A stretch of DNA of 63,744 nt, filler included, from Raillietiella orientalis (GCA_036172245.1; 3 parts of 3 records of this genome joined end to end with filler, not necessarily neighbours in it); one strand, 5' to 3'; shown: positions 1-63,744, counted from the whole stretch's first letter. The notes: generated by a model from the letters alone, not told the origin. Translations and numbers: made by a program.

Positions 1-1950
1 AGTGGATGGGGAAGGTTCAACTACCTGCCCCCGCTTTCAATTGAGAGCTCTACGGACTGCACGTTTAGGCTGTGCAGCCTCTGATCTTAAAAGCACGCAG
101 TCACATGATGGAAAACCTTCTTTATCTCATACAGCGCGCTGGGGTTGTGGGATCTGGCCTTTGTAGGCCCCAGCTTCGTGGCCGCCGTTGACGGGGCAGA
201 GGCCGCAGCGCCCCACTCTTCGCTGCGCGGGGGATGATCTTGTGGGAGCGAACTTCTTCCCTTTTATCGGCACAAGGGACGACGTCGCCAGCAGCCGCTT
301 GCTCTCCATTGCAGAGTAACCGGAGCTCTAGATAACCCACAACAAAAAAGAATTCGCTTAGCAGATGACACCCCTCGACGACGATGCCTGTGCAAAGGCG
401 GCGTTGTCGTCAGACGCGTCCCGCGGCACATTCTTTACGGTCGTGTTTTGCGATAGCTCCGTTTGCTCCGCTGTTTGTGTTTTTTTCGTTGTGCTTTTGT
501 GTTTTTGGTCAGATGGCCCGAAGACGACGAGGAAGAATAGGGAGGAGACCATCTCCGCTCTCGCTGTGGCAACATTGCTTGCAGTAGAGGGACGAGTCGT
601 CTCCGCCGGAGAAGTTTGCTCAAATCGCTGGCGATGAGGCAGCGCAAGAAGCATTGCTCGCAGCGCAAGTCTTGACCTGCAAGTGTATGCTGCAAATGTG
701 TCCAAGCGTGCACTCAGGTATTGGGTGGGTCAACTTATGCCGGAGCAGGTTGGGCTAGAGTTCGGCCGCGATCCCCACCTAATCAAAATTGCAAAGAGTG
801 GCACTGTATAGATGATAAAATCCAACGAAAAATCATCACTTTCCATCCTCAGTAGCTAGCAAATACGTCTACGGGGAGAGAAGCAAAGGCTGCCTAGGAC
901 TGATGAAGCTTGCTAACGAGTCTGACATGTTTAATATGGATAGCTGCTTCCACTTACTTCGTCGGTAAAAAGGTTAGCGCGGAAAACTTTAAACGAATTG
1001 GTTCAGAAAAAAATCCGCGAAGCTCCGAAAGATGAAAATCTCGGAAAAATACTGACGAAGATTGCATGCAGAAGAACTACACCATCCAAAAGAGAGTGGC
1101 ATAGCTTCTGGTCAAAGGGAAGGAAGGCCTTTAGAAGAGAAAAAACCTGCTGGAATTTCCAAGATGGAGAACCGATTACACAGGTCGACAAAGTCATCTC
1201 CATCACCAGCACGAGAAGAAAGCTTGCCTCCGGTGCTACGACACTGCAAAGGGAACTCGCATGTCAATCCTTAATCCCGAATCACATTAGTCATAGGAGA
1301 ACCGTGCAGTGCTTGAACATGCATCACTCCTCAAGCTTTTTCTACACTAATAAATTACCACTCATGATTAAAGGAACACAAGTTCATGCAACAGCAAGAC
1401 TAAATCAATCCTTTGCCAATCAACGCTGGACCAACGAAAAAGACAGAAGAACGCATATGTCGGCGTTGCGGGCCAGAGGACGAAATGTTGTCTAAGTGTA
1501 GATGCAGGAAACACGTTTTCTTGTCCATGGTACTCCGAGAGGGGATTCGAGAATGAATCCAGAAGGTCGCAGGTGGAGTCTTGTGCCAAGAAATCAGAGA
1601 GCGCCAGGGACAGCTTCCACCCTAAAACTGGGTGTCACCTCGCAAAAAGGGAACTGGATATGTGTGCCAGACGTTTGCTTCCCATACGAAAGTGGAAAAA
1701 AGGAGTTCAGCATAGCCAGAAGAACAAGGAAGGAGAATACAAGGACGTAGCAATGCAACTGAAAAAAGGGGAAAAGCAAACCAGGGTACACGCGTTCTTC
1801 GTTCGCTCTCTGGGAGCATGGGATTCCCGCGATGAAGAAGTATTGGAAGACATAAGAATAACAAAAAAAACGCTGGTGGATCTAAGGCAACAGATGGTGG
1901 CTACGTGTATCCGGTACCGAAGTGATATGTATACGGAGCCAAGGTGGCAA
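1..1950 (+). mobile_element. Degraded 3' part of an RLE-type non-LTR retrotransposon (Utopia/NeSL-like): RT end, thumb, CCHC knuckle, restriction-like endonuclease
   Basis: Motifs occur in the expected order across frameshifts: AGDDLV (227-244, YADD-like); KYVYGERSKGCLG...ESD...DSCFHLL (861-960); WSKGRKAFRR..CWNFQDGEP, RRKL, SSFF, HATARLN (ORF 998-1495); CRRCG (1458-1472); PDVCFPYE (~1667-1690); KEGEYKD, VRSLGAWD and MVATCIRYRSDMYTE (ORF 1573-2124). These resemble the NeSL/Utopia C-terminal consensus as I recall it. Multiple stops and frameshifts. Confidence 0.72.
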
Positions 1951-2679
1951 GGAAAACCGACAGCCAGTCAGAGAATCCAGACAATCCTCTTCCACCATAG
2001 GAAAGCAAGCAAGCAGAGGAAGCACCATAAAGATGAGGCGAGGAGTGCACAAGAGGAAGAGAATAGTAACTGCGAAAGAATGAACAGAGTTTTCTGCGAC
2101 GAGTTATGTCATTGCGCACATTAACAACGATAAAGTTGGAAACTTCGAAGTGCTCAACACCTTCAATTTTTCCACTGATTCGCTGAAGCGTTATTCCCAT
2201 GATCCCTTCGAAGAACCTGTGATTGCATGCGGCAATGAAAAAGCTGCATTTGACCACCGGTCTTCCCAATATGGTCGCGACGCTCCAAGTGACATTTTGG
2301 GCTATCTTGGGAAGACAAGAGACCTAATGAGGCTTCTGCTTCACTTCCGGGAACAATAGCTTCCTTGAATGGAATCAAGAATATGACGCTTCAGCTGATG
2401 AGTGGAAACACTCCAAGTGCTGTCCACTTGAAAATTAAGAGCGCTAGAGGAATTTTTAATTCGAACTTTGGAGCGTCGGTTTTCACCGTGGATCTTTGGA
2501 GCGTTTATTTGAATTAACTCTCCAATTCTTATTTCTCTCCTATGCACAGCTTGCCAGGAGTGCCGTGTGCAGACCGGAGAGAATGACCTCGACATCAGAG
2601 GCGATGAGGAAAAGAAGAACAAAGAAATAAACAAAAACACATGAACATTAATAGACTCTGAAAAGAGATTCTGAGACGG

Positions 2680-3400
2680 GAAGAAATCCCTGCCTGTTGG
2701 GAGTCGTCCTCTATCCTTTGCAGGGTGCTGGCAAGTTCGTCTCTTCTGTTAATCAGGTGGGCCTTTCTAGGATGTGGTGGATAGCGTCCCTGCCGCTTCC
2801 TGCTTCATCTCTCCTCGCCGTTATGCTCTTGCGCAGGCAGCAAAGCGCTGCTACCGATGCGTCGTGCACGAAGAGAGGTCTAATTACGTCCCTGGGGTTG
2901 CCAAATGCGCTCCGGAGGTTCGTCGCTGGAAAGCGTCTTCATAATGGTCTCACGGCAACACAGTCCTCAAGCAGGTGCGGCAAGGTTTCCCATTCCCCGT
3001 TCCTGCTGCAATGAGGATCCACAACTCCCTGAGTACGGTGGTTGCGTTGGAGGTCTTAGTGAAACAGCAAGAACGCCGCCTGTTGCCATTTGAGAGGGAG
3101 GGTGCGGTGATTCAGGAGGGATGGGGGCCGCACGAGATCCTCACGGGGAATGCTCAGCAGCTCACCCCAACACACAACTCCCTGAGGCTGCAGACTTGGA
3201 ATCGCAGCACTGGTTAGCAGGATCGTGGTCCAGTCCGCGAGCGTCCTTCTGCAGCATACTGTCTAGCAGAAGACTTCCTATCTGGCTGTCAGCTTGCAGT
3301 TGCCAAGCTTCTCGCGCAGGGTTGGCAACGCGGCTGTATGGGAACTTCGTCCTTCGTCCTTTGCACTTGGTAGGTTGTATGATCATCCCTTGGAGTGAGC
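2680..3400 (-). mobile_element. Inverted, degraded pre-RT/RT N-terminal fragment of an RLE-type LINE
   Basis: Minus-strand translations give NPAREAWQLQ..RKSSARQ (resembling the 'EASRIQ.LYR.NR' pre-RT region), GNPRDVIRPLFVHD...CCCLRK (GD..D..NWRPI-like), LSTTS*KG (S..QKG with CAG>TAG) and TLQRIEDDSQQAG. Heavily mutated. Confidence 0.42.
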
Positions 3401-6099
3401 AGTTGTCGCACATGCATGGCTGCATGTACAGGTTCGGTCGTTGCGCTTCGCCTATGTGTTTACAATTCCCTAAAGTCAGGCACTACCGTTCGCAGGGTGG
3501 CAGGTGATCCATTGGTTTTTCCTAGTCAGTGCAGCTATGCGCCGCAGTTGCAGTTTGCAAGGGGTCGTTGGAGCTTCTCCGTGCAAGGAATGAAGAGAGT
3601 TCCTCGCAGCGGGCGCCTGTTCCGACCAGGAGACGTGTAGGTTTGCACCAGTGGATATTCGAGAGCTCTGAAACTAGCTCCAGGAATCAGCAACTCGCTC
3701 CAGAGCTACAGCTCCTAGCGTTATATCACTTCAGCTGCAGCTCTAAGTGATCCAGCTTAGGAGGGTGAAGTCACCGTCGAGTCGCAAAGCACACATAAAC
3801 TTGAAAAGGAAAAGAGACTTTACTTTGCCCCACAGGGCGATGCGGAGGAGATCCTTCTCCCTTTTCATTACACTGCTGGGCGAGGGGCAAACAAGAAGCA
3901 GGGAACGGAAAAGGGGGACCACGAAGCTGTTCCACACAGTGGCTCGTTTCTTGCCATCCTGGAAGGGGCCTAGAGCCTGTTCTGCCTTCATGGTTTTGGG
4001 TGAGTCAGAGCCTGAATCCCCTCATTCTGGGTGCTCCACTGCTGGATTCCTGACCAACGAGAAGCTCTATACTCAAGAATGTTGCAATTCTACGGAAAAA
4101 GCGTTCGAGGTTCGCTCGCAACCAACAAAAACAGTCTGCTTTTCTCTTGAGATTAACTTTGATAGTATTTTTCTGGTGCAAAGAAATGGAATGTGTTTAA
4201 AGTACGCGAATTCAAACTCACATGACTACGTGACATGAGATGCTAGTCTGACCTAGAACGAGAAAAAAAACGCATTTGCGTTCATGCTTGAACTTTGAAA
4301 AGCAAAGGTTTCGTTGGCAAAATCACACTTGTGGAGTGTTGAAGATTTTCGAAGAATCTCCCATTTGCGTTTCATCATTCAGAGGTTGCTAGTAAAATAT
4401 CCAAAGAGCTTTAAAGGTCTCCAATCGAGAGTTCTGACGCACGTTAGACAGAACAGACAGAAGACGGAAGACAGAACCAGTGTGCAATGCAAAGGACCAG
4501 TATCCCTTCTTGTGTGTTCAGGCCATCAAAGTGATTTACAATGACCTGTGGAAAATTTTGAGCTGTCTTATAGACCGATCACTTTGGTCATAATCTCTCT
4601 AAAAAGGTTTGTGTGAGTCATGTAAGAACTATCCCCAAGGATTCTTTTATGATCTATAAAGATTTGCATCCGTACCACTCAAGTGTTTTCTGTTCTGCGT
4701 ACACTGCAAGTACCTGGTGGCTCTTCACCGTTCTTATGCCTTCCGAATGTTCTTCTTGAATTTCCCTGAAATGTGCTTCATTCTGCACCTCCTCCCATTT
4801 CACTGGATACATAGGACTGCATGCATAGTCATGCAGTTCATGGACGCAGTGCCATTCATTCACTTCGGGACCACCTGAGTGCCATGGAAGCCAAGAGCCA
4901 TTGAATAGCTGCTAAGTTCATAGACATCTGCGCTGTCGCCATTCTGCAGGATTTCAGTATTTCCTAACAACTGCAAAAGCCGACAGATAAACAGTGCAGC
5001 TGATAGACACTGTTGAGTGGCAAAAGCTTCTTTTCAAGCGCTTCTTTGTAGAGCGCTCACCTCTCCATACGACTTCATGCAGCAGATGAAAGAGAATCAG
5101 CCCACCCCTTCTGTAATCGCCAAGAACTTTAGATGCTCAGCTACTTTACCAAAGTATCACCCTGATGTCGTTTTCTCTGAGTCGTGTTTGGTCAGGGATT
5201 TCCATCCAGAGTCGCGGCTGTCGACTGCCTCACTGAAAATCTGAAACCTCCTTTCGTGGGGTCACTCGCCGTCGATCGAGTGGAAGGTGTGCGGTGATGC
5301 TGAAGATTTGCACTACGCATCTTAGGAGGATTGCTGCCACCAGGAAAGTTGCGTGGTCCCCTTCTACGGGTAGCGCATTGAGCGCATGAGTTCCAGGGAA
5401 ATGAGGAAAGAGGCGTGTCCTCTCGTGTCTTTCAGAGCGCCAGTCATCCTATCCAAGCTTCCACGTGGAAGACCACGAGCTATAATTCGTTCTTACAAAT
5501 GCTCGATCTTCCGTTCTTCTGATAGGGTGCAATGAGGATGTTCCTGGGTGTGCAACGAAAGTACACTCTATGAACACATCTCAAACACAGTGCGTCCTTT
5601 TTATTGATGGACGGCGATCGCTGTCCTGAATTTTGCTGTTTTCCTTAAGGTGATTTAGCAAACGTCACAAAGCAGTCTTGTTGACGAAATAAGCATTCTA
5701 TAAGGATTGGCGTGTTCTCATATATTACTTGTTGATTTGGGAAAGACCTGAAATGAAAGTTTTGTTAATATGTAAACTACATTGCCTTGTATGTGTTGCC
5801 CTGCTTTGGATTTGGTGTTTCAAGTACACAGAACGGTTCTGACCACTTCATGGAAATCTTTCAGTCGTGCGTTTCCCACAAGCACGATAGCGACGAGAGA
5901 ATTAAGACCGATACGTTGGGCTGTTACACGTTTATAAGGATGCCGACTATTGCTTAGGGTACTTAGGTGAGCCTCTTTTGCAAAAATGACTATCGCTGCA
6001 TGAGCAAAGCAAGAAAGAAAGCATTTATAATTGTAATTTAATTTCGAGTTCGAGGACACGTTAGGGAAACTTCATCTTTTGCCTAATGTGATCAGGGAG

Positions 6100-7850
6100 C
6101 GGGAAGAAAAATTGCTGTTTTGGCTCTTCTCGTATCTTTCCTTGCAGCAGACCTCAGCCTGCTAAGCAGCAGATAGGCAAAAAAGGTTCGTAGGCGAATG
6201 TGGAGAACGTGAAATGTCTTACGTTGGCACGTAGTTGCGTTGAATTTTGCAATCGCAGTCTGGCGGCCCTCTTGATGTGTAGACACTGACTCTGCGAGGT
6301 CTTCCTGAAAATGTCTTTAAGTGGCATCACGGGTTTTCCGAAGAGCGTTCACACAGTACCGTGAGGTAAAGCATGCAGTAGTAAACAGCCCTTGGATCAG
6401 TATAGGGTCTCATTTTGATGCCACACTTCATGGATCGATTGTTCACCGTAAGGAAATCGAAGCAACAGGCATCACAGTGATGGGAAAAAGTCAGGTCATC
6501 ATCACCTCGCCACAGGCCAGCGAGAAGGTTACCAGTGAGAATGAGAATCAGCATACAACGGAACTGAGAAAACAAAGTACAATATCTCAGAATTCTGAGT
6601 GTGTGGAAGGGAAATGCTGCTGCTATGCGAATCAAGTGGAGCAGACATCGAATTTCTTAGCATTGCTTCACTTCAGCGTCTCTTTGTAGAGAGTATCTAG
6701 GCATGCTTACCATGTTACCACGGATCAAACCATCAATAAGAATTATTATAATACTCTTACGATCTCCACAGAGCCCTTACATAAAATAACATCGCAATCG
6801 GGAAATCTGATTACCAGAAGTGCACACAATTCGCGCACCCTACGCACACAAATAAGATATTCAAGTCAAGTTCTAAAAATCAAAGAACGCATTGCTGTTC
6901 TCTACAAGTGCTATTTCTCTGAGATTTAATTTTCATGTACATGCAGTAATGGTACTGTAGACATTTTCCGCATGCTCGCTTCCGTAAAATAGAAAACGTA
7001 TTGAAAGGGTCAATGGCAATATGGGATTCAGCGTGAACCAACACATTGAAATGGATCCAACTGAGAAATAGAACACAGGAATCAGGGTTGCTATTTTTTC
7101 ATCACAGGTGGGTTGGGCAAACGGCCTTATGAACAGCACACATTGCAAGTGCCCCTTGGGTTCATTCAGTACTCAGAACGTCACGGGAGCTGCTCTTCGA
7201 CTCCCTCTGATAAAACCCGACTGCATGCACTTGGAAATGTCCTCGTCAAAACAGGTAATTGTTCTTCTCCTCTATTCGCGCTGGAGACCATGAACATGAG
7301 GAGGTTCTTTCCTAACCTATCCCATAAAAATTGACGAACCGCACGTCATCACCGGAAGAATAGTAGCAGCGAATAGTAGTAAGCAAAGCTCATTAAGAGG
7401 AGCGCTCGGCCTACCTCCAGAAAGACGCCAAAACCCTTCAGTGTGTATATCCACAAGAGAGACTGAAACTTTCCACAAAATTCTTTCCTTCGGCGGCGAT
7501 ATTCCTCCCCACTTTCAGTAGACTGGTAGATGGCGTGCTCAGGGAAAGTGCTTGAAACAGAAAAGATGTTCGCAGTGAGCAACTGCATAAGGTTTTCACA
7601 AACATTCTACTGATGAGTGCATGCGCGGAAGGTGTGCAAGAAATTTATTCTTCAAGAAAAACCCCAACACACGCCTGCACCCATCACTCAACTGTAACAA
7701 AGTGGATAAAGCCGATTCACCGTATTTATCCACATCTCTTATCCTCATTTTCTGAATGTCCTTTGAAGCTCTTCTTCTTGCTCTTCTTTCATGTCCCACC
7801 TGTATCAAAAAAAGGACAAAATAAGCGATGCAAACCTTCGACAAAATCGA
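6100..7850 (-). pseudogene. Possible heavily decayed rhodopsin-like (class A) GPCR fragments
   Basis: Hydrophobic segments with GPCR-like words: LILILTGNLLA (TM1 GN), SLACGEVMM..MP (TM2), KMRPY...VYYCMLYLTVLCER (TM3/ERY), LLLMSFAY (TM5), ISMCWF (TM6). The order is not collinear as one gene and the frames are broken. Confidence 0.25.
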
Positions 7851-10800
7851 AAACGAAAAATAGAAATAAAAAAAGTTGTCTTTCAGGGACTAAATGTGAT
7901 CCATTAATGCACGGAGGAAGTGCATTAGAAGAAGTGCATTGAATTTCCATTTCTCCACCATGTCAAATCGTTAGCCATGTTGACTTTGTGTGTTCGAACG
8001 AGGAAGGTCGGATGTGCTACTAAGGAATGCAAAGGTTAGTCATGGGAATCATTTCTGCATTAAAATCCGGGTCAGGGAAAAATGCAGACAACCACGCTCT
8101 TCCGCCGTGAAGTCTTTCCTCTACGTGTAGGTTTCTTGGAAAATGGAAGATGCTGTGATCGCCAAAACAGAGTTTCTTTCCCTAGAATTCGCAAGAGCAT
8201 GAAGCTGCTGTTTAAATCAAGACAACCATCGTGTGATTCTGGGAAGCCTGAGCAGGTAGCAATAGCCCACTCTCTGTGCTCCTTCCACCCATTTCTTCTT
8301 TTAAGAAGAACCCTTGCAATGTTACAGTGTTCCGCAAGTCAAAACCAAGTCTTCACCGATCTATTTACTTCTTGCATTAACTTCGTCTTCTTTCATTAGC
8401 TTTTTTTCGAGTTACAATATTCAATCTTATAGTGTGAAACTGTTTCTAAGTATTCATTTTTCCTTTAATTTTAAGAAATTATCCGCTGGTGCATCTACTC
8501 AAATGATTAAAAACATTACGCTCAGAAGTTTGCTTGAAAAATCATAACCAACGAGAGAACAGCTGACTCTGGCTGCAAAAAAGGTGCAGATTAATCCTTT
8601 ACAGGGAAGAATCTGGAAAGGCTTTTTCTTAGTTCGAGTAAGATGGCTGCGATCTCCAAACTAAATTGTCGTTTCAAATCGATCCATTTGCATGACTTGT
8701 TCAAAGAAATGAGAGAGTACAAATGTCCTCCAATGGTCGCTGGCGCAGAAGCAGCAAATAGGCTGTAGCCAAGGCTCTGACAAAACATCAAAACATTGCG
8801 ATCGCAGCAGTTGGCGAGAGTGGCTTTGGCGAAAAATGCCGCCTCATATGCACAACCGTCTAGAGCACAGGATAAGTGAATGCTGGCCTCAGGATGCAAC
8901 AGTATCCTTCGGACAAAGCATGTCCGAAGAACAAGGCGTCCCTCTGTCAGAGACATTTTTATTGGACTTCAAGCGACTATGACGTTACACTCCTTCCAGG
9001 AAGCAAGTAACATATGGAGCTCAATCCCAGCGAGGCTGCAGCCGAAACTGCTGCTTGCATACCTCTCTTCACTGTACAGGTATTGGTTCGTGTACCGAAG
9101 AAACGATTGTTTCCTAGCCATCCTCGTTCCATGAGAGATGCGAATCTCTTGACGAACGGCTGCAAGGAATTCTTGACGCATGGAGCTATATAGAAAACAT
9201 TTAATATCTCTCCCAATATCTTTTTTAAAGTCAGCTGTGTGTTTCAAACAAAAGTGAATCGGCATGAAGATGCTCCTTCAGTGACAGCTTTAGATTTTAG
9301 GAGACCTCAGCAACGCGTGCTTTTGACTGAGGATCCGTAGAGCCCTCGAGTTCAACAGCTCATGCTACATCGAGGACCTTAAAAAGGATGCCGATCGCTG
9401 AAAATAGTTCCGAAATAAGTTCTTTGCCTTCCACGAGCTGGAAGACTCTCAAGGTGCTTAATAGACGTATATTGTCTCTTCCTCTGTTTGTATCTTCTGC
9501 AGTGCTTCCCGATTTCTCTTTTTGCCACTCCCTGCTTATTCTCTGCATCCCACTGTGTGTTTCTCTTCTTACTGAGAAGCGTAGGTTACTTTTTCCGTAA
9601 TGCAGTGACTTCCGCTCCTGGAAGTAGACCTCTTTTGAGGAAGGATCAAAGTAATGTACAATTATCACAGACCACAAAAAACGTTGCATGACACTATTGC
9701 CAATTTTCAGAGGATATTTTTCCAAATAGAAGTACACTATACTTTGGAATTGCAGGTTGTGTTCCACTGCAGTACGCATCAGAGCAAACTCGAATCACAT
9801 GTTGTTATCCAGGGCTTCTTTCGGAATGCTTCCAGAGGTAGTGCTTGATAAGAAATACATGCTTGAAATCTTTGTCTCATTTCGAAAGCAATTGATGGAA
9901 AAACTGAAATAGCTGTTTCCTTGGAGATCTGTAGAGCCAGACTGCAAATTATAGTAGAGATTTGTAACGTCAATTCTCCGAAGAGATTGTTTCTTTCTGG
10001 TAGGATGAGCCAAACATGCTAACCGGCTGCTAACCACAAGAGAGTTTGTGAAAATGGAAAGCACAACGAAATGGTGCAGCAAGATGAAAGGCACTTATTC
10101 ATGAGCATCCCTGTCAAAAGAAAATGATCACTGGATTCCTCAGTTCTGCTAATGCTGTGTCAGAAGCGGCTGTAGCTTTAGTTTATCTGCAACGCGACCA
10201 AATGAAGACAGTCTGGCGAAAATTCACAGCAGCATTGCTGCTTAAGAACCGAGATTGCAAATAAGCACGTGATGCTGTGACGGTTTCATGAGTGGTTGGC
10301 ATATGCCTTCCCTCATCGGAGAAAGAGACTCCATAGCTGGAAGCAAGCCTTGTTTTAAAGTAGCCAACTGTGGAGAAATTCATGATCCAGTTAATTGCGG
10401 CAACCCATTCATTGCAAGCATTCCTGGCTGCTTACCTTCACGTTTTCTGCGGACACAAATATCAATTTTTTTACTTCCATTTATCGGAACGATGTTGCAC
10501 CGAGGGCATCAGCATGTATCTGTCGATGGCACAAAAAAGCAAGCAGCCTCGGGAATTCTACCTAAACTACAAGAACGGAACGAAAAACAAAGATTTGCGT
10601 GTTCGGCTCCCGCCTTCAAGAGCCTCACGCGAGAAAACCACGTTGAAAAACACAGATTCCAGGCACAGTAAGGTACCATCGTGTGCGATGGAAGAGTTCC
10701 TCTTGAGTGCACCTGCTTAAGACCAGCATTGCATAGTTATTTTAGTACTAAGGGCCTCGAGTCAAAGGTTGCAAGGAAGACGCACTGAACACTGCACTGC

Positions 10801-10949
10801 AACGAGAACGAATATGCAGTGCAGATGGCGGGAAACTCAAAATATCTTGAAGAAAGCATGTTCCATTGGGAGCATCCATCAAATATCTCGGCCTCTTTAA
10901 TCTATATTCCCGTGCTCTTCACTATAGCAGTTTCGTGCTGCGAGTTCCA

Positions 10950-13900
10950 TGTCTAGCTGCAATTGGAATCACCTGAAATGTCGAAAAACACGTACAGGAT
11001 GTTTAGATGTTTACCAACATATAAATCGGGGGGTGACTCAAAAGGGGGACTTTTTCCTTACACCTGCTGGAGTCCGAGCTCGAGCTACTCCGGCTTCAGT
11101 GATCACGCAAAACGTCGCACGGGAAGCCCGAATACAACAGCAGGGCCACCGACTCCTGCCACTTCACAGGGAAGCTGTGGATGTTTTTCAGCACTGAGGG
11201 TCTTTCAAAATCTTCTGAAGGAATTCTGGCAGCATGTTTCAGCGTAGAAGTCCTCTTGGTGGGACACTTGGGATCGCCACGTCTGTGAACTGGCCCGTAG
11301 TACAGCCACTTCTCCCTCTAAAGTCGATGTCTCTTCGCCACTATGTCGCTGTCCACATGCTCTCTCAACAAGGAGATTGCTGCGGCAAGGGAGGCTGTTC
11401 CAGACCTCGCATACTTGGATCGATGTGAAATGATCTCCTGGAGAGAATACCATCTGCAGATGGAGTACACCAGTCGAATCCATGACTACAAACCCGCGTC
11501 GTTGTACATTTTCCGCGTGAGTACGGTCTCTTGTAGCCAGGCACTACCGTACGCGAAACAACAAGAGATCTCTGCGTTCTGCTTTGTCATCGCAGTCACC
11601 AGTCGGAGCTGAAGTCAGCATCCGGCCACGACTCAGCCGCAGAAATCAAGAAAGGACATACACTCCGATCCTAATACTTGCTTCTTCTTGCTTACGAGAT
11701 ACTTGCTTACGAGAATCTGCATACAAGAGGGTGTCCTGGATCCCGTTATACTGCTGTCGGGAAACAAATTCTGAGAGGACATCCGCAAAACTGAACTCAC
11801 TCTGTTAAGCCGAGCAGGAGGTCCGATCCCCATCCAGACGACAAGGAAACAGCACCCACCCAAGATCGTGCCTGCGAGCAAGGAGCTTTGGGAGAATTCC
11901 ATCCTAGTAATCCCCTGATTGTTTCCTGTTTCTAGTGACACAAAGAACTGGGTATACTACAAGTCCAAATTTACCAAAAAGAATAGAGAAGCAGGAACGC
12001 GGTGGCTACTACCACCAATTCCGCGTGCTCAGGTGCATCGAAATGGAGAGAAGAAACTTCAACCATAGAACGCGCGAAATGTGGAAAAATCAAAGGAACT
12101 TTGAATGTTTCAGGATGCATCACAATAACCATTCTCTCATACGTGAAGAGATCAAGGCACAGATGCCCTTCAGAAAGCTTCCAATCGCTACGGAAGCAAT
12201 ACCGTTTAAAAGTTTGCGATTGGAGCGACGCTCTGGAGGAGTGAATTGTCGTCGGACACCATGATATCTTCCTGATGTTTTAACACAGGGGAAGCCAAAG
12301 TGGGTCAAGGATGATATACTTTGCTGTTACCCAGAAGATGAGGATTGCAGGGCATGTGATGTGTACACGAGACTTCATGTCTTGATCCGTCCCAAGATGC
12401 GTCAAAACTAGAAAACCCTGAAAAGGGTTTGCCAGTTTTGATGGCAAATCCTATCAGGGAAGCTCAGCATCTCTATCAACCTTAAGAGCATGATAGAACT
12501 GCCGAACAGCTCGGATATGGAAGTCTTTGCCGGGATGTTCAGGGAAACGGAAACGTCTCCCGCTACAACCCGATTTTAGGGAAGACCATCGCTCTATTCT
12601 TCACCGCTATCCTAATATGATTGTGGCAGATGAAGGCAAACAGCACTGCCGTATCTCCCTTGGAAATCCAGAAAGGGCTTTGTAAAAAAGATTGGTATTC
12701 GGCATTCTAGACGAGTGCAGACCTGAGCATATTGATACATCCTCAGAAGGATTGAGAATACTCTCCAAACACACCCAGCGCTCGTTCCCCCTAGTCTAAA
12801 ACATTGGTGTAGTGAGGTGAATCGAGCAAGTGTAGGAAACATCCAACAGAGAAAACATTTATTAAATTCGTGCACCCCATTTGAGTGCATGAATGGAAAA
12901 ATGAATTTATCTATCCTTCAAAGAACTGTGAAACGCAAGTGTGTGTCCCGGAGTGTCATAATACTGGTGGAGAACGGCAGCAAGGAGATCACCTGCAAAA
13001 GTAGTCAACTCACCGAAGACCTTCACACGCCGCTGAGCATGGAAGGCCGAGGAATTATTCTTCCACGGAGGATCGGTCTTTCATTCTCCATTAGAAAGCC
13101 ATCGATGTATCCGAGCGCGATATTCTTGCGGCCTCGGAGATCACCCCAAAGTGCACGTCATTTGGGGGAAAGGCAGCTTTCCAGGAGTTTCCCCACCACG
13201 CACAGCGGACTTCATGCGGCGCCCTTTTCCGCCGACAGGGCAAGAATTTCTTAAAAACCGGGAATCAAGGGGATATTCTGATATCTTTTTTGTGAGGAAG
13301 CCCAAAGTTTGAAACGAGTGCGGCGAAGCGGAACATTTCAGGGATAGGAGAACGAAAATCGAGTGTCGCGGAGCTACAAGCAACTTCTGCACATCAGGCG
13401 GGCATGCCCTGCACTTGCGACAGAAACTTCTCGCTCCAGTTTCAAACCGCCTGCTGCCTACGACGCGACATCCACATTGAAAGAGGGCTCTTTATAGACA
13501 AATGTTCCCCTTTAAAATATTTCATTCCGAAGAGAAGTGCTAATTCTCGACCACGGTGTCCAGGAAGACAAATAGCGGGCTTGGTGGCCAGTAGCTGCGG
13601 AGGCACCAAGAAAAACGCCCTGCGTACACCAAGGAGTCAACCCTTCCGCGTCCTTGTTACTGGGCAAGGAACGTGGTGCAGCACCCACCTACAACGGATG
13701 CTAGGTAGCCGTGAATCGCTGTGACGATGTCCCTGTCCCGACACCACTCAGGTGACCGCAGGAAAAGACACGACAGGAAGGAGTCGGTCAATTCCGCCTC
13801 ACCATGCTCGAAGTTCGGAAAGGAGATCGATTTCAATGCGTGAGAAAATCAATTTTCCCGAGTAGGACGTACCCGAAAGACCAAGTTCCGAAGATGAAGA

Positions 13901-14200
13901 ACAGCGGAGGCCAAAGAGGCCCACTGCAGCAATTTCGATTGTAGACAAGCTCATAGGCTGATGAACCACCTGCAAGCATCCGCCTAGAGTGCAGTGGCAA
14001 GGTGAAAATGGGGATCGCCAGGGCTGTCAACCGGTACGTGGTCCTAGCACCTTGCGAGTCTTTTACAGAAAACCTCGCATTCCAAAATGCTCCCTCAAAG
14101 AGAGGGGCGCTGCAACCAGCGAGCTTTTTTCCACCCAACCACACTTGTTGAAACGTACGATGATCTGTGGTGAACAGCCATTGCAAAAGAAGTACAGCAA
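10950..14200 (+). mobile_element. Degraded BEL/Pao LTR-retrotransposon pol remnant (protease linker, RT, RNase H, integrase)
   Basis: Collinear decayed motifs: LLKEFW..TLGI (~11215-11275); NKEIAAAR...EYHLQMEY (ORF 11343-11612); FQSL...CDWSDAL (end of ORF 12002-12244); LHV..DASK..VLMA (~12370-12450); KSSQL..LHTPL...RGII (ORF 12817-13254); TACCLRRDIHIE...RPRCPGRQI (ORF 13404-13724, like FTC..RAIHLE...RRG.P..I). No LTRs identified. Confidence 0.5.
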
Positions 14201-14499
14201 TCGCTACTGACACTCCCAGCTCGGCGGCTTTGCTAAGGCACACTCTGGATTCCAGCGCTTCGGAAGACAAAGGTGCTGGTAATGAACTCGTTTTGACCCT
14301 CTACTAGAGGAGAAAGTCCCTCAATAGGACGCCGTGCCTTGCAAAGAACTAGTTTTTGAAGTCTCCAAGGATAGTAACATAGTGCCCAAATGCAGAAGCA
14401 GTTAGTCGACTATTCGTAGAGGCGGCATTTTGTATGGGGTACTTTCGAGTCTACGAAGGGTGTAGAAGAGTCATTTCACATTCAGCGCATTCTTCTTGA

Positions 14500-15000
14500 T
14501 ACAAGGAAGGCGCGAGGATTCACGGAAAACACCGTGGTGCATATCTCACTGGGAACAGCGTGAGCTATCTGAGCAAATATTTTTCCACTCATCGGGCATC
14601 GTTTCAAGACATCTGCAGGCATCCCCTCCAAACGAACGACTCAGAGGAAAACGGGATACTCTCAAAGCGCATCCTTCTCCGCAGGAAAAAAACAAACAAG
14701 CTGTGAGTAATTCACGGCTAAGTTTCTCGTCTTGCTGAATTCCTGGGGAGGCATTTTTCAAGCACACTAAACGATCTCACTCCACGCCTTGGAAACCACT
14801 GATGAATTCTCAAATAGTAGCACATGGAAACGAAAAAGTTCCCGTCGTGTGTGTGCAGCGTGGATTACTAGACATCCGTATCCTCAATTTTGCTATCATC
14901 ATCCTTATCAGAAAGATTGGGCTCCAAGACAGGCAGATCAGCAAGATAAGTTGCCTTTTTCTGTAGGCAGAACTGTGTGTCATTAGTAGAGAAAAACACG
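14500..15000 (+). mobile_element. Possible Tc1/mariner transposase remnant
   Basis: HHPYQKDWAP (ORF 14789-14986) resembles the mariner HPPYSPDLAP motif, and VAHGN shortly upstream resembles LHDN. No terminal inverted repeats seen. Confidence 0.25.
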
Positions 15001-15299
15001 GATGTGAGCATATCCACACGTGGCAAAAAGCCTCACGATGTGAGGAAACCGCAGCTTGCGTTTGCCCTACCTCGAATTCCGCTTTGAAGCTGCGCTGCAT
15101 CCATTTTTAGTACGAGTTCTGACCTTGGGTCAGCATCCCTAAAATCAATATTGCTCAACTTTTTTCTTAGCAATTTCAACTTGAAATTCCACAACGTCTA
15201 CTCTAATGCACTGCTTCCGGTCTTCCGTCTACAGTCTATCCCTTTAAGGCATCTTTCAATGCGTTGGGTCTCCCATTTTGCTCTTGTTAGTTCTGTAGG

Positions 15300-16170
15300 T
15301 GTTTGCGTTTCTCCCTAGTTTTGTGCACTCTCGGCATCCTTCCTCTTTTTCCTCTTCGCGATTCTCTACGCCGCGATCTCCGTGTTCCAATTATGTCGTA
15401 AGCAGCAGATGAGATTTGGTCAGAGAGCAACGAATTCCGTCCTGCGGACACGGAGCTGTCGGGATTTTTACTTTCGGATTTTTCGTTCGGAACTTTGGCA
15501 TTTTGGTTTGCTTCATGCCAGACGGTGCACCAAACCACTGAGGACGTGCCATGCCTCTTAGAGCAATCGCCTTGCCAAAATTTAAGATTCATCTTTTTTA
15601 AATCCACTTCAAGTTTGTGGGTGTTTCCCTTTTTAATCGTAATCCTGCGATCTTTGGCTTGCTCGGATTCTCTTTTGCTATCCACGGATTGGACACAATG
15701 AGAACGGAAATAAGAGGAGTTCTGAACCAGTTTTCGGATATGACCATACAAAGATTCAAAGCAAGGAGAATCGGATTGATGCTTTTTGAAGACATTGCGT
15801 AAAAGAGCTTACGTGTTTCCCACTTCAAAAGGACACGCAATTTCCACGATCCCTTTCACCATTTGAATGGCCGTGTTTTTTTCTATCAACTGTGTGAAAT
15901 CTCTATCCAGCTGCTCGCCCGGAAAGTACCGTGGCTTCTCGACACGCGAATTCAGTGACTATGATCTTCGGTAGTATGGGAATTGGCGGGGAATAGTGCT
16001 GTTGAAGAACAGAATGGTGAGTATTTGAATCTTGGTTTCAAATAGTGACAAGGGTCCATTTGGCTGTTGCAAAACTTGACGCAGTGCAGAGTGTGCTCTT
16101 TGGGGGGAAGCACGGAATTTTACGGCTTCCAGTTTCCCGCGAGAAAGGTTTCCGAGATCCTCCTTCATTC
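15300..16170 (-). mobile_element. Second degraded BEL/Pao-like integrase fragment, in opposite orientation
   Basis: Minus-strand order: LGNLSRGKL...GPL...ILFF (ORF 15959-16168), SENWFRTPLISV (ORF 15598-15840, NSRPL-like), LKFWQGDCSK..W (ORF 15287-15751, FW..W..EYL-like). Confidence 0.35.
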
Positions 16171-16257
16171 TTCTCTTATGTAGAAAATAAAATGCCGTTG
16201 CAAAACAAAAATAGTCTCCTATGCATGCAGTTGGGAATTGTCAGTGTTTGTCGACGT

Positions 16258-16349
16258 ACGATGCTCTTTTAAGTTCTGAGTGAACACGAAACGCTAACGT
16301 CGACGATGCTCTTTTAAGTTCTGAGTGAACACGAAATGCTAACGTCGAC
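16258..16349 (+). repeat. 45-bp tandem duplication (2 copies)
   Basis: ACGATGCTCTTTTAAGTTCTGAGTGAACACGAAA(C/T)GCTAACGTCG starts at 16258 and again at 16303, with one mismatch. Confidence 0.95.
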
Positions 16350-16649
16350 TGTGAGCGGATGAGGAAACGCTCATTTGATTGAGCATCAATAGAATGATAG
16401 CAAAATTAGTCGTGGAAGCAGCATTCCATTGACAAGGCTCTGGACCGGTAAGAAGATTCCGAGTGCGGCAAACTCATTGGCCGTTTCCAGCACGCTTTAT
16501 TCTTTTCTGGGGGGGCGCCGAAAAAAAAATGAATGTCAGGACAGATAATGCATAGGTTCTATGAAACACTAATCTGATGTGAAAGTGAAGAGCAGCCTGA
16601 AGTGAACGATGAACCTCTTTTGATTTTTCTAGTCGAATTTATTGCCTTG

Positions 16650-17360
16650 CTAGCCGAATCACAACACCCTTAGAGCGCTTATAGGCAGGCCAACGTAGCG
16701 TGTTAAGATTGTCGTTTTCCGTTATGTAGTCAGCCATTTTGAATTCGATGGTGTTGGATATCGCGCCACCGGGAGAGGTAATATTCTTGATGGTTCGTGG
16801 GATACAAGGTAGCATGGGTATCTATGCTTCGATTCCGTGACTACAGAAGATACTGAGAGCGGTGACGACAGGTGCGATTCCGTCTTTATTCAAATCCCGC
16901 AGTAACATATTTCCTCCTACACGTATTTGACTTCTAATGATTGTAATTTATTCTTTCAGTTCCGATCTGTTGCAATTTTCATTCTCGTGGTCGCCACGCA
17001 TGATGCTGGTTTCTTCTTCTTCGGCCCTGCGCTCGCTGATGACATCAGAATAGCTAAAACATGCGGAATTTGCCGCATGGTCCTGGTGGAAGATCGAAGG
17101 CCACCCAACCCATGTGCAATCCGTTATCATCCACATCAGAAAGGAATCCTGCCACAGAACTGCACGGTGAGAGTGGAGGTACTGCTCCTATCAGCTCTCT
17201 ATCCAAAAGACTTGACAAGCGCTGCAAGATGGTTTCAGGAATGACACGAAATGTCTCTATCGACTTTTCCGGAAGTCCAAGCCTTTGCCATTGCGATATA
17301 CTCTGCTCCTCTCCGTGGGAGTAAGTAATTTCATCATGAGAGCAATACTCCAAGGGGACC
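16650..17360 (-). mobile_element. Degraded Ty3/gypsy integrase fragment (zinc-binding region plus rve core)
   Basis: Minus-strand order: RVIPETILQRLSSLL (RVVIP..L..LH-like), TWVGWPSIFHQD (YVWWP.I..DI-like), VTALSIFCSHGI (LR.IF..HG.P-like), ITSPGG..IEF..WPAYKRSKG (SDNG..F..PAY.P.SNG-like). Confidence 0.55.
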
Positions 17361-18089
17361 ACGTGCCTCTGCGCAACAGACAGAGGAATGTTTGAAAAAG
17401 AAAATCACGAAAAACATCTGATTGATGATTTCGCGAGCTCTTTCTTGATGAGGCCGGCATCACGGGTGAAGGACAGATTTGTTGACATGTATCAATAAGA
17501 AGGCTGCTAACTTGGATTGGCACGTAAATTTTCTCCGTTCAGAAATTTAAAGAGGACGCAGTTGGTTTACTCACGCAGATGCAGCATTTTGCAAAAGCAG
17601 AAAGCAATAACTTCCGGAGAAACCAGAGGGTCGTTTTTTTTCACTCTCTTGAGAAGACGTTTTTTTTTTCTGATTTTTTTTACGTCACGTGTGAGGAATG
17701 AGCAGCTTGAAGGGCGGTTTCCTGAGCGTAAGAAAACATTTCGGAATCCGGATATACAGAACAAAATAGAAAACAGTGTGCACAAAACAAGGTATTTTGC
17801 ATATTAACGGAACTTTCATTTTAGGAAATTAAGTGATAATCGAAAAGTACTGGCGCCAACGCCTTTCTCGTTGAAATGCTATTTCCAGATACGGGAATGC
17901 ACACTGTGGCTTTCCAGAATATCAGACTAGATTGACAAAAATGTCCTGAGGACTTTTGTACTCTGCAATAAAAAAAAGCATGTTGTGTGATTATGGTACA
18001 CATCGCTCAATGACCTTATGCACATCCTATTTGATAATAGCCATCCTCATTCGATGAAACAGCTTGTTGATTCCGGAAACTTGATTTCA

Positions 18090-18770
18090 GAATTACCAAT
18101 GGTCGCCTACAGAATCCCATGTGGTTTTGAAATCCCTGAATGTTCTTTAGCTGTTTAGGTAATTCCACGCAAAGTCACCTCTGTTTGAAAACAGTGGGAA
18201 TTTTTTTCAAAGAATATTGAAATGAAGGACTTCGTGGCCTGCGTTTTCGAACTGATTGCTCTACGGACGGGACACCGATTCCGTTTCTAGGCGATCGATA
18301 CATGATAGCAGAACAAGAGATCGTTTATGGTTTTCTTCCCTATTTAATTCGGCTAAATGTTGCGAGAATCCGGCTGATCCGGTTAAAGCACAAAAAACAA
18401 CCGAGCGATGTTGTAGGTCAGTTGCACTTTGTGGGGCCTAATTTATGCTTCCCGACTTGCGCCGTGATCACCTCACTGCGCATTCCCTCGAATCCTCATG
18501 CAGGGTTTCGCCTTGTTCGCAGACCACAGACACAGAAGGTCCAACTCCTCCGGGACCGCCAGCAGTTATGGAGGGAATGCGGTACTCGATCTCCAATTCA
18601 CTGGACCACACGAAGATCGGTCTTCCGCAGAGAAGACAACGTTTCTTCATTATAGGGCTAGCGGAGTGTGAAGCAGTTGCTGTATTACGGCGAGAAAGTG
18701 CTCCGTGGAAGCGGCCACGCCGCGAAGATCTCATCCGAGCATGTGCTAATACCCTTCAGGAATGAACTGC
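18090..18770 (+). mobile_element. Degraded Ty3/gypsy RT-RNase H fragment
   Basis: YRIPCGFE (RLPFG-like), DPVKAQ, PSDVVGQLHFVGPN (P.DV.QLR.F.G..N-like), FMLPDL, and YSISNSL...QRFFIIGLAECEAVAV (FAS..L..E.RY..IE.E.LAV-like) occur in order across frames. Confidence 0.45.
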
Positions 18771-19289
18771 TCACCGAAAAAGGAGTGCAGGCCTGTGGAC
18801 ATCAGACAAAAGTGCCTGTAGCTTTGCGCTGTCGGGAGCTCTTCTGAGCGCTGGTGCAGAAAAAGCCACATTGGCAAAAAGATATGGAGGTGAAAATAAA
18901 AATAGCTTGAAGGTAGCTTGGTTATCAGCATCATCCGTTTTCGTTCACAAGCAGTGGTCAACGAATAAAAGCAGCAACACAGAGCACCAACAAGCGAAGT
19001 TGGCAGATGCATATGGAAATTCAATTTGAGTGGAGCAGAACTACGACGGAAGTGAAGGAACAAGATAACTGTCCGGCTGCTAAGTCACGTTGCATGCGAT
19101 AGCAGCCATCTTTGATGGATTTTGTGCCTGCAAGCATCACTCCTTTGACTCAAACCGATTCCAGAGAGGTATTGCTGCCTCAGAGCGAAGATTTTTAGAC
19201 ACAGAAGACATCGCGTGGGGATGCTTCGCCCGGGCAACGCCCTTTCAGCCTCGTCAGAGGGTCTCTCTGTGGTGTAAACGTTCTGGTAG

Positions 19290-21395
19290 TGTTGGATAAA
19301 AAAGGAAAAGTATTATTTCCCACTGATCACTTATGTGATCCAAATTTGCAGTGTTTTCTGTTTTGCAATCAATTCCAAATCAAATGATTTCACCATTGCA
19401 ATCTTTCGCTACTTCCCCAAGCAACCATTTGCACGGTTCAGCAAATAAGAAGCAAACACATCCTCTCTGAATCGCAATCTCTTAAAGAAAATGATGGAAT
19501 AAGGGAAGAGTAATAATTTATTAGAGCGTCGCACAATGGACTTTGTGCAGTCTTCATAGCAAACAGTGTTGGAAATGAAAAGATAAAGTTTTATTTCCTA
19601 GTAAACCCTTATTTGCTCAAATTTGCTTCGATTTGTGTTTTGAAATCAAATTCAAATCAGCGGATTTCACCAATGCACTCTATTGCCACACTACCATGCT
19701 CCCATTTGCCCGGAGATGCAAATAGACGAAAAACACAACAGCAGTGCATCCCAAACTCTTGAAAATAGCAAAAATGAAGGAGACTGAAGCTTCACTTGAG
19801 AGAGGAGCAATGGGCTGTCTGCTGTTTTCAAGGCAACCAGTTTAGGAAATAAAAAGACCAACTTTAATTTATAAATACTTCCTCATGTGGACCAAACATG
19901 CAGAGATTTGTGCTTTGCAATCAATTCAAAACCAGCGGAATTCACCCATGCACTTTTTCGTCACTTGTCTATGCATCCATTTGCTCAGAGATACAAATAA
20001 GCGGCAATCACATACCAACGGCATACCAATATCTTGGAAACTATGAAAAAATCAGGGGAGAGCCAAACTTCATTAAAGAGAGACACACTGACATCTCTGT
20101 GGTTTTCAAGCCAACCAGTGTTCGAAATGAGAAAATAAAGTTCAATTTACAACTGATTCCTTATGTGGTCCAAATTTCCAGAGTTTGGTCATTACAAATA
20201 AATTGTAATTCTGCAGATTACACCATTGCGCTCTTTCGCCACTTCCACATGCATGCATTTCCCCGGAGGTGCAAATACACGTTTATCACATCCCCACTGC
20301 ATCCGAATCCCTTGGAACAAGCGAAAAAATCACAAGCGGCCCGAAATTCTAAGGGAGGAGCACATTGGTCGTTGTGCTATTTCCATGGCAACCATTTTTG
20401 CAATGAAGAGATAGTCTTTTTTCCCCAAAAATTCCTTTTCTGGACCAAATTTCCAGTGTTTTGTGAATTGAAATCATTTTCAAGGCTATGGATTCCATTA
20501 ATGCGCTCCTTCCGAACTTCCCACGGATCCCTTTCGACGGGGATGGAAATGCACGTTTATCACTTCTCCACTGCATCCGAATCCATTGGAAAAATTCAAA
20601 AAATCACAAGGAAACCAAACTTATTTAAGGATGGGCAAATTACACTTTGAGATGTTTTCATGGCAACCATTTTTGCAATGAAGAGATAAAGTTTTTATCC
20701 CACCGAATTCCTTTTGTGGTCCATATTTCCAGTGATTGGTGATTTCAAATCATTTTTAATTGCGTCGAATCCGACAGTACGCTCCTTCAGATCTTTCTCA
20801 CGGTTCCCTTTACACGGGGATGCAAATAAACGTTCATGACATCCCCACTGCATCCGAATCCCTTGGAACAAGGGAAAATATCACAAGAGGCCCAAACTTA
20901 TTCAAGGAGGGGCAAATTGGCCTCTGAGGTGTTTTGATGGCAACCATTTTCGGAATGAAGAGATAAAGTTTTTTCCCTCCAAATGGCTCTTGCGGTCCAA
21001 ATTTCCGGTTTTTCGTGATTTTAATTCATTTTCCATAGTGTCGATTCCACCATTGCGCACCATCGGAGCACAGACACGGTTCACTTTCCTCTGGGATGCT
21101 GATGTAGGTTTATCACATCCCCACAGCTTTCGAATCCCTTCTAACAAGTGAAAATATCACAAGAGGCACAAACTTATTCAAGGATGGGCACATTAGTCTT
21201 TGAGCTGTTTTCATGGCAGCCATTTATACAAAGGAGAGATAAAGTTTTCTTTCCAACAAATTTCTTTTGTGGACCAAATTTCCAGTGTTTGGTGATCTCA
21301 AAAGATTTTCAATTGCTTCAAATCCGCCATTGCGCTCCTTCGGAGCTTCCAGACGGATCCAATTCCAGGTGGATGCAAATACACTATCATCACAT
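19290..21395 (+). repeat. About 7-8 degenerate tandem monomers of the 278-bp satellite family
   Basis: Period ~275-278 bp. The satellite words TTTTCATGGCAACCATTTTTGCAATG, CCAAATTT, GATTTCAAATCATTTT, GGATGCAAAT and CACATCCCCAC recur (GGCAACCATT-like at ~20388, 20662, 20939, 21215). The last monomer breaks off after ...CATCACAT at 21395. Confidence 0.9.
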
Positions 21396-21495
21396 GAACG
21401 AACAGCGTGAGGTGACGCAATTCCGCTGATTGACAGCGTACTGGCGACCTAACCTAACCCCCCTCCCTTTTTAAGTCTGGCTGGTGGGCACGCCC

Positions 21496-21598
21496 ATCCG
21501 ACTTTATCAGCCTTCCACGAGGTCGGATCACACCCACGCGCTTCCCACGTGCACAGCAACAGCTTGTTCCGCATACCATAGCCTTCCACGATTGCGGA
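21496..21598. promoter_or_regulatory. Twin hairpins presenting an identical 12-nt motif (putative replication or priming signal)
   Basis: The stems ATCCGAC(21496-21502)/GTCGGAT(21522-21528) and TCCGCA(21568-21573)/TGCGGA(21593-21598) each close a 19-nt loop. Each loop contains AGCCTTCCACGA (21509-21520 and 21580-21591) at the same register. Function is inferred. Confidence 0.6.
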
Positions 21599-21667
21599 CA
21601 AAGACCAGCCACCATCTATATCTATTTTAACATACGGAATTTCCCAAGGTTTTGCGTTGTCAGCTAC

Positions 21668-21702
21668 ATGCAATCTGGGTAATACTATTGACCAGATTGC
21701 AT
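21668..21702 (-). promoter_or_regulatory. Rolling-circle origin of replication: 11-bp stem-loop with nonanucleotide TAGTATTAC
   Basis: ATGCAATCTGG (21668-21678) and CCAGATTGCAT (21692-21702) are perfect inverted repeats. The 13-nt loop contains GTAATACTA (21679-21687), which reads TAGTATTAC on the minus strand, the canonical circovirus/cyclovirus/nanovirus nick site. Confidence 0.93.
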
Positions 21703-21707
21703 TTCTG

Positions 21708-21735
21708 CGCAGTTACGCAGTATAAATACAACTGC
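21708..21735 (+). promoter_or_regulatory. Iteron-like repeats and TATA box upstream of Rep
   Basis: CGCAGT occurs at 21708 and 21716, with an inverted ACTGC at 21731. TATAAATA lies at 21721-21728, starting 27 and 57 bp before in-frame ATGs at 21748 and 21778. Confidence 0.55.
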
Positions 21736-21747
21736 ACGGACAACCAA

Positions 21748-22596
21748 ATGCAAGTCTTACTTACCGAGAATTTCGAGATGCCGTACGCACTATTTTTTAA
21801 TTGGTGTTTCACCTTGTGCAATTTCACAGAAGAAGACCTGAAGGAGATCAAGATATGGTGCCGAGCAAACTGCTTCTTCGCCTGAATCGGGAAAGAAACA
21901 GCCAAGACAGGGACGCCACACCTCCAAGGCTACTTCCAGATAAAAGAACCTAGAACTATGCCAGGCATAAAAGGCAAAACATTTGGAAAATGTCACCTAG
22001 AAAAAGAGGCAGTCCTCGGAGCAACTTGAGGTACTGCTCCAAGCAAGACAAAGAAGTTTGGACATACTGCAAAATCAACGAAGACAACGAACCACAGGAT
22101 TACCAAGATCTCGTAAGCATAATAACCACCTAACAAACCTAAAACAATTCTATCACAGATACTACAACTCATAGAAGATGGAGCTGATGAACACTTAATA
22201 CTCAAGAACCACACAAAGTTTTATTCTAACAACATCAACTTTGTCAAAGAGTGCTTCCGACTGACAAGAAGCAGAGCACACCCCAATGCCTTAGCAAACC
22301 TACAACATCGATCCTCGCAATTGGACATCATGAAGCATATTCGCCACACGCCAGACAACAGGAAAATACATTGGATCTATGATACCGTCGCAGGAATAGG
22401 CAAAACCACAATGCCCAAATTCCTGTACCTTAAGAAGGGTGCTATCTACATGCACTCCTGTAAAAAGGCCAACGCTGCCCATATCCACAATGGAGAACGA
22501 ATAATAGATGTGGACCTTACAAGAGATAATATGGAACATGTCAAATATGGATTTATTGAGAGTATTAAAAATGGAATTATTTTCGAATCCAAATAA
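21748..22596 (+). pseudogene. rep: Replication-associated protein (HUH endonuclease plus SF3 helicase) of a CRESS DNA virus, disrupted and 3'-truncated
   Basis: Motif I WCFTLCN (21802-21822); in-frame TGA at 21883-21885; IGKE..TGTPHLQGY with motif II PHLQG (21916-21930); HLEK, then a frameshift (~22003) to RGSPRSNLRYCSK with motif III YCSK (22032-22043); second frameshift ~22130; PDNRKIHWIYDTVAGIGKT (Walker A), IIDVDLTR (Walker B), YGFIESIKNGIIFESK* (TAA at 22594). Motif C is missing. Confidence 0.93.
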
Positions 22597-22620
22597 CAAG
22601 GCTATATAAAATATTCTCAA

Positions 22621-22915
22621 CGGACTGCAACGGTTGAATGGACGCAATTAAAATTCATTTGGAACCACCAAACACTCGATATTTGGACCAGAAAAGGAAT
22701 TTCGCGGTCATAAAACTTGATCTCTATATTACAAAAATGGTTGCCATGAAAAACACTCAAAGTCCAGAGTGCCTATCAGTGAATGAGTTTGCGCTTGTTG
22801 TGATTTATTCACTTGTTGCAAGCGATGAGGTGAGAATGGGTATGTGATAAACGTGCATTTGTACCCTCGTGGAGAGGGACCCTTAAGATTGCTCCGAAGG
22901 GGTGCAATGGATGAT
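22621..22915 (-). repeat. Inverted degenerate 278-bp satellite monomer abutting the truncated Rep
   Basis: The reverse complement reads TTTTCATGGCAACCATTTTTGTAAT...TTCCTTTTCTGGTCCAAAT...GTGTTTGGTG...TTTTAATTGCGTC, matching the + strand monomer at ~20655-20770. Confidence 0.88.
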
Positions 22916-22929
22916 TGTCAGCAATTAAA

Positions 22930-23455
22930 AGTATCTGTGTGGATTTCATCGATACCAGTATAGGAATTAGAAAGTGAAAGTTTCCCTTCGCTCTGATTCA
23001 TTATGTGGTCTAAATTTGCAACTATTTGGGGTTTGTAATCACTTCGAAGTCAACAGATTTCACCATTGCACTTTTGCGCCTCTTCCCGAACAATCCATCT
23101 GCTGTGAGAGGCAAACTCCCTTCATGGAGACCCGCACAACCTTCCAATTTCCTTTGTTCAGCATAACATTGAAATGAGACGGACGTTTAATTAGGGCGTG
23201 GCACTTTGGCCTCTGTGTGGTTTTCATGGTATCCAGTTTCGCAAGAAAAAAGTGAATGTTTCCTTTCGCTCTGATCCATTAAGTGGTCTAAATTTGCAAC
23301 TTTTTGGGGTTTGTAATAAGTTCGAAGTCAGCAGATTTCAATATTGCGCTTTTGCGTCTCTTCCGGAAGCATCGATTTGCTGTGAGTGCAAATTCTCTTG
23401 ATGGAGACCCGCACAACTTGGCAATTTCCTGGGTTCAGAAGAACATTGAGATGAG
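22930..23455 (+). repeat. Two further divergent 278-bp-family monomers, back in + orientation
   Basis: TTCGCTCTGAT..ATT..GTGGTCTAAATTTGCAACT.TTTGGGGTTTGTAAT and ATGGAGACCCGCACAAC repeat at ~277-bp spacing. CAAATTTGCA-like and TTTTCATGG words link them to the family. Confidence 0.8.
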
Positions 23456-23555
23456 NNNNNNNNNNNNNNNNNNNNNNNNNNNNNNNNNNNNNNNNNNNNT
23501 TAATTAATTAANNNNNNNNNNNNNNNNNNNNNNNNNNNNNNNNNNNNNNNNNNNN
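23456..23555. other. Artificial contig spacer (44 N + TTAATTAATTAA + 44 N)
   Basis: Exactly 100 bp, with the six-frame stop linker at 23500-23511. Confidence 0.98.
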
Positions 23556-26500
23556 TCGAAATAGGTAGAATCTTCAAAATGCATCAAATGAATTGCTCTA
23601 TCTTTTCTATTTCCAATGTGGTGTTTTCCGTCCAAATCTCTGCACTTGCACCAAATCGACCATGGCCGGTTCCCGATGAATTCGGAAGCAATCCTGAGAC
23701 ATCAAAATGGTTGGAATCAATCTACTATCACTTCCAGCATAGAAATAGAATCTTCAAAATGCATCAAAGAAATTCCTCTATCTTTTCTATTTCCAATGTG
23801 GTATTTTCCGTCCAAATCTCCGCACTTGCATCAAAACGACCATGGCCGGTTCCCGAAGAATTCGGTCGAAATCCTGAGACCTCAAAATGGTTGGAAGCTG
23901 TCTACTTCCACTTCCAGCATAGAAATTGAGTCTTCAAAATGCATCAAAGAAATTCCTCTATCTTTTCTATTTCCAATGTGGTGTTTTCCGTCCATATCTC
24001 CGCACTTGCAACAAAACGGCCATGGCCGGTTCCCGATGAATTCGGAAGCAATCCTGAGACATCAAAATGGTTGGAAGCAATCTACTTTGTCTTCCAGCAT
24101 AGAAATAGAATCTTCAAAATGCATCACAAAAATTCCTCTATGTTTTCTATTTCCAATGTGGTGTTTTCCTTCCAAATCTTCGCACTTGCACCAACACGAC
24201 CATGGCCGGTTCCGGATGAACTCGGTCGCAATCCTGAGACATCAAAATGGTTGGAATCAATCTATTTCCTCTTCATAGAAATAGAATCTTCAAAATGCAT
24301 CAAAGAAATTCCTCTATCTTTTCTATTTCCAATGTGGTGTTTTCCGTCCAAATCTCCGCACTTGCATGTAAACGACCATGGCCGCTTCCCGATGAACTCG
24401 GTCGCACATCAAAATGGTTGGAATCAATCTATTTCCTCTTCCAGCACAGAAATAACAGAATCTTCAAAATGCATCAAAGAAATTCCTCTATCTTTTCTAT
24501 TTCCAATGTGGTGTTTTCCTTCCAAATCTCCGCACTTGCATCAAAACGACCATGGCCGCTTCCCGATGAATTCGGTCGCAATCCTGAGACATCAAAATGG
24601 TTGGAATCAATCTACTTCGTCTTCCAGCACAAAAAAAGAATCATCAAAATGCATCACAAAAATTCCTCTATGTTTTCTATTTCCAATGTGGTGTTTTCCG
24701 TCCAAATCTCCGCACTTGCATGTAAACGACCATGGCCGCTTCCCGATGAACTCGGTCGCAATCCTGAGACATCAAAATGGTTGGAATCAATCTATTTCCT
24801 CTTCCAGCATAGAATCAAAATGCATCAAAAAAATTCCTCTATCTTTTCTATTTCCAATGTGGTGTTTTCCGTCCAAATCTCCGCACTTGCATGTAAACGA
24901 CCATGGCCGCTTCCCGATGAATTCGGTCGCAATCCTGAGACATCAAAATGGTTGGAATCAATCTACTTCGTCTTCCAGCACAAAAAAAGAATCATCAAAA
25001 TGCATCACAAAAATTCCTCTATGTTTTCTATTTCCAATGTGGTGTTTTCCGTCCAAATCTTCGCACTTGCACCAACACGACCATGGCCGTTTCCGGATGA
25101 ATTCGGTCGCAATCCTGAGACATGAAAATGGTTGGAAGCTGTCTACTTCCACTTCCAGCATAGAAATAGAATCTTCAAAATGCATCAAAGAAATTCCTCT
25201 ATCTTTTCTATTTCCAATGTGGTGTTTTCCGTCCAAATCTCCGCACTAGCACCAAAACGACCATGGTCGGTTCCCGATGAATTCGGTCGCAATCCTGAGA
25301 CATCAAAATGGTTGGAATCAATCCACTTCGTCTTCCAGCGCAGAAATAGAAACTTCAAAATGCATCACAAAAATTCCTCTATGTTTTCTATTTCCAATGT
25401 GGTGTTTTCCGTCCAAATCTTCGCACTTGCACCAAAACGACCATGGCCGGTTCCCGATGAATTCGGTCGCAATCCTGAGACATCGAAATGGTTGGAATCA
25501 ATCTACTTCGTCTTCCAGCATAGAAATAGAATCTTCAAAATGCATCAAAGAAATTCCTCTATGTTTTCTATTTCCAATGTGGTGTTTTCCGTCCAAATCT
25601 CCGCACTTGCATGTAAACGACCATAGCCGCTTCCCGATGAATTCGGTCGCAATCCTGAGACATCGAAATGGTTGGAATCAATCTACTTCCACTTCCAGCA
25701 TAGAAATAGAATCTTCAAAATGCATCAAATGAATTCCTCTATCTTTTCTATTTCCAATGTGGTGTTTTCCGTCCAAATCTTCGCACTTGCACCAACACGA
25801 CCATGGCCGGTTCCGGATGAATTCGGTCGCAAGCCTGAAACATGAAAATGGTTGGAAGCTGTCTACTTCCACTTCCAGCATAGAAATAGAATCTTCAAAA
25901 TGCATCAAAGAAATTCCTCTATCTTTTCTATTTCCAATGTGATGTTTTCCGTCCAAATCTCCGCACTTGCACCAAAACGACCATGGCCGGTTCCCGAAGA
26001 ATTCGGTCGAAATCCTGAGACCTCAAAATGGTTGGAAGCTGTCTACTTCCACTTCCAGCATAGAAATAGAATCTTCAAAATGCATCAAAGAAATTCCTCT
26101 ATCTTTTCTATTTCCAATGTGGTGTTTTCCGTCCAAATCTCCGCACTTGCACAAAATCGACCATGGCCGGTTCCCGATGAATTCGGAAGCAATCCTGAGA
26201 CATCAAAATGGTTGGAATCATTCTACTTCCACTTCCAGCATAGAAATAGAATCTTCAAAATGCATCAAAAAAATTCGTCTATCTTTTCTATTTCTAATGT
26301 GGTATTTTCCGTCCAAATCTCCGCACTTGCACCAAAACGCCCATGGCCGGTTCCCGAAGAATTCGGTCGAAATCCTGAGACCTCAAAATGGATGGAAGCT
26401 GTCTACTTCCACTTCCAGCATAGAAATAGAATCTTCAAAATGCATCAAAGAAATTCGTCCATCTTTTCAATTTCCAATGTGGTATTTTCCGTCCAAATCT

Positions 26501-29500
26501 CCGCACTTGCACCAAAACGACCATGGCCGGTTCCTGAAGAATTCGGTCGAAATCCTGAGACCTCAAAATGGTTGGAAGCTGTCTACTTCCACTTCCAGCA
26601 TAGAAATAGAATCTTCAAAATGCATCAAAGAAATTCCTCTATCTTTTCTATTTCCAATGTGGTGTTTTCCGTCCAAATCTCCGCACTTGCACCAAAACGA
26701 CCATGACCTGTTCCCGATGAATTCGGAAGCAATCCTGAGACATCAAAATGGTTGGAAGCAATCTACTTCGTCTTCCAGCATAGAAATAGAATCTTCAAAA
26801 TGCATCACAAAAATTCCTTTATGTTTTCTATTTCCAATGTGGTGTTTTCCTTCCAAATCTTCGCACTTGCACCAACACGACCATGGCCGGTTCCGGATGA
26901 ACTCGGTCGCAATCCTGAGACATCAAAATGGTTGGAATCAATCTATTTCCTCTTCCAGCATAGAAATAGAATCTTCAAAATGCATCAAAGAAATTCCTCT
27001 ATCTTTTCTATTTCCAATGTGGTGTTTTCCGTCCAAATCTCCGCACTTGCATGTAAACGACCATGGCCGCTTCCCGATGAATTCGGTCGCAATCCTGAGA
27101 CATCAAAATGGTTGGAATCAATCTACTTCGTCTTCCAGCACAAAAAAAGAATCATCAAAATGCATCACGAAAATTCCTCTATGTTTTCTATTTCCAATGT
27201 GGTGTTTTCCGTCCAAATCTTCGCACTTGCAACAAAACGACCATGGCCGGTTCCCGATGAATTCGGTCGCAAGCCTGAGACATCGAAATGGTTGGAATCA
27301 ATCTACTTCGTCTTCCAGCATAGAAATAGAATCTTCAAAATGCATCAAAGAAATTCCTCTATGTTTTCTATTTCCAATGTGGTGTTTTCCGTCCAAATCT
27401 CCGCACTTGCATGTAAACGACCATAGCCGCTTCCCGATGAATTCGGTCGCAATAATGAGACATCGAAATGGTTGGAATCAATCTACTTCCACTTCCAGCA
27501 TAGAAATAGAATCTTCAAAATGCATCAAATGAATTCCTCTATCTTTTCTATTTCCAATGTGGTGTTTTCCGTCCAAATCTTCGCACTTGCACCAACACGA
27601 CCATGGCCGGTTCCGGATGAATTCGGTCGCAAGCCTGAAACATGAAAATGGTTGGAAGCTGTCTACTTCCACTTCCAGCATAGAAATAGAATCTTCAAAA
27701 TGCATCAAAGAAATTCCTCTATCTTTTCTATTTCCAATGTGATGTTTTCCGTCCAAATCTCCGCACTTGCACCAAAACGACCATGGCCGGTTCTTGAAGA
27801 ATTCGGTCGAAATCCTGAGACCTCAAAATGGTTGGAAGCTGTCTACTTCCACTTCCAGCATAGAAATAGAATCTTCAAAATGCATCAAAGAAATTCCTCT
27901 ATCTTTTCTATTTCCAATGTGGTGTTTTCCGTCCAAATCTCCGCACTTGCACAAAATCGACCATGGCCGGTTCCCGATGAATTCGGAAGCATTCCTGAGA
28001 CATCAAAATGGTTGGAATCATTCTACTTCTACTTCCAGCACAGAAATAGAATCTTCAAAATGCATCAAAGAAATTCGTCTATCTTTTCTATTTCTAATGT
28101 GGTATTTTCCGTCCAAATCTCCGCACTTGCACCAAAACGACCATGGCCGGTTCCCGAAGAATTCGGTCGAAATCCTGAGACCTCAAAATGGTTGGAAGCT
28201 GTCTACTTCCACTTCCAGCATAGAAATAGAATCTTCAAAATGCATCAAAGAAATTCCTCTATCTTTTCTATTTTTAATGTGGTATTTTCCGTCCAAATCT
28301 CCGCACTTGCACCAAAACGACCATGGCCGGTTCCCGAAGAATTCGGTCGAAATCCTGAGACCTCAAAATGGTTGGAAGCTGTCTACTGCCACTTCCAGCA
28401 TAGAAATAGAATCTTCAAAATGCATCAAAGAAATTCCTTTATCTTTTCTATTTCCAATGTGGTGTTTTCCGTCCAAATCTCCGCACTTGCACCAAAACGA
28501 CCATGGCCGGTTCCCGTTGAAATCGGAAGCAATCCTGAGACATCAAAATGGTTGGAAGCAATCTACTTCGTCTTCCAGCATAGAAATCGAATCTTCAAAA
28601 TGCATCACAAAAATTCCTCTATGTTTTCTATTACCAATGTGGTGTTTTCCTTCCAAATCTTCGCACTTGCACCAAAACGACCATGGCAGGTTCCGGATGA
28701 ATTCGGTCGCATGCCTGATACATGAAAATGGTTGGAAGCTGTCTACTTCCACTTCCAGCATAGAAATAGAATATTCAAAATGCATCAAAGAAATTCCTCT
28801 ATCTTTTCTATTTCCAATGTGGTGTTTTCCGTCCAAATCTCCGCACTTGCACCAAAACGACCATGGCCGGTTCCCGAAGAATTCGGTCGAAATCCTGAGA
28901 CCTCAAAATGGTTGGAAGCTGTCTACTTCCACTTTCAGCATAGAAATAGAATCTTTAAAATGCATCAAAGAAATTCGTCTATCTTTTCAATTTCCAATGT
29001 GGTATTTTCCGTCCAAATCTCCGCACTTGCACCAAAACGACCATGGCCGGTTCCCGAAGAATTCGGTCGAAATCCTGAGACCTCAAAATGGTTGGAAGCT
29101 GTCTACTTCCACTTTCAGCATAGAAATAGAATCTTTAGAATGCATCAAAGAAATTCGTCCATCTTTTCAATTTCCAATGTGGTATTTTCCGTCCAAATCT
29201 CCGCACTTGCACCAAAACGACCATGGCCGGTTCCTGAAGAATTCGGTCGAAATCCTGAGACCTCAAAATGGTTGGAAGCTGTCTACTTCCACTTCCAGCA
29301 TAGAAATAGAATCTTCAAAATGCATCAAAGAAATTCCTCTATCTTTTCTATTTCCAATGTGGTGTTTTCCGTCCAAATCTCCGCACTTGCACCAAAACGA
29401 CCATGGCCTGTTCCCGATGAATTCGGAAGCAATCCTGAGACATCAAAATGGTTGGAAGCAATCTACTTCGTCTTCCAGCATAGAAATAGAATCTTCAAAA

Positions 29501-32500
29501 TGCATCACAAAAATTCCTTTATGTTTTCTATTTCCAATGTGGTGTTTTCCTTCCAAATCTTCGCACTTGCACTAACACGACCATGGCCGGTTCCGGATGA
29601 ACTCGGTCGCAATCCTGAGACATCAAAATGGTTGGAATCAATCTATTTCCTCTTCCAGCATAGAAATAGAATCTTGAAAATGCATTAAAGAAATTCCTCT
29701 ATCTTTTCTATTTCCAATGTGGTGTTTTCCGTCCAAATCTCCGCACTTGCACCAAAACGACCATGGCCGGTTCCCGTTGAAATCGGAAGCAATCCTGAGA
29801 CATCAAAATGGTTGGAAGCAATCTACTTCGTCTTCCAGCATAGAAATCGAATCTTCAAAATGCATCACAAAAATTCCTCTATGTTTTCTATTACCAATGT
29901 GGTGTTTTCCTTCCAAATCTTCGCACTTGCACCAAAACGACCATGGCAGGTTCCGGATGAATTCGGTCGCATGCCTGATACATGAAAATGGTTGGAAGCT
30001 GTCTACTTCCACTTCCAGCATAGAAATAGAATATTCAAAATGCATCAAAAAAATTCCTCTATCTTTTCTATTTCCAATGTGGTATTTTCCGTCCAAATCT
30101 CCGCACTTGCACCAAAACGACCATGGCCGGTTCCCGAAGAATTCGGTCGAAATCCTGAGACCTCAAAATGGTTGGAAGCTGTCTACTTCCACTTTCAGCA
30201 TAGAAATAGAATCTTTAAAATGCATCAAAGAAATTCGTCTATCTTTTCTATTTCCAATGTGGTATTTTCCGTCCAAATCTCCGCACTTGCACCAAAACGA
30301 CCATGGCCGGTTCCCGAAGAATTCGGTCGAAATCCTGAGACCTCAAAATGGTTGGAAGCTGTCTACTTCCACTTTCAGCATAGAAATAGAATCTTTAAAA
30401 TGCATCAAAGAAATTCGTCCATCTTTTCAATTTCCAATGTGGTATTTTCCGTCCAAATCTCCGCACTTGCACCAAAACGACCATGGCCGGTTCCTGAAGA
30501 ATTCGGTCGAAATCCTGAGACCTCAAAATGGTTGGAAGCTGTCTACTTCCACTTCCAGCATAGAAATAGAATCTTTAAAATGCATCAAAGAAATTCCTCT
30601 ATCTTTTCTATTTCCAATGTGGTGTTTTCCGTCCAAATCTCCGCACTTGCACCAAATCGACCATGGCCGGTTCCCGATGAATTCGGAAGCAATCCTGAGA
30701 CATCAAAATGGTTGGAATCAATCTACTTCCACTTCCAGCATAGAAATAGAATCTTCAACATGCATCAAAGAAATTCCTCTATCTTTTCTATTTCCAATGT
30801 GGTATTTTCCGTCCAAATCTCCGCACTTGCACCAAAACGACCATGGCCGGTTCCCGAAGAATTCGGTCGAAATCCTCAGACCTCAAAATGGTTGGAAGCT
30901 GTCTACTTCCTCTTCCAGCATAGAAATAGAATCTTCAAAATGCATCAAAGAAATTCCTCTATCTTTTCTATTTCCAATGTGGTATTTTCCGTCCAAATCT
31001 CCGCACTTGCACCAAAACGACCATGGCCGGTTCCCGAAGAATTCGGTCGAAATCCTGAGACCTCAAAATGGTTGGAAGCTGTCTACTTCCACTTCCAGCA
31101 TAGCAATAGAATCTTCAAAATGCATCAAAGAAATTCCTCTATCTTTTCTATTTCCAATGTGGTATTTTCCGTCCAAATCTCCGCACTTGCACCAAAACGA
31201 CCATGGCCGGTTCCCGAAGAATTCGGTCGCAATCCTGAGACATCAAAATGGTTGGAAACAATCTACTTCGTCTTCCAGCATAGAAATAGAATCTTCAAAA
31301 TGCATCACAAAAATTCCTTTATGTTTTCTATTTCCAATGTGGTGTTTTCCTTCCAAATCTTCGCACTTGCACCAACACGACCATGGCCGGTTCCGGATGA
31401 ACTCGGTCGCAATCCTGAGACATCAAAATGGTTGGAATGAATCTATTTATTCTTCCAGCATAGAAATAGAATCTTCAAAATGCATCAAAGAAATTCCTCT
31501 ATCTTTTCTATTTCCAATGTGGTGTTTTCCGTCCAAATCTCCGCACTTGCATGTAAACGACCATGGCCGCTTCCCGATGAATTCGGTCGCAATCCTGAGA
31601 CATCAAAATGGTTGGAATCAATCTACTTCGTCTTCCAGCATAGAAATAGAATCTTTAAAATGCATCAAAGAAATTCCTCTATCTTTTCTATTTCCAATGC
31701 GGTATTTTCCGTCCAAATCTCCGCACTTGCACCAAAACGACGATGGCCGGTTCCCGATGAATTCGGAAGCAATCCTGAGACATCAAAATGGTTGGAATCA
31801 TTCTACTTCCACTTCCAGCATAGAAATAGAATCTTCAAAATGCATCAAAGAAATTCGTCTATCTTTTCTATTTCTAATGTGGTATTTTCCGTCCAAATCT
31901 CCGCACTTGCACCAAAACGACCATGGCCGGTTCCCGATGAATTCGGAAGCAATCCTGAGACATCAAAATGGTTGGAATCATTCTACTTCCACTCCCAGCA
32001 TAGAAATAGAATCTTCAAAATGCATCAAAGAAATTCGTCTATCTTTTCTATTTCTAATGTGGTATTTTCCGTCCAAATCTCCGCACTTGCACCAAAACGA
32101 CCATGGCCGGTTCCCGAAGAATTCGGTCGAAATCCTGAGACCTCAAAATGGTTGGAAGCTGTCTACTTCCACTTCCAGCATAGAAATAGAATCTTCAAAA
32201 TGCATCAAGGAAATTCCTCTATCTTTTCTATTTCCAATGTGGTGTTTTCCATCCAAATCTCCGCACTTGCACCAAAACGACCATGGCCGGTTCCCGATGA
32301 ATTCGGAAGCAATCCTGAGACATCAAAATGGTTGGAAGCAATCTGCTTCGTCTTCCAGCATAGAAATAGAATCTTCAAAATGCATCACAAAAATTCCTTT
32401 ATGTTTTCTATTTCCAATGTGGTGTTTTCCGTCCAAATCTCCGCACTTGCATGTAAACGACCATAGCCGCTTCCCGATGAATTCGGTCGCAATAATGAGA

Positions 32501-35500
32501 CATCGAAATGGTTGGAATCAATCTACTTCCACTTCCAGCATAGAAGTAGAATCTTCAAAATGCATCAAATGAATTGCTCTATCTTTTCTATTTCCAATGT
32601 GGTGTTTTCCGTCCAAATCTTCGCACTTGCACCAACACGACCATGGCCGGTTCCGGATGAATTCGGTCGCAAGCCTGAAACATGAAAATGGTTGGAAGCT
32701 GTCTACTTCCACTTCCAGCATAGAAATAGAATCTTTAAAATGCATCAAAGAAATTCCTCTATCTTTTCTATTTCTAATGTGGTATTTTCCGTCCAAATCT
32801 CCGCACTTGCACCAAAACGACCATGGCCGGTTCCCGAAGAATTCGGTCGAAATCCTGAGACCTCAAAATGGTTGGAAGCTGTCTACTTCCACTTCCAGCA
32901 TAGAAATAGAATCTTCAAAATGCATCAAAGAAATTCCTCTATCTTTTCTATTTCCAATGTGGTGTTTTCCGTCCAAATCTCCGCACTTGCACCAAAACGA
33001 CCATGGCCGGTTCCCGATGAATTCGGAAGCAATCCTGAGACATCAAAATGGTTGGAAGCAATCTACTTCGTCTTCCAGCATAGAAATAGAATCTTCAAAA
33101 TGCATCACAAAAATTCCTTTATGTTTTCTATTTCCAATGTGGTGTTTTCCGTCCAAATCTCCGCACTTGCATGTAAACGACCATAGCCGCTTCCCGATGA
33201 ATTCGGTCGCAATAATGAGACATCGAAATGGTTGGAATCAATCTACTTCCACTTCCAGCATAGAAATAGAATCTTCAAAATGCATAAAAGAAATTCCTCT
33301 ATCTTTTCTATTTCCAATGTGGTATTTTTTGTCCAAATCTCCGCACTTGCACCAAAACGACCATGGCCGGTTCCCGATGAATTCGGAAGCAATCCTGAGA
33401 CATCAAAATGGTTGGAAGCAATCTACTTCGTCTTCCAGCATAGAAATAGAATCTTCAAAATGCATCACAAAAATTCCTTTATGTTTTCTATTTCCAATGT
33501 GGTGTTTTCCGTCCAAATCTCCGCACTTGCATGTAAACGACCATAGCCGCTTCCCGATGAATTCGGTCGCAATAATGAGACATCGAAATGGTTGGAATCA
33601 ATCTACTTCCACTTCCAGCATAGAAATAGAATCTTTAAAATGCATCGAAGAAATTCCTCTATCTTTTCTATTTCCAATGTGGAATTTTCCGTCCAAATCT
33701 CCGCACTTGCACCAAAACGACCATGGCCGGTTCCCGATGAATTCGGAAGCAATCCTGAGACATCAAAATGGTTGGAATCATTCTACTTCCACTTCCAGCA
33801 TAGAAATAGAATCTTCAAAATGCATCAAAGAAATTCGTCTATCTTTTCTATTTCTAATGTGGTATTTTCCGTCCAAATCTCCGCACTTGCACCAAAACGA
33901 CCATGGCCGGTTCCCGAAGAATTCGGTCGAAATCCTGAGACCTCAAAATGGTTGGAAGCTGTCTACTTCCACTTTCAGCATAGAAATAGAATCTTCAAAA
34001 TGCATCAAAGAAATTCCTCTATCTTTTCTATTTCCAATGTGGTGTTTTCCGTCCAAATCTCCGCACTAGCACCAAAACGACCATGGTCGGTTCCCGATGA
34101 ATTCGGTCGCAATCCTGAGACATCAAAATGGTTGGAATCAATCCACTTCGTCTTCCAGCGCAGAAATAGAAACTTCAAAATGCATCACAAAAATTCCTCT
34201 ATGTTTTCTATTTCCAATGTGGTGTTTTCCGTCCAAATCTTCGCACTTGCACCAAAACGACCATGGCCGGTTCCCGATGAATTCGGTCGCAATCCTGAGA
34301 CATCGAAATGGTTGGAATCAATCTACTCCGTCTACCAGCATAGAAATAGAATCTTCAAAATGCATCAAACAAATTCCTCTATGTTTTCTATTTCCAATGT
34401 GGTGTTTTCCGTCCAAATCTCCGCACTTGCACCAAAACGAACATGGCCGGTTCCCGATGAATTTGGTCGCAATCCTGAGACATCAAAATGGTTGGAATCA
34501 ATCTACTTCCCCTTCCAGCATAGAAATAGAATCTTCAAAATGCATCAAATGAATTCCTCTATCTTTTCTATTTCCAATGTGGTGTTTTCCGTCCAAATCT
34601 TCGCACTTGCACCAACACGACCATGGCCGGTTCCGGATGAATTCGGTCGCAAGCCTGAAACATCAAAATGGTTGGAAGCTGTCTACTTCCACTTCCAGCA
34701 TAGAAATAGAATCTTCAAAATGCATCAAAGAAATTCCTCTATCTTTTCTATTTCCAATGTGGTGTTTTCCGTCCAAATCTCCGCACTTGCACCAAAACGA
34801 CCATGGCCGGTTCCCGAAGAATTCGGTCGAAATCCTGAGACCTCAAAATGGTTGGAACGAACATGGCCGGTTCCCGATGAATTTGGTCGCAATCCTGAGA
34901 CATCAAAATGGTTGGAATCAATCTACTTCGTCTTCCAGCACAAAAAAAGAATCATCAAAATGCATCACAAAAAGTCCTCAATGTATTCTATTTCCAATGT
35001 GGTGTTTTCCGTAAAAATCTTCGCACTTGCACCAACACGACCATGGCCGGTTCCGGATGAATTCGGTCGCAAGCCTGAAACATGAAAATGGTTGGAAGCT
35101 GTCTACTTCCACTTCCAGCATAGAAATAGAATCTTCAAAATGCATCAAAGAAATTCCTCTATCTTTTCTATTTCCAATGTGATGTTTTCCGTCCAAATCT
35201 CCGCACTTGCTCCAAAACGACCATGGCCGGTTCCCGAAGAATTCGGTCGAAATCCTGAGACCTCAAAATGGTTGGAAGCTGTCTACTTCCACTTCCAGCA
35301 TAGAAATAGAATCTTCAAAATGTATCAAAAAAATTCCTCTATCTTTTCTATTTCCAATGTGGTGTTTTCCGTCCAAATCTCCGCACTTGCACCAAATCGA
35401 CCATGGCCGGTTCCCGATGAATTCGGAAGCAATCCTGAGACATCAAAATGGTTGGAATCAATCTACTTTCACTTCCAGCATAGAAATAGAATCTTTAAAA

Positions 35501-38500
35501 TGCATCAAAGAAATTCCTCTAGCTTTTCTATTTCCAATGCGGTATTTTCCGTCCAAATCTCCGCACTTGCACCAAAACGACCATGGCCGGTTCCCGATGA
35601 ATTCGGAAGCAATCCTGAGACATCAAAATGGTTGGAATCAATCTACTTCCACTTCCAGCATAGAAATAGAATCTTTAAAATGCATCAAAGAAATTCCTCT
35701 ATCTTTTCTATTTCCAATGCGGTATTTTCCGTCCAAATCTCCGCACTTGCACCAAAACGACCATGGCCGGTTCCCGAAGAATTCGGTCGAAATCCTGAGA
35801 CCTCAAAATGGTTGGAAGCTGTCTACTTCCACTTCCAGCATAGAAATAGTATCTTCAAAATGCATCAAAGAAATTCCTCTATCTTTTCTATTTCCAATGT
35901 GGTATTTTCCTTCCAAATCTCCGCACTTGCACCAAAACGACCATGGCCGGTTCCCGAAGAATTCGGTCGAAATCCTGAGACCTCAAAATGGTTGGAAGCT
36001 GTCTACTTCCACTTCCAGCATAGAAATAGAATCTTCAAAATGCATCAAAGAAATTCCTCTATCTTTTCTATTTCCAATGTGGTGTTATCCGTCCAAATCT
36101 CCGCACTTGCACCAAAACGACCATGGCCAGTTCCCGATGAATTCGGAAGCAATCCTGAGACATCAAAATGGTTGGAATCAATCTATTTCCTCTTCCAGCA
36201 TAGAAATAGAATCTTCAAAGTGCATCAAACAAATTCCTCTATCTTTTTTATTTCCAATGTGGTGTTTTCCGTCCAAATCTCCGCACTTGCATGTAAACGA
36301 CCATGGCCGCTTCCCGATGAATTCGGTCGCAATCCTGAGACATCGAAATGGTTGGAATCAATCTACTTCGTCTTCCAGCATAGAAATAGAATCTTCAAAA
36401 TGCATCACAGAAATTCCTCTATGTTTTCTATTTCCAATGTGGTGTTTTCCGTCCAAATCTTCGCACTTGCACCAAAACGACCATGGCCGCTTCCCGATGA
36501 ATTCGCTCGCAATCCTGACACCTCAAAATGGTTGGAAGCCATCTACTTCCACTCCCAGCATAGAGATAAAATCATCAAAGTGCATCAAACAAATTCCTCT
36601 ATCTTTTTTATTTCCATTGTGGTGTTTTCCGTCCAAATCTCCGCACTTGCATGTAAACGACCATGGTCGCCTCCCGATGAATTCGGAAGGAATCCTGAGA
36701 CATCAAAATGGTTGGAATCAATCCACTTCGTCTTCCAGCACAGAAATAGAATCTTCAAAATGCATCAAATGAATTCCTCTATCTTTTCTATTTCGAATGT
36801 GGATGTTTTCCGTCCAAAACTTCGCACTTGCACCAAAACGAACATGGCCGGTTCCCGATGAATTTGGTCGCAATCCTGAGACATCAAAATGGTTGGAATC
36901 AATCTACTTCGTCTTCCAGCATAGAAATAGAATCTTCAGAATGCATCACAAAAAGTCCTCTATGTTTTCTATTTCCAATGTGGTGTTTTCCGTCCAAAAC
37001 TTCGCACTTGCACCAAAACGAACATGGCCGGTTCCCGATTATTTCGGTCGCAATCCTTAGACATCAAAATGGTTGGAATCAATCCACTTCGACTTCCAGC
37101 ACAGAAATAGAATCTTCAAAATGCATCACAAAAATTCCTCTATGTTTTCTATTTCCAATGTGGTGTTTTCCGTCCAAAACTTCGCACTTGCACCAAAACG
37201 AACATGGCCGGTTTCCGATGAATTTGGTCGCAATCCTGAGACATCAAAATGGTTGGAATCAATCTACTTCCACTTCCAGCATAGAAATAGAATCTTCAAA
37301 ATGCATCAAAGAAATTCCTCTATCTTTTCTATTTCCAATGTGATGTTTTCCGTCCAAATCTCCGCACTTGCACCAAAACGACCATGGCCTATTCCCGAAG
37401 AATTCGGTCGAAATCCTCAGACCTCAAAATGGTTGGAAGCTGTCTACTTCCACTTCCAGCATAGAAATAGAATCTTCAAAATGCATCAAAGAAATTCCTC
37501 TATCTTTTCTATTTCCAATGTTGTGTTTTCCGTCCAAATCTCCGCACTTGCACCAAATCGACCATGCCGGTTCCCGATGAATTCGGAAGCAATCCTGAGA
37601 CATCAAAATGGTTGGAATCAATCTACTTCCACTTCCAGCATAGAAATAGAATCTTTAAAATGCATCAAAGAAATTCCTCTAGCTTTTCTATTTCCAATGC
37701 GGTATTTTCCGTCCTAATCTCCGCACTTGCACCAAAACGACCATGGCCGAGGTTCCCGATGAATTCGGAAGCAATCCTGAGACATCAAAATGGTTGGAAT
37801 CAATCTACTTCCACTTCCAGCATAGAAATAGAATCTTTAAAATGCATCAAAGAAATTCCTCTATCTTTTCTATTTCCAATGCGGTATTTTCCGTCCAAAT
37901 CTCACTTGCACCTGACGACCATGGCCGGTTCCCGAAGAATTCGGTCGAAATCCTGAGACCTCAAAATGGTTTGAAGCTGTCTACTTCCACTTCCAGCATA
38001 GAAATAGTATCTTCATGTTTCATCAAAATTCCTCTATCTTTTCTATTTCCAATGTGGTATTTTCCATCCAAATCTCACACTTGCCAACACGACCATGGCC
38101 GGTTCCCGAAGAATTCGGTCGAAATCCTGAGACCTCAAAATGGTTGGAAGCTGTCTACTTCCACTTCCAGCATAGAAATGGAATCTTCAAAATGCATCAA
38201 AGAAATTCCTCTATCTTTTCTATTTCCAATGTGGTGTTATCCGTCCAAATCTCCGCACTTGCACCAAAACGACCATGGCCAGTTCCCGATGAATTCGGAA
38301 GCAATCCTGAGACATCAAAATTGTTGGAAGCAATCTACTTCGTCTTCCAGCATAGAAATAGAATCTTCAAAATGCATCACAAAAATTCCTCTATGTTTTC
38401 TATTTCCAATGTGGTTTTTTCCTTCCAAATCTTCGCACTTGCACCAACACGACCATGGCCGGTTCCGGATGAACTCGGTCGCAATCCTGAGACATCAAAA

Positions 38501-41500
38501 TGGTTGGAATCAATCTATTTCCTCTTCCAGCATAGAAATAAAATCTTCAAAGTGCATCAAACAAATTCCTCTATCTTTTTTATTTCCAATGTGGTGTTTT
38601 CCGTCCAAATCTCCGCACTTGCATGTAAACGACCATGGCCGCTTCCCGATGAATTCGGTCGCAATCCTGAGACATCGAAATGGTTGGAATCAATCTACTT
38701 CGTCTTCCAGCATAGAAATAGAATCTTCAAAATGCATCACAGAAATTCCTCTATGTTTTCTATTTTCAATGTGGTGTTTTCCGTCCAAATCTTCGCACTT
38801 GCACCAAAACGACCATGGCCGCTTCCCGATGAATTCGCTCGCAATCCTGAGACCTCAAAATGGTTGGAAGCCATCTACTTCCACTCCCAGCATAGAGATA
38901 AAATCATCAAAGTGCATCAAACAAATTCCTCTATCTTTTTTATTTCCAATGTGGTGTTTTCCTTCCAAATCTCCGCACTTGCATGTAAACGACCATGGCC
39001 GCTTCCCGATGAATTCGGTCGCAATCCTGAGACATCAAAATGGTTGGAATCAATCTACTTCCTCTTCCAGCATAGAAATAGAATCTTCAAAATGCATGAC
39101 AGAAATTCCTCTATGTTTTCTATTTCGAATGTGGTGTTTTCCTTCCAAATCTCCACACTAGCACCAAAACGACCATGGCCGTTTCCCGATGAATTCGGTC
39201 GCAATCCTGAGACATCAAAATGGTTGGAAGCAATCTACTTCCACTTCCTGCATCCAAATAGAATCTTCAAAGTGGATAAAAAAAATTCCTTTATCTGTTC
39301 TATTTCCAATGTGGTGTTTTCCGTACAAATTTCCGCACTTGCACCAAAATGACCATGGCCGGGTCCCGATTAATTCGGTCGCAATCCTGAGACATCAAAA
39401 CGGTTGGAATCAATCTACTTCGTCTTCCAGCATAGAAATTGAATCTTCAAAATGCATCACAGAAATTCCTCTATGTTTTCTATTTCCAGTGTGGTGTTTT
39501 CCGTCCAAATCTCCGCACTTGCACCAAAACGACCATGGCCGGTTCCCGATGAATTCGGTCGCAATCCTGAGACATCAAAATGGTTGGAATCAATCTACTT
39601 CCACTTCCAGCATAGAAATAGAATCTTCAAAATGCATCAAATGAATTCCTCTATCTTTTCTATTTCCAATGTGGTGTTTTCCGTCCAAATCTTCGCACTT
39701 GCACCAACACGACATGGCCGGTTCCGGATGAATTCGGTCGCAAGCCTGAAACATGAAAATGGTTGGAAGCTGTCTACTTCCACTTCCAGCATAGAAATAG
39801 AATCTTCAAAATGCATCAAAGAAATTCCTCTATCTTTTCTATTTCCAATGTGGTGTTTTCCGTCCAAATCTCCGCACTTGCACAAAATCGACCATGGCCG
39901 GTTCCCGATGAATTCGGAAGCAATCCTGAGACATCAAAATTGTTGGAAGCAATCTACTTCGTCTTCCAGCATAGAAATAGAATCTTCAAAATGCATCACA
40001 AAAATTCCTCTATGTTTTCTATTTCCAATGTGGTGTTTTCCTTCCAAATCTTCGCACTTGCACCAACACGACCATGGCCGGTTCCGGATGAACTCGGTCG
40101 CAATCCTGAGATATCAAAATGGTTGGAATCAATCTACTTCCTCTTCCAGCATAGAAATAGAATCCTCAGAATGCATCAAAAAAATTCCACTATCTTTTCT
40201 ATTTCCAATGTGGTGTTTTCCGTCCAAATCTCCGCACTTGCACCAAAACGACCATGGTCGCTTCCCGATGAATTCGGTCGCAATCCTGAGACATCAAAAT
40301 GGTTGGAATCAATCTACTTCGTCTTCCAGCACAAAAAAAGAATCATCAAAATGCATCACAAAAATTCCTCTATCTTTTCTATTTTCAATGTGGTGTGTTC
40401 CGTTTAAATCTTCGCACTTGCACCAAAACGACCATGGTCGCTTCCCGATGAATTCGGTCGCAATCGTTAGACCTCAAAATGGCTGCAAGCAATCTACTTC
40501 CACTCCCAGCATAGAAATAGAATCTTTAAAGTGCATCCAAAAAATTCCTCAATCTTTTCTATTTCCAATGTGGTGTTTTCCGTCCAAATCTCCGCACTTG
40601 TACCTAAACGACCATGGCCGGTTCCCGATTATTTCGGTCGCAATCCTTAGACATCAAAATGGTTGGAATCAATCCACTTCGACTTCCAGCACAGAAATAG
40701 AATCTTCAAAATGCATCACAAAAATTCCTCTATGTTTTCTATTTCCATTGTGGTGTTTTCCGTCCAAATCTTCGCACTTGAATCAAAACGACCATGGCCG
40801 GTTCCCGATGAATTCGGTCGCAATCCTGAGACATCGAAATGGTTGGAATCAATCTACTTCGTCTTCCAGCATAGAAATAGAATCTTCAAAATGCATCAAA
40901 GAAATTCCTCTATCTTTTCTATTTCCAATGTGATGTTTTCCGTCCAAATCTCCGCACTAGCACCAAAACGACCATGGTCGGTTCCCGATGAATTCGGTCG
41001 CAATCCTGAGACATCAAAATGGTTGGAATCAATCCACTTCGTTTTCCAGCGCAGAAATAGAATCTTCAAAATGCATCAAAGAAATTTCTCTATGTTTTCT
41101 ATTTCCATTGTGGTGTTTTCCGTCCAAATCTTCGCACTTGCACCAAAACGACCATGGCCGGTTCCCGATGAAGTCGGTCGCAATCCTGAGACATCGAAAT
41201 GGTTGGAATCAATCTACTTCGTCTTCCAGCATAGAAATAGAATCTTCAAAATGCATCACAGAAATTCCTCTATGTTTTCTATTTCCAATGTGGTGTTTTC
41301 CGTCCAAATCTTCGCACTTGCACCAAAACGACCATGGCCGCTTCCCGATGAATTCGCTCGCAATCCTGAGACATCAAAATGGTTGGAAACCATCTACTTC
41401 CACTGCATAGAGATAAAATCATCAAAGTGCATCAAACAAATTTCACTCTATCTTTTTTATTTCCAATGTGGTGTTTTCCGTCCAAATCTCCGCACTTGCA

Positions 41501-44500
41501 TGTAAACGATATGGTCGCCTCCGGTAATTCGGAAGGAGATCACCAAGACGCATCAAATGGTTGGAATCAATCCACTTCGTCTTCCAGCACAGAAATAGAA
41601 TCTTCAAAATGCATCAAATGAATTCCTCTATCTTTTCTATTTCGAATGTGGATGTTTTCCGTCCAAAACTTCGCACTTGCACCAAAACGAACATGGCCGG
41701 TTCCCGATGAATTTGGTCGCAATCCTGAGACATCAAAATGGTTGGAATCAATCTACTTCGTCTTCCAGCATAGAAATAGAATCTTCAGAATGCATCACAA
41801 AAATTCCTCTATGTTTTCTATTTCCAATGTGGTGTTTTCCGTCCAAAACTTCGCACTTGCCCCAAAACGAACATGGCCGGTTCCCGATTATTTCGGTCGC
41901 AATCCTTAGACATCAAAATGGTTGGAATCAATCCACTTCGACTTCCAGCACAGAAATAGAATCTTCAAAATGCATCACAAAAATTCCTCTATGTTTTCTA
42001 TTTCCAATGTGGTGTTTTCCGTCCAAAACTTCGCACTTGCACCAAAACGAACATGGCCGGTTACCGATGAATTTGGTCGCAATCCTGAGACATCAAAATG
42101 GTTGGAATCAATCTACTTCCACTTCCAGCATAGAAATAGAATCTTCAAAATGCATCAAATGAATTCCTCTATCTTTTCTATTTCCAATGTGGTGTTTTCC
42201 GTCCAAATCTCCACACTTGCACCAAATCGACCATGGCCGGTTCCCGATGAATTCGGAAGCAATCCTGAGACATCAAAATGGTTGGAATCAATCTACTTCC
42301 ACTTCCAGCATAGAAATAGAATCTTCAAAATGCATCAAAGAAATTCCTCTATCTTTTCTATTTCCAATGTGGTATTTTCCATCCAAATCTCCGCACTTGC
42401 ACCAAAACGACCATGGCCGGTTCCCGAAGAATTCGGTCGAAATCCTGAGACCTCAAAATGGTTGGAAGCTGTCTACTTCCACTTCCAGCATAAGTAGTAT
42501 CTTCGATGCGTCAAAGCATCAGCATACAGCAGCACGGCATGGCTGCCTGCAGACAAAACTGAAAAGATATGGCCAGTTCCAGTGAACAGGCAAAATCCTG
42601 AGACCTCAGAAATGGCTGAAGCATTCCACTTCCAGCATAGAAATAGAATCTTCAAAATGCATCAAAGAAATTCCTCTATCTTTTCTATTTTTAATGTGGT
42701 GTTTTCCGTCCAAATCTCCGCACTTGCACCAAATCGACCATGGCCGGTTCCCGATGAATTCGGTAGCAATCCTGAGACATCAAAATGGTTGGAAGCAATC
42801 TACTTCGTCTTCCAGCATAGAAATAGAATCTTCAGAATGCATCAAAAAAATTCCTCTATGTTTTCTATTTCCAATGTGGTGTTTTCCTTCTAAATCTCCG
42901 CACTTGCACCAAAACGACCATGGCCGGTTCCGGATGAATTCGGTCGCATGCCTGAGACATGAAAATGGTTGGAAGCTGTCTACTTCCACTTCCAGCATAG
43001 AAATAGAATGTTCAAAATGCATCAAAGAAATTCCTCAATCTTTTCTATTTCCAATGTGATGTTTTCCGTCCAAATCTCCGCACTTGCACCAAAACGACCA
43101 TGGCCGGTTCCCGAAGAATTCGGTCGAAATCCTGAGACCTCAGAATGGTTGGAAGCTGTCTACTTCAACTTCCAGCATAGAAATAGAATCTTTAAAATGG
43201 ATCAAATGAATTCCTCTATCTTTTCTATTTCCAATGTGGTGTTTTCCGTCCAAATCTCCGCACTTGCACCAAATCGACCATGGCCGGTTCCCGATGAATT
43301 CGGAACCAATCCTGAGACATCAAAATGGTTGGAATCAATCTAGTTCCACTTCCAGCATAGAAATAGAATCTTCAAAATGCATCAAAGAAATTCGTCTATC
43401 TTTTCTATTTCCAATGTGGTATTTTCCATCCAAATCTCCGCACTTGCACCAAAACGACCATGGCCGGTTCCCGAAGAATTCGGTCGAAATCCTGAGACCT
43501 CAAAATGGTTGGAAGCTGTCTACTTCCACTTCCAGCATAGAAATAGTATCTTCAAAATGCATCAAAGAAATTCCTCTATCTTTTCTATTTCCAATGTGGT
43601 ATTTTCCGTCCAAATCTCCGCACTTGCACCAAAACGACCATGGCCGGTTCCCGATGAATTCGCTCGAAATCCTGAGACCTCAAAATGGTTGGAAGCTGTC
43701 TACTTCCACTTCCAGCATAGAAATAGAATCTTCAGAATGCATCAAAGAAATTCCTCTATCTTTTCTATTTCCAATGTGGTGTTTTCCGTCCAAATCTCCG
43801 CACTTGCACCTAAACCACCATGGCAGCTTCCCGAAGAATTCGGTCGCAATCCTGAGACATCAAAATGGTTGGAATCAATCTACTTCGTCTTCCAGCATGA
43901 AAATAGAATCTTCAAAATGCATCACAAAAAATTCCTCTATGTTTTTTCTATTTCCAATGTGGTGTTTCTCTGCCAAATCTTCCTTGCCTGCTGTTCTATG
44001 GCCGGTTCCCGATGAACTCGGTCGCAATCCTGAGACATCAAAATAGATGGAATCAATCTACTCGCACTTCCTGCATTGAGATAGAATCTTCAAAGTGCAT
44101 TAAACAAATTCCTCTATCTTTTCTATTTCCAATGTGGTGTTTTCCGTCCAAATCTCCGCACTTGCATATAAACGACCATGGCCGCTTCCCGATGAATTCG
44201 GTCGCAATCCTGAGACATCAAAATGGTTGGAATCAATCTACTTCCTCTTCCAGCATAGAAATAGAATCTTCAAAATGCATCAAAAATTCCACTATCTTTT
44301 CTATTTCCAATGTGGTGTTTTCCGTCCAAATCTCCAAACTTGCATGTACACGACCATGGCCGCTTCCCGATGAATTCGGTCGCAATCCTGAGACATCAAA
44401 ATGGTTGGAATCAATCAATTTCCTCTTCCAGCATAGAAATAGAATCTTCAAAATGCATCAAATGAATACCTCTATCTTTTCTATTTTCAATGTGGTGTGT

Positions 44501-46930
44501 TCCGTCCAAATCTCCGCACATGCATGTAAACGACCATGGCCGCTTCCCGATGAATTCGGTCGCAATCCTGAGACCTCAAAATGGTTGGAAGCAATCTACT
44601 TCCACTTCCAGGATAGAGATAGAATCTTCAAAGTGCATCAAAAAAATTCCTCTATCTTTTTTATTTCCAATGTGGTGTTTTCCGTCCAAATCTCCGCACT
44701 TGCATGTAAACGACCATGGTCGCCTCCCGATGAATTCGGAAGGAATCCTGAGACATCAAAATGGTTGGAATCAATCCACTTCGTCTTCCAGCACAGAAAT
44801 AGAATCTTCAAAATGCATCAAATGAATTCCTCTATCTTTTCTATTTCGAATGTGGTGTTTTCCGTCCAAATCTTCGCACTTGCACCAACACGACCATGGC
44901 CGTTATCGGATGAATTCGGTCGCAATCCTGAGACATCGAAATGGTTGGAATCAATCTACTTCGTCTTCCTGCATAGAAATAGAATCTTCAAAATGCATCA
45001 AAGAAATTCCTCTATGTTTTCTATTTCCAATGTGGTGTTTTGCGTCCAAATCTCCGCACTTGCATGTAAACGACCATAGCCGCTTCCCGATGAATTCGGT
45101 CGCATAAATGAGACATCGAAATGGTTGGAATCAATATACTTCGTCTTCCAGCATAGAAATAGAATCTTCAGAATGCATCACAAAAATTCCTCTATGTTTT
45201 CTATTTCCAATGTGGTGTTTTCCGTCCAAAACTTCGCACTTGCACCAAAACGAACATGGCCGGTTCCCGATGAATTTGGTCGCAATCCTGAGACATAAAA
45301 ATGGTTGGATTCAATCTACTTCCACTTCCAGCTTAGAAATAGAATCTTCAAAATGCATCAAATGAATTCCTCTATCTTTTCTATTTCCAATGTGGTGTTT
45401 TCCGTCCAAATCTTCGCACTTGCACCATCACGACCATGGCCGGTTCCGGATGAATTCGGTCGCAAGCCTGAAACATGAAAATGGTTGGAAGCTGTCTACT
45501 TCCACTTCCAGCATAGAAATAGAATCTTCAAAATGCATCAAAGAAATTCCTCTATCTTTTCTTTTTCCAATGTGATGTTTTCCGTCCAAATCTCCGCACT
45601 TGCACCAAAACGACCATGGCCGGTTCCCGAAGAATTCGGTCGAAATCCTGAGACCTCAAAATAGTTGAAAGCTGTCTACTTCCACTTTCAGCATAGAAAT
45701 AGAATCTTCAAAATGCATCAAAGAAATTCCTCTATCTTTTCTATTTCCAATGTGGTATTTTCCGTCCAAATCTCCGCACTTGCACCAAAACGACCATGGC
45801 CGGTTCCCGAAGAATTCGGTCGAAATCCTGAGACCTCAAAATGGTTGGAGGCTGTCTACTTCCACTTCCAGCATAGAAATAGAATCTTCAAAATGCATCA
45901 AAGAAATTCCTCTATCTTTTCTATTTCCAATGTGGTATTTTCCGTCCAAATCTCCGCACTTGCACCAAAACGACCATGGCCGGTTCCCGAAGAATTCGGT
46001 CGAAATCTTGAGACCTCAAAATGGTTGGAAGCTGTCTACTTCCACTTTCAGCAGAGAAATAGAATCTTTAAAATGCATCAAAGAAATTCCTCTATCTTTT
46101 CTATTTCCAATGTGGTGTTTTCCTTCCAAATCTCCGCACTTGCACCAAAACGACCATGGCCGGTTCCCGAAGAATTCGGTCGAAATCTTGAGACCTCAAA
46201 ATGGTTGGAAGCTGTCTACTTCCGCTTCAGCATAGAAATAGAATCTTCAAAATGCATCACAAAAATTCCTCTATGTTTCTATTTCCAATGTGGTGTTTTC
46301 CGTCCAAATCTCCGCACTTGCACCAACACGACCATGGCCGGTTCCCGAAGAATTCGGTCGAAATCCTGAGACCTCAAAATGGTTGGAAGCTGTCTACTTC
46401 CACTTCCAGCATAGAAATAGAATCTTTAAAATGCATCAAAGAAATTCGTCTATCTTTTCTTTTTCCAATGTTATATTTTCCGTCCAAATCTCCGCACTTG
46501 CACCAAAACGACCATGGCCGGTTCCCGAAGAATTCGGTCGAAATCCTGAGACCTCAAAATGGTTGGAAGCTGTCTACTTCCACTTCCAGCATAGAAATAG
46601 AATCTTCAAAATGCATCAAAAAAATTCTTATATCTTTTCTATTTCCAATGTGGTATTTTCCGTCCAAATCTCCGCACTTCCACCAAAACGACCATGGCCG
46701 GTTCCCGAAGAATTCGGTCGAAATCTTGAGACCTCAAAATGGTTGGAAGCTGTCTACTTCCACTTCCAGCATAGAAATAGAATCTTCAAAATGCATCAAA
46801 GAAATTCCTCTATCTTTTCTATTTCCAATGTGGTGTTTTCCTTCCAAATCTCCGCACTTGCACCAAAACGACCATAGCCGGTTCCGGATGAATTCGGTCG
46901 CATGCCTGAGATATGAAAATGGTTGGAAGC
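23556..46930 (+). repeat. 180-bp tandem satellite array, about 130 monomers
   Basis: The monomer ...TTTCCAATGTGGTGTTTTCCGTCCAAATCTCCGCACTTGCACCAAAACGACCATGGCCGGTTCCCGATGAATTCGGTCGCAATCCTGAGACATCAAAATGGTTGGAATCAATCTACTTCCACTTCCAGCATAGAAATAGAATCTTCAAAATGCATCAAAGAAATTCCTCTATCTTTTCTA repeats every three 60-bp lines and fills the whole contig. Confidence 0.99.
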
Positions 46931-47030
46931 NNNNNNNNNNNNNNNNNNNNNNNNNNNNNNNNNNNNNNNNNNNNTTAATTAATTAANNNNNNNNNNNNNN
47001 NNNNNNNNNNNNNNNNNNNNNNNNNNNNNN
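46931..47030. other. Artificial contig spacer (44 N + TTAATTAATTAA + 44 N)
   Basis: Identical 100-bp structure, with the linker at 46975-46986. Confidence 0.98.
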
Positions 47031-50000
47031 AGTGTTTGGTGATTTCAAATCATTTTCTATGTTGTCGATTCCATCGATGCGCTCCTTCCGAGCATCCGAA
47101 CGGTTTCCGTCCCCTTTGGATGCAAATGCACCTTAATCACATCCCCACTTCATCCGAACCCCTCCCTCCAGGAGAAGAAATCATAAGAGAACCGACCTAA
47201 TTTCAAGAGGGTAGGATTGGTCTTAGTCTGGTTTTCATGGCAACCATTTTTGCAATGCAAAGTTCAGTTTTTCTCCATCTTCCTTTTTTCAGTGCAAATT
47301 TGCAGTGTTTGGTGATTTCAAATCATTTTCTATGATGTCGATTCCTTCGATGCGCTCCTTCCGAGCATCCGAACGGATTCCTTCCCCTTTGGATGCAAAT
47401 ACACCTTTATCACATCCTGACTTCTTCCGAATCCCTTGCTCCACGAGAAGAAATCATAGTAGAATCAACCTAATTTCAAGAGAAGAGGATTGGTGTTAGT
47501 CTTGTTTTCATGGCAACCATTTTTGGAATGCAGAGATCAAGTTTTTTTCCCTCCATGTTCCTTTTTTCAGTGCAAATTTGCAGTGTTTGGTGATTTCAAA
47601 TCATTTTCTATGTCGTCGATTCCATCGATGCGCTCCTTCCGAGCATCCGAACGGTTTCCGTCCACTTTGGAAGCAAATGCACCTTAATCACATCCCCACT
47701 TCATCCGAATCCCTCCCTCCAGGAGAAGTAATCATAAGAGAACCGACCGAATTTCAAGAGAAGAGGATTGGTCTTAGTCTGGTTTTCATGGCAACCATTT
47801 TTGCAATTCACAGATCACGTTTTTTTCCCTCCATCTGACTTTTTTCAGTGCAAATTTGCAGTGTTTGGTGATTTCAAATCATTTTCTATGATGTCGATTC
47901 CATCGATGCGCTCCTTCCGAGCATCCGAACGGTTTCCGTCCACTTTGGATGCAAATGCACCTTAATCACATCCCCACTTCATCCGAATCCCTCCCTCCAG
48001 GAGAAGAAATCATAAGAGAACCGACCTAATTTCAAGATGGTAGGATTGGTCTTAGTCTGGTTTTCATGGCAACCATTTTTGCAATGCACAGTTTAAGTTT
48101 TTTTCCGTCCACCTTGCTTTTTTCAGTGCAAATTTGCAGTGCTTGGTGATTTCAAATCATTTTCTATGATGTCGATTCCATCGATGCGCTCCTTCCGAGT
48201 ATCCGAACGGTTTCCTTCCCCTTTGGATGCAAATGCACCTTAATCACATCCCCACTTCATCCGAATCCCTTCCTCCACGAGAAGATATCATAAGAGAACC
48301 GACCTAATTTCAAGAGGGGAGGATTGGTCTTAGTCTGGTTTTCATGGCAACCATTTTTGCAATGCAGAGTTCAAGTTTTTTTCCCTCCACCTTTCTTTTT
48401 TCAGTGCAAATTTGCAGTGTTTGGTGATTTCAAATCATTTTCTATGATGGCGATTCCATCGATGCCCTCCTTCCGAGCATCCGAACGCTTTCCGTCCCCT
48501 TTGGATGCAAATGCACCTTAATCACATCCCCACTTCATCCGAATCCCTTCCTCCACGAGAAGATATCATAAGAGAACCGACCTAATTTCAAGAAGGGAGG
48601 ATTAGTCTTAGTCTGGTTTTCATGGCAACCATTTTTGCAATTCAAAGATCAAGTTTTTTTTTCTCCATCTTCCTTTTTTCAGTGCAAATTTGCAGTGCTT
48701 GGTGATTTCAAATCATTTTCTATGATGTCGAATCCATCGATGCGCTCCTTCCGAGCATCCGAACGGATTCCGTCCCCTTTGGATGCAAATGCACCTTAAT
48801 CACATCCCCACTTCATCCGAACCCCTCCCTCCAGGAGAAGAAATCATAAGAGAACCGACCTAATTTCAAGAGGGTAGGATTGGTCTTAGTCTGGCTTTCA
48901 AGGCAACCATTTTTGCAATGCGCAGTTCAGGTTTTTTTCCCTCCACCTTCCTTTTTTCAGTGAAAATTTGCAGTGTTTGGTGATTTCAAATCATTTTCTA
49001 TGATGTCGATTCCTTCGATGCGCTCCTTCCGAGCATCCGAACGGATTCCTTCCCCTTTGGATGCAAATACACCTTTATCACATCCTGACTTCTTCCGAAT
49101 CCATCCCTCCAGGAGAAGTAATCATAAGAGAACCGACCGAATTTCAAGAGAAGAGGATTGGTCTTAGTCTGGTTTTCATGGCAACCATTTTTGCAATTCA
49201 CAGATCACGTTTTTTTCCCTCCATCTGACTTTTTTCAGTGCAAATTTGCCGTGTTTGGTGATTTCAAATCATTTTCTATGATGTCGATTCCATCGATGCC
49301 CTCCTTCCGAGCATCCGAACGGTTTCCGTCCACTTTGGATGGAAATGCACCTTAATCACATCCCCACTTCATCCGAATCCCTCCCTCCAGGAGAAGAAAT
49401 CATAAGAGAACCGACCTAATTTCAAGATGGTAGGATTGGTCTTAGTCTGGTTTTCATGGCAACCATTTTTGCAATGCACAGTTTAAGTTTTTTTCCGTCC
49501 ACCTTGCTTTTTTCAGTGCAAATTTGCAGTGCTTGGTGATTTCAAATCATTTTCTATGATGTCGATTCCATCGATGCGCTCCTTCCGAGTATCCGAACGG
49601 TTTCCTTCCCCTTTGGATGCAAATGCACCTTAATCACATCCCCACTTCATCCGAATCCCTTCCTCCACGAGAAGATATCATAAGAGAACCGACCTAATTT
49701 CAAGAGGGGAGGATTGGTCTTAGTCTGGTTTTCATGGCAACCATTTTTGCAATGCAGAGTTCAAGTTTTTTTCCCTCCACCTTTCTTTTTTCAGTGCAAA
49801 TTTGCAGTGTTTGGTGAGTTCAAATCATTTTCTATGATGGCGATTCCATCGATGCCCTCCTTCCGAGCATCCGAACGCTTTCCGTCCCCTTTGGATGCAA
49901 ATGCACCTTAATCACATCCCCACTTCATCCGAATCCCTTCCTCCACGAGAAGATATCATAAGAGAACCGACCTAATTTCAAGAAGGGAGGATTAGTCTTA

Positions 50001-53000
50001 GTCTGGTTTTCATGGCAACCATTTTTGCAATTCAAAGATCAAGTTTTTTTTTCTCCATCTTCCTTTTTTCAGTGCAAATTTGCAGTGCTTGGTGATTTCA
50101 AATCATTTTCTATGATGTCGAATCCATCGATGCGCTCCTTCCGAGCATCCGAACGGATTCCGTCCCCTTTGGATGCAAATGCACCTTAATCACATCCCCA
50201 CTTCATCCGAACCCCTCCCTCCAGGAGAAGAAATCATAAGAGAACCGACCTAATTTCAAGAGGGTAGGATTGGTCTTAGTCTGGCTTTCAAGGCAACCAT
50301 TTTTGCAATGCGCAGTTCAGGTTTTTTTCCCTCCACCTTCCTTTTTTCAGTGAAAATTTGCAGTGTTTGGTGATTTCAAATCATTTTCTATGATGTCGAT
50401 TCCTTCGATGCGCTCCTTCCGAGCATCCGAACGGATTCCTTCCCCTTTGGATGCAAATACACCTTTATCACATCCTGACTTCTTCCGAATCCATCCCTCC
50501 AGGAGAAGTAATCATAAGAGAACCGACCGAATTTCAAGAGAAGAGGATTGGTCTTAGTCTGGTTTTCATGGCAACCATTTTTGCAATTCACAGATCACGT
50601 TTTTTTCCCTCCATCTGACTTTTTTCAGTGCAAATTTGCCGTGTTTGGTGATTTCAAATCATTTTCTATGATGTCGATTCCATCGATGCCCTCCTTCCGA
50701 GCATCCGAACGGTTTCCGTCCACTTTGGATGGAAATGCACCTTAATCACATCCCCACTTCATCCGAATCCCTCCCTCCAGGAGAAGAAATCATAAGAGAA
50801 CCGACCTAATTTCAAGATGGTAGGATTGGTCTTAGTCTGGTTTTCATGGCAACCATTTTTGCAATGCACAGTTTAAGTTTTTTTCCGTCCACCTTGCTTT
50901 TTTCAGTGCAAATTTGCAGTGCTTGGTGATTTCAAATCATTTTCTATGATGTCGATTCCATCGATGCGCTCCTTCCGAGTATCCGAACGGTTTCCTTCCC
51001 CTTTGGATGCAAATGCACCTTAATCACATCCCCACTTCATCCGAATCCCTTCCTCCACGAGAAGATATCATAAGAGAACCGACCTAATTTCAAGAGGGGA
51101 GGATTGGTCTTAGTCTGGTTTTCATGGCAACCATTTTTGCAATGCAGAGTTCAAGTTTTTTTCCCTCCACCTTTCTTTTTTCAGTGCAAATTTGCAGTGT
51201 TTGGTGAGTTCAAATCATTTTCTATGATGGCGATTCCATCGATGCCCTCCTTCCGAGCATCCGAACGCTTTCCGTCCCCTTTGGATGCAAATGCACCTTA
51301 ATCACATCCCCACTTCATCCGAATCCCTTCCTCCACGAGAAGATATCATAAGAGAACCGACCTAATTTCAAGAAGGGAGGATTAGTCTTAGTCTGGTTTT
51401 CATGGCAACCATTTTTGCAATTCAAAGATCAAGTTTTTTTTTCTCCATCTTCCTTTTTTCAGTGCAAATTTGCAGTGCTTGGTGATTTCAAATCATTTTC
51501 TATGATGTCGAATCCATCGATGCGCTCCTTCCGAGCATCCGAACGGATTCCGTCCCCTTTGGATGCAAATGCACCTTAATCACATCCCCACTTCATCCGA
51601 ACCCCTCCCTCCAGGAGAAGAAATCATAAGAGAACCGACCTAATTTCAAGAGGGTAGGATTGGTCTTAGTCTGGCTTTCAAGGCAACCATTTTTGCAATG
51701 CGCAGTTCAGGTTTTTTTCCCTCCACCTTCCTTTTTTCAGTGAAAATTTGCAGTGTTTGGTGATTTCAAATCATTTTCTATGATGTCGATTCCTTCGATG
51801 CGCTCCTTCCGAGCATCCGAACGGATTCCTTCCCCTTTGGATGCAAATACACCTTTATCACATCCTGACTTCTTCCGAATCCATCCCTCCAGGAGAAGTA
51901 ATCATAAGAGAACCGACCGAATTTCAAGAGAAGAGGATTGGTCTTAGTCTGGTTTTCATGGCAACCATTTTTGCAATTCACAGATCACGTTTTTTTCCCT
52001 CCATCTGACTTTTTTCAGTGCAAATTTGCCGTGTTTGGTGATTTCAAATCATTTTCTATGATGTCGATTCCATCGATGCCCTCCTTCCGAGCATCCGAAC
52101 GGTTTCCGTCCACTTTGGATGGAAATGCACCTTAATCACATCCCCACTTCATCCGAATCCCTCCCTCCAGGAGAAGAAATCATAAGAGAACCGACCTAAT
52201 TTCAAGATGGTAGGATTGGTCTTAGTCTGGTTTTCATGGCAACCATTTTTGCAATGCACAGTTTAAGTTTTTTTCCGTCCACCTTGCTTTTTTCAGTGCA
52301 AATTTGCAGTGCTTGGTGATTTCAAATCATTTTCTATGATGTCGATTCCATCGATGCGCTCCTTCCGAGTATCCGAACGGTTTCCTTCCCCTTTGGATGC
52401 AAATGCACCTTAATCACATCCCCACTTCATCCGAATCCCTTCCTCCACGAGAAGATATCATAAGAGAACCGACCTAATTTCAAGAGGGGAGGATTGGTCT
52501 TAGTCTGGTTTTCATGGCAACCATTTTTGCAATGCAGAGTTCAAGTTTTTTTCCCTCCACCTTTCTTTTTTCAGTGCAAATTTGCAGTGTTTGGTGATTT
52601 CAAATCATTTTCTATGATGGCGATTCCATCGATGCCCTCCTTCCGAGCATCCGAACGCTTTCCGTCCCCTTTGGATGCAAATGCACCTTAATCACATCCC
52701 CACTTCATCCGAATCCCTTCCTCCACGAGAAGATATCATAAGAGAACCGACCTAATTTCAAGAAGGGAGGATTAGTCTTAGTCTGGTTTTCATGGCAACC
52801 ATTTTTGCAATTCAAAGATCAAGTTTTTTTTTCTCCATCTTCCTTTTTTCAGTGCAAATTTGCAGTGCTTGGTGATTTCAAATCATTTTCTATGATGTCG
52901 AATCCATCGATGCGCTCCTTCCGAGCATCCGAACGGATTCCGTCCCCTTTGGATGCAAATGCACCTTAATCACATCCCCACTTCATCCGAATCCCTTCCT

Positions 53001-56000
53001 CCAGGAGAAGTAATCATAAGAGAACCTACCGTATTTGAAGAGAAGAGGATTGGTCCTAGTCTGGTTTTCATGGAAACCATTTTTGCAATTCACAGATCAC
53101 GTTTTTTTCCCTCCATCTTACTTTTTTCAGTGCAAATTTGCAGTGTTTGGTGATTTCAAATCATTTTCTATGATGTCGATTCCATCGATGCGCTCCTTCC
53201 GAGCATGCTAACGGTTTGCGTCCACTTTGGATGCAAATGCACCTTTATCACATCCTGACTTCTTCCGAATCCCTTGCTCCACGAGAAGAAATCATAGTAG
53301 AATCAACCTAATTTCAAGAGAAGAGGATTGGTGTTAGTCTTGTTTTCATGGCAACCATTTTTGGAATGCAGAGATCAAGTTTTTTTCCCTCCATGTTCCT
53401 TTTTTCAGAGCAAATTTGCAGTGTTTGGTGATTTCAAATCATTTTCTATGTCGTCGATTCCATCGATGCGCTCCTTCCGAGCATCCGAACGGTTTCCGTC
53501 CACTTTGGAAGCAAATGCACCTTAATCACATCCCCACTTCATCCGAATCCATCCCTCCAGGAGAAGTAATCATAAGAGAACTGACCGAATTTCAAGAGAA
53601 GAGGATTGGTCTTAGTCTGGTTTTCATGGCAACCATTTTTGCAATTCACAGATGACGTTTTTTTCCCTCCATCTGACTTTTTTCAGTGCAAATTTGCAGT
53701 GCTTGGTGATTTCAAATCATTTTCTATGATTTCGATTCCATCGATGCGCTCCTTCCGAGCATCCGAACGGTTTCCGTCCCCTTTGGATGCAAATGCACCT
53801 TAATCACATCCCCACTTCATCCGAATCCCTTCCTCCAGGAGAAGAAATCATAAGAGAACCGACCTAATTTCAAGAAGGGAGGATTAGTCTTAGTCTGGTT
53901 TTCATGGCAACCATTTTTGCAATTCAAAGATCAAGTTTTTTTTCTCCATCTTCCTTTTTTCAGTGCAAATTTGCAGTGCTTGGTGATTTCAAATCATTTT
54001 CTATGATGTCGAATCCATCGATGCGCTCCTTCCGAGCATCCGAACGGATTCCGTCCCCTTTGGATGCAAATGCACCTTAATCACATCCCCACTTCATCCG
54101 AACCCCTCCCTCCAGGAGAAGAAATCATAAGAGAACCGACCTAATTTCAAGAGGGTAGGATTGGTCTTAGTCTGGCTTTCAAGGCAACCATTTTTGCAAT
54201 TCAAAGATCAAGTTTTTTTCCCTCCATGTTCCTTTTTTCAGTGCAAATTTGCAGTGCTTGGTGATTTCAAATCATTTTCTATGTCGTCGATTCCATCGAT
54301 GCGCTCCTTCCGAGCATCCGAACGGTTTCCGTCCACTTTGGAAGCAAATGCACCTTAATCACATCCCCACTTCATCCGAATCCATCCCTCCAGGAGAAGT
54401 AATCATAAGAGAACCGACCGAATTTCAAGAGAAGAGGATTGGTCTTAGTCTGGTTTTCATGGCAACCATTTTTGCAATTCACAGATCACGTTTTTTTCCC
54501 TCCATCTGACTTTTTTCAGTGCAAATTTGCCGTGTTTGGTGATTTCAAATCATTTTCTATGATGTCGATTCCATCGATGCCCTCCTTCCGAGCATCCGAA
54601 CGGTTTCCGTCCACTTTGGATGGAAATGCACCTTAATCACATCCCCACTTCATCCGAATCCCTCCCTCCAGGAGAAGAAATCATAAGAGAACCGACCTAA
54701 TTTCAAGATGGTAGGATTGGTCTTAGTCTGGTTTTCATGGCAACCATTTTTGCAATGCACAGTTTAAGTTTTTTTCCGTCCACCTTGCTTTTTTCAGTGC
54801 AAATTTGCAGTGCTTGGTGATTTCAAATCATTTTCTATGATGTCGATTCCATCGATGCGCTCCTTCCGAGTATCCGAACGGTTTCCTTCCCCTTTGGATG
54901 CAAATGCACCTTAATCACATCCCCACTTCATCCGAATCCCTTCCTCCACGAGAAGATATCATAAGAGAACCGACCTAATTTCAAGAGGGGAGGATTGGTC
55001 TTAGTCTGGTTTTCATGGCAACCATTTTTGCAATGCAGAGTTCAAGTTTTTTTCCCTCCACCTTTCTTTTTTCAGTGCAAATTTGCAGTGTTTGGTGAGT
55101 TCAAATCATTTTCTATGATGGCGATTCCATCGATGCCCTCCTTCCGAGCATCCGAACGCTTTCCGTCCCCTTTGGATGCAAATGCACCTTAATCACATCC
55201 CCACTTCATCCGAATCCCTTCCTCCACGAGAAGATATCATAAGAGAACCGACCTAATTTCAAGAAGGGAGGATTAGTCTTAGTCTGGTTTTCATGGCAAC
55301 CATTTTTGCAATTCAAAGATCAAGTTTTTTTTTCTCCATCTTCCTTTTTTCAGTGCAAATTTGCAGTGCTTGGTGATTTCAAATCATTTTCTATGATGTC
55401 GAATCCATCGATGCGCTCCTTCCGAGCATCCGAACGGATTCCGTCCCCTTTGGATGCAAATGCACCTTAATCACATCCCCACTTCATCCGAATCCATCCC
55501 TCCAGGAGAAGAAATCATAAGAGAACCGACCTAATTTCAAGAGGGTAGGATTGGTCTTAGTCTGGCTTTCAAGGCAACCATTTTTGCAATGCGCAGTTCA
55601 GGTTTTTCTCCCTCCACCTTCCTTTTTTCAGTGAAAATTTGCAGTGTTTGGTGATTTCAAATCATTTTCTATGATGTCGATTCCTTCGATGCGCTCCTTC
55701 CGAGCATCCGAACGGATTCCTTCCCCTTTGGATGCAAATACACCTTTATCACATCCTGACTTCTTCCGAATCCCTTGCTCCACGAGAAGAAATCATAGTA
55801 GAATCAACCTAATTTCAAGAGAAGAGGATTGGTGTTAGTCTTGTTTTCATGGCAACCATTTTTGGAATGCAGAGATCAAGTTTTTTTCCCTCCACCTTCC
55901 TTTTTTCAGTGAAAATTTGCAGTGTTTGGTGATTTCAAATCATTTTCTATGATGTCGAATCCATCGATGCGCTCCTTCCGAGCATCCGAACGGTTTCCGT

Positions 56001-57246
56001 CCACTTTGGATGCAAATGCACCTTAATCACATCCCCACTTCATCCGAATCCCTCCCTCCAGGAGAAGAAATCATAAGAGAACCGACCTAATTTCAAGAGG
56101 GTAGGATTGGTATTAGTCTGGTTTTCATGACAACCATTTTTGCAATGCACAGATCAAATTTTTTTCGCTCCACCTTCCTTTTTTTAGTGCATATTTGCAG
56201 TGTTTGGTGATTTCAAATCATTTTCTATGATGTCGATTCCATCGATGCGCTCCTTCCGTGCATCCGAACGGATTCCTTCCCCTTTGGATGCAAATGCACC
56301 TTTCTCACATCCCGACTTCTTCCGATTCCCTTGCTCCACGCGAAGAAATCATCCGAGAACCGAACTAATTTGAAAAGGGGAGGATTGGTCTTAGTCTGGT
56401 TTTCATGGCAACCATTTTTGCAATGCACAGATAAAGTTTTTTTCCCTCCATCTTTCTTTTTTTAGTGCAAATTTGCTGTGTTTGAGGATTTCAAATCATT
56501 TTCTATGATGTCGATTCCATCGATGCGCTCCCTCCGTGCATCCGAACGGATTCCTTCCCCTTTAGATGCAAATGCACCTTTCTCACATCCCGACTTCTTC
56601 CGATTCCCTTGCTCCACGCGAAGAAATCATCCGAGAACCGAACTAATTTGAAAAGGGGAGGATTGGTCTTAGTCTGGTTTTCATGACAACCATTTTTGCA
56701 ATGCACAGATCAAATTTTTTTCCCTCCATCCTTCCTTTTTTTAGTGCAAATTTGCTGTGTTTGAGGATTTCAAATCATTTTCTATGATGTCGATTCCATC
56801 GATGCGCTCCTTCCGTGCATCCGAACGGATTCCTTCCCCTTTGGATGCAAATGCACCTTTCTCACATCCCGACTTCTTCCGATTCCCTTGCTCCACGCGA
56901 AGAAATCAACCGAGAACCGAACTAATTTGAAAAGGGGAGGATTGGTCTTAGTCTGGTTTTCATGACAACCATTTTTGCAATGCACAGATCAAGTTTTTTT
57001 CCCTCCATCTTCCTTTTTTTAGTGCAAATTTGCTGTGTTTGGTGATTTCAAATCATTTTCTATGATGTCGATTCCATCGATGCGCTCCTTCCGTGCATCC
57101 GAACGGATTCCTTCCCCTTTGGATGCAAATGCACCTTTCTCACATCTCGACTTCTTCCGATTCCCTTGCTCCACGCGAAGAAATCAACCGAGAACCGAAC
57201 TAATTTGAAAAGGGGAGGATTGGTCTTAGTCTGGTTTTCATGGCAA

Positions 57247-57286
<40 letters not shown>

Positions 57287-60200
57287 ACAGATTGAGTTTT
57301 TTTTTCTGCCATCATCTTCTTCTTTGTGCACAAAAGAAGCGTTTAACAAATTTGCTGGTTTGAGGGGTTTTCAATCATTTTCTATGATGTCGATTCCATC
57401 GATGCGCTCCCTCCGTGCATCCGAACGGATTCCTTCCCCTTTGGATGCAAATGCACCTTTCTCACATCCCGACTTCTTCCGATTCCCTTGCTCCACGCGA
57501 AGAAATCATCCGAGAACCGAACTAATTTGAAAAGGGGAGGATTGGTCTTAGTCTGGTTTTCATGGCAACCATTTTTGCAATGCACAGATCAAGTTTTTTT
57601 CCCTCCATCTTCCTTTTTTTAGTGCAAATTTGCTGTGTTTGAGGATTTCAAATCATTTTCTATGATGTCGATTCCATCGATGCGCTCCTTCCGTGCATCC
57701 TAACGGATTTCTTCCCCTTTGGATGCAAATGCACCTTTCTCACATCCCGACTTCCTCCGAATCCCTTGCTCCACGAGAAGAAATCATAAGAGAACCGAAC
57801 TGATTTCAAACAGGGAGGATTGGTCTTAGTCTGGTTTTCATGGCAACCATTTTTGCAATGCACAGATCAAGTTTTTTTCCCTCCATCTTCCTTTTTTTAG
57901 TGCAAATTTGCTGTGTTTGAGGATTTCAAATCATTTTCTATGATGTCGATTCCATCGATGCGCTCCTTCCGTGCATCCGAACGGATTCCTTCCCCTTTAG
58001 ATGCAAATGCACCTTTCTCACATCCCGACTTCTTCCGATTCCCTTGCTCCACGCGAAGAAATCAACCGAGAACCGAACTAATTTGAAAAGGGGAGGATTG
58101 GTCTTAGTCTGGTTTTCATGGCAACCATTTTTGCAATGCACAGATCAAGTTTTTTTCCCTCCATCTTCCTTTTTTTAGTGCAAATTTGCTGTGTTTGAGG
58201 ATTTCAAATCATTTTCTATGATGTCGATTCCATCGATGCGCTCCCTCCGTGCATCCGAACGGATTCCTTCCCCTTTAGATGCAAATGCACCTTTCTCACA
58301 TCCCGACTTCTTCCGATTCCCTTGCTCCACGCGAAGAAATCATCCGAGAACCGAACTAATTTGAAAAGGGGAGGATTGGTCTTAGTCTGGTTTTCATGGC
58401 AACCATTTTTGCAATGCACAGATATGGTTTTTTTCCCTCCATCTTTCTTTTTCTAGTGCAAATTTGCTGTGTTTGAGGATTTCAAATCATTTTCTATGAT
58501 GTCGATTCCATCGATGCGCTCCTTCCGTGCATCCGAACGGATTCCTTCCCCTTTAGATGCAAATGCACCTTTCTCACATCCCGACTTCTTCCGATTCCCT
58601 TGCTCCACGCGAAGAAATCATCCGAGAACCGAACTAATTTGAAAAGGGGAGGATTGGTCTTAGTCTGGTTTTCATGACAACCATTTTTGCAATGCACAGA
58701 TCAAATTTTTTTCCCTCCACCTTCCTTTTTTTAGTGCAAATTTGCTGTGTTTGAGGATTTCAAATCATTTTCTATGATGTCGATTCCATCGATGCGCTCC
58801 TTCCGTGCATCCGAACGGATTCCTTCCCCTTTAGATGCAAATGCACCTTTCTCACATCCCGACTTCTTCCGATTCCCTTGCTCCACGCGAAGAAATCATC
58901 CGAGAACCGAACTAATTTGAAAAGGGGAGGATTGGTCTTAGTCTGGTTTTCATGACAACCATTTTTGCAATGCACAGATCAAGTTTTTTTCCCTCCATCT
59001 TCCTTTTTTCGGTGCAAATTTCAGGGGTGTGGTGATTTCAAATCATTTTCTATGATGTCGATTCCATCGATGCGCTCCTTCCGTGCATCCGAACGGATTC
59101 CTTCCCCTTTCGATGCAAATGCACCTTTCTCACATCCCGACTTCTTCCGATTCCCTTGCTCCACGCGAAGAAATCATCCGAGAACCGAACTAATTTGAAA
59201 AGGGGAGGATTGGTCTTAGTCTGGTTTTCATGACAACCATTTTTGCAATGCACAGATCAAGTTTTTTTCCCTCCATCTTCCTTTTTTTAGTGCAAATTTG
59301 CTGTGTTTGAGGATTTCAAATCATTTTCTATGATGTCGATTCCATCGATGCGCTCCTTCCGTGCATCCGAACGGATTCCTTCCCCTTTAGATGCAAATGC
59401 ACCTTTCTCACATCCCGACTTCTTCCGATTCCCTTGCTCCACGCGAAGAAATCATCCGAGAACCGAACTAATTTGAAAAGGGGAGGATTGGTCTTAGTCT
59501 GGTTTTCATGACAACCATTTTTGCAATGCACAGATCAAATTTTTTTCCCTCCATCTTCCTTTTTTTAGTGCAAATTTGCTGTGTTTGAGGATTTCAAATC
59601 ATTTTCTATGATGTCGATTCCATCGATGCGCTCCTTCCGTGCATCCGAACGGATTCCTTCCCCTTTAGATGCAAATGCACCTTTCTCACATCCCGACTTC
59701 TTCCGATTCCCTTGCTCCACGCGAAGAAATCATCCGAGAACCGAACTAATTTGAAAAGGGGAGGATTGGTCTTAGTCTGGTTTTCATGGCAACCATTTTT
59801 GCAATGCACAGATGAAGTTTTTTTCCCTCCATCTTCCTTTTTTTAGTGCAAATTTGCTGTGTTTGAGGATTTCAAATCATTTTCTATGATGTCGATTCCA
59901 TCGATGCGCTCCTTCCGTGCATCCGAACGGATTCCTTCCCCTTTGGATGCAAATGCACCTTTCTCACATCTCGACTTCTTCCGATTCCCTTGCTCCACGC
60001 GAAGAAATCAACCGAGAACCGAACTAATTTGAAAAGGGGAGGATTGGTCTTAGTCTGGTTTTCATGGCAACCATTTTTGCAATGCACAGATGAAGTTTTT
60101 TTCCCTCCATCTTCCTTTTTTTAGTGCAAATTTGCTGTGTTTGAGGATTTCAAATCATTTTCTATGATGTCGATTCCATCGATGCGCTCCTTCCGTGCAT

Positions 60201-63200
60201 CCGAACGGATTCCTTCCCCTTTGGATGCAAATGCACCTTTCTCACATCCCGACTTCCTCCGAATCCCTTGCTCCACGAGAAGAAATCATAAGAGAACCGA
60301 ACTGATTTCAAACAGGGAGGATTGGTCTTAGTCTGGTTTTCATGGCAACCATTTTTGCAATGCACAGATCAAGTTTTTTTCCCTCCATCTTCCTTTTTTT
60401 AGTGCAAATTTGCTGTGTTTGAGGATTTCAAATCATTTTCTATGATGTCGATTTCATCGATGCGCTCCTTGCGTGCATCCTAACGGATTTCTTCCCCTTT
60501 GGATGCAAATGCACCTTTCTCACATCCCGACTTCCTCCGAATCCCTTGCTCCACGAGAAGAAATCATAAGAGAACCGAACTGATTTCAAACAGGGAGGAT
60601 TGGTCTTAGTCTGGTTTTCATGACAACCATTTTTGCAATGCACAGATCAAGTTTTTTTCCCTCCATCTTCCTTTTTTCAGTGCAAATTTGCTGTGTTTGA
60701 GGATTTCAAATCATTTTCTATGATGTCGATTCCATCGATGCGCTCCTTCCGTGCATCCGAACGGATTCCTTCCCCTTTGGATGCAAATGCACCTTTCTCA
60801 CATCCCGACTTCCTCCGAATCCCTTGCTCCACGAGAAGAAATCATAAGAGAACCGAACTGATTTCAAAAAGGGAGGATTGGTCTTGGTCTGGTTTTCATG
60901 GCAACCATTTTTGCAATGCACAGATCAACTTTTTTTCCCTCCATCTTCCTTTTTTCGGTGCAAATTTGAGGGGTTTGGTGATTTCAAATCATTTTCTATG
61001 ATGTCGATTCCATCGATGCGCTCCTTCCGTGCATCCGAACGGATTTCTTCCCCTTTGGATGCAAATGCACCTTTCTCACATCCCGACTTCCTCCGAATCC
61101 CTTGCTCCACGAGAAGAAATCATCCGAGAACCGAACTAATTTGAAAAGGGGAGGATTGGTCTTAGTCTGGTTTTCATGACAACCATTTTTGCAATGCACA
61201 GATCAAATTTTTTTCCCTCCACCTTCCTTTTTTTAGTGCAAATTTGCAGTGTTTGGTGATTTCAAATCATTTTCTATGATGTCGATTCCATCGATGCGCT
61301 CCTTCCGTGCATCCGAACGGATTCCTTCCCCTTTAGATGCAAATGCACCTTTCTCACATCCCGACTTCTTCCGATTCCCTTGCTCCACGCGAAGAAATCA
61401 TCCGAGAACCGAACTAATTTGAAAAGGGGAGGATTGGTCTTAGTCTGGTTTTCATGACAACCATTTTTGCAATGCACAGATCAAATTTTTTTCCCTCCAT
61501 CTTCCTTTTTTTAGTGCAAATTTGCTGTGTTTGAGGATTTCAAATCATTTTCTATGATGTCGATTCCATCGATGCGCTCCTTCCGTGCATCCGAACGGAT
61601 TCCTTCCCCTTTAGATGCAAATGCACCTTTCTCACATCCCGACTTCTTCCGATTCCCTTGCTCCACGCGAAGAAATCATAAGAGAACCGACCTAATTTCA
61701 AGAGGGTAGGATTGGTCTTAGTCTGGTTTTCATGGCAACCATTTTTGCAATGCACAGAACAAGTTTTTTTCCATCTACCTTTCTATTTCAGTGCAAATTT
61801 GCAGCGCTTGGTGATTTCAGATCATTTTCTATGATGTCGATTCCATCGATGCGCTCCTTCCGAGCATCCGAACAGTTTCCTTCCCCTTTGGATGCAAATG
61901 CACCTTAATCACATCCCCACTTCATCCGAATCCCTTCCTCCACGTGAAGAAATCATAGTAGAATCAACCTAATTTCAAGAGAAGAGGATTAGTCTTAGTC
62001 TGGTTTTCATGGCAACCCTTTTTGCAACGCGCAGTTCAGGTTTTTTTCCCTCCACCTTCCTTTTTTCAGTGCAAATTTGCAGTGTTTGGTGATTTCAAAT
62101 CATTTTCTATGACGTCGATTCCATCGATGCGCTCCTTGCGAGCATCGGAACGGTTTCCGTCTTCTTTGGAAGAAAATGCACGTTAATCACATCCCCACTT
62201 CATCCGAATCCCTTCCTCCACGAGAAGATATCATAAGAGAACCGACCTAATTTCAAGAAGGGAGGATTAGTCTTAGTCTGGTTTTCATGGCAACCCTTTT
62301 TGCAACGCGCAGTTCAGGTTTTTTTCCCTCCACCTTCCTTTTTTCAGTGCAAATTTGCAGTGTTTGGTGATTTCAAATCATTTTCTATGACGTCGATTCC
62401 ATCGATGCGCTCCTTGCGAGCATCGGAACGGTTTCCGTCTTCTTTGGAAGCAAATGCACCTTAATCACATCCCCACTTCATCCGAATCCCTTCCTCCACG
62501 AGAAGATATCATAAGAGAACCGACCTAATTTCAAGAAGGGAGGATTAATCTGAGTCTGGTTTTCATAAAAACCATTTTTGCAATGCACAGATCAACTTTT
62601 TTCCCTCCATCTTCCTTTTTTCAGTGCAATTTTGATGGGTTTGGTGATTTCAAATCATTTTCTATGATGTGGATTCGATCGTTGGGATCCTTCCGAGCAT
62701 ACGAACGGTTTCCTTCTCCTTGGGATGCAAATGCACCTTTCTCACATCCCGACATCCTCCGAATCCCTTGCTCCACGAGAAGAAATCATAAGAGAACCGA
62801 ACTGATTTCAAAAAGGGAGGATTGGTCTTGGTCTGGTTTTCATGGCAACCATTTTTGCAATGCATAGATCTACTTTTTTTCCCTCCACCTTCCCTTTTTA
62901 AGTGCAAATTTGCAGTGTTTGAGGATTTCAAATCATTTTCTATGATGTGGATTCGATCGTTGGGCTCCTTCCGAGCATACGAACGGTTTCCTTCTCCTTT
63001 GGATGCAAATGCACCTTTCTCACATCCCGACATCCTCCGAATCCCTTGCTCCACGAAAAGAAATCATAAGAGAGCCAAACTAATTTAAAAAGAAGAGGAT
63101 TCGACTTAGTCTGGTTTTCATGGAAACCATTTTTGCAATGCACAGATCAACTTTTTCTCCCTCCACCTTTCTTTTTTCACTGCAAATTTGATGGGTTTGG

Positions 63201-63744
63201 TGATTTGAAAACATGTTTTATGATGTCGATTCGATCGTTGGGCTCCTTGCGAGCATACGAACGATTTCCTTCTCCTTTGGATGCAAATGCACCTTTCTCA
63301 CATCCCGACATCCTCCGAATCCCTTGCTCCACGAAAAGAAGTCATAAGAGAGCCGAACTAATTTGAAAAGGGGAGGATTGGACTTAGTCTGGTTTTCATG
63401 GCAACCATTTTCGCAATGCACAGATCAACTTTTTTCCCTCCAACTTCCTTTTTTCGGTGCAAATTTGATGGGTTGGGTGATTTCAAATCATTTTCTATGA
63501 TGTGGATTCGATCGTTCGGCTCCTTTGGAGCATACGAACAATTTCCTTCTCCTTTGGATGCAAATGCACCTTTTTCACATCCCGACATCCTCCGACTCCC
63601 TTGCTCCTCGAAAAGAAGTCATAAGAGAGCCGAACAAATTTGAAAAGGGGAGGATTGGACTTAGTCTGGTTTTCATGGCAACCATTTTTGCAATGCACAG
63701 ATCAAGTTTTCTTCCCTCCATCTTCCTTTTTTCAGTGCAAATTT
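47031..63744 (+). repeat. 278-bp tandem satellite array, about 60 monomers, with a 5-mer higher-order repeat and three subfamily domains
   Basis: The repeated 67-aa minus-strand pseudo-ORF recurs every 278 bp (57660, 57938, 58216...). The diagnostic variant TTCAAGATGG at 48031, 49421, 50811 and 52201 gives a period of 1390 = 5x278. Confidence 0.99.
57248..57281 (+). repeat. (CA)17 microsatellite inside one satellite monomer
   Basis: It replaces ATTTTTGCAAT after GGCAACC. This monomer is 44 bp longer than normal and the following ~90 bp are garbled, so it may be a sequencing or consensus artefact. Confidence 0.7.

Follow-up and report, generated by a model that had tools for sequence, protein, structure and literature searches.

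CRESS-virus-derived DNA with an origin hairpin and a broken Rep gene, lying between satellite repeats

Nicotiana GRD and yam EGV1 are chromosomal sequences of geminiviral type, in each of which a degenerate, truncated rep gene is kept together with an intergenic fragment that includes an origin-like stem-loop (PMC5014472). As that paper presents them, Rep in both elements is encoded opposite to the nonanucleotide strand, and the viral unit occurs as multiple direct tandem repeats. Endogenous CRESS Rep elements (CEVs) are widespread in invertebrates, protists and vertebrates, and often carry stops and frameshifts (PMC6186406, which on CEVs cites Liu 2011 and Dennis 2018).

The locus described here is a further case of the known origin-plus-truncated-rep fossils, in this instance inside satellite DNA. 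Within a stretch of 63,744 bases (the window), positions 21396-22620 form a unique block of 1,225 bp, and self-BLAST against the whole window returned only the block itself. We determined that this insert is CRESS-virus-derived DNA comprising a replication origin hairpin and most of a Rep gene, of which about 88% is kept; as in free-living relatives, this gene points away from the origin. The viral sequence, the broken gene and host repeat on both sides were observed directly in one contig, with a single copy in the window. An earlier reading made from the DNA letters (the sequence-only reading) had reported a 1.2-kb block with a perfect stem-loop, a TATA box and a Rep, all of which we confirmed at 21396-22620. 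It had further called the block a CRESS-virus-like replicon, with an intact origin plus a Rep; with its Rep both interrupted and cut short, however, the present copy does not qualify as a replicon. It had also named the block the best candidate for an undescribed system, but this type of fossil is already known from GRD and EGV1 and is not evidence for a new mechanism. Nor does its statement that endogenous CRESS elements are usually recognised only as Rep fragments fit these two cases, each of which keeps a truncated rep and an origin-like intergenic region (PMC5014472).

Like GRD and EGV1, the fossil in the window retains a truncated rep and an origin stem-loop, with the nonanucleotide opposite Rep. 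Unlike them, it is present as a single copy in the window, shows no head-to-tail repeat and lies between host satellite repeats; moreover, whereas GRD and EGV1 are geminiviral, the Rep of the window matches PF02407 Viral_Rep and its relatives are unclassified Cressdnaviricota. With CEVs it shares its nature as a Rep-derived CRESS fossil with stops and frameshifts in a eukaryotic chromosome. However, where PMC6186406 describes CEVs it does so by Rep and sometimes by capsid, its account, in a search that was not exhaustive, making no mention of a preserved origin hairpin, while the insert in the window keeps its hairpin. The features of the insert are as follows.

21396-21667, no strand assigned: left arm, no Rep or capsid homology
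21509-21598, plus strand: 19-nt direct repeat (AGCCTTCCACGA...), two copies spaced 71 nt apart, 84% identity (repeat search)
21668-21702, no strand assigned: origin-like stem-loop, 11-bp perfect stem and 13-nt loop (DNA folding)
21679-21687, minus strand: nonanucleotide TAGTATTAC, single match in the window
21708-21721, plus strand: iteron-like hexamer pair CGCAGT-TA-CGCAGT, between the stem-loop and the TATA box
21721-21728, plus strand: TATA box TATAAATA, read from the sequence, 57 nt upstream of the Rep ATG
21778-22620, plus strand: Rep pseudogene, HUH nuclease domain and SF3 helicase through Walker B and the next conserved block, C-terminus missing
21883-21885, plus strand: in-frame TGA between motifs I and II, inside the nuclease domain (translation and alignment)
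21999-22029, plus strand: first frameshift; main-frame homology ends at HLEKE (two-frame profile matches)
22110-22140, plus strand: second frameshift, return to the main frame (translations and profile alignment)
22597-22599, plus strand: in-frame TAA inside a conserved helicase block; homology continues for about 7 codons, to 22620

Translated from its ATG at 21778 (plus strand, read from the sequence), with the stop written as X, the N-terminal 83 residues of Rep match Pfam PF02407 Viral_Rep (8e-11, 42.5 bits, cut-off 26) as well as the nuclease domains of solved Reps in the PDB (best 5e-09); solved porcine-circovirus-type Rep chains match in the nuclease domain only (2.5e-06 to 2.7e-05). 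A profile built from 30 relatives aligned with the main frame over positions 9-271 of 304 (201 bits, 3.8e-63), and the same profile also aligned in a second frame, over the stretch that contains motif III. The recognisable motifs are CFTLCN (motif I), PHLQG (II), YCSK (III), AGIGKT (Walker A) and IIDVD (Walker B). All five had been claimed in the sequence-only reading, and all were seen by profile alignment, motif III in the second frame. An HUH nuclease is thus recognised both by PF02407 and by motifs I, II and III aligned to relatives, with motif III out of frame, while Walker A and B align to relatives carrying PF00910 and the gene stops before the motif C block of those relatives. Of the family matches that had been suggested for this Rep, Viral_Rep was found at 8e-11 and a Pfam helicase match for the window piece was not: the open helicase piece of 151 residues (22141-22596) had no Pfam or PDB match of its own. 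Comparison with PHROGs gave no meaningful match.

The gene is dead, being interrupted by two in-frame stops and two frameshifts and truncated at its C-terminus. The motif III codons (YCSK, 22032-22043) lie past the first frameshift in another frame. Beyond the TAA, tblastn matches of relatives reach 22611-22617; from profile position 272 onwards the C-terminus is absent, so that the last approximately 33 positions, including helicase motif C, are lost. Both frameshifts fall in or near short A runs and may therefore be indel errors of the assembly, but the two stops and the truncation would remain. Introns were considered as a cause of the frame changes and rejected, because the matches in either frame overlap at the first shift, with only about 28 nt between them at the second; rescue by an alternative genetic code was likewise rejected by inspection, because the stops use two different codons and such a code would leave the frameshifts in place. 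At several positions where the majority of relatives agree, the helicase of the window deviates from them.

Word-index protein searches with the helicase piece, at near and at longer lengths, returned no matches, and the relatives were obtained by exhaustive search. With the piece at 22141-22596 as query, an exhaustive HMMER search yielded 1470 relatives at E<=0.001, of which 117 reached <=1e-10 and one reached <=1e-30. The best helicase relative (P0001) scored 1.3e-32 with 37% identity, and the top helicase identities were 37-39% among representatives of about 15 billion proteins. In a domain scan of seven relatives (five of the top nine HMMER hits and two source-named proteins from the profile search), Viral_Rep was present in six, four of which also reached the RNA_helicase cut-off; P0001 carried neither. 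The contigs carrying the ten relatives that were looked up measure 1-4 kb. Only a few relatives have source names: "replication-associated protein of Cressdnaviricota sp." and, in one case, "stool-associated alphasatellite". Related Reps are also encoded by 18 IMG/VR contigs of 2.0-5.6 kb. The Rep of the window resembles those of such unclassified metagenomic Cressdnaviricota (IMG/VR L002-L018; P0002-P0045) in combining Viral_Rep with an SF3 helicase of the PDDRKI-W-YD...GKT...KNG type.

Segments matched by tblastn between the window and its relatives are only 26-50% identical, a protein search of viral and metagenome contigs with the window piece found no close relative, and the exact 23-nt origin core had no match in those contigs. 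Searches for related loci with P0005 and P0013 as queries, and with P0001 in genome contigs, likewise returned none. A quick maximum-likelihood tree of the helicase region (72 rows, including three unintended capsid ORFs that appear as long branches) assigned the window helicase to no supported clade, with an end branch of 0.92 and a best identity of 39%. We regard the locus as an ordinary kind of viral fossil, left by a CRESS lineage without a close sampled relative. A virus of that lineage once reached the germline (or genome) of the host eukaryote, and the fossil, which keeps the origin architecture of its lineage together with Rep, is useful for paleovirology and for assigning hosts to metagenomic CRESS viruses.

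The origin hairpin is undamaged. The stem arms ATGCAATCTGG and CCAGATTGCAT form 11 perfect pairs around the loop GTAATACTATTGA, and as single-stranded DNA the hairpin has a folding energy of -12.1 kcal/mol on the plus strand (z -4.23, equalled by none of 200 shuffles) and of -11.1 kcal/mol on the minus strand (z -3.96, equalled by one of 200). The nonanucleotide occurs once in 63,744 bases, where 0.02 occurrences were expected, and two of 100 shuffles contained at least one. With a nonanucleotide in the loop of an 11-bp stem-loop that folds at a z of about -4 and adjoins rep, the region has the form of a CRESS origin. Because TAGTATTAC lies on the minus strand, the nonanucleotide is opposite the Rep strand, which itself reads TAATACTAT.

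This orientation is authentic for the assemblage to which the Rep belongs, since in 13 of the 18 IMG/VR relatives a GTAATACT loop, read on the Rep strand, is closed by a perfect stem of 8 bp or more; of the remainder, four lacked a stem-loop under a strict search and one gave a spurious match. In all 11 that were inspected among the 13, the stem-loop is at the 5' end of Rep. There are also differences in layout. The inspected IMG/VR relatives have iterons spaced by 9 nt on the 5' side of the stem-loop, and their stem-loop lies inside the predicted Rep ORF, whereas in the window the hexamer pair is on the 3' side of the stem-loop, and the TATA box and the ATG come after it in that order. The iteron-like repeats of the sequence-only reading stand in so far as this hexamer pair is present and occurs nowhere else in the window (expectation 0.07, allowing up to one mismatch), but it is too short to be significant alone and is graded as iteron-like only.

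Among established families, the plan resembles that of Cyclovirus and the Circoviridae, with TAATACTAT in the loop on the Rep strand and Rep read away from the origin; this motif in this orientation is the cyclovirus convention. Similarity to circovirus-type Reps of solved structure is confined to the nuclease domain, the helicase having no PDB match, and our tree comprised rows other than family references. In PMC6186406, some genomoviruses too are given TAATACTAT and genome type II.

The size of the insert raises the question of a different parent. The 1,225 bp could represent a near-complete Rep-only replicon of about 1.3 kb, resembling an alphasatellite or a nanovirus component and linearised inside the 3' end of Rep, rather than a fragment of a capsid-encoding virus of 2-2.6 kb. 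Only about 33 Rep profile positions are missing, the left arm showed no homology to capsid, and one named relative is labelled an alphasatellite by its source. However, the missing Rep C-terminus is not supplied by the left arm, which has no match to the Rep profile, and continuation of the gene at the left end, as expected of a full Rep-only circle, was rejected on that ground. In the Nanoviridae and Alphasatellitidae, furthermore, the nonanucleotide is on the rep strand, so that the locus differs from their Rep-only circles (about 1-1.4 kb) both in having TAGTATTAC opposite Rep and in a left end that does not complete Rep. Most of the 16 IMG/VR relatives for which ORFs were listed, on contigs of 2.0-3.8 kb, add an ORF with a basic N-terminus, usually on the strand opposite to Rep, which we call capsid-like from the printed sequence starts and not from a scan against a family library, and in the quick tree the window and the row labelled alphasatellite do not group together. 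We consider a Rep-only parent very unlikely. Of the two origins that had been offered for the insert, an ssDNA virus or a Rep-only replicon, the first is therefore retained and the second is not, given a left arm without the missing Rep end and listed relatives that mostly add a capsid-like ORF.

The left arm itself is GC-rich (57.5% at 21400-21599) and has no other copy within the window by self-BLAST. Its ORFs have no Pfam match, tblastn against the ORFs of relatives gave chance-level matches only, and its best score against a protein atlas, 0.82, is at chance level; on these three results a recognisable capsid remnant was rejected. It is either viral intergenic region, a decayed 5' remnant of a capsid gene, or filler DNA.

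The insert is enclosed by satellite DNA, the arrangement of which is listed below.

20100-21395, plus strand: left flank, a 276-bp satellite variant in about 4.5-4.7 direct copies (TRF 20156-21395, BLAST)
22622-22930, minus strand: right flank, about 1.1 satellite monomers, inverted, about 71% like the left-flank copies (BLAST)
22933-23455, plus strand: diverged satellite copies in direct orientation to the contig end, 64-69% to 19836-20276 (BLAST)
23456-23555, no strand assigned: artificial contig spacer of 44 N, TTAATTAATTAA and 44 N; an identical spacer is at 46931-47030

The left-flank copies are about 75% alike and about 70-72% like the 278-bp array at 47031-63744 (BLAST). Satellite homology on the left ends at 21393-21395 in five of six monomer comparisons and at 21406 in the sixth; on the right, the local alignment pairs 22910-22622 with 21050-21338. 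The junctions are accordingly sharp (21395/21396 and 22620/22622), and no target-site duplication was found at the insert. Because the monomer phase at which satellite breaks off differs between the two flanks, the insert did not enter a single monomer cleanly: the sequence-only reading, which had described a monomer interrupted at 21395 and followed by satellite, was right about satellite on both sides, but the right side is inverted. The artificial spacers place the end of the insert's contig at 23455, so the large homogeneous arrays (180/360-bp at 23566-46930 and 278-bp at 47031-63744) belong to other contigs. A scan of 26 long ORFs in 1-20 kb gave a single sub-threshold match to Pfam, and positions 1-23455 gave no match to Rfam.

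Viral sequence is thus contiguous with host satellite on both sides within one contig, the junctions being those of a single assembly, and an origin and Rep so placed record a past integration of an ssDNA virus. Very probably, the locus is an endogenous viral element that represents less than the full genome of an unclassified Cressdnaviricota virus; its capture probably took place where old, diverged satellite had broken. The same junctions bear on an artefactual explanation, in which reads of an exogenous CRESS virus were misjoined to satellite and the stops and frameshifts are sequencing errors. Unplaced repeat contigs, which are where an assembly can be trusted least, make up the record and are strung together with artificial spacers, and the position of both frameshifts in or near A runs would fit such errors. 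Against this, a chimera would have to account for two sharp satellite junctions within one contig, for two substitution-type stops inside conserved regions, and for a helicase that differs from its relatives at several majority-agreed positions. Moreover, the viral part falls short of a whole genome, breaking off within the helicase and failing to continue the gene at its left end, which means that it is not a full circle in linearised form. We consider a chimera or contaminant very improbable.

The anatomy of the endogenous element suggests how it probably arrived. A linear piece of the double-stranded replicative form would have been captured by end-joining at a chromosome break in the old satellite array. 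Local rearrangement is likely to have accompanied capture, as the satellite runs in opposite directions on the two sides and a target-site duplication is lacking, and Rep would not have mediated integration at its nick site, given that the nonanucleotide sits whole within the insert. The copy would have decayed since capture, and today the locus would be inert as a replicon and at most passively transcribed with the surrounding repeats.

An undamaged hairpin may still be nicked residually by a cognate Rep supplied in trans, and the sequence-only reading had built on this to propose, as a hypothesis, origin-driven amplification of the satellite. In the fuller form of this proposal, a cognate Rep, from an intact copy elsewhere or from an infecting virus, would nick the intact origin and start rolling-circle synthesis into the satellite, giving rise to amplification, circles or rearrangement. 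The stem-loop and nonanucleotide are indeed undamaged and match the architecture of the family, the flank is rearranged (the inverted monomer), and a geminivirus can form replicating hybrid minicircles of virus and host DNA (PMC6293997). The window, however, lends the proposal no support, as it holds one copy and one nonanucleotide, and the adjoining monomers are old and diverged (70-75% alike), not recently amplified. Replicative release normally requires two origins, as is known from geminivirus work. The homogeneous 180-bp and 278-bp arrays, which are on other contigs, contain no viral sequence by self-BLAST within the window, and no intact Rep was found for the lineage in the HMMER search for relatives or in viral and metagenome contigs. 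The state of the hairpin does not itself call for selection, since a 35-nt hairpin would have a fair chance of surviving the modest decay seen here (two stops and two indels in about 840 nt).

We therefore give satellite amplification from this origin hardly any likelihood. The chance is just as slight that a circulating virus of this lineage has a cognate Rep for which the hairpin is still a substrate, in which case nicking on infection would lead to strand displacement into the satellite, to circles of origin plus satellite, and to rearrangements like the inverted monomer. If it did, nicking of a chromosomal origin would be a virus-driven route to satellite turnover.

The best-matching relative of the helicase piece of the insert's Rep, P0001, lies on a contig of 3.9 kb and is labeled in its source as a hypothetical protein from a bacterial MAG. 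Its single ORF contains the helicase half of Rep twice, in copies that are 89% identical (110/124), and lacks the nuclease domain; this arrangement suggests that P0001 is a Rep fragment repeated in tandem and not a viral genome or bacterial gene. Its contig was not recovered by the scan of genome contigs.

Among the IMG/VR contigs that encode related Reps (L002–L018), those inspected carry the origin hairpin, together with a pair of iterons spaced by 9 nt, within the predicted Rep ORF at its 5′ end, and the hairpin loop is therefore translated as G-N-T. Two of these contigs, L015 and L016, each contain two or more genome units.

The left arm of the insert, which is GC-rich, includes a short stretch at 21440–21470, CCTAA-CCTAA-CCCCCC, which is too short to be called telomere-like.

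To the left of the insert, no recognizable gene was found in positions 1–20100. The Pfam scan of 26 long ORFs from this region produced a single match, to OATP (6321–6686), which is below threshold (15 bits versus a cut-off of 25.8), and Rfam gave no match there. Tandem repeats noted in this region and farther along the window include:

16258–16349, tandem duplication of 45 bp
23566–46930, large homogeneous satellite, unit 180 bp, higher-order period 360 bp, 86–90% matches
47031–63744, large homogeneous satellite, unit 278 bp, 90% matches

The gaps at 23456–23555 and 46931–47030 each consist of 44 N, TTAATTAATTAA and 44 N, an artificial spacer with stops in all frames; the window is therefore at least three separate contigs strung together, and the side-by-side placement of the satellite arrays across these gaps is no real evidence of adjacency. 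The monomers flanking the viral insert are 70–72% alike to the 278-bp satellite family (47031–63744), which is, by sequence comparison, a distant relative of them.
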